Shown here one piece after another: positions 1-18,852 of a DNA stretch of 18,852 bases (positions within the stretch are counted from its first letter, which is position 1; each line of letters begins with the position of its first letter). The translations under genes and the position numbers were made by a program. The stretch comes from a virus. The stretch spans positions 1 to 18,852 of IMG/VR virus record IMGVR_UViG_3300045988_060630. One strand, written 5' to 3'. Below the pieces are notes generated by a model. That model was not told where the DNA came from and did not search any database. It was given only the letters and a program-made list of their open reading frames with translations.

Positions 1-55
1 GCATTTCAAGAAATGCTATAATGGTATCAGAAAGATAAAGAGGTAAGAAAAATGA
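1..55. repeat. Left inverted terminal repeat (perfect 55-bp copy)
   Basis: nt 1-55 are the exact reverse complement of nt 18798-18852, checked base by base. Identity breaks at 56/18797. nt 1-16 (gcatttc-aa-gaaatgc) are themselves a perfect palindrome. Confidence 0.95.
14..22 (+). promoter_or_regulatory. Extended -10 promoter (TGcTATAAT) inside the left ITR
   Basis: TG at 14-15 and TATAAT at 17-22 are a perfect extended -10. A -35 hexamer would lie beyond nt 1. GAGG at 40-43 sits 8 nt upstream of the ATG at 52. Confidence 0.6.
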
Positions 56-261
56 TTACAGAACAAAAGCTAAAAGATACACTTATGGGAATCTGGGAAA
101 CTGAATTTAGAGAGGAACAAACGTTTGAAGAGTTCGCTGATGGGTATGACTTTTGGATTGATAAAGAGGGTTATATCTTAGTAGAGGGTCGTGGTATGAA
201 ACCACTTGACGGTGTTAAGATGGTTGGACATGTTGATAACAATATATTTTGGGCTTATTAA
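52..261 (+). CDS. Hypothetical early protein (69 aa, acidic)
   Basis: ORF with a GAGG SD 8 nt upstream. Its ATG (52-54) lies within the ITR. No recognisable motifs. Confidence 0.7.
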   Translation: MITEQKLKDTLMGIWETEFREEQTFEEFADGYDFWIDKEGYILVEGRGMKPLDGVKMVGHVDNNIFWAY

Positions 262-274
262 GGAGGTAAAGACG

Positions 275-493
275 ATGACAAAAATTCATGTGATGTTTAA
301 ACTATTAAACGGTAATAGATTTATTGATACAATGATGGTTAGACCTGACGAGGGCGCAAAAGATGTAGTTGAATCATATATTTATAAATACAATCAAAGT
401 TGCTATACAATGGGAGAACAATATAAGGGCGAGGATTTGACGGCTAACCGTTTAAAATTTATTGTTTTCACTATTTTAAGCTTTGATAAATAA
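275..493 (+). CDS. Hypothetical early protein (72 aa)
   Basis: The ORF track opens at 206, but the ATG at 275 follows a strong SD (AAGGAGG, 261-267) directly after the stop of the upstream gene. The 206 start would overlap that gene by 56 nt and has no SD. Confidence 0.7.
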   Translation: MTKIHVMFKLLNGNRFIDTMMVRPDEGAKDVVESYIYKYNQSCYTMGEQYKGEDLTANRLKFIVFTILSFDK

Positions 494-551
494 TTTACTT
501 TCTTATTAAGTTTATCACTTTCTTTCTACTTGAAAATGTGATAGACTTAAA

Positions 552-580
552 TAAGAAAATAAATAACCTTTATTTTCTTA
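552..580. promoter_or_regulatory. AT-rich perfect hairpin/operator candidate in the 494-621 intergenic region
   Basis: aagaaaataaa (553-563) and tttattttctt (569-579) are exact reverse complements with a 5-nt loop (taacc). An extended -10-like TGaTAGACT lies upstream at 539-547, and actttctt occurs twice (498-505, 516-523). Confidence 0.3.
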
Positions 581-621
581 AATGTAAAAAGCAAATTTTA
601 AAGAAAGGAGAAAAAGAAAAG

Positions 622-894
622 TTGACTGACACACCTATTAAATGCTCTTTTAACGCTACTCAGGTAACTTTCAATCTTTATAAAAATGAAGATGGAAATG
701 TAACTATCATACCTGAAACAGTGACAATCAACCAACGGAGACAGCTCCCGTATATAGAGCGTTATCTGAAAGAACGTTTTACGAGTTATCTCACTATCGA
801 GGTAGTAGACTATGAATATAAGAGCTTTACGGCTTCTATCCCTTTCGCTACCGCCTTAGAACATGCAGAGGAACAACCAGCGGAAGGGGTGTAG
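622..894 (+). CDS. Hypothetical early protein (about 90 aa; alternative GTG start at 538)
   Basis: The open frame runs 538-894. The TTG at 622 is in frame and has GGAG (607-610) 11 nt upstream. The 538-621 stretch is AT-rich and holds the hairpin and promoter-like signals, so it is probably non-coding. The start is uncertain. Confidence 0.55.
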   Translation: MTDTPIKCSFNATQVTFNLYKNEDGNVTIIPETVTINQRRQLPYIERYLKERFTSYLTIEVVDYEYKSFTASIPFATALEHAEEQPAEGV

Positions 895-897
895 TAA

Positions 898-1590
898 ATG
901 GCTTTAACACCAAAACAAAGGAAGGTACAACGGGACTATTTAACCAGAAAGAAAAGAACGCTACAACGTCAGGGCGCATCTAATGCTGAAATAAAAGCTT
1001 TTATGGGTGGACGGTGGAACTTTTCAGGAATGAGTGACAAGGCGTTAGAACGTGCCTACAACGAGATTAAAAGCAAGGGGCGTACTCAAGTCTTCGGCAA
1101 TCATGTTTATACTAGCGACTATGTAAAAAAAGCTAAAGCATGGTATGGCGATAAATTTTCAGTTGAAAAGCTGACCCAAGGCTTTCGCTCTTCTCAACGC
1201 TCAGACTTGAACCGCTTCCATTCAGCCAAGGAAGTCAAAGAATACCGCTCACAACGTGACAGAGAAGCCAAAGAACGCTATATACAAGCGCTTGAAGAAC
1301 TGCACTACAACACCAGAGAAGCAGGCAACAAGGCGCAAGAAAAAGCCTTTAAGTCTATGGTATCACGCATAAGGCGCATGAGTGCCAGCAACTTTGGCGC
1401 ATTTCTGACGGGTGGGGCGTCTGATAAGGTTTCTTTTGATAATGTTATGGTTTTCGTAGACACAGACGGTAAGGAAACGGCTTTTGAATTTCAGGACAGC
1501 CTAGCCCGTGAAATCCTTGATAATGTAGATAAGTTTTCCAAGCAATTTGTCAGTGACATGAGAAGACGAAAGAAGCGAGGGAAGAAGTGA
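898..1590 (+). CDS. Terminal protein (primer for protein-primed replication)
   Basis: 230-aa basic protein directly upstream of the protein-primed DNA polymerase and translationally coupled to it (GTGA overlap). This is the same arrangement as phi29 gene 3/gene 2 and Cp-1 orf4/orf5. The genome has ITRs. The function is assigned from position and size, not from a motif. Confidence 0.75.
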   Translation: MALTPKQRKVQRDYLTRKKRTLQRQGASNAEIKAFMGGRWNFSGMSDKALERAYNEIKSKGRTQVFGNHVYTSDYVKKAKAWYGDKFSVEKLTQGFRSSQRSDLNRFHSAKEVKEYRSQRDREAKERYIQALEELHYNTREAGNKAQEKAFKSMVSRIRRMSASNFGAFLTGGASDKVSFDNVMVFVDTDGKETAFEFQDSLAREILDNVDKFSKQFVSDMRRRKKRGKK

Positions 1591-3293
1591 CTTGCTACTA
1601 TGCAGGCGACTTTGAAACGACTACCAACGAGGAAGAAACAGAAGTTTGGCTATCTTGTTTCGCAAAAGTCATTGACTATGACAAGCTAGACACATTCAAG
1701 GTAAACACCAGCCTAGAGGATTTTCTGAAATCTCTATATCTGGATTTAGACAAGACCTATGCAGAGACGGGAGAAGATGAATTTATCATATTCTTTCACA
1801 ATCTCAAGTTTGATGGCTCTTTCTTGTTATCTTTCTTTCTGAACAATGATATAGAATGTACTTACTTTATTAACGATATGGGGGTATGGTATTCTATTAC
1901 GCTAGAATTTCCAGACTTTACACTGACTTTTAGAGACTCCCTAAAAATCCTTAATTTCTCAATCGCTACGATGGCTGGACTTTTCAAAATGCCAATCGCA
2001 AAGGGTACAACACCCTTGCTAAAACATAAGCCAGAAGTTATTAAACCAGAATGGATTGACTACATTCATGTAGACGTTGCCATTTTAGCCCGTGGTATCT
2101 TTGCAATGTACTATGAAGAAAATTTCACAAAGTACACATCAGCAAGTGAAGCGCTGACAGAGTTTAAACGGATTTTCAGGAAGTCTAAACGAAAATTCAG
2201 AGACTTTTTCCCAATCCTTGATGAAAAGGTGGACGACTTTTGCCGTAAGGCTTACCGTGGGGGCTGGACGTTCGCAAACCCTAAAACACAGGGGCGAACC
2301 TTAAACCAGCTAATAGACATCTACGACATTAACAGCATGTACCCAGCTACAATGCTACAAAATGCCCTCCCAATCGGTACACCGAAGCGCTACAAAGGGA
2401 AGCCTAAGGAGATAAAGCAAGACCACTACTATATTTACCACATTAAAGCCGATTTTGACTTAAAACGTGGCTACCTCCCAACGATACAAATTAAGCGCAA
2501 ACTTGACGCTTTAAGAATTGGTGTCAGAACTAGCGATTATGTGACCACATCTAAAAATGAGGTTATAGACTTATATCTGACTAATTTTGACCTTGACCTA
2601 TTTTTAAAACATTATGATAGTTCTATCATGTACGTTGAAACACTTGAATTTCAGACAGAATCAGGGCTATTTGATGACTATATCACAACTTACAGATACA
2701 AAAAAGAAAATGCACAAAGCCCAGCAGAGAAGCAAAAAGCTAAAATCATGCTTAATAGCTTATATGGGAAGTTTGGCGCTAAAATCATATCTGTTAAGAA
2801 ACTAGCATATCTGGACGATAAAGATATATTACGCTTTAAAAATGACGATGAAGAAGAAGTGCAACCCGTTTATGCACCCGTTGCGTTATTCGTTACATCT
2901 ATTGCCCGTCACTTTATCATTTCAAACGCTCAAGAAAATTATGATAATTTCTTATATGCTGATACAGACAGCTTGCACTTATTCCATTCTGACAGCCTTG
3001 TCCTTGACATCGACCCGTCAGAGTTCGGCAAGTGGGCGCATGAGGGTAGAGCCGTAAAGGCGAAATATTTACGCTCAAAACTCTACATCGAAGAACTGAT
3101 ACAAGAAGACGGGTCAACGCATTTAGACGTTAAGGGCGCAGGTATGACCCCAGAAATCAAAGAAAAAATCACTTTTGAAAATTTTGTTATCGGGGCAACA
3201 TTTGAGGGTAAAAGGGCAAGTAAACAGATTAAAGGAGGTACTCTAATTTATGAAACAACCTTTAAAATCAGGGAAACAGATTACTTGGTTTGA
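1587..3293 (+). CDS. Protein-primed family-B DNA polymerase (phi29 p2-like)
   Basis: GTG start overlaps the terminal protein stop, with GAGGG upstream. Motifs read from the translation: ExoI DFETTT, ExoII FHNLKFDGSF, ExoIII YIHVDV, YRGGW, motif A DINSMYPA, GYLPTIQIKR, motif B KIMLNSLYGKFG, motif C YADTDS, GKWAHE..KAKYLRSKLY, KGAGM..ITFENF. It is collinear with phi29 polymerase as I recall it. Confidence 0.97.
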   Translation: MTCYYAGDFETTTNEEETEVWLSCFAKVIDYDKLDTFKVNTSLEDFLKSLYLDLDKTYAETGEDEFIIFFHNLKFDGSFLLSFFLNNDIECTYFINDMGVWYSITLEFPDFTLTFRDSLKILNFSIATMAGLFKMPIAKGTTPLLKHKPEVIKPEWIDYIHVDVAILARGIFAMYYEENFTKYTSASEALTEFKRIFRKSKRKFRDFFPILDEKVDDFCRKAYRGGWTFANPKTQGRTLNQLIDIYDINSMYPATMLQNALPIGTPKRYKGKPKEIKQDHYYIYHIKADFDLKRGYLPTIQIKRKLDALRIGVRTSDYVTTSKNEVIDLYLTNFDLDLFLKHYDSSIMYVETLEFQTESGLFDDYITTYRYKKENAQSPAEKQKAKIMLNSLYGKFGAKIISVKKLAYLDDKDILRFKNDDEEEVQPVYAPVALFVTSIARHFIISNAQENYDNFLYADTDSLHLFHSDSLVLDIDPSEFGKWAHEGRAVKAKYLRSKLYIEELIQEDGSTHLDVKGAGMTPEIKEKITFENFVIGATFEGKRASKQIKGGTLIYETTFKIRETDYLV

Positions 3294-3696
3294 TGGCTTT
3301 GTATTGTCGGTTTACCGCTCCTTTTTCAAAAAATTGTTACACACCCAACAGGTTAAAAATAAAAAAGGGTACTACTTTCAGAAATCCAGCAACGCACCCA
3401 AAAACACTATTTTTCTAAAGTCCTATCTAAAAGCACATTATGCCTATGAAGATTTTGACTACATGATGAACCTTTATCAATTTGTTTCACAAGAATTTGA
3501 TAAAATTTCAATCAATGCTTTTTACAATATATGTTGCTATTTAGAAGAAAACAAAATCTACTCTCTTTCTTCTAATGCTCTTTACGATTGTTACGAGAAA
3601 TCAAAGAATCGTCAAAACGATTTAGAAAATCTCAATACAATCATCACACCATTAAAATTTTTAAAATCAACAAACGGAGATAAAACAAATGGCTAA
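3250..3696 (+). CDS. Hypothetical protein (148 aa, basic N-terminus)
   Basis: The ATG at 3250 follows a strong SD (AAAGGAGG, 3231-3238) located inside the 3' end of the polymerase gene, giving a 44-nt overlap. No recognisable motifs. Confidence 0.55.
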   Translation: MKQPLKSGKQITWFDGFVLSVYRSFFKKLLHTQQVKNKKGYYFQKSSNAPKNTIFLKSYLKAHYAYEDFDYMMNLYQFVSQEFDKISINAFYNICCYLEENKIYSLSSNALYDCYEKSKNRQNDLENLNTIITPLKFLKSTNGDKTNG

Positions 3697-4201
3697 AAAA
3701 CAAGCAAAGCATGAAAATTTTGACACAGTTGTAGCACAGGCTACCATCACAGCGACATCTAACAAGTCAGACGGTAAGTATAAGCAGAAAAAAGCGACTA
3801 AAGCCGTGTACCTTGTCCCAGCGACAGAAGAAGACGCTCAAAAGCTGATTGATTTTGGTTTACAACTTTACACACCAGATACAGAAAAAGACTCAGACGC
3901 TCGCCCTTACTTTATTGTTAAGGCAACCGAAAACGTGAAAATTTTCACAAGTGAAACGGACTTTGAAGAAGTCAACTTTGGTGTATCTTATGAAGACGTG
4001 AATCCAGAAACAGGAGAAATCACGGTTAAGAAAACCCCGAACTACAAAACAGAAGAACCCGTACACGTTGCGATTATGTTCGTAGAGGGTGGCGATAATG
4101 GAAATGACTTTTTCCGTCTCAATGCCCTTATGATGGCTGACACATTGACCCTTGAAGAAGTGCAACCCGTGAACCCGTTCGCTGGATTGTTTGGAAAATA
4201 A
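3689..4201 (+). CDS. Hypothetical replication-module protein; possible ssDNA-binding protein
   Basis: 170-aa ORF with GGAG upstream and a K-rich N-terminus, otherwise acidic. It lies next to the polymerase in the early operon. The SSB idea comes only from position, by analogy with phi29 p5. Confidence 0.6.
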   Translation: MAKKQAKHENFDTVVAQATITATSNKSDGKYKQKKATKAVYLVPATEEDAQKLIDFGLQLYTPDTEKDSDARPYFIVKATENVKIFTSETDFEEVNFGVSYEDVNPETGEITVKKTPNYKTEEPVHVAIMFVEGGDNGNDFFRLNALMMADTLTLEEVQPVNPFAGLFGK

Positions 4202-4229
4202 AAAAGAGCCTTCCCAATCGGGAAAGCTC
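4195..4229 (-). terminator. Rho-independent terminator on the minus strand (may also stop + strand readthrough)
   Basis: Stem 4206-4215/4220-4229 (10 bp, one mismatch, loop aatc). On the minus strand it is followed by TTTTTTATTTT (complement of 4195-4205). On the + strand no T-run follows directly. Confidence 0.65.
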
Positions 4230-4348
4230 CAATTATAAAGCGTTTTTCATGGCTTGAAAAGTCAGTTGGTTAGAATGACTCGCACCAGCAAGCACCCCTT
4301 GAGGTGTAACCATCTTGCCAGCACTAGACAAGCCTTGAAAAGCCTTAC
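4199..4348 (-). ncRNA. Candidate packaging RNA (pRNA-like), about 150 nt, minus strand
   Basis: It lies in the largest ORF-free gap of the genome (4202-4422), bracketed by a near-consensus minus-strand promoter (4355-4383) and the minus-strand terminator (4195-4229). Internal complementarity: 4251-4256 with 4329-4334, 4267-4272 with 4307-4312, 4293-4297 with 4302-4306. Its length is close to phi29-family pRNAs. The 5' end is predicted, not observed. Confidence 0.5.
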
Positions 4349-4354
4349 AAGTTT

Positions 4355-4383
4355 ATCATATCATACTTGCTTTATTTTGTCAA
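4355..4383 (-). promoter_or_regulatory. Near-consensus sigma-A promoter reading leftward (TTGACA-17-TGaTATGAT)
   Basis: On the minus strand the -35 TTGACA is the complement of 4378-4383, the spacer is 17 nt, TG is at 4363-4362, and the -10 TATGAT is the complement of 4355-4360. Confidence 0.7.
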
Positions 4384-4395
4384 GTATGATATACT
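4367..4395 (+). promoter_or_regulatory. Promoter for the structural (late) operon, extended -10 type
   Basis: TTGCTT (4367-4372), 17-nt spacer, TG (4387-4388), TATACT (4390-4395), 27 nt upstream of the ATG at 4423. It overlaps the leftward promoter within a 12-bp perfect inverted repeat (4358-4369/4381-4392). Confidence 0.6.
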
Positions 4396-4422
4396 TTGTT
4401 TAAAAATTGAAAGGAGAGGGCT

Positions 4423-4713
4423 ATGACCTCACAAGAATGCCTAGCAGTGCTAGACGCTGCAATGGCAAAAGTCGGAAACGATGAAGAAATTGAGAGCCTA
4501 ACGGCTGACTTGATTGACATCAAGGCTTTTGTCGGAGAAGTTGACACAGTTGTCTCAGTCTTGAATGAAGACGTTGAGCGCCTAAACTTGAAAAACGGTA
4601 ACTTACGTTCAGCTAATAACGAACTTTACCGTCGTTTAGGACAGCAAGATGAAATCATGAAACAAGCACAAGAAGACATGAGCGTAGTATCAGCAATCAA
4701 TGCTGTTATTTAA
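4423..4713 (+). CDS. Putative scaffolding protein (96 aa, acidic, helical)
   Basis: Strong SD (AAAGGAGAGG). It is the first gene of the structural operon, upstream of the capsid gene, and its size and helical/acidic character resemble phi29 gp7. The call rests on position and composition. Confidence 0.55.
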   Translation: MTSQECLAVLDAAMAKVGNDEEIESLTADLIDIKAFVGEVDTVVSVLNEDVERLNLKNGNLRSANNELYRRLGQQDEIMKQAQEDMSVVSAINAVI

Positions 4714-4730
4714 TAGAAAGGAAAAAGAAG

Positions 4731-4955
4731 ATGAAACCATTTTCAAAATCAATTAACTGGTATCCTAACAACGCACTAGACGCACTCAAGGACGAACCAG
4801 AGACAGTCGCAGAAGTTACACCGCCAGCAGTTATGCTTGCTGACACACCAGCGCAGGAAGTTCCAAATTATCCAGCGCAAGCCCCAGCAAGTGAAGTTGA
4901 GGGCGTAGAAATGAATATTGACCACGAAAACATCGTAGAAGAGGGAGAAGAATAA
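4731..4955 (+). CDS. Hypothetical highly acidic Pro/Ala-rich protein (74 aa)
   Basis: I count 16 Asp+Glu against 3 Lys and no Arg. There is a weak AGGA SD, and the stop lies 1 nt before the capsid ATG. Confidence 0.55.
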   Translation: MKPFSKSINWYPNNALDALKDEPETVAEVTPPAVMLADTPAQEVPNYPAQAPASEVEGVEMNIDHENIVEEGEE

Positions 4956-4956
4956 C

Positions 4957-6054
4957 ATGGCTAATAAAATTACCACTTTTTTATCAGGTCAAACGGGCAA
5001 ACAAGTCTCAAACATTGACCTATTGAACTCTATCCGCACCCGTGCCAGTGCTGACTATCAGGCGGATATTCCTGTACTTGAGGGCGCACGCATTAACCAC
5101 GCAACAGTCCCATATCAGGATTTTCAAAAGCATGCCAACGAGTTTTTCACAGCTCTTGTAAACCGCATTGGCTCTACAGTTATTAAAGCCCTTACTTATG
5201 AAAATCCGCTTGCTATTTTCAAGTCTGAAACTTTTGAGTTCGGGGACACCTTGCAAGAAATCTATGTACACCCAGCGGAAAAGAAAACCTATGACGCAAA
5301 ATCAGACGTTTCTCCGTTTAAGTTCGCTGATACAGACATCGAAGTCTTTTATCACACTTTGAACAATGAAAACTACTATGAGCGTACTTTTGAACGTGCT
5401 TGGATTCAGAAAGCCTTTGTTTCTGACATGGCGTTTGATGAGTTTGTGGACAAAATGTTTACATCATTGCTTTCATCCGACACGCTGGACGAGTACCAAG
5501 CGGTTAAAGGCGTACTTGAGAAATCACTTGCAGAAGTCAGCTATACTGACCTTAAAGGCAAGGCTAAGAAAATCACGGTGGCAGGTACGAAGATTGACGA
5601 AAACAAACAAGACTTTGTTGTAGACTTTAACCAGTCCCTAATCAACTTGTCTAAACGTTTCACAATCCCAAGCCGTACAACGTTTAACAATCCAGTAGGC
5701 GTGCCAAACATGACGGCAATCGAAGACCAGTATCTGGTTATCTCCGCAGAATTTTCTACACATCTTGACATGCTTTTGGCTAACGCCTTTAACATGGATA
5801 AAGCCAGCGTACTTGCTCGCACTATCGTAGTAGATGATTTTGAAAAATTCACGGGAGAGGGTGCAAACAATGGACGTAAGCCAGTTGCTTTCCTTATCTC
5901 AGCAAAATCTATCATTAACAAAGACAAGTTGGTACACATGGAAGCAATCCGCAACCCTCGCAACATGACCTATAATTATTTCTATCATCATCACTACATG
6001 ACCAGTCTTTCACTTTTTGAAAACATTCATTTCTGGTATGTTGAGGAAGCCTAA
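4957..6054 (+). CDS. Major capsid (head) protein
   Basis: 365-aa ORF with an AGGGAG SD, between the scaffold-like gene and the portal gene, and followed by a GC-rich terminator, which is typical for the most abundantly expressed late gene. The position matches Cp-1 orf9. Confidence 0.8.
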   Translation: MANKITTFLSGQTGKQVSNIDLLNSIRTRASADYQADIPVLEGARINHATVPYQDFQKHANEFFTALVNRIGSTVIKALTYENPLAIFKSETFEFGDTLQEIYVHPAEKKTYDAKSDVSPFKFADTDIEVFYHTLNNENYYERTFERAWIQKAFVSDMAFDEFVDKMFTSLLSSDTLDEYQAVKGVLEKSLAEVSYTDLKGKAKKITVAGTKIDENKQDFVVDFNQSLINLSKRFTIPSRTTFNNPVGVPNMTAIEDQYLVISAEFSTHLDMLLANAFNMDKASVLARTIVVDDFEKFTGEGANNGRKPVAFLISAKSIINKDKLVHMEAIRNPRNMTYNYFYHHHYMTSLSLFENIHFWYVEEA

Positions 6055-6066
6055 AGGCTGACCAAG

Positions 6067-6093
6067 GGCGGGCAATAGCCCGCCTATTTTATT
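6067..6093 (+). terminator. Rho-independent terminator after the capsid gene
   Basis: 7-bp all-G/C stem ggcgggc (6067-6073) / gcccgcc (6078-6084), loop aata, followed by tattttatt. Confidence 0.8.
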
Positions 6094-6110
6094 AAGTGAA
6101 AGGGGACTAA

Positions 6111-7124
6111 ATGAGTTACAAGAATTACAAGCGACATCTGGGCAAGATTGAGCTAAACAAAGAAACCGTAGAGCGTAACCGTCTAGCCTTTTTTGAGTTT
6201 TATTTCAATTATTTCTACAATATCGTGGTCAACTATTTCACATGGGAGGGTTTGCCTAACGATATTGACGAGTTATTTATAGAGAAAAAGCTGATACAAA
6301 ATGGACATGTGGCTTTCTTTCATGATGACACTTTTGGCTTTATGGCCCAAGGTGGAACAAGAGGGGAACGCTTAAACCATTATGACCAGCCTTTGACCTA
6401 TCAACCCGTCAACGCTTCCAGTATGAACTATTTTAAACAAATGGAAATCGCTTATACTGAAAACGATTTTAGGGTTATTTCAGAACTACACGAAGCCAAT
6501 CCAGACAAGATTAAAAGACCGTGTATTGTGATTCCTAACAATAATTTCTATGAGCCTTACATCGGCTATTTAGAGTTATTTTGTGAGAAATTGGCAGATA
6601 TTGAGCTGACAATTCAGCTAAACAGGAACGCACAAATCACACCGTATTTCATCTTTGCGGACAATACAAACGTGTTATCAATGAAGAATATCTTTAATAA
6701 GATAGCCAATTTTGAACCCGTTGTATATCTGAACAAGCAGAAAGACCAAGACGGACAAGACAGCTTTAAGCAGTTATCTGACTATATACAAGTTTTCAGA
6801 ACGGACGCACCGTTTTTACTTGACAAGTTGCATGATGAAAAGTTACGAGTGATGAACCAGTTGCTGACCTTTATTGGTATCAACAACAACCCAAGCGATA
6901 AAAAAGAGCGTCTGGTAGTTTCCGAAGCTATTTCTAATAATGGGGTTATCTCAGCGAACATTGAAGTAGGCTGGAAGTCAAGGCGAAAATTCGTTGAGCT
7001 TATCAATAAATGCTACGGGCTAGAAATCAGCGTGAAACCAGCGGAGACTATTCAGCAGTTTAACCTTGATAAAGTGGCGCTAGACCTTGCAGAAAAGGAG
7101 GGAACAATCATTGACCCAGAATAA
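6111..7124 (+). CDS. Portal / head-tail connector (upper collar) protein, phi29 gp10-like
   Basis: Collinear motif matches to phi29 gp10 as I recall it: F.WEGLP..I...F.EK.L...G.V.FF.D, QLNRNAQITP (phi29 NQNAQKTP), VFRTDAP...DKL...K, N.L.TF.GI.NN...KKER.V..E. Size is 337 aa against 309 aa. Confidence 0.9.
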   Translation: MSYKNYKRHLGKIELNKETVERNRLAFFEFYFNYFYNIVVNYFTWEGLPNDIDELFIEKKLIQNGHVAFFHDDTFGFMAQGGTRGERLNHYDQPLTYQPVNASSMNYFKQMEIAYTENDFRVISELHEANPDKIKRPCIVIPNNNFYEPYIGYLELFCEKLADIELTIQLNRNAQITPYFIFADNTNVLSMKNIFNKIANFEPVVYLNKQKDQDGQDSFKQLSDYIQVFRTDAPFLLDKLHDEKLRVMNQLLTFIGINNNPSDKKERLVVSEAISNNGVISANIEVGWKSRRKFVELINKCYGLEISVKPAETIQQFNLDKVALDLAEKEGTIIDPE

Positions 7125-7758
7125 CACCACAGCAACGATTGCAACCTTTTTAAAATCCAGATATAGAAATCCCGTGACGGGACGGCTGGATGGCTTGGCA
7201 GTTGATGAAAACGGCGACTTTCTGCACTATAACACAATTATAGACCAGACCTATAACGAGTTATTTAAAGACATGGAGCTAGTCAACGGAGTTTCAGACA
7301 ATTTCAAGAAAGAGTTTTGCAAACATTTCTACAACAGGGAAATCGGACTTGAGACTTTCGCACGCTTCCAGATAGCCCTTGAAGAAGTTCTAAACAACGA
7401 GTGTTTCAATCTGTTTAAATACCTCGCAGAAATCAGGAACAAGGCTATTAAGGACTTAAACCAGTCTATGAATATTGACACGGTAGGCAACCAGAAAGCA
7501 GACGGGCAAGCCTTACAGATAGCGAACACTACACCACAAGAGCGCAAAGAAATTGTATTTACTGAGCGCTACGGGGTTATAGAATACGCTGACAATCTGG
7601 TAGAGAACCACCAGAAAAACAACGCAGACACAAAAAGCAACGTCTCAGGGTGGAGCGGTTCAAGCCTTGCCGAACGCTTACAAAATAATGCTGAACTGAA
7701 AGACATTCAATTTCAGATTTTCAACATTTGTGATAAGCTGTTTTTACAAGTCTTTTAG
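7111..7758 (+). CDS. Putative lower collar / head-tail adaptor protein
   Basis: The track starts at TTG 7087, but the in-frame TTG at 7111 sits 9 nt after a strong SD (AAAGGAGGG, 7094-7102). It lies directly downstream of the portal gene, as phi29 gene 11 does. The function is inferred from position. Confidence 0.5.
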   Translation: MTQNNTTATIATFLKSRYRNPVTGRLDGLAVDENGDFLHYNTIIDQTYNELFKDMELVNGVSDNFKKEFCKHFYNREIGLETFARFQIALEEVLNNECFNLFKYLAEIRNKAIKDLNQSMNIDTVGNQKADGQALQIANTTPQERKEIVFTERYGVIEYADNLVENHQKNNADTKSNVSGWSGSSLAERLQNNAELKDIQFQIFNICDKLFLQVF

Positions 7759-7770
7759 AAAGGGTCATAG

Positions 7771-8355
7771 ATGAAAGATTTATCAAACGCTAAAATACTA
7801 AAATATGATAGTATGTTAGAAGAAATCACGCTTTTCAGCTTTCAGGATTTTGCTTATAGCGATGATGGTTACTATTATATCCAGTCAAATAGCAGACGCT
7901 TGGGCGACCTTGCTAAGTTGTGGATAAAACTAAAGCCTATTTCTTATCATTATGAAAGCATTGAAAATGAAACTTTTTGGACTATCAGAAAGAGCTATCA
8001 GCCATTACAATCAACTAAGGCGCTTCTATTCATTCGCTTTAAGATTGTGGGAGCTTATTATAGTTTTGAAAGGTTGACAAGCAAAAGCAAGCTGAAAGGC
8101 TTTGCTAGAGTGATTGACGACAACAACTATTTCTCACGGATTCCACTTGTGAACGAGGTGGTGCATTGGGATAACGGAGTTATCGTAACCCCTAACTACC
8201 AGATGAACGTCACAGGGCTAAAAGAAACCCGTGTAGAGATTGATGGTCAGCAACTCCTTGAAGATTGGTCAACATTTAAAATCAATGTAACCAATGGTAG
8301 AAAAGGAGTACCTCGCACCATCATGGCAGCAGAAAGAGGACATGAAACATTATGA
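7771..8355 (+). CDS. Hypothetical virion/morphogenesis protein (194 aa)
   Basis: ORF in the structural operon with an AAAGGG SD. Its stop overlaps the next start (ATGA). Confidence 0.7.
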   Translation: MKDLSNAKILKYDSMLEEITLFSFQDFAYSDDGYYYIQSNSRRLGDLAKLWIKLKPISYHYESIENETFWTIRKSYQPLQSTKALLFIRFKIVGAYYSFERLTSKSKLKGFARVIDDNNYFSRIPLVNEVVHWDNGVIVTPNYQMNVTGLKETRVEIDGQQLLEDWSTFKINVTNGRKGVPRTIMAAERGHETL

Positions 8356-8672
8356 TAATTATCAACTTGTCCGAGACAACGGACACGCTACAAATCGAAG
8401 TCATGGGACACGGAGATGATAAAGACCAGTCTTGCGCCCGTGTTTCTACCGTTTGCGATTGTATTTATTTAGGATTTAAAGACCAGCTAGAGAAATACAA
8501 GAAGCACAACGGCTACACACTTTTAATTGCTGATAAGAAAAAGCTAGGACGTAAAGGTATTTTACTTTTGCGCTATCTTGAGTACATCGAAGCATTAAAA
8601 GAACTCTATCCAAACTCAATCAAAATCGAAAACAAAACAAAAGGAGCAAAAGAAGATGGCAAAGACAACTAA
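8352..8672 (+). CDS. Prp-family (DUF464, peptidase C108-like) cysteine protease; probable capsid maturation protease
   Basis: The 106-aa protein aligns by eye with Staphylococcus Prp, also about 106 aa. Shared features: MI.... N-terminus, GH(G/A) with His20, D.SCARVS with Cys28 (Prp: D.VCAGAS), and C-terminal L.L....L..L.EL.YPN.I.I. The position corresponds to Cp-1 orf13, which was experimentally shown to be a protease. Confidence 0.7.
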   Translation: MIIINLSETTDTLQIEVMGHGDDKDQSCARVSTVCDCIYLGFKDQLEKYKKHNGYTLLIADKKKLGRKGILLLRYLEYIEALKELYPNSIKIENKTKGAKEDGKDN

Positions 8673-9621
8673 ACTTGTACGGGGTATTTACTCATGGATT
8701 AAGTTCCAGAAACATCAGGGTATTGAGAGCTTAACTATTGAGGGTAAGCAGGCGCTTGCAGATATTTCTCAAGATAAAAACGGAGACGCTAACCTAGTTT
8801 TAAATGCTGACAAGGACAAAGTGAACACAGTAGCATCAAACGTGCCTTATCTTGCTGTTTCTCATACAACCACAGGGACAGACCCGAACCAAGAGAAAAC
8901 AGCAACTATCAGCCATGACTTGACACAATTTAACCTTGGAAGTGATGGCTTGATTGACGTCTCAAAAACTGAAACATCTATCACACTATACACTACTAAA
9001 ATTACTGAAAAAATCAATGAAGTAGTAAATAGCGCAGTTACAACAAAAGAAACTGAAATCAAAGACTATGTAAATACAACGCTTTCAACAAAAGAAGAAA
9101 CATTGAAAGATTTTGTAAGAGACCAAACAGCGGGAGCGGTTGGGGTATCTCCTACTTATGTAGCTGATGAAATCCGCAAGGTTAAAGAAGAGTTAGAAGC
9201 TGAAATCAATGCACATGCTGGAAGCGGTTCAACTAATCAAGATTTACATTTAGTCCACTGGGCTAAAGGTTCAAGCAGTGGACATAATAGTGCAAAATAT
9301 GCTGTTCATGGCGTTTCAAACCGTGTATTGATAAGCGTTTCAATTTCATATTATGTAGATAATAAAACAGTTATTGAACATCTTTTCGTACCATCTGGAC
9401 AAGTTACTGATTATGTTAAAAACGGTATAGGTATTGAATGTTCTAACGCGTCAGATGGTAATGATTTAACTATTACATTGCCAGTAAAAACTGATAGTTT
9501 CCAAGTTGACCTTATCACTTACGCTTATCCGTTTGGTGGCTTTACAGACGTAAACGCAGACGTGACACCAGACCCATCTTATACGCCAGTCCGTGAAAAC
9601 ACTGCACCAGTGCCACAATAA
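8656..9621 (+). CDS. Putative fibre/appendage structural protein (321 aa)
   Basis: AAAGGAG SD. The central region has 15-residue repeats (TKETEIKDYVNTTLS / TKEETLKDFVRDQTA), which are helical, followed by a beta-rich C-terminal domain. No enzymatic motifs. Confidence 0.6.
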   Translation: MAKTTKLVRGIYSWIKFQKHQGIESLTIEGKQALADISQDKNGDANLVLNADKDKVNTVASNVPYLAVSHTTTGTDPNQEKTATISHDLTQFNLGSDGLIDVSKTETSITLYTTKITEKINEVVNSAVTTKETEIKDYVNTTLSTKEETLKDFVRDQTAGAVGVSPTYVADEIRKVKEELEAEINAHAGSGSTNQDLHLVHWAKGSSSGHNSAKYAVHGVSNRVLISVSISYYVDNKTVIEHLFVPSGQVTDYVKNGIGIECSNASDGNDLTITLPVKTDSFQVDLITYAYPFGGFTDVNADVTPDPSYTPVRENTAPVPQ

Positions 9622-9637
9622 GAAAGGATTTTAACAC

Positions 9638-10414
9638 ATGAATCCAGAAGAATTTAAAGATGAATTTTTCCGAGCTTATCGGGGGCGCTATTCTTCTTAC
9701 TGGGTGGAGCGTTGGGGGCTTATCCCCTCAATCCCTACCAGCTTTGATAATGCCAATTCTATTTACGAGCTTTTGGCTTGGCTACAGCGTGCCTTTAAGC
9801 AACTACTAGATGACTTTGTGGCTTTGGAAAGCGAACTAGAAGATTATAAGAACGCTTTGACAGAATTGTTGGAGCAACTTATTCCCTTACTTATCCGCCG
9901 TTACATGGAAAGCAAGGAAGCGGACGACTGGTTTAACAAAAAAGCAGACATCTACTATAGCAAGATTATCAAGCCTTACATTGACGCAGAGATTGCTAAA
10001 GTCAATAAGAAAATCGCTGAACTTGAAAAGAAAGTAGATGATGAAGTTAAGCGCCTTGATGGACGGATTGACGCTTTAAACGACAAGCTAGAAAAAGAAA
10101 TCAAGAAGCTTGACGACAGAATCACAAAGGAAGTTGAAACCTTAAACAACCGTATCACAGCGGAAAACAACGTGCTCAAGGAGCGAATCGAAGCCCTAGA
10201 AAATGCTAACACAGGTTTGCAAAACGCTTTGCGTAAAATCATTGAAAACCTTGAGGGTTCAGGCGCTTGGACTGGTGGCTTGACTGGTGGATTTAACCAA
10301 GGGCGCAACATCGCAACAGGTAACATCAACGTATTCGGTGGAACACCAGACGGTAACAGCTTTATCCGAACCAACAACGGAAGCACAGAAAACGACCTCG
10401 CTGGAGGTATCTAA
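9638..10414 (+). CDS. Putative coiled-coil tail fibre / collar appendage protein (258 aa)
   Basis: There is a long charged helical segment with 11-residue periodicity (EIKKLDDRITK / EVETLNNRITA / ENNVLKERIEA) and a Gly-rich C-terminus (GSGAWTGGLTGGFNQG...GGTPDG). Confidence 0.6.
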   Translation: MNPEEFKDEFFRAYRGRYSSYWVERWGLIPSIPTSFDNANSIYELLAWLQRAFKQLLDDFVALESELEDYKNALTELLEQLIPLLIRRYMESKEADDWFNKKADIYYSKIIKPYIDAEIAKVNKKIAELEKKVDDEVKRLDGRIDALNDKLEKEIKKLDDRITKEVETLNNRITAENNVLKERIEALENANTGLQNALRKIIENLEGSGAWTGGLTGGFNQGRNIATGNINVFGGTPDGNSFIRTNNGSTENDLAGGI

Positions 10415-11166
10415 TGGCTTTACACTTAAAATTTTCAACCTCAACAAATGCCAACGTGGAAAACTTTGGGACAGGTGTACCACCTTGGACGCAAGCATAC
10501 GCCAACGCTTGGCAGTTCTCAGGAGACACAGACTATGGTTATATGACCAATGGCAATACGACCTATATACAGTACGGGCAAAATGACCCGTCTGTATGGG
10601 CGTCAATGCGTTTCTGGTGCGAAAGCGTGGAAATCCTAGAAGAGACAACCAACGCAGACAACTCTATCACAGCTAAAATCAGAGTAAAAGCGCTTTTTTG
10701 GTGGTCAAAACGGGTCAGCTCAAATGCTGGGTATCGGGTAGAGTATGACATCAGGGTAAACGGTCAGACTATCTGGACGTTTAGCGGTTACACAACCGAT
10801 GAAGTGATTAAAAATGACGAGAGTTCTCAAGAGTTTACCGTCACTATACCAGCCGAGGGCAGTTCCTCTGCCTCCGCCTTAAATATCAGCGTCAGCTATC
10901 CAGACGGGCAATACTCAAACAATTCATTTTATGTGGGTATGTTTCTATACAATCCTAATAAGAAGAGTATCAAGCCGTGGGCTATCCGTAAGAGCGGAAT
11001 CTTTAAGACCTTAAACCGTCCATCGGGTATCTTCCAACAGAGAAAAGGCAGTTGGAAAGACATCAGCGCCCAACCCTCAAACGCAGTCGGGCAAGCAGTC
11101 AGCGCACCGCACAGCATGAGAAAGTCGGGTCAATGGATAGGACAAGGACAGATAGGACAACAATAA
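10414..11166 (+). CDS. Putative tail/receptor-binding structural protein (250 aa)
   Basis: TAATG stop-start overlap with the upstream gene, with GGAGG upstream. The sequence is Trp/Tyr/Asn-rich and beta-type. The C-terminus has three degenerate RK(S)G.W motifs. A terminator follows. Confidence 0.6.
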   Translation: MALHLKFSTSTNANVENFGTGVPPWTQAYANAWQFSGDTDYGYMTNGNTTYIQYGQNDPSVWASMRFWCESVEILEETTNADNSITAKIRVKALFWWSKRVSSNAGYRVEYDIRVNGQTIWTFSGYTTDEVIKNDESSQEFTVTIPAEGSSSASALNISVSYPDGQYSNNSFYVGMFLYNPNKKSIKPWAIRKSGIFKTLNRPSGIFQQRKGSWKDISAQPSNAVGQAVSAPHSMRKSGQWIGQGQIGQQ

Positions 11167-11167
11167 G

Positions 11168-11192
11168 GGAGGGTTTCAGCCCTCCTATTTTT
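11168..11192 (+). terminator. Rho-independent terminator
   Basis: Stem ggaggg (11168-11173) / ccctcc (11180-11185), loop tttcag, followed by tattttt. Confidence 0.7.
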
Positions 11193-11204
11193 AAAGGAGA
11201 GACT

Positions 11205-12695
11205 ATGCAAGAATCTACTAAAATATGGCTTTATGCAAAAAGCCCGTTTAAAAATGACTATGCTAATGTACTCAATTTTGAGACAAAAGAAGCTATGGAG
11301 GATTTTTTCACGAAGAAGAATCCGCATATAGAAATTGTATACGAGTATGACAAGTTTCAATATACACAAAGAAACGGGTCAATTGTAGTTTCTGGACGGG
11401 TAGAGAAATATGAAAATGTAACGTACATGAGATTTATTAACAACGGTAGAACCTACTATGCCTTTGTCTTTGACGTGCTTTATATCAATGAAGACGCTAC
11501 ACGCATTATATATGAAGTGGACGTATGGAACACCTACCAGCACGAACTAAAGGCGCTTAACGTGATTGGACAGGTGGAGCAACAGACATTGCCTAATGAG
11601 TTGTGGGCGCTGAAAGACAGTCAGCAAGGTTTTTCAGTTGGGACGAAGTACGCTACACGGGCTGGAGAGGTTGGGATAGATACAGAGTGGCTTGTAGTCG
11701 TGGCAAAGCCTACTATAAAGATGACAACCAAGGCAAACAGACCTGTAAATATGAGTTATTCAGGTATGCAGAAAACGTTTAAATACTTTTTTATCCCTGT
11801 AAATTTGAAAAGTGGAGCGTCCAGACCGTTTATTTTCCAAGGCAAAAAGTATGACAGCTTTTACCTTGAAAACCTTTATAAGCACCTTTTCGGGTTGAAT
11901 CAAGACGGCAGTAGCACCGTAAACCAGATTGTAAACATGTATTTAAGCCGAGATATTGGGGTAAAATACAAGGAAACAACCGATGGCGACAAGACCTATA
12001 TAGAAATCTTGTCTAACATCACAGGAAGCGTTGCAGAAATTGGGCGAAAAAACACTCGAAACTATCGCACATCAGGAAGCAGTTCAAGCGGTGGAAGTGG
12101 TAGCACCAACGAAGAGGGCGACACATCGACAGAGGAAAGCCGTGTTAGGTTAGTAACCCGAATTATTAAAAAGCTAGTGCCAGACGCTACGGCGGAGGGT
12201 ATCGCTGGAATTATCGGAAACTTTTCAGCAGAAAGCAACGTCACAGCCAAGAAATACGAAGCGGACTATGCTACAGGCTACGAGTACGAGAAAATTGAAT
12301 CAGAGCCAACAGCAGAAAACCTCATGGGAAGCTGGGGCGCTTTTGCTAGTCTCTACTCTATCAGCTTGAATGAAGCTGGATATAGAGGGAGTGACGGTAA
12401 GCACTGGATAGGTATTGGGATAGGTCAGTGGACGGGTCCAAGGGCAGAGGAGCTTTTGAACTTTGCAAGAAGTCAAGGGAAATCATTGTGGGACTTTAAC
12501 CTACAATTTCAATTCATGAACCAAGAAAGCAGAGCGGACACGTTTAGACGTGTAGCAAGTTCTACAGCAAGCGCCAGCACTAATGCAAGCGACTTTATGA
12601 ACAACTGGGAGGGGGTAGCCTATAAGGAAGCGGAACGCATAGAGCAGGCAAACGCATGGCTATCTACTATTCAAGACGAACTACAGAAAGGGTAA
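11205..12695 (+). CDS. Tail knob protein, N-terminal half (phi29 gp9 N-domain-like) fused to a phage tail lysozyme domain
   Basis: The true start is the ATG at 11205 (AAAGGAGA SD); the 11052 extension crosses the terminator. The N-terminus (SPFKNDYANV..., YMRF.N..RTYYAFV........T.I.YEVDVWNT) matches my recollection of phi29 gp9. A Ser/Gly linker (SGSSSSGGSGS) follows. The C-terminus (IAGIIGNFSAES ... GIGIGQWTGPRAEELLNFA ... QFQFM) has the phi29 gp13-type tail lysozyme signature. Confidence 0.8.
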   Translation: MQESTKIWLYAKSPFKNDYANVLNFETKEAMEDFFTKKNPHIEIVYEYDKFQYTQRNGSIVVSGRVEKYENVTYMRFINNGRTYYAFVFDVLYINEDATRIIYEVDVWNTYQHELKALNVIGQVEQQTLPNELWALKDSQQGFSVGTKYATRAGEVGIDTEWLVVVAKPTIKMTTKANRPVNMSYSGMQKTFKYFFIPVNLKSGASRPFIFQGKKYDSFYLENLYKHLFGLNQDGSSTVNQIVNMYLSRDIGVKYKETTDGDKTYIEILSNITGSVAEIGRKNTRNYRTSGSSSSGGSGSTNEEGDTSTEESRVRLVTRIIKKLVPDATAEGIAGIIGNFSAESNVTAKKYEADYATGYEYEKIESEPTAENLMGSWGAFASLYSISLNEAGYRGSDGKHWIGIGIGQWTGPRAEELLNFARSQGKSLWDFNLQFQFMNQESRADTFRRVASSTASASTNASDFMNNWEGVAYKEAERIEQANAWLSTIQDELQKG

Positions 12696-12698
12696 ACA

Positions 12699-14537
12699 AT
12701 GGCAGAAGCAACAGAAACGCTAAAAGCACTAAATGAAATCAAATCAAGGGTGGGTACTAGCGTAGGTAACGGGCAATGTTACGGGCTAGTGGCGCTATAT
12801 TCTCAGCTTTTGGGAGGTTGTGACATCGGGGGAGGTATCAACACCCCGAACCCGAACGGTAACGGCAGACAAGCCAGCGGAAGCGATACGCAGAGGGGTA
12901 TGAGTGCCAGTAACATCGGGGGCGATTATGACTGGGAAGCCTTGGGCTGGAAAGTCCGCTTTGACCCGTCTTGGGCTGATTTAAGAGTAGGCTGTATTGT
13001 GAACTATATCCCGTCAGGTAGCAATATCTGGGGGCATACGGCTGTTATATCAGCGGTCAACGGCTCAAGCTATGACGTTATAGAGCAGAATTATGCTTGG
13101 AGTGGTTACACAACAGAAAGAACAGGTATAGACACGGTTGCCAATATTGAAAGCATTATCTACCCTCCCGAAGTCGTGGCAGGTGGCGATATTGGAGAGA
13201 TAACAGGTAACACAGGAGATAGACAGCTAGGAAACGGGGACTACTCAAAAACAGCCTTTGACGTTGAAGCCTTGCTGATTGAAGTTGACGGATTTTTTGA
13301 CTATCGACCTAATGTGTACGAAGTGCCAAACCTCCTAAAAATCGCTTATGACCAGATACAAGAGGGGCTACGCTCATATATGGGTAAAGACGACCTAGAA
13401 ATAGAAGTACAGCTATTAAATAGTGAGTTCACAGAGATAGAGCTTTATGATATTTACGGGAATAGTTATGTGTATCAACCGCAGTATTTACCAAGAACGA
13501 TTGACGAAGCCCACAAGTATAAAGTTATTGTAAGCGGTAGCCTTGGCGATAGTAACCAAGTACATATTAACTTTTTAGAATATAACAACGCTAACAATAT
13601 CAGCTACGCAGACCAGAACATTTTGGAAAATCTCGGTACGGGAACATGGGCAGAACATAACCCAGAGCATTTCAAATACGGCTTGAATGACGTTACAGGA
13701 AAAAGCGTTGCAATCCTAAATGACGCAGAAGCCAGCTATATTCAGAGTCATAAGAATCAGATGGAGCATACACAGCTTACATTTAAAGAGAATCGGGACA
13801 TGCTGAAACAGAGTGTAGACCTTTCTAATAAACAAGTTGCTACAGCCAACTCACAAGCCAGCTACAACGCACAGTTTGCCGTAGACAGCGCCAACATTAA
13901 CCAATGGACAGAGGGCGCAAGCGGAATCTTAAACGTGGCTGGAAATCTCCTAACAGGTAACTTTGGGGGCGCACTTGGTGGGCTTGCGTCAGGTGGTATG
14001 AAAGTTTTCAACGCTAACCGTGATTATAATGATAAAGTGGTACAGCAGGGGTTTACCAGCGAAAACAACGCTTTGAAATCTCAATCAAACGCACTCGCTA
14101 ACATGAAATCTAAGATAGCACTAGACCAATCCATCAGAGCCTACAACGCAACGATGGCAGACCTACAAAATCAGCCTATCAGCGTCCAACAAATTGGGAA
14201 TGACCTTGCTTTCCAATCAGGGAACAGACTAACAGACGTTTATTGGAAAGTCTCCCTAGCTCAAAAAGAAATCATGGGACGGGCTAACGAGTACATCAAG
14301 TGCTACGGGGTGCTTGTCAACTGGTTCACTAATGACGCTTTAAGTGTAATGAGGTCAAGAAAGCGGTTTAATTATATCAAGATGATTAACGTTAACCTTG
14401 GAACACTAAGAGCGAACCAGTCGCACATGAACGCTATTCAGGCTATTTTTCAATCAGGTGTAAGGATATGGAACTATTCAGTCAATAAAGCAGACAGCAT
14501 TTTGTTTGATATTCAGAAAAACAACCCGAATTTTTAA
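12699..14537 (+). CDS. Tail knob protein, C-terminal half, with an N-terminal CHAP peptidoglycan hydrolase domain
   Basis: CHAP signature: GNGQCYGLV (Cys at 12777-12779), IWGHTAVI (His at 13035-13037), VIEQN. The C-terminal ~250 aa has a Gly-rich hydrophobic loop and ends ...FNYIKMINVN...IFQSGVRIWN, which resembles the phi29 gp9 C-terminal region. It is in the same frame as the upstream ORF. Confidence 0.8.
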   Translation: MAEATETLKALNEIKSRVGTSVGNGQCYGLVALYSQLLGGCDIGGGINTPNPNGNGRQASGSDTQRGMSASNIGGDYDWEALGWKVRFDPSWADLRVGCIVNYIPSGSNIWGHTAVISAVNGSSYDVIEQNYAWSGYTTERTGIDTVANIESIIYPPEVVAGGDIGEITGNTGDRQLGNGDYSKTAFDVEALLIEVDGFFDYRPNVYEVPNLLKIAYDQIQEGLRSYMGKDDLEIEVQLLNSEFTEIELYDIYGNSYVYQPQYLPRTIDEAHKYKVIVSGSLGDSNQVHINFLEYNNANNISYADQNILENLGTGTWAEHNPEHFKYGLNDVTGKSVAILNDAEASYIQSHKNQMEHTQLTFKENRDMLKQSVDLSNKQVATANSQASYNAQFAVDSANINQWTEGASGILNVAGNLLTGNFGGALGGLASGGMKVFNANRDYNDKVVQQGFTSENNALKSQSNALANMKSKIALDQSIRAYNATMADLQNQPISVQQIGNDLAFQSGNRLTDVYWKVSLAQKEIMGRANEYIKCYGVLVNWFTNDALSVMRSRKRFNYIKMINVNLGTLRANQSHMNAIQAIFQSGVRIWNYSVNKADSILFDIQKNNPNF

Positions 14538-14542
14538 AAGTA

Positions 14543-14551
14543 TGATATAAT
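14543..14551 (+). promoter_or_regulatory. Extended -10 promoter (TGaTATAAT) upstream of the packaging/lysis genes
   Basis: TG at 14543-14544 and TATAAT at 14546-14551, with no recognisable -35. It lies within the 11-mer aagtatgatat (14538-14548), which also occurs at 4382-4392 (+) and 4358-4368 (-). Confidence 0.6.
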
Positions 14552-14574
14552 GAAGTAGAAAGGAGTGGTTTTCT

Positions 14575-15657
14575 ATCGAAGAACAAGAAAAATGGTACAA
14601 TCCGCAGAAAATGCTATCTTATAACCAGTATCTTAATTTTGTAATTGGTGGGCGTGGGATTGGGAAAACCTTTGCACTCAAGAAATACCTATTTAAGCGT
14701 TTCATAGACAAAGGGGAGCAATTCATCTACCTAAGACGGAACAAGTCAGAGCTTGACCGAATAGACAAGGACAAGTTTTTTACTACGGAATTGCTTAAGC
14801 AAGTCTTTACAAATTTTGAGGTAATAGACAGTGACGCTAGTAAAATTCATACTAAGATTGTTTTCAGAGCTGACAACATGGAAGAAGAGGAAAATATACT
14901 TGTGTTGTCTTCTACTAAGATAATACTTAACGGGAAAATCGTTTGCTATCTCAAGAGCCTTTCTACATGGGTAGACTTGAAAGGGTCAGAGTATGATGAG
15001 GTAATGAGTATTTTATACGATGAAGTTCTAATAGACGTTACCAGTAAAAAGAGGTATCTCGATAACGAGGTAGAAGCGTTATTAAACTTTATCTTCTCAG
15101 TTTTCCGAAGACGTGACGGGTGTCATGCCTATCTACTATCAAATGCAAGTAATTTCAACAACCCCTATTTTGCCTTTCTTAAATTTTATGACGATAACGG
15201 CAAGCGGTTCTATAATTTGAAACAGTATGCTACGCTTATAGAGTTCCCCCCTCATTCAGCCTTTCAAACAGAGGAAGAAAAAGAGAGCGGATTCTTTAAG
15301 CTATTGAGTAAGTCCAGTATTTACGAGAGCGTAGCTAATAACGAATTTCAGATTAAGAACGATAAAAATATAGCGAAGATTAAAGGCTTGAAGTCTAGAC
15401 TGTATAGTTTCTATTGTGACGGTACTTTCTTAACAGGGTACTATATCGACAATATGGTTTATATCGCTAAAGGCTTTGACAAGAATTTGACCGCTTACTG
15501 TTTAGAAGTGGAGCAAGTGGAGGACGGTTTTGTTTACTTGAATAAGGCAAGCGCACTAGGTAAGACCCTGAGAAGTCTTTACCTTAAGAATATGTTTATT
15601 TATGAAGATTTAGAAACTAAAAATAAATTTATAGAGGTTATCAATCATGTTATATAA
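14575..15657 (+). CDS. DNA encapsidation (packaging) ATPase, phi29 gp16-like; probable ATC start
   Basis: Walker A is GGRGIGKT and Walker B-like is ILYDEV. The frame is open from 14554. The translated upstream segment [10 protein letters not shown] matches the phi29 gp16 N-terminus ([10 protein letters not shown] as I recall it), so translation must begin upstream of the ATG at 14611. The only near-cognate start is ATC at 14575, 9 nt after the AAAGGAG SD. The 3' end and the function are secure. Confidence 0.85.
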
Positions 15658-16051
15658 TATTATGTTAGAAGTTGCTAAAGGCGACTATATCACAATTCTC
15701 TTTGCTTTGATTCTGTTTGACTTTATCACAGGCTTTTTAAAGGCTTGGAAATGGAAAGTGACAGACAGCTGGACAGGGTTAAAAGGGGTTATCAAACATA
15801 CCCTAACGTTCATTTTTTACTACTTTGTAGCGGTATTTTTAACTTATATTCACGCTATGGCAGTCGGTCAGATTTTGCTAGTTATCATTAACTTATACTA
15901 TGCACTTTCAATTATGGAAAATCTCGCTGTTATGGGTGTCTTTATCCCTAAATTTATGACGGCTAGAGTACAGGAAGAATTGCAGAAATACACAGCACAA
16001 CTAGACGCAGGGAAAGACCTGCTAGAAGAATTTAAAGGAGATAAGAATTAA
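15647..16051 (+). CDS. Holin (134 aa, three predicted TM segments, charged C-tail)
   Basis: It lies directly upstream of the endolysin and overlaps it (TAATG). Hydrophobic segments are [34 protein letters not shown] and [25 protein letters not shown]. The tail is acidic/basic. Size and position match the Cp-1 holin. Confidence 0.85.
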
Positions 16052-17076
16052 TGGTTAAAAAGAATGATTTATTTATTGATGTTTCAAGTCACAACGGCTA
16101 CGATATAACAGGTATCTTGGAGCAGATGGGAACAACTAACACGATTGTTAAAATCTCAGAAAGTACGACCTATTTAAACCCTTGCTTGTCTGCTCAAGTG
16201 GAGCAGTCAAACCCTATCGGATTCTATCACTTTGCCCGTTTTGGTGGTGACGTAGCAGAAGCAGAAGCAGAAGCACGCTTTTTCCTTGATAACGTACCTA
16301 CACAAGTTAAATACCTTGTATTGGACTACGAAGACGACCCAAGCGGAGACGCACAGGCAAACACTAACGCCTGCTTGCGCTTTATGCAGATGATTGCAGA
16401 CGCTGGATATAAACCTATTTATTATAGTTATAAACCTTTCACACTTGAAAACGTGGACTATCAGCAGATTTTAGCGCAATTCCCTAATTCTCTATGGATT
16501 GCTGGATATGGCTTAAACGATGGTACAGCTAACTTTGAATATTTCCCAAGCATGGACGGTATACGCTGGTGGCAATACTCTAGCAATCCGTTTGACAAGA
16601 ATATTGTACTATTGGACGATGAAGAAGATAATGTAAGCAGTAAAAACACTATAAAAAACCTTAACACCGTAGCCAACGAGGTCATTCAAGGGCTTTGGGG
16701 CAACGGTCAAGAGCGTTATGACAGCTTGACAAATGCAGGTTATGACCCTCAAGCAGTTCAAGACAAAGTGAATGAAATCTTAAACGCTGGAGAAGTTGCA
16801 GACCTTAACACCGTAGCCAACGAGGTCATTCAAGGGCTTTGGGGCAACGGTCAAGAGCGTTATGACAGCTTGACAAATGCAGGTTATGACCCTCAAGCAG
16901 TTCAAGACAAAGTGAATGAAATCTTAAACGCTGGAGAAGTTACAGACCTTACCACCGTAGCCAACGAAGTCATTCAAGGGCTTTGGGGCAACGGTCAAGA
17001 GCGTTATGACAGCTTGGCAAATGCAGGTTATGACCCTCAAGCAGTTCAAGACAAAGTAAATGAAATACTTTCATAA
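16051..17076 (+). CDS. cpl7: Endolysin: GH25 muramidase plus three CW_7 cell-wall-binding repeats (Cpl-7 type)
   Basis: The N-terminal ~190 aa ([29 protein letters not shown]...YHFARF...LVLDYEDDP...WWQYSS) is the Cpl-1/Cpl-7 GH25 catalytic module as I recall it. The C-terminus has three 48-aa repeats (LNTVANEVIQGLWGNGQERYDSLTNAGYDPQAVQDKVNEIL), the Cpl-7 CW_7 architecture, and is not made of choline-binding repeats. Confidence 0.95.
   Translation: MVKKNDLFIDVSSHNGYDITGILEQMGTTNTIVKISESTTYLNPCLSAQVEQSNPIGFYHFARFGGDVAEAEAEARFFLDNVPTQVKYLVLDYEDDPSGDAQANTNACLRFMQMIADAGYKPIYYSYKPFTLENVDYQQILAQFPNSLWIAGYGLNDGTANFEYFPSMDGIRWWQYSSNPFDKNIVLLDDEEDNVSSKNTIKNLNTVANEVIQGLWGNGQERYDSLTNAGYDPQAVQDKVNEILNAGEVADLNTVANEVIQGLWGNGQERYDSLTNAGYDPQAVQDKVNEILNAGEVTDLTTVANEVIQGLWGNGQERYDSLANAGYDPQAVQDKVNEILS
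16658..17073 (+). repeat. Tandem 144-bp direct repeats (2.9 copies) encoding the CW_7 modules
   Basis: The copies are 16658-16801, 16802-16945 and 16946-17073. By direct comparison, copies 1 and 2 differ at one base (g/a at 16798 vs 16942). Copy 3 has four substitutions and then diverges in its last ~10 nt. Confidence 0.95.
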
Positions 17077-17084
17077 CAAATAAA

Positions 17085-17115
17085 AGCTAGTAGAAAATTT
17101 CTACTAGCTGTTTTT
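17085..17115. terminator. Bidirectional rho-independent terminator between the convergent operons
   Basis: Perfect 10-bp stem agctagtaga (17085-17094) / tctactagct (17100-17109) with loop aaatt, flanked by an A-run on the left and gttttt on the right. The stop codon of the minus-strand ORF (17104-17106) lies in the right arm. Confidence 0.85.
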
Positions 17116-17520
17116 ATATTCTGCTATGATTTTATAAGCGTCCTCATCTGGATTGTCCAGAGCAAGGGAGCAGATGGCAGACAGAACGCTATTCATCTGA
17201 TTGTATTTCTGTAAATAGTGATTTTCAAGCTGTTTATAGTTGCTGATGTGTTTTTCATATCCAGCTAGTGAAAAAGAGTGATGTAGGTTTATCAGTTGCT
17301 GGGTAAGCCTTGCCTTGTCTAAGCCGTCAGGGTATGCTTTCATCATTTCTGAAAGCGTTTCAAGATAGCTGGTAAATGAATGTATAACCAGTTCATCAAG
17401 CGTTACCATACCTCGAACGCTGGAAGCGGTCAGGCTTGCAATCTTTTGCCCGTGTAGTCTTAAACTGTTTTCAAATTGTAAGGCTATTTCTTGCCCCTCT
17501 AAGCGTGTTTTGTCTTCCAT
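17104..17520 (-). CDS. Hypothetical early protein (138 aa, predicted all-helical)
   Basis: Minus-strand ORF with a GGGGG SD 8 nt upstream. It is the last gene of the right-end inward-reading operon. Confidence 0.7.
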   Translation of the reverse strand: MEDKTRLEGQEIALQFENSLRLHGQKIASLTASSVRGMVTLDELVIHSFTSYLETLSEMMKAYPDGLDKARLTQQLINLHHSFSLAGYEKHISNYKQLENHYLQKYNQMNSVLSAICSLALDNPDEDAYKIIAEYKNS

Positions 17521-17524
17521 AGTA

Positions 17525-17767
17525 TCAACCCCCTACATTCTCTAAATAAGCGACAAGGCGCAAGATAGAAGCCGTGTTGCTATCGTTTTCTCGCTTTAAC
17601 TTCGTAATGATGCTTTGATGTTGCTCAAGCTGTTTTTGTTGCTTGAAAATGGTATAGGTCAGTAGTGACATAATCACTAGAAAAACCAGTATAGCAAGAT
17701 TGCAAGAAGCGAACCACCAGAACCAGAAACGTCCCTTTTTATTTAATTTGTTATATGAATTTTTCAT
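17525..17767 (-). CDS. Small membrane protein (80 aa): basic N-terminus, one TM helix, coiled-coil-like tail
   Basis: The sequence has KKGRFWFWWFASCNLAILVFLVIMSLLTYTIF followed by KQQKQLEQHQSIITKLKREND. The architecture and right-end early location resemble phi29 p16.7, but this protein is shorter. Confidence 0.65.
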   Translation of the reverse strand: MKNSYNKLNKKGRFWFWWFASCNLAILVFLVIMSLLTYTIFKQQKQLEQHQSIITKLKRENDSNTASILRLVAYLENVGG

Positions 17768-17771
17768 TTTA

Positions 17772-18047
17772 CTAAAACCCTAGTTTATATAATTCCCTTT
17801 CTATTGATAAATAAATAACCTCAAAAGAACCTTTATAAACCTTAGAACCATCACTCAAATATTGAGGATAAACATCAATTAAATTATAATCGTGAATATA
17901 AAAATCTTCTATTTCTTCGATTTTATCCTTAAAATACTGTTTTATAAGTTCTAATGAAGAATAAGGGCAATAATCAAAATGATATAATTTAACTATCTTT
18001 CTAACCCTTTCAATTTCACTAGGAAAAATCTTTTCTAAACAATCCAT
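17772..18047 (-). CDS. Hypothetical early protein (91 aa; track start 18083 is less likely)
   Basis: The in-frame ATG at 18047 follows GGAAGGGAG and lies directly after the upstream stop (18049-18051). Starting at 18083 would overlap the upstream gene by 35 nt. The region is very AT-rich. Confidence 0.6.
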   Translation of the reverse strand: MDCLEKIFPSEIERVRKIVKLYHFDYCPYSSLELIKQYFKDKIEEIEDFYIHDYNLIDVYPQYLSDGSKVYKGSFEVIYLSIERELYKLGF

Positions 18048-18048
18048 A

Positions 18049-18318
18049 CTAATATCGCTCCCTTCCTTGTATAAAACGTTCATAAGCTGATTTTAAGCAA
18101 TAATGACTATATTTTGAAAATTTAAGGTCTTTGATATTCTCAAATATTATCAACTCTTTTTTATTTTTGCTTTCAAACAAATTTTCAGAATATTCTGAAA
18201 AACCTTTAATAAGATAGTATTTTCTTTCTGCTTCCAGCCTTTCATCTGAAAATGTTTTTAAGCATTGAATCTTGAGAGGCGTTACCCCCTCAAGAATAAT
18301 CTGAAATTTAGCTATCAT
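18049..18318 (-). CDS. Hypothetical early protein (89 aa)
   Basis: Minus-strand ORF with an AAGAGGG SD 8 nt upstream, in the AT-rich region. No motifs recognised. Confidence 0.65.
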   Translation of the reverse strand: MIAKFQIILEGVTPLKIQCLKTFSDERLEAERKYYLIKGFSEYSENLFESKNKKELIIFENIKDLKFSKYSHYCLKSAYERFIQGRERY

Positions 18319-18319
18319 T

Positions 18320-18538
18320 CTATAAACCCTCTTTACTTAAATACTCATATTTTCCGTCTTTAAAGACTAAAAGTTTAGTTGGATTTAGCTTAAACCCTAA
18401 ATCACATTTAAGCCTTGCCCTTATTGTATTATAGTCTCTAGCTGATGATTTTGCAAATGATAGCTTAATAACTCTAACATAAGCCTTATAAGGTTCGTCC
18501 CTATAAACGTAATAGAATTTGAAAAAATATGTTTCCAT
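18320..18538 (-). CDS. Hypothetical early protein (72 aa, Tyr/Lys-rich)
   Basis: Minus-strand ORF with an AAAGGG SD, in the AT-rich region. No motifs recognised. Confidence 0.65.
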   Translation of the reverse strand: METYFFKFYYVYRDEPYKAYVRVIKLSFAKSSARDYNTIRARLKCDLGFKLNPTKLLVFKDGKYEYLSKEGL

Positions 18539-18552
18539 ACTCTACCCTTTCT

Positions 18553-18801
18553 TTAATCATTGATATAAGCAACAAGAGCGTAAGCGTCAAGCCAATTATC
18601 AATAGAACCGCTACGAGCCAATAAATGATAGATATGTTCTGGTGTTTTACCTTTATTTAATTCAAAAAATTGTTTTAAAACGTTTGGTGTAACACTTGCC
18701 AAGGCTAACAAAACTCTTGGCGATTGGCTATCAAGTGGATAATCTTTAATAATACCCATTGCAAACTCTTGAAACTCTTTTAATTGTGTCATATATTTCA
18801 T
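18553..18801 (-). CDS. Hypothetical early protein (82 aa); start codon inside the right ITR
   Basis: The ATG (complement of 18799-18801) and the GAGG SD are ITR-encoded and identical to those of the leftmost gene. Confidence 0.7.
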   Translation of the reverse strand: MKYMTQLKEFQEFAMGIIKDYPLDSQSPRVLLALASVTPNVLKQFFELNKGKTPEHIYHLLARSGSIDNWLDAYALVAYIND

Positions 18802-18852
18802 TTTTCTTACCTCTTTATCTTTCTGATACCATTATAGCATTTCTTGAAATGC
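18798..18852. repeat. Right inverted terminal repeat (perfect 55-bp copy)
   Basis: Reverse complement of nt 1-55. It contains the mirrored promoter, SD and ATG of the rightmost minus-strand ORF. Confidence 0.95.
18831..18839 (-). promoter_or_regulatory. Extended -10 promoter (TGcTATAAT) inside the right ITR
   Basis: Mirror image of 14-22, upstream of the minus-strand ORF that starts at 18801. Confidence 0.6.

Follow-up and report, generated by a model that had tools for sequence, protein, structure and literature searches.

Truncation of the inverted terminal repeat and its early promoter at the ends of a Cepunavirus-like metagenome contig

Signals and genes at the two ends of the window

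The window analysed here is the whole 18,852-nt stretch of IMG/VR record IMGVR_UViG_3300045988_060630. Its first 55 nt (1-55, + strand) return as an exact inverted repeat in its last 55 nt (18798-18852, - strand), and the two copies are the inner 55 nt of a left and a right inverted terminal repeat (ITR). A first-pass annotation had reported identical expression signals at both ends, and direct reading together with a repeat finder confirmed them: an extended -10 element, TGcTATAAT, at 14-22 (+), GAGG at 40-43 and ATG at 52-54. The -10 hexamer TATAAT (17-22; mirror 18831-18836) is of the sigma-A/sigma-70 type, and TGc at 14-16 lies directly upstream of it, as is characteristic of extended -10 promoters. 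The left element, homologous to Cp-1 PE1, aligns with the annotated -10 signals of phages Cp-1 and Cp-7, and its mirror (18831-18839, -) corresponds to Cp-1 PE4. GAGG forms part of a Shine-Dalgarno sequence, AAGAGGT, at 38-44 (+), 8 nt before the ATG, with its mirror read directly at 18809-18815 (-; GAGG 18810-18813). The surrounding Shine-Dalgarno region, AAAGAGGTAA, is conserved among relatives. The mirror start codon is at 18799-18801 (-).

The window begins with G-C-A, as had been noted. Positions 1-16 (+; mirror 18837-18852) were previously described as a perfect palindrome; they do hold an inverted repeat with 7-nt arms, GCATTTC-aa-GAAATGC, but its 2-nt centre is not palindromic. These positions make up 16 of the 17 bp of a promoter spacer.

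Each start codon opens an early ORF. The first left-end ORF (52-261, +; 69 aa) has its first 4 nt (ATGA) inside the ITR, and an identical protein is encoded on 4 other contigs. The first right-end ORF (18553-18801, -; 82 aa) is homologous to Cp-7 ORF28 and matches phrog_16094 (E=1.6e-42). No PHROG matched the left ORF, and PHROGs gave no function for either. Unlike the right-end gene, the left one is not homologous to its counterpart in known relatives, orf1 of Cp-1 and Cp-7; the megablast alignments of those phages begin only at window positions 260-485. Its nucleotide sequence matches instead, at 79.7%, a hypothetical gene in Streptococcus phage MissE2 (36.7 kb, host S. mitis), and a relative is present in IMGVR_3300008729_000012. 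The left ORF looks like an exchanged early-gene cassette, placed immediately downstream of the conserved ITR promoter.

Patchy similarity between the two ends past nt 55 had been read as a longer ITR in decay. When left 56-355 was compared with reverse-complemented right 56-355, the best local score was reached by 22 of 300 shuffles, which is chance level, and BLASTP between the two terminal ORF products gave no alignment. A decayed inward ITR was rejected on these two results; the repeat extends outward instead.

Among phage records searched by megablast, the window matched only Streptococcus phages: Cp-7 at 90.4% identity over 94% of the window, and Cp-1 and SOCP at 89.7% over 87-88%. The window is syntenic with Cp-1 and Cp-7 at this high nucleotide identity, as expected of a Cepunavirus. 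The reference records are placed in Salasmaviridae, genus Cepunavirus; a terminal protein and a DNA polymerase are annotated in them, as are mapped early start sites, and the Cp-1 record adds a 236-bp repeat region. Pfam matches were made on L025, a contig that is 100% identical to window 1-10261. Its 230-aa product matches PF26850 Phage_Cp-1_Terminal (window ORF 898-1590) and its 568-aa product matches PF03175 DNA_pol_B_2 (window ORF 1587-3293). By these sequence comparisons the metagenome-assembled genome is classified as a Cp-1/Cp-7-like, pneumococcal-type, protein-primed Cepunavirus, a new one from a human oral metagenome and roughly 90% identical to those known. An Rfam scan of the whole window at gathering thresholds returned 0 matches, and hence no pRNA or other known RNA.

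The endolysin ORF (16051-17076) contains, at 16658-17066, 2.8 tandem copies of a 144-bp unit with 98% identity. This endolysin looks to be of the Cpl-7 type and not of the choline-binding Cpl-1 type. On L026, another contig of the same phage, the endolysin carries PF01183 and PF08230 (CW_7) and has 293 aa versus 341 aa in the window, one 48-aa repeat fewer. The length difference is either real copy-number variation or repeat collapse in assembly.

The repeat and the promoter beyond the window

Both ends of the window were compared with both ends of Cp-1, Cp-7 and SOCP, and window nt 1 aligned to nt 323 of each. The partner of window nt 18852 is nt 19419 in Cp-7 (genome 19741 nt) and nt 19021 in Cp-1 (genome 19343 nt); the complete genomes of Cp-7 and Cp-1 therefore run 322 nt past the window. 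Just upstream of the nt-323 position, all six reference ends read AAAACACTTGACAA, which supplies the -35 hexamer placed at 316-321 in the Cp-1 record.

Assemblies of the same phage were located by look-up of the exact terminal ORF products. Three of them pass the window's ends and demonstrate that it is truncated. L025, an ENA human oral metagenome contig (k127), starts 84 nt further out on the left. On the right, L026 (k119), which is 99.9-100% identical to the window's right half, passes nt 18852 by 64 nt, and L027 (k127), 100% identical to the window, passes it by 71 nt. The left and right outward flanks are identical, so the inverted repeat continues outward; the flank reads ...AAATGCTATAATGGTTATAG...AAAAACACTTGACAA and then runs directly into GCATTTC... 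at window nt 1. From these sister contigs the ITR is at least 126-139 nt long, of which the window holds the inner 55 nt. Searched in JGI metagenomes, an exact 65-mer retrieved no contig of this phage, and a 31-mer retrieved only relatives at greater distance.

A promoter scan of the window alone returned nothing at nt 1-55. In the extended contigs CACTTGACAA stands directly before window nt 1, and the same bases are found immediately upstream in Cp-1, Cp-7 and SOCP and before the motif in every retrieved relative with at least 7 nt of upstream sequence. L025 reads TTGACA-A-GCATTTCAAGAAATGC-TATAAT, and a scan of this contig scored positions 78-106 as TTGACA-17-TATAAT with 12/12 consensus bases plus TG. 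TTGACA is likewise present in L026 and L027, always outside the window and at the 17-bp spacing of a sigma-A/sigma-70 -35 element. The earlier statement that there is no room for a -35 thus does not hold once the flank is restored, and a -35-independent extended -10 promoter was rejected in view of the perfect TTGACA.

With the -35 occupying the bases 2-7 nt upstream of nt 1, the whole is a sigma-A promoter that matches consensus and has 17 bp between its hexamers. Window 1-55 would then be the downstream part of an ITR-proximal early promoter, comprising the spacer, the TG-extended -10, a leader of ~23 nt, the Shine-Dalgarno sequence and the start codon. The promoter is homologous to Cp-1 PE1/PE2 at the left end and to PE4 at the right end, and early transcription from both ends is presumably the work of host RNA polymerase. 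The Cp-1 record (NC_001825 / Z47794) annotates a -35 at 316-321, a -10 at 339-344 and start sites for PE1 at 351, PE2 at 357 and PE4 at 18993. With Cp-1 nt 323 set equal to window nt 1, PE1 and PE4 coincide by homology with window nt 29 (+) and nt 18824 (-), near which starts had been predicted beforehand; these two positions are our predicted transcription starts.

Farther out, a second, distal tandem promoter lies in the missing part of the ITR, as it does in Cp-1; its extended -10, AAATGCTATAATGG, was seen at L025 1-14. In the extended contigs the distal extended -10 is 94 nt further out than the proximal one. Cp-1 222-250 and 150-177 fall in the region missing from the window. The Cp-1 and Cp-7 annotations also include an outward-facing promoter directed toward the genome end, for which no product is annotated.

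Complete relatives begin 5'-AAAGCAT(G/A)TACTCC. Their exact ITRs measure 236 nt in Cp-1 and SOCP, 347 nt in Cp-7 and 383 nt in IMGVR_3300008729_000012, where the repeat spans both promoters, the Shine-Dalgarno sequence and ATGATTA. Judged against these relatives, the DNA missing from the window is estimated at about 320-323 nt per end and would include the -35, a second upstream promoter, an outward-facing promoter and an AAA-reiterated terminus. The predicted ITR of the window phage is ~378 bp and the predicted genome ~19.5 kb. The longest extension recovered is 84 nt, which leaves out the outermost ~240 nt; both the length that is missing and the AAAGCAT terminus are therefore taken from the relatives by homology.

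In a further public contig, L005 (IMGVR_UViG_3300045988_044762, 1-60), GTGACTGGAGTTCAGACGTGTGCTCTTCCGATCT directly abuts AAAGCATG. We take GTGACTGGAGTTCAGACGTGTGCTCTTCCGATCT to be an Illumina adapter, in which case this IMG/VR contig carries adapter contamination fused directly to AAAGCATGTACTCC. The adapter junction in L005 would mark the physical genome end.

Cp-1 initiates replication opposite the third nucleotide of a 3'-TTT terminal repetition, by stepwise sliding-back (PMC4974454). By homology, the real termini of the window phage would be 5'-AAAGCAT(G/A)TACTCC, with an AAA reiteration suited to that mechanism. ITRs and promoters are not mentioned in the SOCP paper (PMC4334900).

Assembly breakpoints and alternative readings

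The lengths of ITR retained at contig ends were compared among assemblies. Fifty-five nt are kept in the window and also in L028, a scaffold from another assembly that begins at the same base; the k119 contig L026 keeps 119 and the k127 contig L027 keeps 126. The IMG/VR contig L033 shares 96% identity with the window's left 3.3 kb, and its first base is that of window nt 56, exactly where the unique sequence begins. The largest default k of SPAdes is 55. We infer that the long ITRs were collapsed by a de Bruijn-graph assembler run with k=55, which would leave the contig as the unique part of the genome plus one 55-nt k-mer per end, and nt 1 and nt 18852 would for that reason be graph breakpoints. 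The ends behave as expected of such a collapse in that they share an inverted repeat of exactly 55 nt, and sister contigs stop after 55 or 119 nt or at the first unique base; they depart from it in that the k127 contigs retain 139 nt (L025) and 126 rather than 127 nt (L027). As L025 keeps 139 nt, the rule relating retained length to k is imperfect.

The left ends of Cepunavirus-like contigs were also inspected in a protein-anchored set of 49 IMG/VR records (L033-L081). The terminus motif AAGCAT(G/A)TACTCCC occurred within the first 120 nt in 5 of the 49. The other left ends break off at various places, either within the ITR or just inward of it. Truncation of the ITR is the norm for Cepunavirus in metagenome assemblies.

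We consider it very likely that the ITRs were collapsed in assembly, that nt 1 and nt 18852 are breakpoints and that window 1-55 is a cut-off early promoter. Because the contig is truncated, the -35 is absent, the inverted repeat sits at the very end and terminal reiteration is missing. The competing proposal takes the window's ends as the true genome ends, so that a -35-less extended -10 promoter would work ~15 bp from a terminal-protein-capped end and the palindrome would be an origin or recognition element. It has on its side that the window by itself contains no -35, that the TG-extended -10 is perfect and that the two ends are exactly symmetric. Against it, three independent contigs pass the ends and carry TTGACA at 17 bp, all relatives have at least 323 nt outside this point, the window lacks the terminal reiteration required for Cp-1-type priming, and retained repeat length follows assembler k in three of five contigs. 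The true ends lie far outside the window, with an ordinary -35 in the intervening DNA, and we regard this proposal as extremely improbable.

Nor do we give any appreciable credence to the suggestion that the contig has lost just a few nucleotides at its end, such as AAA before GCAT. The likeness of the window's start, GCATTTC, to the relatives' terminus AAAGCATG invites that reading, but it ends after 4 nt (GCATG-TACTCC versus GCATT-TCAAG) and is a coincidence. Moreover, L025 adds at least 84 nt that are homologous to the interior of the Cp-1 ITR and not to its terminus, and complete relatives of 19.1-19.7 kb fit 18852 plus 2 x ~323 nt. The first-pass annotation was right in its second alternative, that bases are missing, but the number is ~323 per end and not a few.

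The inverted repeat at 1-16 had further been proposed as an origin, with transcription and replication initiation competing for the same ~25 bp. With assembly breakpoints at both ends, the promoter lies ~320-350 bp from the termini and consequently would neither overlap the replication origin nor compete with it for DNA. Window nt 1 is not a physical DNA end, being nt 323 of complete relatives, and the reiterated AAA is found at the relatives' termini where the window starts with GCA. Perfect hairpins with 7-nt arms and loops of 0-6 numbered 15 in the window versus 10.7 +/- 3.6 in Markov-1 simulations, so that repeats of this size are not above chance frequency. Because the repeat is ~323 nt from the end and not enriched, a role as terminal, origin or recognition element was rejected.

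The spacers of promoter-like sites were surveyed near the ends of every locus fetched (L001-L081, including the protein-anchored set). These share a loose symmetric A/T pattern, xCATTTT…AAAATGx, though in several the symmetry is weaker or absent. Paired outer changes were seen, GCATTT..AAATGC versus TCATTT..AAATGA, and one such spacer, TCATTTTATAAAATGA, is a perfect palindrome of 16 nt; these observations come from a small sample whose members are not independent.

A promoter spacer is one of the classical places for an operator. An additional idea, compatible with collapse of the ITRs in assembly, is that a regulator from the phage or the host governs the early promoters in the ITR through GCATTT(N4)AAATGC, which would serve as its operator. 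In relatives the 6+6 core is present at the majority of proximal promoters, the distal tandem promoter has weaker forms (CATTT..AAATG, TCATTTTATAAAATGA, ATTTCATGAAAT), and a few spacers swap the outer pair from G..C to T..A. However, a good part of the apparent conservation is ascertainment, because the pattern used to search for relatives required the motif, and GGGTTTTTGAAAATGA and AAATAAATCAAGTATGA are examples of several promoters in the protein-anchored set that are without it. The right arm shares bases with AATG in the extended -10/-16 region, which is constrained anyway, and the proximal and distal promoters are evident duplicates, so their shared symmetry may be by descent. Hairpins of this size occur at chance frequency in the window, as given above, and no candidate regulator was found. 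We judge an operator unlikely. The fuller version, in which the spacer repeat (here 7+2+7) occurs up to four times per genome, distal promoter included, and a phage early protein or host factor co-silences both terminal operons, is likewise unlikely.

What the assembly comparison implies extends past this record. For protein-primed phages whose ITRs are long, metagenome assembly routinely breaks the genome at the inner ITR boundary or close to it, and a short, exact, k-sized 'ITR' at contig ends is therefore an assembler signature. Such contigs are not a safe basis for inferring origins, terminal reiteration or promoters near the ends.

Comparison with known systems

Taken as a whole, the ends of the window combine already known biology with an assembly artefact. 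Tandem consensus early promoters within a long ITR, ~320-350 bp from the ends, have already been described for Cp-1 and Cp-7, and the promoter of the window phage is homologous to those of Cp-1. The window spacer matches that of Cp-1 PE1/PE2/PE4 at 14 of its 16 retained positions (GCATTTTGAGAAATGC in Cp-1, GCATTTCAAGAAATGC in the window); TGcTATAAT, the distance to the Shine-Dalgarno sequence and ATG, and TTGACA at 17 bp are the same. In both phages the promoters lie ~320-350 nt from each end and drive the outermost early genes inward. Besides the unrelated left first gene, two differences were noted. The two spacer substitutions in the window phage lengthen the inverted repeat from 6+6 to 7+7, and its left and right copies are identical through the ATG, whereas the exact ITR of Cp-1 ends at 236 nt and its promoter copies differ slightly.

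The long ITRs of Cepunavirus likewise contain tandem early promoters. In IMGVR_3300008729_000012 the ITR also takes in the Shine-Dalgarno sequence and, on either side, the initial 7 nt of the first ORF, which is the arrangement we infer for the window phage. The window phage differs in that its outer ~240 nt are absent, and its ITR length of ~378 bp is correspondingly an estimate. Origins of the phi29 type have a 6-bp ITR, AAAGTA, and initiate by sliding-back; the termini of the Cepunavirus relatives resemble them in starting with AAAG and in the reiterated 3'-TTT of the template. Window 1-55, in contrast, holds no part of an origin, and the origin would lie ~323 nt outside it.

Follow-up and report, generated by a model that had tools for sequence, protein, structure and literature searches.

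A covarying minus-strand RNA gene between orf7 and the scaffolding gene of a Cp-1-like phage, with the architecture of phi29 prohead RNA

Gene order and transcription signals at the orf7-scaffolding gap

The window analyzed here, a stretch of viral DNA of 18,852 nucleotides, shares 97.8% identity over positions 4100-4500 with both Streptococcus phage Cp-1 (Z47794) and SOCP, and 92.3% with Cp-7; judged by its sequence, it is a Cp-1-like podophage of pneumococci or oral streptococci. Around 4100-4500, a Cp-1 coordinate is obtained by adding 453 to the window position. Between orf7 (3689-4201) and the scaffolding gene (4423-4713) lies the region 4202-4422, which a preliminary description of the locus had called the only large gap free of open reading frames. 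It is indeed the largest gap between the long reading frames taken as genes, and the sole frame inside it is a mechanical 49-aa one with a TTG start (4254-4403, plus strand). A coding role through this frame was rejected, in-frame stops or frameshifts being found in most relatives. Elsewhere in the window, Pfam matches identify a connector (Phage_connector GP10, 437 bits) and a packaging ATPase (Podovirus_Gp16, 141 bits), bearing out the earlier statement that both motor proteins are encoded here, together with a phi29-type major capsid protein (Phi29_MCP) and a protein-primed type B DNA polymerase. The N-terminus of the connector, MSYKNYKRHLGK, is basic. The pRNA-binding N-terminus of phi29 gp10 is also basic.

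The transcription signals of the gap were analyzed on both strands. On the minus strand, the site TTGACA-17-TGaTATGAT, previously singled out as the best promoter of the genome, scores 11/12 plus TG and heads the 54 promoter-like sites that a promoter scan gave for the window. Its -10 region comprises TG at 4363-4362 and TATGAT at 4360-4355, and relatives carry the variants TATAGT or TATAAT. Minus-strand promoters were also found in distant homologs, namely TTGACA-17-TATAAT in L118, TTTACA-17-TGtTATAAT in L136 and TTTACA-17-TGaTATACT in L267. Moreover, the motif (U/C)AAGGC, with which helix A begins, has its first base 8 nt past the -10 in the window and in all three of these homologs. The hairpin that had been noted about 150 nt downstream of the promoter was recovered by a terminator scan as an 11-pair minus-strand hairpin (4230-4205) followed by the tail TTTTTTATTTT, of the form U6AU4, whose U-tract overlaps the orf7 stop codon (4199-4201). 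Five to seven of the ten pairs of the terminator stem show changes on both sides across relatives. On the plus strand CAATTATAAA comes after this hairpin, with no T-run, and the T-run therefore serves the minus strand only. From these predicted signals we infer transcription of the minus-strand RNA as well as its exact ends.

A second putative promoter, that of the scaffolding or late genes, was read by eye on the plus strand at 4367-4395; it is given as putative because the simple promoter scan did not report the site. Both promoters have in common an inverted repeat, TATCATACTTG/CAAGTATGATA, and positions 4381-4395 are nearly invariant among relatives, with three one-base variants in five of 57 sequences. 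The RNA gene, internal in the genome, converges with the early operon and stands back-to-back with this scaffolding-gene promoter. The preliminary description had proposed that the gap encodes a prohead (packaging) RNA, or pRNA, as in phi29. The layout would also suit the main rival of that proposal, in which the minus-strand small RNA is real and acts as a regulator, either as an antisense RNA or roadblock against read-through from the early operon into the late genes, or as a trans-acting small RNA. Convergence with the early operon, a terminator that abuts the orf7 stop codon and an RNA promoter that overlaps back-to-back with that of the scaffolding gene are all in its favor, the overlap of the two promoters suggesting cross-talk between them. 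The regulator reading, which we regard as unlikely, is taken up again below together with the behavior of the loops.

Covariation and fold of the minus-strand RNA

Relatives of the gap were collected by protein-anchored scans of IMG/VR, giving 117 loci with 56 distinct gap sequences at identities from 99% down to 72%. More distant phages were added through a pattern of the conserved hairpin and through a scan of metagenome contigs with alignment of scaffolding proteins. The scaffolding proteins of the distant L118, L136, L267 and L269 are 44-46% identical to that of the window, and the human oral metagenome contig L234 encodes one identical to it; a search with the L118 scaffolding protein recovered L118 itself alone. 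A covariance model, R1, was built from 50 distinct minus-strand sequences. In the complete genomes searched (the window, Cp-1 and Cp-7) it finds exactly one copy each, and it gives one strong match in 88/88 aligned loci, on the minus strand just upstream of the scaffolding gene, representing 65 distinct sequences.

A search for conserved and covarying structure among relatives had been proposed as a check, and the outcome is clear. In the MAFFT alignment of 50 distinct sequences, 98.4% of the pair cells are standard and both-sided changes occur at 20 pairs, in 191 cells. When the columns of this alignment were shuffled 500 times, the observed pairing or covariation was never matched, and control structures slid by 1-3 columns were just 40-53% paired. 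In the model-fitted alignment of 65 distinct sequences, 98.8% of cells are paired and 35/59 pairs change on both sides, in 342 cells. The single-sequence fold of 4199-4348 on the minus strand has z = -5.1. A chance origin of the fold is excluded by this value, the shuffles and the slid structures taken together. The earlier outline of a minus-strand unit of about 150 nt thus stands, its strand, boundaries, promoter, terminator and closing helix being conserved in every relative, and it is as good as certain that the gap holds a real minus-strand structured RNA gene of about 150 nt.

The elements of the RNA are listed in Table 1 in 5' to 3' order on the minus strand, domain I (4349-4234) measuring 116 nt. 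The fold consists of a closing helix formed by the 5' and 3' ends and a three-way junction with two arms, one built from helix C, a bulge and helix E, the other being hairpin D. Helix A contains 20 pairs, with 96-99% of cells paired, and its both-sided changes include 4329/4256 (GC, AU, UA) and 4334/4251 (GC, AU). The pairing of GGCUUG (4329-4334) with CAAGCC (4251-4256), earlier compared with the pRNA A-helix, forms the inner part of this helix, and five of its six pairs covary. In helix C, both-sided changes affect 7/11 pairs in the MAFFT alignment and 9/11 in the larger model-fitted one; in the window, this helix has four G·U pairs on the minus strand, 4323/4283, 4322/4284, 4320/4286 and 4319/4287. 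The bulge at 4313-4307 is invariant or nearly so in close relatives. Helix E, which had been described as a helix 4293-4297/4302-4306 that gains a G-U pair only in the minus-strand RNA, is present as stated, U4302·G4297 being G·U on the minus strand only; both-sided changes convert CACC/GGUG into UAGC/GCUA in L118, and CG into GC in eight sequences. Helix D is 99.7-100% paired, with UA replaced by CG in four sequences. The D hairpin is the most conserved segment of the RNA, and L118 and L136, both distant homologs, were brought in with a pattern derived from it. This hairpin is followed by UU, the 3' strand of helix A, a short linker and the terminator hairpin. Furthermore, when five divergent homologs were each folded singly, the same shape was obtained.

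Table 1. Positions of the promoters, the structural elements and the terminator in the window
Feature	Positions	Strand	Details
Scaffolding/late-gene promoter, putative (context, outside the RNA)	4367-4395	+	-35 TTGCTT 4367-4372, TG 4387-4388, -10 TATACT 4390-4395
RNA-gene promoter, predicted	4355-4383	-	-35 TTGACA 4383-4378, 17-nt spacer, extended -10 TGaTATGAT 4363-4355
Predicted 5' end (+1, G)	4348	-	7 nt after the -10 hexamer, from promoter geometry; helix A begins at 4349/4348
Helix A, 5' strand	4329-4349	-	pairs with 4234-4256; A4335/A4250 mismatch; 2-nt bulge 4243-4242 on the 3' side
Junction strand UCUA, helix A to helix C	4325-4328	-	unpaired in consensus and single-sequence folds
Helix C, 5' strand	4314-4324	-	11 bp, with 4282-4292
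Bulge AUGGUUA on the 5' side, CE-loop equivalent	4307-4313	-	UGGUUA 4312-4307 complementary to the D loop
Helix E, small hairpin capping the C arm	4293-4306	-	stem 4306-4302/4297-4293, loop CAAG
Helix C, 3' strand	4282-4292	-	pairs with 4314-4324
Helix D hairpin	4259-4281	-	stem 4281-4276/4264-4259, 11-nt loop UUCUAACCAAC; UAACCA 4272-4267 is the bulge partner
Helix A, 3' strand	4234-4256	-	pairs with 4329-4349
Intrinsic terminator, predicted 3' domain of the RNA	4194-4230	-	stem 4230-4221/4214-4205, then U6AU4 (4204-4194)

Since the region consists of inverted repeats that fold on both strands, the identity of the functional strand was considered explicitly. A plus-strand molecule, either a small RNA or pRNA lying between the annotated promoter and hairpin or a structured 5' leader of the scaffolding mRNA, would agree with the plus-strand -35/-10 boxes annotated in the gap in Z47794 (Cp-1) and LK392619 (Cp-7), with the feature labeled 'terminator' that the Cp-7 record also places at the promoter inverted repeat, and with a good single-sequence fold, the z of the plus strand being -6.6. 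Against this, the supported helices contain 446 G·U cells and 6 A·C cells on the minus strand; each of the 446 becomes an A·C mismatch when read on the plus strand, only 6 going the other way, and pairing consequently falls from 98.4% to 83.5%. The RNAalifold consensus energy is -94 to -95 kcal/mol on the minus strand and -72 kcal/mol on the plus strand, about 22 kcal/mol worse. The alternative central helices unique to the plus-strand fold show mismatches and one-sided changes only, with no both-sided change. The strong promoter and the T-run sit on the minus strand, and the plus-strand -10 annotated for Cp-1 (window 4271-4276) falls inside the D loop, so that a transcript started from it would begin in the middle of the structure. 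By the G·U/A·C asymmetry, the consensus energy and the unsupported plus-strand helices, with which promoter and T-run agree, the minus-strand RNA is the selected molecule; the plus-strand RNA was rejected, and a functional plus strand is highly improbable. Just as improbable is a purely DNA-level element with no functional RNA (protein-binding palindromes, an insulator between early and late genes, or a replication or packaging signal), which would fit inverted repeats that look alike on both strands at the early/late boundary, since palindromes give no asymmetry of the 446 to 6 kind, protein-binding sites are kept by sequence rather than by both-sided compensation (35 pairs here), and in every lineage the element is flanked by a complete promoter and terminator.

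Resemblance to phi29 pRNA and complementarity of the two loops

In phi29, the bulge AACC of one pRNA molecule pairs with the D loop GGUU of its neighbor, and a ring is thereby built on the prohead. The comparison with that RNA was made with the RF00044 consensus and our own fold of the reference, the 120-nt phi29 pRNA, which matches EU771092 201-320 at 100%. The absence of obvious primary similarity, remarked on earlier, was confirmed at the level of both sequence and profile. The Rfam family Phage_pRNA (RF00044), whose coverage is phi29 and related Bacillus phages only, has a gathering threshold of 100 bits, and the positive control phi29 scores 145.4 bits. The search with this model, suggested as a check of the pRNA proposal, returned no gathering-level match in the whole window, L118 or L136, and no Phage_pRNA match even at E<=10 on segments of 801 nt and 171 nt. 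No other Rfam family matched the whole window at gathering thresholds either. Over the same two segments at E<=10, the whole of Rfam gave only weak sub-threshold matches, mostly across the terminator hairpin; the best reached 23 bits, where the cut-off is 65 bits. Conversely, direct homology to phi29 pRNA was rejected when R1 scored 6.3 bits against phi29 with filters off, a meaningless value. Homology cannot be demonstrated, as each model misses the RNA of the other, and the resemblance is architectural: the RNA has the architecture and context of a pRNA yet falls outside RF00044 as now modeled.

It can be observed that the architectural agreement extends over the whole of domain I. The order of elements is the same in both RNAs, with the A helix followed by the C helix, a bulge on the 5' side, the E hairpin and the D hairpin. 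Domain I measures 116 nt here and 117-120 nt in phi29, in both cases closed by a 5'/3' A helix. In both, the bulge is complementary to the D loop, AACC/GGUU in phi29 and UGGUUA/UAACCA here, and the pairing differs by lineage while staying complementary. The likeness to the phi29 family (phi29, PZA, SF5, B103, M2/Nf and GA-1) further includes a small RNA with its own strong promoter, predicted in the present case, an extra hairpin domain at the 3' end, and a terminal-protein podophage with a gp10-type connector and a gp16-type ATPase. The differences are equally definite. The gene separates the early operon from the scaffolding gene and runs convergently to the early genes, whereas that of phi29 is located at the left end (nt 320-147 of the phi29 genome) and is co-directional. 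The roles of the loops are swapped, the GGUU-type strand belonging to the bulge and the AACC-type strand to the D loop. Both the contact (6 bp, against 4 in phi29) and the D loop (11 nt, against 5) are longer. The junction leaves 4 nt unpaired where A passes into C and 2 nt where D returns to A, in contrast to phi29, whose unpaired junction bases lie between C and D (UUU).

The contact between the two loops was analyzed in greater detail. The pairing 4267-4272/4307-4312 had been described as an internal helix; its complementarity and covariation are real, but a nested helix is not found, and the pairing is better read as a loop-loop contact. Because it joins a bulge and a hairpin loop, it would be a kissing or pseudoknot pairing. 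The search for loop-loop complementarity proposed at the same time likewise gave UGGUUA (4312-4307) with UAACCA (4272-4267), 6 bp, covarying at two pair positions. For loops of 7 nt and 11 nt, the author estimates that a perfect 6-mer match would arise by chance about 0.003 times. Pairing is kept in 98.5-98.7% of cells (98.5% in the 65 distinct sequences), with UA changed to AU in six sequences and GC to AU in one. A version GGUAA/UUACC or UGGUAA/UUACCA is carried by three sequences of the L060 clade as well as by L136, L267 and L269, and GAUUA/UAAUC by L118; within the L060 clade, L062 and L261 retain the U-A version on both sides. Since the versions swap in step between lineages, at least two pair positions of the contact have changed on both sides, this covariation amounting to few events. 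The pairing could alternatively be an intramolecular pseudoknot; by analogy with phi29, we infer that it is intermolecular. Other self-associating RNAs also use kissing loops, and the present RNA resembles this general class in having two conserved, mutually complementary loops that change together. It differs from the class in that both loops belong to one molecule, in the exact layout of pRNA, in a phage with the type of motor that depends on pRNA.

Proposed role in DNA packaging and its meaning

The best explanation of the gap is probably a prohead (packaging) RNA function as in phi29, an analogy on which prohead binding and the packaging role both depend. The proposed process would run as follows. 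RNA polymerase would start about 7 nt past the near-consensus extended -10, near 4348, and stop at the intrinsic terminator near 4197. The first 116 nt would fold into a long helix of the 5' and 3' ends closed by a three-way junction, of which the first arm would carry the 11-bp helix, the 7-nt bulge on its 5' side and the small capped hairpin, and the second the 6-bp hairpin with its 11-nt loop. Through pairing of the bulge of one molecule with the loop of its neighbor, a ring would then be assembled at the prohead's portal vertex, where the phi29-type connector and the capsid would hold it in place. At its free end, the long helix would offer a docking site to the gp16-type ATPase, the pump that would drive terminal-protein-linked DNA into the head. 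With regard to the original proposal that the gap encodes a pRNA, the domain I fold, the covarying bulge and loop and the phi29-type motor proteins speak for it, while there is no similarity to Rfam Phage_pRNA.

This lack of Rfam similarity also counts in favor of a regulatory small RNA. In the regulator reading, the bulge and the loop would form a pseudoknot within one molecule, and in its trans-acting variant the conserved loops would pair with phage or host mRNA, high loop conservation being often seen in small RNA seeds. However, an antisense or roadblock role needs no covarying 116-nt three-way junction. Each of the two conserved loops is complementary to the other and varies with it, which indicates RNA-RNA self-contact rather than an external target. 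Moreover, the whole architecture copies that of phi29 pRNA, in a phage with phi29 motor proteins.

The idea of a pRNA in Cp-1 is old, being already attributed to Martin, Lopez and Garcia (1996, J Virol 70:3678). The statement in the preliminary description that a pRNA-like region had been proposed for Cp-1 is borne out by PMC6266182, where that work is cited for 'the pRNA of Cp1'; as cited there, the proposal was of a putative pRNA and concerned the same phage group and the same idea as here. According to PMC6266182, a pRNA model of Nf and GA-1 could not reliably detect the Cp-1 pRNA, and the supplements of that paper contain no coordinates for it. The gap is not discussed in the SOCP paper, and the GenBank records of Cp-1, Cp-7 and SOCP hold no RNA feature. 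Annotation of the gap in the Cp-1 and Cp-7 records consists of plus-strand -35/-10 boxes and hairpins only; these records come from the same laboratory as the 1996 proposal. They also annotate outward-facing promoters in the terminal repeats. A pRNA located elsewhere was looked for, as this would have spoken against the gap. R1 has a single copy per genome in the window, Cp-1 and Cp-7, and an RNA from the terminal repeats is not pRNA-like and was rejected as a candidate: the outward transcript of Cp-1 is not significantly structured (z = -0.89), and in six genomes this transcript forms only one long terminal hairpin with no three-way junction. With respect to the public records checked, the strand, the boundaries, the fold backed by covariation and the covarying loop contact appear to be new.

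Taken further, the results suggest, with somewhat less assurance than the packaging function itself, that the Cp-1 group carries a sequence-unrelated, ring-forming prohead RNA of phi29 architecture with its own co-evolving kissing-loop 'alleles'. A 2024 review (PMC11476376) describes pRNA as, so far as is known, unique to phi29 and related Bacillus phages. If the present reading is true, a ring-forming pRNA would be no peculiarity of Bacillus phi29-like phages, and the class would extend to another phage family and host genus. The published Cp-1 assignment and annotation would need correction to the minus strand of the orf7-orf8 gap, as would the genome records of Cp-1, SOCP and Cp-7, which lack this gene. 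The exact coordinates, the strand and the mutations are testable in Cp-1 or SOCP, which grow on S. pneumoniae and S. mitis, and the pRNA-like gene is present in dozens of human oral metagenome contigs. No RNA other than pRNA is known to be a structural component of a viral DNA-packaging motor, and RNA nanotechnology makes heavy use of it. The Cp-1 group would offer new natural sets of kissing loops and, as an independent second sequence family, would allow one to ask which features are essential to the motor. The packaging-motor RNA would then be ancestral to the protein-primed podophages, or would have been kept in them repeatedly.

Relatives and their annotations

Assemblies of human oral metagenomes commonly contain Cp-1-like genomes, as represented by L234 (ENA OOPL01000007) and many other loci. 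The L234 contig, at 18,855 bp, is nearly the same size as the window, and its scaffolding protein is identical to that of the window. The more distant homologs were obtained from IMG sample 3300012991 (L118 and L136) and from the ERZ6503xx assemblies (L267-L269).

The 74-aa ORF of the window is present in the Cp-7 annotation as ORF9 and is left without annotation in the Cp-1 record. The region of the 547-aa ORF is divided into two genes, orf17 and orf18, in the 1996 Cp-1 record, while Cp-7 has a single tail protein at this position. One ORF in the window and one tail protein in Cp-7 imply that the 1996 record may hold frameshift errors here.

Features of the window and of the Cp-1 genome ends
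Feature	Coordinates	Strand	Remarks
Back-to-back RNA promoter (-) and likely scaffolding/late promoter (+)	4355-4395	-/+	
Likely scaffolding/late promoter		+	TTGCTT-17-TGaTATACT
74-aa ORF	4731-4955	+	between scaffolding and capsid genes
Second clean terminator (predicted)	6066-6085		3' of capsid gene
547-aa ORF	11052-12695	+	single ORF
Perfect 11-bp hairpin	17085-17109		T-runs on both strands; between convergent lysin gene and right-end minus-strand genes
Terminal repeats	1-236 and 19108-19343 (Cp-1 record, L004)		

Genome ends and terminators

In the records of both Cp-1 (L004) and Cp-7 (L005), promoters directed outward to the genome ends are annotated within the terminal repeats. The last ~75 nt at the ends, which are able to form a long G·U-rich hairpin, are conserved; the remainder of the repeat is conserved only to 81-86%. 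Within the window, the hairpin downstream of the lysin gene looks like a bidirectional terminator.

Boundaries of the predicted RNA gene

The U-tract of the RNA terminator (4194-4204) overlaps the final codons and stop (4199-4201) of orf7, and the hairpin begins 4 nt past this stop, so that the early operon meets the 3' end of the RNA gene head-on. Since this hairpin lacks a T-run on the plus strand, early transcripts may read through it.

At the other end of the RNA gene, the -35 boxes of the RNA promoter and the likely scaffolding/late promoter are separated by 5 bp. Both promoters share an 11-bp inverted repeat, TATCATACTTG/CAAGTATGATA, such that CAAGTATGATAT leads into an extended -10 on either strand; this repeat is labelled as a terminator in the Cp-7 record. 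Competition between these promoters, or their co-regulation, is possible.

Follow-up and report, generated by a model that had tools for sequence, protein, structure and literature searches.

A conserved two-gene, gp9-type tail knob with lysozyme and CHAP domains in Cp-1-like phages and its probable origin by gene fission

In the window, by which is meant the whole 18,852-nt stretch of viral DNA analysed here (IMG/VR record IMGVR_UViG_3300045988_060630), a tail knob gene resembling gene 9 of phage phi29 appears as two ORFs, here called A and B, that lie in the same reading frame with a single TAA between them. It had been proposed from the letters alone that this may reflect a genuine split, stop-codon readthrough yielding a fusion, or one gene interrupted by a nonsense mutation or by faulty sequencing, and the locus raises the question of which explanation applies and how the arrangement came about. 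Inspection of the window sequence confirmed both the coordinates and the junction letters GGG TAA ACA ATG (in context, CAG AAA GGG TAA ACA ATG GCA); the two starts are in one frame (12699-11205 = 1494 = 3 x 498), and a hypothetical readthrough product was computed at 1110 aa and ~124 kDa.

Domain content of the two ORFs

ORF A and the signals preceding it comprise the following features:

11167-11186, plus strand: terminator-like G+C hairpin (8-bp stem, 5 GC pairs), then a T-run (ATTTTT)
11193-11199, plus strand: SD of ORF A, AAAGGAG, -9.1 kcal/mol against the anti-SD
11205-12695, plus strand: ORF A, 496 aa, with gp9-like knob N-half, Ser/Gly linker and C-terminal tail lysozyme, from profile and homologue matches
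11217-11993, plus strand: gp9 N-half (aa 5-263), of which aa 5-114 form the Caud_tail_N beta-sandwich, from profile and 5fb4 matches
12066-12140, plus strand: linker 1, Ser/Gly/acidic low-complexity (aa ~288-312), TSGSSSSGGSGSTNEEGDTSTEE, between knob N-half and lysozyme
12186-12665, plus strand: Phage_lysozyme2 (PF18013), aa 328-487, E 1.4e-21

The ATG at 11205 is favoured over the mechanical TTG start at 11052 by the SD, by the hairpin, which separates ORF A from the preceding gene (10414-11166), and by homologue clusters that begin at the same residues; all 27 full-length homologue clusters of this 56.2-kDa product measure 488-513 aa, at 42-98% identity. The knob N-terminal domain is recognised by Caud_tail_N (PF16838, aa 5-114, E 2.5e-12), and residues 5-263 align to residues 9-272 of phi29 gp9 (5fb4, E 3e-10). 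Linker 1 has its counterpart in a fused homologue at residues 297-316, where pLDDT falls below 50. Within the lysozyme, E343-S344 is invariant across 17 homologues, and the lysozyme domain of the fused homologue resembles that of phi29 gp13 (3csr; TMt 0.62, E 0.015).

ORF B contains the following features:

12699-14537, plus strand: ORF B, 612 aa, with N-terminal CHAP peptidase, linker and gp9-like knob C-half, from profile matches and a predicted model
12765-13091, plus strand: CHAP (PF05257), aa 23-131, motifs GNGQC27YG, GH113T and EQNY
13215-13301, plus strand: linker 3, low-confidence and Gly-rich (aa 173-201), from CHAP to knob C-half; locus L089 is split here instead
13311-14534, plus strand: gp9 C-half (aa ~205-612), matched by phi29_gp9_C over aa 461-592, from family profile and predicted model
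13911-14009, plus strand: aa 405-437, hydrophobic and glycine-zipper-like, with a very long helix on either side

More than 100 homologue clusters of ORF B (67.4 kDa) have exactly the same length of 612 aa. Its CHAP domain matches 5d74 (Ly7917) with E 4e-14 and a Foldseek E of 1.6e-9; the alignment with Ly7917 includes C27, H113 and the EQN motif, and the active-site motifs expected of a tail lysin are intact in both this domain and the lysozyme2 of A. Further downstream, phi29_gp9_C (PF20934) matches aa 461-592 (E 2e-14), while the predicted model of B matches 5fb5 (E 6e-7) and 8egs_Y (E 3e-4), with a TMt of only ~0.3 for B alone; the gp9 C-terminal domain and overall fold are recognised by PF20934, the family profile and the models alike. 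Residues 405-437, flanked in the predicted model by helices 352-418 and 422-489 and giving a weak C19orf12 glycine-zipper match, by analogy probably correspond to the L loop of phi29 gp9, which is membrane-active (PMC6542822).

Compared with phi29 gp9, the family profile gives a match of 99.9% probability (E 2e-35) that spans gp9 residues 8-596; the C-half corresponds to residues ~294-596, and an enzyme cassette of ~390-420 aa is inserted at gp9 residue ~285-293. The original prediction, which assigned the N-terminal gp9-like part to A and the C-terminal part to B, is therefore borne out by the domain matches but was incomplete, the lysozyme of A and the CHAP of B having been missed. The split leaves the gp9 fold itself uncut and the break falls between the inserted lysozyme and CHAP domains, the fold being spread over two predicted polypeptides instead of the single one of a gp9-type knob. 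A separate tail lysin gene was not found within the window, and the Cp-1-type knob is likely to be a lysin carrier, with lysozyme on A and CHAP on B as virion hydrolases of pneumococcal podophages; these domains would act in cell-wall penetration.

The junction in the window and among relatives

At the junction itself the following features were located:

12685-12692, plus strand: SD of ORF B, AGAAAGGG, in the Q K G codons that close ORF A; lies 6 nt 5' of the ATG
12690-12692, plus strand: last GGG codon of ORF A, from the window sequence
12693-12695, plus strand: TAA stop of ORF A; TAA, TAG or TGA at this site in 78 split loci
12696-12698, plus strand: 3-nt spacer ACA, unconstrained among relatives
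12699-12701, plus strand: ATG start of ORF B, from the window sequence

The SD of ORF B had been described as weak (AAGGG), a description that has to be corrected: the actual motif pairs over 8 nt with the 16S 3' end at -9.7 kcal/mol, which is typical among the window's genes, and the same motif is the SD of those at 4731, 7771 and 9638. A consensus pattern scan of the window revealed neither promoter-like nor terminator-like sites on the plus strand between A and B, as expected of a co-transcribed pair.

The orthologs of A and B in Cepunavirus are Cp-1 orf17/orf18 plus orf19, Cp-7 ORF18 plus ORF19 and SOCP ORF18 plus ORF19, with ~90% DNA and 97-98% protein identity to the window, the shared junction GGG TAA NNN ATG and the same placement between an appendage-like gene and the terminase. 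The pair is a conserved gene arrangement that was already annotated in these three phages as two 'tail proteins', Cp-1 orf17 having been named 'Tail protein N' (PMC4840434). In the old Cp-1 record the ORF calls are frame-shifted, with A broken into two ORFs and B shortened, and the Cp-7 and SOCP annotations use a longer 520-aa start for A; placing the start of A at 11205 is a gain for annotation. Neither the lysozyme/CHAP cassette nor the fused relatives are mentioned in the Cp-1, Cp-7 and SOCP records or in the limited literature set searched.

The order stop, spacer, ATG is common to Cp-1, Cp-7, SOCP and ~75 uncultured relatives, and the split is kept in relatives as distant as 42% identity, an SD lying just 5' of the second start in every case. 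Across 80 loci the spacer measures 3 nt in 63, 2 nt in seven, 1 nt in three, 11 nt in four and 13 nt in one, the remaining two being fused. An SD-like purine run is found 5-10 nt before the ATG of B in every split relative; the C-terminal residues of A differ (KG, KV, KVG, KGS, KGG, IGG), and what stays constant at the junction is this SD, carried by the final codons of A. All split loci have the close stop-to-start distance of 1-13 nt, with the SD in the end of the upstream coding region, that is seen in translationally coupled pairs.

Programmed low-level readthrough of the TAA, giving a functional 1110-aa fusion beside the two separate chains, is highly improbable in the light of these relatives. 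The single stop between in-frame ORFs, seen in 63 of the 78 split loci as well as in the window, would suit it, as would the natural single-chain homologues, which demonstrate that fusion is compatible with function; however, the other 15 split loci are out of frame (1, 2, 11 or 13 nt), as is locus L088 with a spacer of 5 nt, so that the downstream ORF is not kept in frame across relatives. In an NJ tree of 75 loci, spacer length changed at least 10 times and the frame relation at least seven times, and three loci (L060-62) carry a second in-frame stop in tandem (TGA TAA). Neither the identity of the stop nor the next codon is constrained (3-nt spacers include ACA, GAC, ACT, AAC, GAT, AAG, GAA, AAT, ATT, GCA and TAA), no leaky stop or context free of a second stop is conserved, nor is any readthrough-promoting element, and among bacterial stops UAA is the one least prone to leak. 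Junction comparison, which had been proposed as a check, therefore brought to light the other frames and larger gaps that speak against readthrough as a selected feature; occasional, non-programmed readthrough may occur in the window's in-frame genome. Frameshifting as a means of fusing the out-of-frame relatives was considered and rejected, given that spacers of 1, 2, 5, 11 and 13 nt lack a common slippery motif. Because a shared frame is expected by chance in one case out of three, as had been pointed out from the start, and is not conserved among relatives, the frame shared by A and B carries no signal and is best regarded as an incidental, functionless by-product of the 3-nt spacer.

The idea of a once-single gene in which the TAA arose recently by nonsense mutation, or through faulty sequencing or assembly, draws on the existence of single-chain homologues and on the 1996 Cp-1 record, which has frame disruptions elsewhere in these genes. 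Its probability is close to negligible, as the stop together with the adjoining ATG and SD recurs in Cp-1, Cp-7, SOCP and ~75 independent metagenomic contigs at 42-98% identity, and both halves are conserved in length and sequence, quite unlike a pseudogene. Moreover, the split forms lack the linker of ~35 aa seen in the fused ones, so that a point change in a fused gene does not explain the pair. It is also unlikely that B is made independently of A, uncoupled and in unequal amounts, for instance from an internal promoter: the Cp-1 record does annotate a -35, a -10 and a start point for PL6 at 13078-13109, beside the junction, and the SD belonging to B is of full strength, but that start point would lie 3' of the true ATG of B, the annotation rested on frame-shifted sequence, the window scan gave no plus-strand sigma-70-like site near the junction, and the clade-wide stop-to-start distances are typical of coupled pairs. 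A genuine split with a separately initiated second ORF, kept with its SD in three cultured phages and their metagenomic relatives, is the explanation that these comparisons uphold.

Single-chain relatives and the origin of the pair

Single-chain homologues of 1039-1302 aa (P0041-P0049, P0052, P0053, L083/84/86) show the domain order Caud_tail_N, Lysozyme2 or Glucosaminidase, CHAP, M23-like or other, and gp9_C. A homologue search started from P0041 yielded just two proteins, and the range of fused forms was therefore drawn from a search of representatives. Those designated P0041-P0049 and L083-L086, measuring 1077-1302 aa, are uncultured and come from metagenomes only; they share domain order and synteny with the window at 32-45% identity to A and B, and differ in having one ORF, with a ~35-aa disordered linker in place of the window's stop, 3 nt and ATG. 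In P0041, which is 42% identical to A and 45% to B and has the same gene neighbourhood as the window, a hydrophilic linker of ~36 aa occupies the split site, corresponding to residues 512-530 with pLDDT below 50 in the AF2 model; along its whole chain this model matches phi29 gp9 (E 2e-21, TMt 0.68-0.76). The linkers of P0041, L083 and P0044 are alike in length and character and lie in the same place.

Independent splits are also found outside the Cp-1 clade. In locus L088, of a glucosaminidase-type lineage, the break falls at the same linker, whereas that of L089 lies between CHAP and knob-C (linker 3). L086 was examined as a third split position (191 + 966 aa) and rejected on account of a run of N in the scaffold.

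In an NJ tree with midpoint rooting, split forms nest within fused forms, and the ancestral status of the split in the Cp-1 lineage, suggested earlier, accordingly holds within the Cp-1 clade but not beyond it, the deeper relatives being single-chain and the split derived in the wider family. The same tree groups the fused P0041 with the split L004/L080 at 97% bootstrap, inside an otherwise split clade, a placement that takes either two fission events or one that was later undone by re-fusion. That placement would also fit the opposite polarity, in which the two-gene state is ancestral and the ~1100-aa proteins are secondary fusions, or the cassette was acquired as two pieces; so would the split knobs of Gram-negative phi29-like phages (PMC11476376) and the several other lineages in which enzyme plus knob-C reside on a separate protein. 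We nevertheless judge such a polarity rather improbable: the canonical knobs of phi29, C1 and Andhra are single chains, fused forms occupy deeper branches with two different glycosidase types, a linker common to P0041, L083 and P0044 fits retention more easily than repeated fusion, and the lysozyme2-CHAP order is that of single-chain tail lysins in streptococcal siphophages.

Taken as a whole, it is very probable that A and B, each a real gene and both transcribed together, encode one gp9-type protomer and arose by fission, with B expressed from its own SD and probably coupled. The ancestor would have been a single-chain knob of ~1100 aa with a glycosidase-CHAP cassette at gp9 residue ~285-293, cut in the flexible linker between both enzymes, where the linker would have been replaced by a stop, 1-13 nt and an ATG. 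A would then provide the N-half of the knob fold and end in the tail lysozyme, and B would start with the CHAP peptidase and provide the C-half, including the hydrophobic, putatively membrane-active loop. Translation of B would begin from the SD in the last codons of A and would probably be coupled to termination on A, favouring equal amounts of the two chains. By analogy with the gp9 hexamer (PMC6542822), six A and six B chains would build the knob, which would display six lysozyme and six CHAP domains and may thereby replace separate tail-tip lysins such as phi29 gp13 and Andhra gp10.

Comparison with known knobs and significance

The N-half of A and the C-half of B have the same fold as phi29 gp9, Andhra gp12 and C1 gp12 (PDB 5FB4/5FB5, 8EGS, 4EO2), sharing an N-terminal tube-like beta-sandwich and long helices, with a candidate counterpart of the hydrophobic loop, and a hexamer is expected; those knobs, however, are single chains of 583-599 aa without enzymes, whereas the window gene has a cassette and is cut inside it. 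The glycosidase-peptidase order of A and B is that of phi29 gp13 (lysozyme + M23), Andhra gp10 and P68 gp11 (GyH + CHAP) (PMC9710869, PMC6542822), and these phi29, Andhra and P68 tail-tip lysins presumably do the same job, namely breaking down the cell wall locally, at the tail tip. They differ in being separate, knob-plugging proteins, present in two copies in Andhra, while the A/B enzymes are covalently part of the knob chains, with 6 + 6 expected. In Phanie (gp9 + gp10), Astrid and DU_PP_III the N and C parts of gp9 likewise lie on neighbouring genes, the break being occupied by extra domains, and a hexamer of heterodimers has been proposed (PMC11476376); this is an unrelated lineage with Ig-like inserts instead of peptidoglycan hydrolases, and the split is presumably independent.

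The A/B junction involves no recoding event, being that of an ordinary adjacent gene pair that happens to share a frame. The knob lysozyme and CHAP could be of interest for enzybiotic work, beside the well-studied endolysins Cpl-1 and Cpl-7, and the natural series of one protein (single-chain, split at linker 2, split at linker 3) could be used to study gene fission in virion proteins. On a broader scale, there is about an even chance that in phi29-like phages of streptococci and their Firmicutes relatives a tail-tip lysin was incorporated in the knob gene, forming an internal glycosidase-peptidase cassette, and that these lysin-bearing genes were then cut repeatedly and independently at inter-domain linkers; at least three events at two linkers would be counted, comprising the Cp-1 clade, L088, L089 and possibly a separate one in L004/L080. 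If so, each fission would have converted an internal insert held at both ends into two terminal enzymes, each tethered once, on a two-chain (6+6) knob, it would have been selected for freeing the reach of the enzymes or easing folding or assembly, and Cp-1-type virions would carry twelve knob hydrolase domains instead of a two-copy tip lysin.

The junction between the two knob genes

ORF A and ORF B, which together encode one phi29 gp9-type tail knob, share a single frame when A is read from ATG 11205, and the junction CAG AAA GGG TAA ACA ATG GCA bears out the original observation of same-frame ORFs parted by one TAA. A encodes 496 aa (56.2 kDa) and B 612 aa (67.4 kDa), while the computed product of a hypothetical A-B readthrough would be 1110 aa and 123.8 kDa.

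Features of the knob gene pair in the window
11167-11186, plus strand, terminator-like hairpin upstream of A (pattern scan)
11193-11199, plus strand, Shine-Dalgarno (SD) sequence AAAGGAG of A (sequence)
12685-12692, plus strand, SD of B, AGAAAGGG (-9.7 kcal/mol against the 16S 3' end)
12693-12695, plus strand, TAA stop of A (junction sequence)
12699-12701, plus strand, ATG start of B (junction sequence)

A mechanical ORF list begins A at TTG 11052. The supported start is ATG 11205, as it is preceded by an SD and a hairpin, agrees with the lengths and N-termini of the homologs (all clusters 488-513 aa, with identical first residues) and fits the phi29 gp9 alignment, which opens at A residue 5. 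In Cp-7 (11695-13257) and SOCP (11515-13077) ORF18 is annotated with a 520-aa start, which overlaps the gene upstream and crosses the hairpin (the equivalent window region is 11052-11204); the 496-aa version suits all homolog clusters better.

The region shares ~90% identity with its counterparts in the Streptococcus phages Cp-7, SOCP and Cp-1 (Cepunavirus). As in the window, two 'tail protein' genes separated by stop, 3 nt and ATG are annotated in Cp-7 and SOCP, the junction being GGG TAA ACA ATG in Cp-1 and SOCP and GGG TAA GAC ATG in Cp-7. For SOCP, an ORF18 of 59 kDa and an ORF19 of 612 aa and 67.5 kDa with the ribosome-binding site AAAGGGTAAACAATG have been reported (PMC4334900), and Cp-1 orf17 has been named 'Tail protein N' (PMC4840434), in agreement with the initially noted match of two Cp-1 ORFs to the N- and C-terminal parts of phi29 p9. 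The two-gene arrangement is thus already annotated in Cp-1, Cp-7 and SOCP, and the finding as originally posed is known. The 1996 Cp-1 record (L001, NC_001825 / Z47794) differs in carrying extra frame breaks: A is broken into orf17 and orf18, and a truncated orf19 begins ~27 codons late and loses the CHAP catalytic Cys. None of these disruptions is present in SOCP, Cp-7 or the window, so they are probably sequencing errors.

The junction was read in each of 79 loci from IMG/VR and several contigs from Logan/ENA that encode A relatives; 80 loci were informative. The spacer between stop and ATG is 3 nt, hence in frame, in 63 of these, 2 nt in seven, 1 nt in three, 11 nt in four and 13 nt in one, and the remaining two loci are fused into one ORF. 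The stop may be TAA, TAG or TGA, the 3-nt spacer has at least 11 different sequences, and in three relatives (L060-62) it is itself TAA, giving tandem stops TGA TAA. On a neighbour-joining (NJ) tree of 1200 nt around the junction from 75 loci, the length of the spacer changed 10 times or more, and the frame relation seven times or more, by Fitch parsimony. This variation in spacers, stops and frame indicates, at the level of sequence comparison, that the shared frame of A and B is free of selection.

These comparisons decide among the three readings initially offered for the junction. Readthrough of the TAA as a selected feature, the most interesting of the three, is refuted by relatives whose ORFs lie in other frames or across larger gaps, by the tandem stops and by the repeated changes of frame relation. 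A nonsense mutation or sequencing error is likewise excluded, since the three cultured phages all have the stop-SD-ATG arrangement, as do dozens of assemblies independent of one another, and it is kept down to 42% protein identity. A genuine two-ORF split, with conserved stop, SD and ATG and an annotated gene pair in the cultured phages, is what stands; more than 100 clusters of B relatives are exactly 612 aa long.

The SD of B had been considered weak. With the textbook anti-SD sequence, the pairing energy predicted for AGAAAGGG falls among the values for the remaining genes in the window, a number of which share this motif; the description as weak therefore does not hold. Relatives keep a purine-rich SD 5-10 nt ahead of B's ATG; it is coded by the last codons of A, and the amino acids there vary (KG, KV, KVG, KGS, KGG, IGG) while the SD stays. 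A pattern scan of the window found no plus-strand promoter-like or terminator-like site between A and B.

A lysin cassette within the gp9 fold

Pfam assigns Caud_tail_N (aa 5-114) and Phage_lysozyme2 (aa 328-487) to A, and CHAP (aa 23-131) and phi29_gp9_C (aa 461-592) to B. A aa 5-263 align with residues 9-272 of phi29 gp9 (5fb4; E 3e-10), and the CHAP domain aligns with streptococcal lysin Ly7917, with Cys and His motifs present. A whole-family profile covers gp9 residues 8-596 (probability 99.9%, E 2e-35), gp9 up to ~285 corresponding to the N part and from ~294 to the C part, and the ~400-aa stretch between them is without counterpart in gp9. By these alignments, a linker-lysozyme-linker-CHAP-linker cassette sits inserted in the gp9 fold and the gene break falls between both enzymes, so that the fold is not broken at an arbitrary place and A and B each comprise half of it plus one enzyme domain. 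The placement of gp9 N and C halves on two ORFs was therefore correctly foreseen, and the cassette at the break was missed.

A model of B alone (pLDDT 74.2) matches CHAP structures and gp9 in part only (TMt ~0.3), which is what half a protomer should give. B aa 405-437 (window 13911-14009) form a glycine-zipper-like hydrophobic segment, GILNVAGNLLTGNFGGALGGLASGG, flanked by two ~65-residue helices, which is probably the counterpart of the membrane-penetrating L loop of phi29 gp9. The closest relatives of the CHAP and lysozyme domains are tail lysins of streptococcal siphophages, and this similarity, together with the same 'lysozyme and CHAP' order, suggests such lysins as the source of the cassette.

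Single-chain relatives and proposed repeated gene fission

An exhaustive HMMER search with B showed that the nearest clusters beyond the Cp-1 group (P0041-P0046, P0049) are single chains of 1077-1168 aa, with Caud_tail_N, Phage_lysozyme2 or Glucosaminidase, CHAP and phi29_gp9_C, in which B aligns from its residue ~4-11 to residue ~490-550. P0041, whose gene surroundings follow the window's gene order, is 42% identical to A (A aa 5-493, P0041 17-505) and 45% to B, with a ~36-aa hydrophilic linker between the two matches; an equivalent linker occurs in the 1168-aa ORF of loci L083 and L084. Scaffold L086 (2751-6250) was considered as another split (191 + 966 aa) and rejected, the interruption being a run of N in an L083-type fused knob. 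The AF2 model of P0041 (pLDDT 73.9) has confident domains and low-confidence linkers at 297-316, 512-530 and 692-711, the second being the position of the window's split. In Foldseek its whole chain matches phi29 gp9 (E 2e-21, TMt 0.68-0.76); further hits are the knobs of Andhra and C1, CHAP lysins and, at a weak level, the phi29 gp13 lysozyme domain.

In a weakly rooted NJ tree of concatenated A+B and fused proteins (988 columns, 100 bootstraps), split forms nest among fused forms, and fused P0041 groups with the split loci L004/L080 (97%) as sister to L005 and the Cp-1 clade (93%), which requires two fissions, or else a single fission followed by re-fusion. Fission of a fused ancestor, once or more, is favoured, since canonical knobs are single-chain, fused forms branch more deeply and come with glycosidases of two types, and the linker retained in P0041 resembles those of L083 and P0044. 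The opposite polarity, with an ancestral split state and secondarily fused knobs, runs against each of these points and is considered improbable, a small chance being left to it because of the weak rooting.

Other breaks occur in the family. In the distant locus L088 (2-2379; P0055, 30% identity to B), a glucosaminidase-type gene and a CHAP + knob-C gene are separated by 5 nt (TGA TTATT ATG) in different frames, apparently a separate fission event at the linker that corresponds topologically to the window's. L089 (504-3750), unlike the window, is broken at the next linker along (CHAP/knob-C): a 658-aa gene (Caud_tail_N, Glucosaminidase, CHAP), 22 nt, and a 415-aa gene with gp9_C only. A representative search also matched M23 + knob-C, CHAP + knob-C and knob-C-only proteins, and for Gram-negative phi29-like phages a 2024 review (PMC11476376) describes knobs that are split and carry Ig-like inserts, along with AF3 models of the 6+6 assemblies. 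Knob genes have thus been broken at insertions repeatedly.

Genome context and a model for the two-chain knob

The window encodes a phi29-type polymerase, MCP, connector, gp16 ATPase and Cpl-7-type endolysin, and no peptidoglycan-hydrolase gene besides the endolysin and knob pair was found in it. With perfect 55-nt inverted terminal repeats (1-55 and 18798-18852), which may be truncated relative to Cp-1's, it has the appearance of a linear protein-primed genome that is almost complete. The endolysin (16051-17076) carries GH25 and three CW_7 repeats, not the choline-binding Cpl-1 type, in a genome equally near Cp-1 and Cp-7. Upstream of the knob region, 9638-10414 encodes a 258-aa protein, a long coiled coil whose conserved N-terminal segment also occurs in L083, L085 and L004; it may belong to the appendage or collar. 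The B clusters (P0191-P0310, distinct at 90% identity; 87-91% identity; contigs mostly 18-19.6 kb) point, by their number, to a very large uncultured Cp-1-like phage population.

A and B would be co-transcribed from a promoter upstream of A. At the TAA, terminating ribosomes may re-engage, or fresh 30S subunits bind AGAAAGGG, and initiation of B 6 nt after this site would give near-equal yields and a knob of six A:B heterodimers. By analogy with phi29 gp9 (PMC6542822), the A N-domain would touch the lower collar, and the long helices would come from B, as would the hydrophobic loop. Flexibly tethered, the lysozyme at the A C-terminus and the CHAP at the B N-terminus may digest peptidoglycan at penetration. 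In phi29 (gp13) and Andhra (gp10; GyH + CHAP, two copies, PMC9710869) this is the task of separate tip lysins, whereas here the enzymes belong to the knob chains.

In the literature searched, no description was found of a lysin cassette inside the knob, of the uncultured single-chain forms or of repeated fissions. In conclusion, these features, drawn from sequence and predicted structures, may be of modest interest for phage structural biology and for studies of gene fission.

Follow-up and report, generated by a model that had tools for sequence, protein, structure and literature searches.

A split gp9-type tail knob with a putative internal lysozyme–CHAP module in a Cp-1-like streptococcal podophage

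The tip of the tail tube in a Cp-1-type pneumococcal phage is encoded by two adjoining genes, here termed ORF1 and ORF2, and its wall-cutting enzymes are probably carried within the tail itself, without a separate protein. The window analysed here, the entire 18,852-nucleotide stretch of IMGVR_UViG_3300045988_060630, represents a Cp-1-like (Cepunavirus) streptococcal podophage. We propose, with a probability of roughly 0.8, that ORF1 and ORF2 form a split gp9-type knob (the distal tail tube) that carries an internal two-enzyme peptidoglycan-hydrolase module used at entry, a reading supported by the domain identities, the conserved catalytic residues, the colinearity with phi29 gp9, the conserved split, the fused homologues and the purifying selection. 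The function would most likely be the local digestion of peptidoglycan during entry, replacing a separate tip lysin of the gp13 type.

ORF1 starts at an ATG that is common to all relatives and is preceded by a Shine-Dalgarno motif (Table 1); the alternative start TTG 11052, given in a mechanical ORF list, was rejected. ORF1 matches PHROG 30532 'tail protein' with 1170 bits and is 97–98% identical to the tail protein of SOCP and Cp-7, while ORF2 matches PHROG 2248 'tail protein' (E=5e-106) and is 97% identical to the tail protein of Cp-1, Cp-7 and SOCP. Existing records and papers label both knob proteins merely 'tail protein'. The initial annotation had read the two ORFs as the N- and C-halves of a phi29 gp9-like knob, with a gp13-type lysozyme joined through a Ser/Gly linker to the end of the N-half, a CHAP domain at the start of the C-half, the two flanking the ORF junction, and both distinct from a Cpl-7-type endolysin. 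Each of these assignments was borne out by sequence comparison and predicted structure, and the region that it had singled out, 12058–13170, runs from ORF1 residue 285 to ORF2 residue 157, comprising the linker, the lysozyme, the junction and the CHAP domain. Pfam searches of both ORFs recovered the expected Phage_lysozyme2 and CHAP families, the latter marginally.

Table 1. Positions of the knob genes, their domains and their signals in the window
Feature	Position	Strand	Evidence or remarks
ORF1 Shine-Dalgarno	11193..11199	+	AAAGGAG, read from sequence; separated by 5 nt from ATG 11205
ORF1, 496 aa (knob N-half, linker, lysozyme)	11205..12695	+	Pfam Caud_tail_N and Phage_lysozyme2
Knob N-half, ORF1 aa 1–284	11205..12056	+	Homologous to phi29 gp9 ~9–276
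Linker 1, ORF1 aa 285–310	12057..12134	+	Ser/Gly/Thr/Glu-rich; TSGSSSSGGSGSTNEEGDTSTEES
gp13-type tail lysozyme domain, ORF1 aa 311–496	12135..12692	+	PF18013
Putative catalytic Glu343 codon	12231-12233	+	GNFSAES motif
ORF junction	12685..12701	+	SD-like AGAAAGG 12685-12691; ORF1 stop TAA 12693-12695; spacer ACA; ATG 12699-12701
ORF2, 612 aa (CHAP, linker, knob C-half)	12699..14537	+	Pfam CHAP and phi29_gp9_C
CHAP domain, ORF2 aa 1–157	12699..13169	+	PF05257
Cys27	12777-12779	+	GQCYG motif
His113	13035-13037	+	GHTAV motif
Glu129	13083-13085	+	EQN motif
Asn131	13089-13091	+	EQN motif
Linker 2, ORF2 aa 158–185	13170..13253	+	Gly-rich; pLDDT <50 for aa 178–201
Knob C-half, ORF2 aa 186–612	13254..14534	+	Homologous to phi29 gp9 ~322–599
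Predicted helical hairpin, ORF2 aa 352–490	13752..14168	+	AF2 secondary structure, low confidence there

The N-terminal part of ORF1 contains a Caud_tail_N domain (aa 5–114; 47.8 bits, cut-off 27), and residues 5–263 align with residues 9–272 of gp9 (phmmer to 5fb4, E=3.1e-10); phmmer with the N-half also matches the knobs of Andhra (8egs) and C1 (4eo2). The AF2 model of this half matches 5fb5, 8egs and 4eo2 in Foldseek, where an N-terminal β-sandwich resembling that of tube proteins superimposes on 8egs_Y and 4eo2_A with an rmsd of 2.3–3.1 over ~117 columns. Within ORF2, phi29_gp9_C (PF20934) covers residues 461–592 (53.7 bits), and BLASTP aligns residues 236–359 with gp9 324–428 (E=5e-6) and residues 479–595 with gp9 476–594 (E=3e-9). 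The model of the C-half matches 5fb5_B weakly (Foldseek, E=8e-3), the AF2 models of the N- and C-halves being poor, with a mean pLDDT of 66 and 61, respectively. The C-terminal gp9 domain is colinear with the N-terminal part across ORF1 and ORF2, which places an insert of ~340 residues between gp9 residues ~276 and ~322. The knob is homologous to the gp9 family yet not a canonical member of it, the single chain of ~580–600 residues being represented by two ORFs of 496 and 612 residues. Between the blocks that align up to gp9 428 and from gp9 476, AF2 predicts a hairpin of two helices (residues 352–417 and 423–490) with a Gly-rich hydrophobic turn at residues ~405–437. By position and homology only, this hairpin is a putative counterpart of the L-loop of gp9 or the 'channel loop' of Andhra, the functions of which have been described (PMC6542822, PMC9710869); in knobs of the gp9 type, a long hydrophobic helical loop obstructs the channel and inserts into the membrane.

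The assignment of the C-terminal part of ORF1 to the gp13-type lysozymes draws on sequence, profile and structure. PF18013 (Phage_lysozyme2) is recovered at residues 328–487 with 77.6 bits (cut-off 28.2), spanning profile positions 15–138 of 140, and the domain aligns with gp13 by BLASTP (E=2e-6). A profile built without gp13 has the N-domain of phi29 gp13 (3csr) as its sole PDB match (E=5.4e-5), and the AF2 model, which has a pLDDT of about 90, matches 3csq_A in Foldseek (E=5.6e-4, 192 columns, rmsd 3.8). Glu343 is invariant in 65 relatives and aligns with Glu45 of gp13 (GNMQSES), for which Xiang et al. reportedly described a catalytic role in 2008. Comparison of the domain among relatives gives a dN of 0.12–0.18 with dS saturated. 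No match to 4F88 or 6O43, which stand for GyH, the glycosidase type of PlyCA residues 1–205, was detected by sequence, profile or Foldseek.

The Pfam score of the CHAP domain (PF05257, ORF2 aa 23–131) is 26.9 bits against a cut-off of 26 and is marginal when taken alone. The CHAP lysin Ly7917 (5d74) aligns with residues 6–141 (phmmer, E=4e-14), such that the Cys, His and Glu-Asn residues of ORF2 coincide with those of 5d74. The AF2 model of the domain (pLDDT 70–93) matches the papain-like CHAP fold of 5d76, 5d74, 8xyf, 4olk and 4csh (Foldseek, E from 9e-9 to 5e-4), including the CHAP domains of Ly7917, PlyGRCS, LysGH15 and LysK. No substitution of Cys27, His113 or Asn131 occurs among 62 relatives, 4 of which have Asp instead of Glu129; the motifs pointed out originally (GNFSAES and GIGQWTG as well as GQCYG, GHTAV and EQN) are real and conserved across 62–65 relatives. 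According to the title of entry 5d76, crystals of the nearest CHAP relative of known structure contained a hydrolysis product of muramyl dipeptide, which hints that the ORF2 domain may be an amidase. Both lytic domains are under purifying selection, with a dN of 0.05–0.25, a saturated dS and an omega of at most ~0.16 where computable.

Both domains are flanked on the knob side by flexible segments. Linker 1 is predicted to be disordered (pLDDT <50 for ORF1 aa 273–303) and is among the fastest-diverging segments, with a mean identity of 0.80 compared with 0.90–0.91 in its neighbours, and linker 2 is the least conserved segment of all (minimum identity 0.36). Elsewhere in the window, Pfam scans of the 17 largest plus-strand ORFs revealed neither a separate gp13-like gene nor a match to M23, nor any lysin-type domain beyond the two of the knob and those of the endolysin. 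The latter lies at 16051–17076, consists of a GH25 domain and three CW_7 repeats (Pfam), and forms with a holin a complete cassette that serves lysis from within.

Single uninterrupted knob ORFs of 1105–1168 residues are present in uncultured Cp-1-like contigs with the same gene order. Their domains are arranged as knobN–lysozyme–CHAP–knobC, or with a glucosaminidase replacing the lysozyme, and longer forms carry M23, or GDSL plus Amidase_5. As actual intermediates, these single-ORF knobN–glycosidase–CHAP–knobC forms back the earlier proposal that a lysin cassette was inserted into an ancestral gp9-like gene, and an insertion of the two-enzyme cassette is strongly supported by the sequence comparisons.

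The stop and restart between ORF1 and ORF2 fall at the position of a 20–30-residue inter-domain linker in the fused forms. The SD-like motif at the junction overlaps the last codons of ORF1, and the authors of the SOCP study give AAAGGGTAAACAATG as the RBS plus start. If ORF1 and ORF2 were instead one gene, with a stop that arose through faulty sequencing or assembly or by a recent pseudogenising mutation, or that is bypassed by read-through, a single knob protein of ~1110 residues would be expected, like that of the fused relatives. Such a protein would fit with the shared reading frame, with only TAA-ACA between the two ORFs, with the existence of fused homologues, and with a tblastn alignment of fused P0160 that crosses the SOCP and Cp-7 junction as one piece. 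However, the stop and restart are kept in 68 of 69 independent related IMG/VR loci (66–98% identity), the exception (L028) being the frameshifted Cp-1 reference record, and the split is also found in three more divergent lineages (L076–L078, 35–59% identity). Moreover, the frame is not conserved: the spacer measures 3 nt in 59 of the 69 loci, 2 nt in 7 and 1 nt in 3, and 11–12 nt in the divergent lineages. The shared frame is therefore incidental, since 10 of the 69 loci have 1- or 2-nt spacers, and the overall range of 1 to 12 nt rules out read-through and fits translational coupling. The stop codon likewise differs among the 69 loci (TAA, TAG, or TGA immediately followed by TAA), whereas the GAAAGG motif and the ATG restart are always kept, and the 20–30 extra linker residues of the fused forms are missing at this junction. 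The one-gene reading is largely refuted by these observations, and we give it next to no weight; judging from the arrangement of the junction, translational coupling probably keeps the output of the two chains roughly equal.

Two other explanations concern what the lysozyme and CHAP domains do. They could have ceased to be enzymes and serve as wall- or receptor-binding modules, or have a purely structural part in decorating or plugging the knob. Catalytic domains have on occasion been adapted to binding or multimerisation (PMC12442389 describes multimerisation through a glucosaminidase domain), and the tip lysin of Andhra also has a gating, structural role. We consider this improbable: the putative catalytic residues Glu343, Cys27, His113 and Asn131 remain invariant down to 66% identity, Asp in place of Glu129 being the one change noted above, and the QCY, GH and EQN motifs are retained even in the fused or split relatives P0160, P0162, P0163 and L076, which are 35–44% identical. 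In addition, the same insertion site holds different, equally catalytic families in other lineages (GH73, M23 and Amidase_5), which argues that enzymatic function, rather than one fold, is selected. Even less credence is due to the possibility that the domains act mainly late, in lysis and progeny release or in blocking re-adsorption to debris. Endolysins do contain very similar domains: a PlyCA-like protein from phage pBovineB21 has a PF18013 domain of 36% identity, and the CHAP structures nearest to that of ORF2 belong to endolysins. The domains studied here, however, are covalently built into an essential protein of the tail tube and have neither a signal sequence nor wall-binding repeats, the genome already encodes its holin–endolysin cassette, and homologous systems employ tail-tip lysins at entry.

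A split knob with built-in enzymes is similar to, but distinct from, the arrangement in phi29. The knob halves are homologous to and colinear with gp9 (5FB4/5FB5), including the putative channel or L-loop region, and Pfam places the lysozyme in one family with the N-domain of gp13 (3CSQ/3CSR), the glutamate of the GNxxxES motif being aligned. Both systems would combine a glycosidase with a peptide-bond hydrolase at the end of the tail. In phi29, however, the knob is one 599-residue chain from an uncut gene, and the lysin is a separate, free-standing protein of 365 residues that joins the lysozyme to an M23 metallopeptidase. Here, the second enzyme is a CHAP domain, as Pfam, phmmer and Foldseek agree; the lysozyme is fused to knob-N and the CHAP domain to knob-C, both inserted at gp9 ~276–322, with the gene cut between them.

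The order of glycosidase followed by CHAP is shared with the tail-tip lysins of staphylococcal picoviruses (Andhra gp10, P68 gp11) and with PlyCA of phage C1, which consist of GyH, a linker and CHAP and have a presumed role in digesting the wall at the tip of the knob (PMC9710869), the same as that presumed here. These are separate proteins, however, whereas the enzymes of the window are tethered to knob chains, presumably in six copies each, and the GyH glycosidase has no detectable relation to the lysozyme. A knob split into two adjacent genes has been described for Phanie, Astrid and DU_PP_III, phi29-like phages of Gram-negative hosts (PMC11476376). As in the window, the N and C parts of gp9 are encoded by two genes with extra domains at the break, the N-terminus of the C-part carrying inserted domains as ORF2 does, but the inserts are Ig-like and predicted carbohydrate-binding domains confined to the C-part, rather than a lysozyme and a CHAP domain distributed over both. 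Tail lysins of streptococcal siphophages (for instance TP-J34 ORF45, Sfi11 and the 'antireceptor' proteins of S. thermophilus phages) also place a glycosidase and then CHAP within a structural protein, although the glycosidase is a GH73 glucosaminidase instead of PF18013 and the carrier is a single polypeptide of the Prophage_tail/Dit-Tal type instead of a split knob. Their CHAP domains are 35–39% identical to that of ORF2, so the source of the module is the same pool of streptococcal phages. A lysozyme domain also lies embedded centrally in T4 gp5, a structural protein of the tail tip; proteolysis of a single translation product yields two pieces, gp5* and gp5C, which stay together in the particle. 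T4 gp5 thus has one enzyme, an unrelated carrier fold and a cleaved chain, compared with two enzymes and two genes here.

On the basis of these comparisons, we suggest how a split knob with two enzymes would operate. ORF1 would provide the head-proximal β-sandwich part of the knob and, on a flexible Ser/Gly tether of ~25 residues, the gp13-type lysozyme acting as a glycosidase. ORF2 would provide the CHAP domain, a predicted cysteine amidase/endopeptidase on a second flexible tether, and complete the knob with a putative helical, membrane-penetrating channel loop and a C-terminal segment that, as in homologous knobs, may return to complete the N-terminal sheet. The catalytic activities and bond specificities are those predicted from the sequences. 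With a stop, 3 nt and an ATG, and a Shine-Dalgarno motif inside the end of ORF1, coupling would yield near-equal amounts of the chains, which would co-assemble as a six-plus-six knob. Close to the end of the tail, each virion would thereby expose six copies of the lysozyme and six of the CHAP domain, a position suggested by the described chain topology of Andhra gp12. After adsorption, glycan strands and peptide stems would be cut locally, enabling the knob to reach the membrane. There the channel loops would exit and DNA ejection would follow, a course of events that has been described for phi29 and for Andhra. The built-in module would stand in for the separate tail-tip lysins of phi29 (gp13) and of staphylococcal picoviruses (Andhra gp10, P68 gp11).

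Passage through the thick wall of Gram-positive bacteria depends on the wall hydrolases that phages carry in the virion, and such enzymes are in demand as heat-stable 'enzybiotics'. The split knob would represent a third solution for phi29-like phages, besides the free gp13 and the plug-in GyH–CHAP dimer of staphylococcal picoviruses, and would shift the expected stoichiometry to six copies per enzyme, as opposed to about two. The fused, split and domain-swapped relatives constitute a natural series on the grafting of enzymes into an intertwined structural protein, and on the ways in which a gene may be divided while its product still assembles. In practical terms, the window offers two putative new anti-pneumococcal catalytic modules that may need no choline-binding repeats for their action, as well as a defined position at which enzymes for display on the knob could be engineered.

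More tentatively, and at slightly less than even odds, the region of gp9 ~276–322 may be a permissive socket for exchangeable wall-hydrolase cassettes in a large, almost entirely uncultured clade of small streptococcal-type podophages. Each cassette would pair a glycosidase (PF18013 or GH73) with CHAP, M23 or Amidase_5, and some would include a GDSL esterase as well; throughout this clade, no separate tail-tip complex would be needed, its place being taken entirely by the built-in cassette. The gene would have been cut repeatedly at different points, behind the glycosidase in the window and behind CHAP in P0171, and each enzyme, held by one tether only, would gain freedom to swing. If so, the classical model phage Cp-1 would be the sole member of such a clade in culture and a ready experimental system.

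The two neighbouring genes ORF1 (496 aa) and ORF2 (612 aa) lie within a window that is essentially a whole genome of a Cp-1-type streptococcal podophage of the genus Cepunavirus, with positions 11000-14600 sharing ~90% DNA identity with phages Cp-7, SOCP and Cp-1. ORF1 begins at ATG 11205, which is preceded by AAAGGAG and was taken in place of the upstream TTG at 11052, and ends with TAA at 12693-12695. Residues 5-263 of ORF1 align with residues 9-272 of gp9, the tail knob of phi29, and ORF2 continues the alignment in two blocks, with residues 236-359 matching gp9 324-428 and residues 479-595 matching gp9 476-594. As judged from these alignments, ORF1 and ORF2 are two halves of one knob. Foldseek searches with the ORF1 model returned significant matches only to the knobs of phi29, Andhra and C1 as well as to gp13, the separate tail-tip lysin of phi29. 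In the ORF2 model, the two gp9-aligned blocks are separated by a long helical hairpin (aa 352-490) whose turn is Gly-rich and hydrophobic; it sits at the position of the gp9 L-loop, termed the channel loop in Andhra. This loop has been proposed to enter the membrane. In the multiple alignment, the segment from ORF1 residue ~285 through ORF2 residue ~185 forms an insertion between gp9 residues ~276 and ~322, and it is this insertion that carries a lysozyme and a CHAP domain.

Features of the window proteins and domain architectures of knob relatives (knobN and knobC, N- and C-terminal halves of a gp9-type knob)
Feature	Location or protein	Strand	Basis
ORF1	11205-12695	+	
ORF2	12699-14537	+	
Caud_tail_N	ORF1 aa 5-114	+	Pfam
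Phage_lysozyme2 (PF18013)	ORF1 aa 328-487	+	Pfam, 77.6 bits
CHAP	ORF2 aa 23-131	+	Pfam, 26.9 bits, barely above cut-off 26
phi29_gp9_C	ORF2 aa 461-592	+	Pfam
Endolysin, GH25 and three nearly identical CW_7 repeats	16051-17076	+	Pfam
Fused: knobN, PF18013 lysozyme, CHAP, knobC	P0160		Pfam
Fused: knobN, PF18013 lysozyme, CHAP, knobC	P0162, P0163		CHAP motifs GNGQCYA, GHT, EQN seen in sequence
Fused: knobN, glucosaminidase, CHAP, knobC	P0165, P0172, P0175, P0322		Pfam
Fused: knobN, glucosaminidase, M23, knobC	P0169 (1039 aa)		Pfam
Fused: knobN, glucosaminidase, GDSL esterase (weak GDSL-like match), Amidase_5, knobC	P0174 (1268 aa)		Pfam
Fused: knobN, unassigned segment, PF18013 lysozyme, knobC	P0167		Pfam
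Other split: knobN, glucosaminidase	P0176, P0190, P0192		Pfam
Other split: knobN, glucosaminidase, CHAP	P0171		Pfam

The initial annotation had predicted a gp13-type lysozyme domain behind a Ser/Gly linker in ORF1 and a CHAP domain at the N-terminus of ORF2, and Pfam indeed recovers Phage_lysozyme2 in the former and CHAP in the latter. The linker is the Ser/Gly-rich stretch TSGSSSSGGSGSTNEEGDTSTEES between Caud_tail_N and PF18013 of ORF1. The lysozyme matches phi29 gp13 by BLASTP (E=2e-6), and a lysozyme profile built without gp13 finds the gp13 N-domain as its sole match in the whole PDB (E=5.4e-5); likewise, the AF2 model of the domain (pLDDT ~90) matches 3csq. The Pfam score of the CHAP domain is marginal, but the assignment is supported by phmmer, which matched the domain to Ly7917, a streptococcal phage lysin of solved structure (5d74; E=4e-14), by 35-39% identity to the CHAP domains found in numerous tail proteins of streptococcal siphophages and by Foldseek matches of the ORF2 AF2 model to the CHAP structures of Ly7917, PlyGRCS, LysGH15 and LysK. 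All the motifs named initially are present and conserved: Glu343 of ORF1 (GNFSAES) aligns with Glu45 of gp13 (GNMQSES) and is invariant in 65 relatives, and Cys27, His113 and Asn131 of ORF2 are invariant in 62 relatives, with Glu129 replaced by Asp in 4 of the 62. According to its entry title, the crystal of the closest solved CHAP relative, 5d76, contains a product of muramyl dipeptide hydrolysis, which hints that the ORF2 domain may be an N-acetylmuramoyl-L-alanine amidase.

Kinship of the lysozyme to the GyH domain of PlyCA was rejected, since the solved GyH structures of PlyCA and P68 gp11 never matched. The nearest relatives outside knobs (P0148-P0159) are 35-43% identical over the aligned region; in these proteins of ~415-430 aa (594 aa in one case), PF18013 lies close to the N-terminus, and several of their genes sit on 30-65 kb contigs, which may be siphophages or prophages. 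A gene named 'PlyCA' in Streptococcus phage vB_SbRt-pBovineB21 (5158-6585), located directly after the knob gene and before a holin, PlyCB and an HNH endonuclease, encodes a CHAP-like N-terminus and a C-terminal PF18013 domain 36% identical to that of the window, in the opposite domain order; the metagenomic protein P0153 has the same architecture.

ORF1 and ORF2 share one reading frame and are separated by TAA-ACA only, so that read-through, or an artefact interrupting a single gene, had to be considered. We retrieved 71 related IMG/VR loci, whose proteins share 66-98% identity with those of the window, and inspected the junction in 69. Two ORFs are present in 68 of these; intact copies of ORF1 measure 493-498 aa and those of ORF2 611-615 aa. 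The remaining locus, L028, corresponds to the Cp-1 reference record, in which frameshifts break both ORFs. Most spacers (59 loci) are 3 nt long, with 2 nt in seven loci and 1 nt in three, and ORF1 ends with TAA, TAG, or TGA followed immediately by TAA. Since spacer length and frame vary in this way and every locus examined retains a restart ATG with the Shine-Dalgarno-like motif GAAAGG, the shared frame is incidental and both explanations were rejected. The conserved junction has a pattern typical of translational coupling, by which the two chains would tend to be made in equal amounts. The same two-gene layout recurs in three more divergent lineages with 11-12 nt spacers, 42-59% identical ORF1 proteins and Amidase_2 endolysins.

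In the Cp-1 reference record (L001, NC_001825 / Z47794; 3206-6534), ORF1 is split into orf17 and orf18, and orf19 starts 26 codons late. Searches with tblastn need two pieces to cover this record, whereas both ORFs are intact, at 496 and 612 aa, in SOCP, Cp-7 and every metagenomic relative. The Cp-1 sequence, which dates from the 1990s, thus probably carries frameshift errors, and the annotated promoter PL6 would therefore lie within ORF2.

The proposal that a two-domain lysin cassette had been inserted into a gp9-like gene is supported by the position of the insertion and by homologues in which the whole arrangement is a single protein. With ORF1 as query, an exhaustive HMMER search across 1.8 billion cluster representatives gave 736 matches. 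Together with Pfam scans, it showed that, among the 150 best of these, the closest knob N-half relatives include many proteins made as one chain of 1039-1302 aa, each with knobN at the start and knobC at the end and with differing enzymes between them. P0174, the knob protein of an uncultured relative, bears three enzymes at the same insertion site, and the P0169 glucosaminidase shares 47% identity with its counterpart in tail proteins of S. thermophilus and GBS siphophages. The DNA sequences bear out the fused proteins, since uninterrupted ORFs are found on IMG/VR and JGI contigs: with three fused proteins as aligned query (P0160 alone gave no match to related IMG/VR loci), we found ORFs of 1168 or 1129 aa on ten IMG/VR contigs of 12-20 kb and an eleventh (L081) that leaves the contig end after 934 aa. 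A 17.7-kb JGI contig with the gene order of the window encodes a 1105-aa version, the CHAP and knobC part of which is 51% identical to ORF2. The fused proteins join lysozyme and CHAP through a low-complexity linker of 20-30 residues, which the stop and restart replace in the window, where ORF1 stops right behind the last lysozyme helix and ORF2 opens at the first CHAP helix.

In the NJ tree of the knob N-domain, fused and split forms are interleaved and, outside the Cp-1 split core (100/100), deeper nodes reach only 6-65/100, so that either form may be the ancestral one. Copying of the whole cassette from a streptococcal siphophage tail lysin was rejected, as only the CHAP domains are alike, and the TP-J34 glycosidase, a GH73 enzyme, has no BLASTP similarity to the window lysozyme. 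The cassette has a GC content of 0.47-0.49 versus 0.40 for the window, as might suggest recent horizontal acquisition, but the excess resides in codon positions 1-2, with GC3 at 0.46-0.48 versus 0.43-0.45 in the knob halves, and thus reflects Gly/Ala-rich protein and not foreign DNA. The two enzyme domains and the structural halves are equally conserved across the Cp-1 clade (mean identities of 0.90 and 0.92 for the former, 0.91 and 0.89 for the latter), and the two linkers are the fastest-diverging segments overall. Values of dN are 0.05-0.25, and omega is at most ~0.16 where computable, an upper bound because synonymous sites are saturated in most comparisons.

The gene order of the window is phi29-like, with a type-B DNA polymerase, a phi29-type capsid protein, a connector, several unassigned genes, two 'tail protein' genes, an encapsidation ATPase, a holin and a GH25 endolysin with three CW_7 repeats, the separate Cpl-7-type enzyme expected from the initial annotation. 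We note that this endolysin is of the Cpl-7 and not the choline-binding Cpl-1 type, although the tail genes are equally near to Cp-1, SOCP and Cp-7. Within the morphogenesis block, a 106-aa ORF (8352-8672, plus strand) matches PF04327 (Prp cysteine protease) weakly over its full length (E=8e-4, 20 bits versus a cut-off of 27) and could encode a prohead or capsid-processing protease. Two plus-strand genes just 5' of the knob genes (9638-10414 and 10414-11166) are without reliable family assignment; one encodes a coiled-coil protein whose C-terminus is Gly-rich, the 250-aa product of the other appears to correspond to the 'Appendage' feature under the Cp-7 match, and both genes keep their position in all relatives, fused-knob ones included.

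The chain of the Andhra knob begins in the top beta-sandwich, later forms the channel loop and then runs back to the top, where it completes the N-terminal sheet. By this topology, a knob built from ORF1 and ORF2 would have to be an intertwined complex, presumably of six chains of each. The insertion point lies after the N-domain and before the channel loop, which by analogy would tether the enzymes low on the knob, at the site of action of phi29 gp13 and Andhra gp10. Following adsorption, six lysozymes and six CHAP domains could then locally cut glycan strands and peptide stems, allowing the knob to get to the membrane, the channel loops to come out and the DNA to be ejected, whereas lysis from within would be left to the Cpl-7-type endolysin and the holin.

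Wall hydrolases carried by phage tails are a familiar finding, with phi29 gp13, Andhra gp10, P68 gp11, siphophage Tal proteins and T4 gp5 as examples. The whole arrangement occurs in only five GenBank phage records, all of Cp-1, Cp-7 and SOCP, and the SOCP/Cp-1 genome paper and GenBank records label both proteins 'tail protein' only; the Pfam matches are already precomputed in public databases. In full-text literature searches and the relevant reviews, we came across no account of lysins embedded in the knob of Cp-1-type phages, of a hydrolase pair at an internal knob site with the gene cut between them, or of a family of fused and swapped knob variants, with earlier mention possible in subscription papers. 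For phi29-like phages that infect Gram-negative hosts, a split knob containing Ig-like insertions is on record (PMC11476376). The initial observation is thus confirmed and its interpretation supported. Embedding a lysozyme and a CHAP domain in the knob introduces no new principle, but the architecture is clean and seems to have been overlooked in a classical phage; its natural variants are plentiful, and it is open to straightforward experimental testing.
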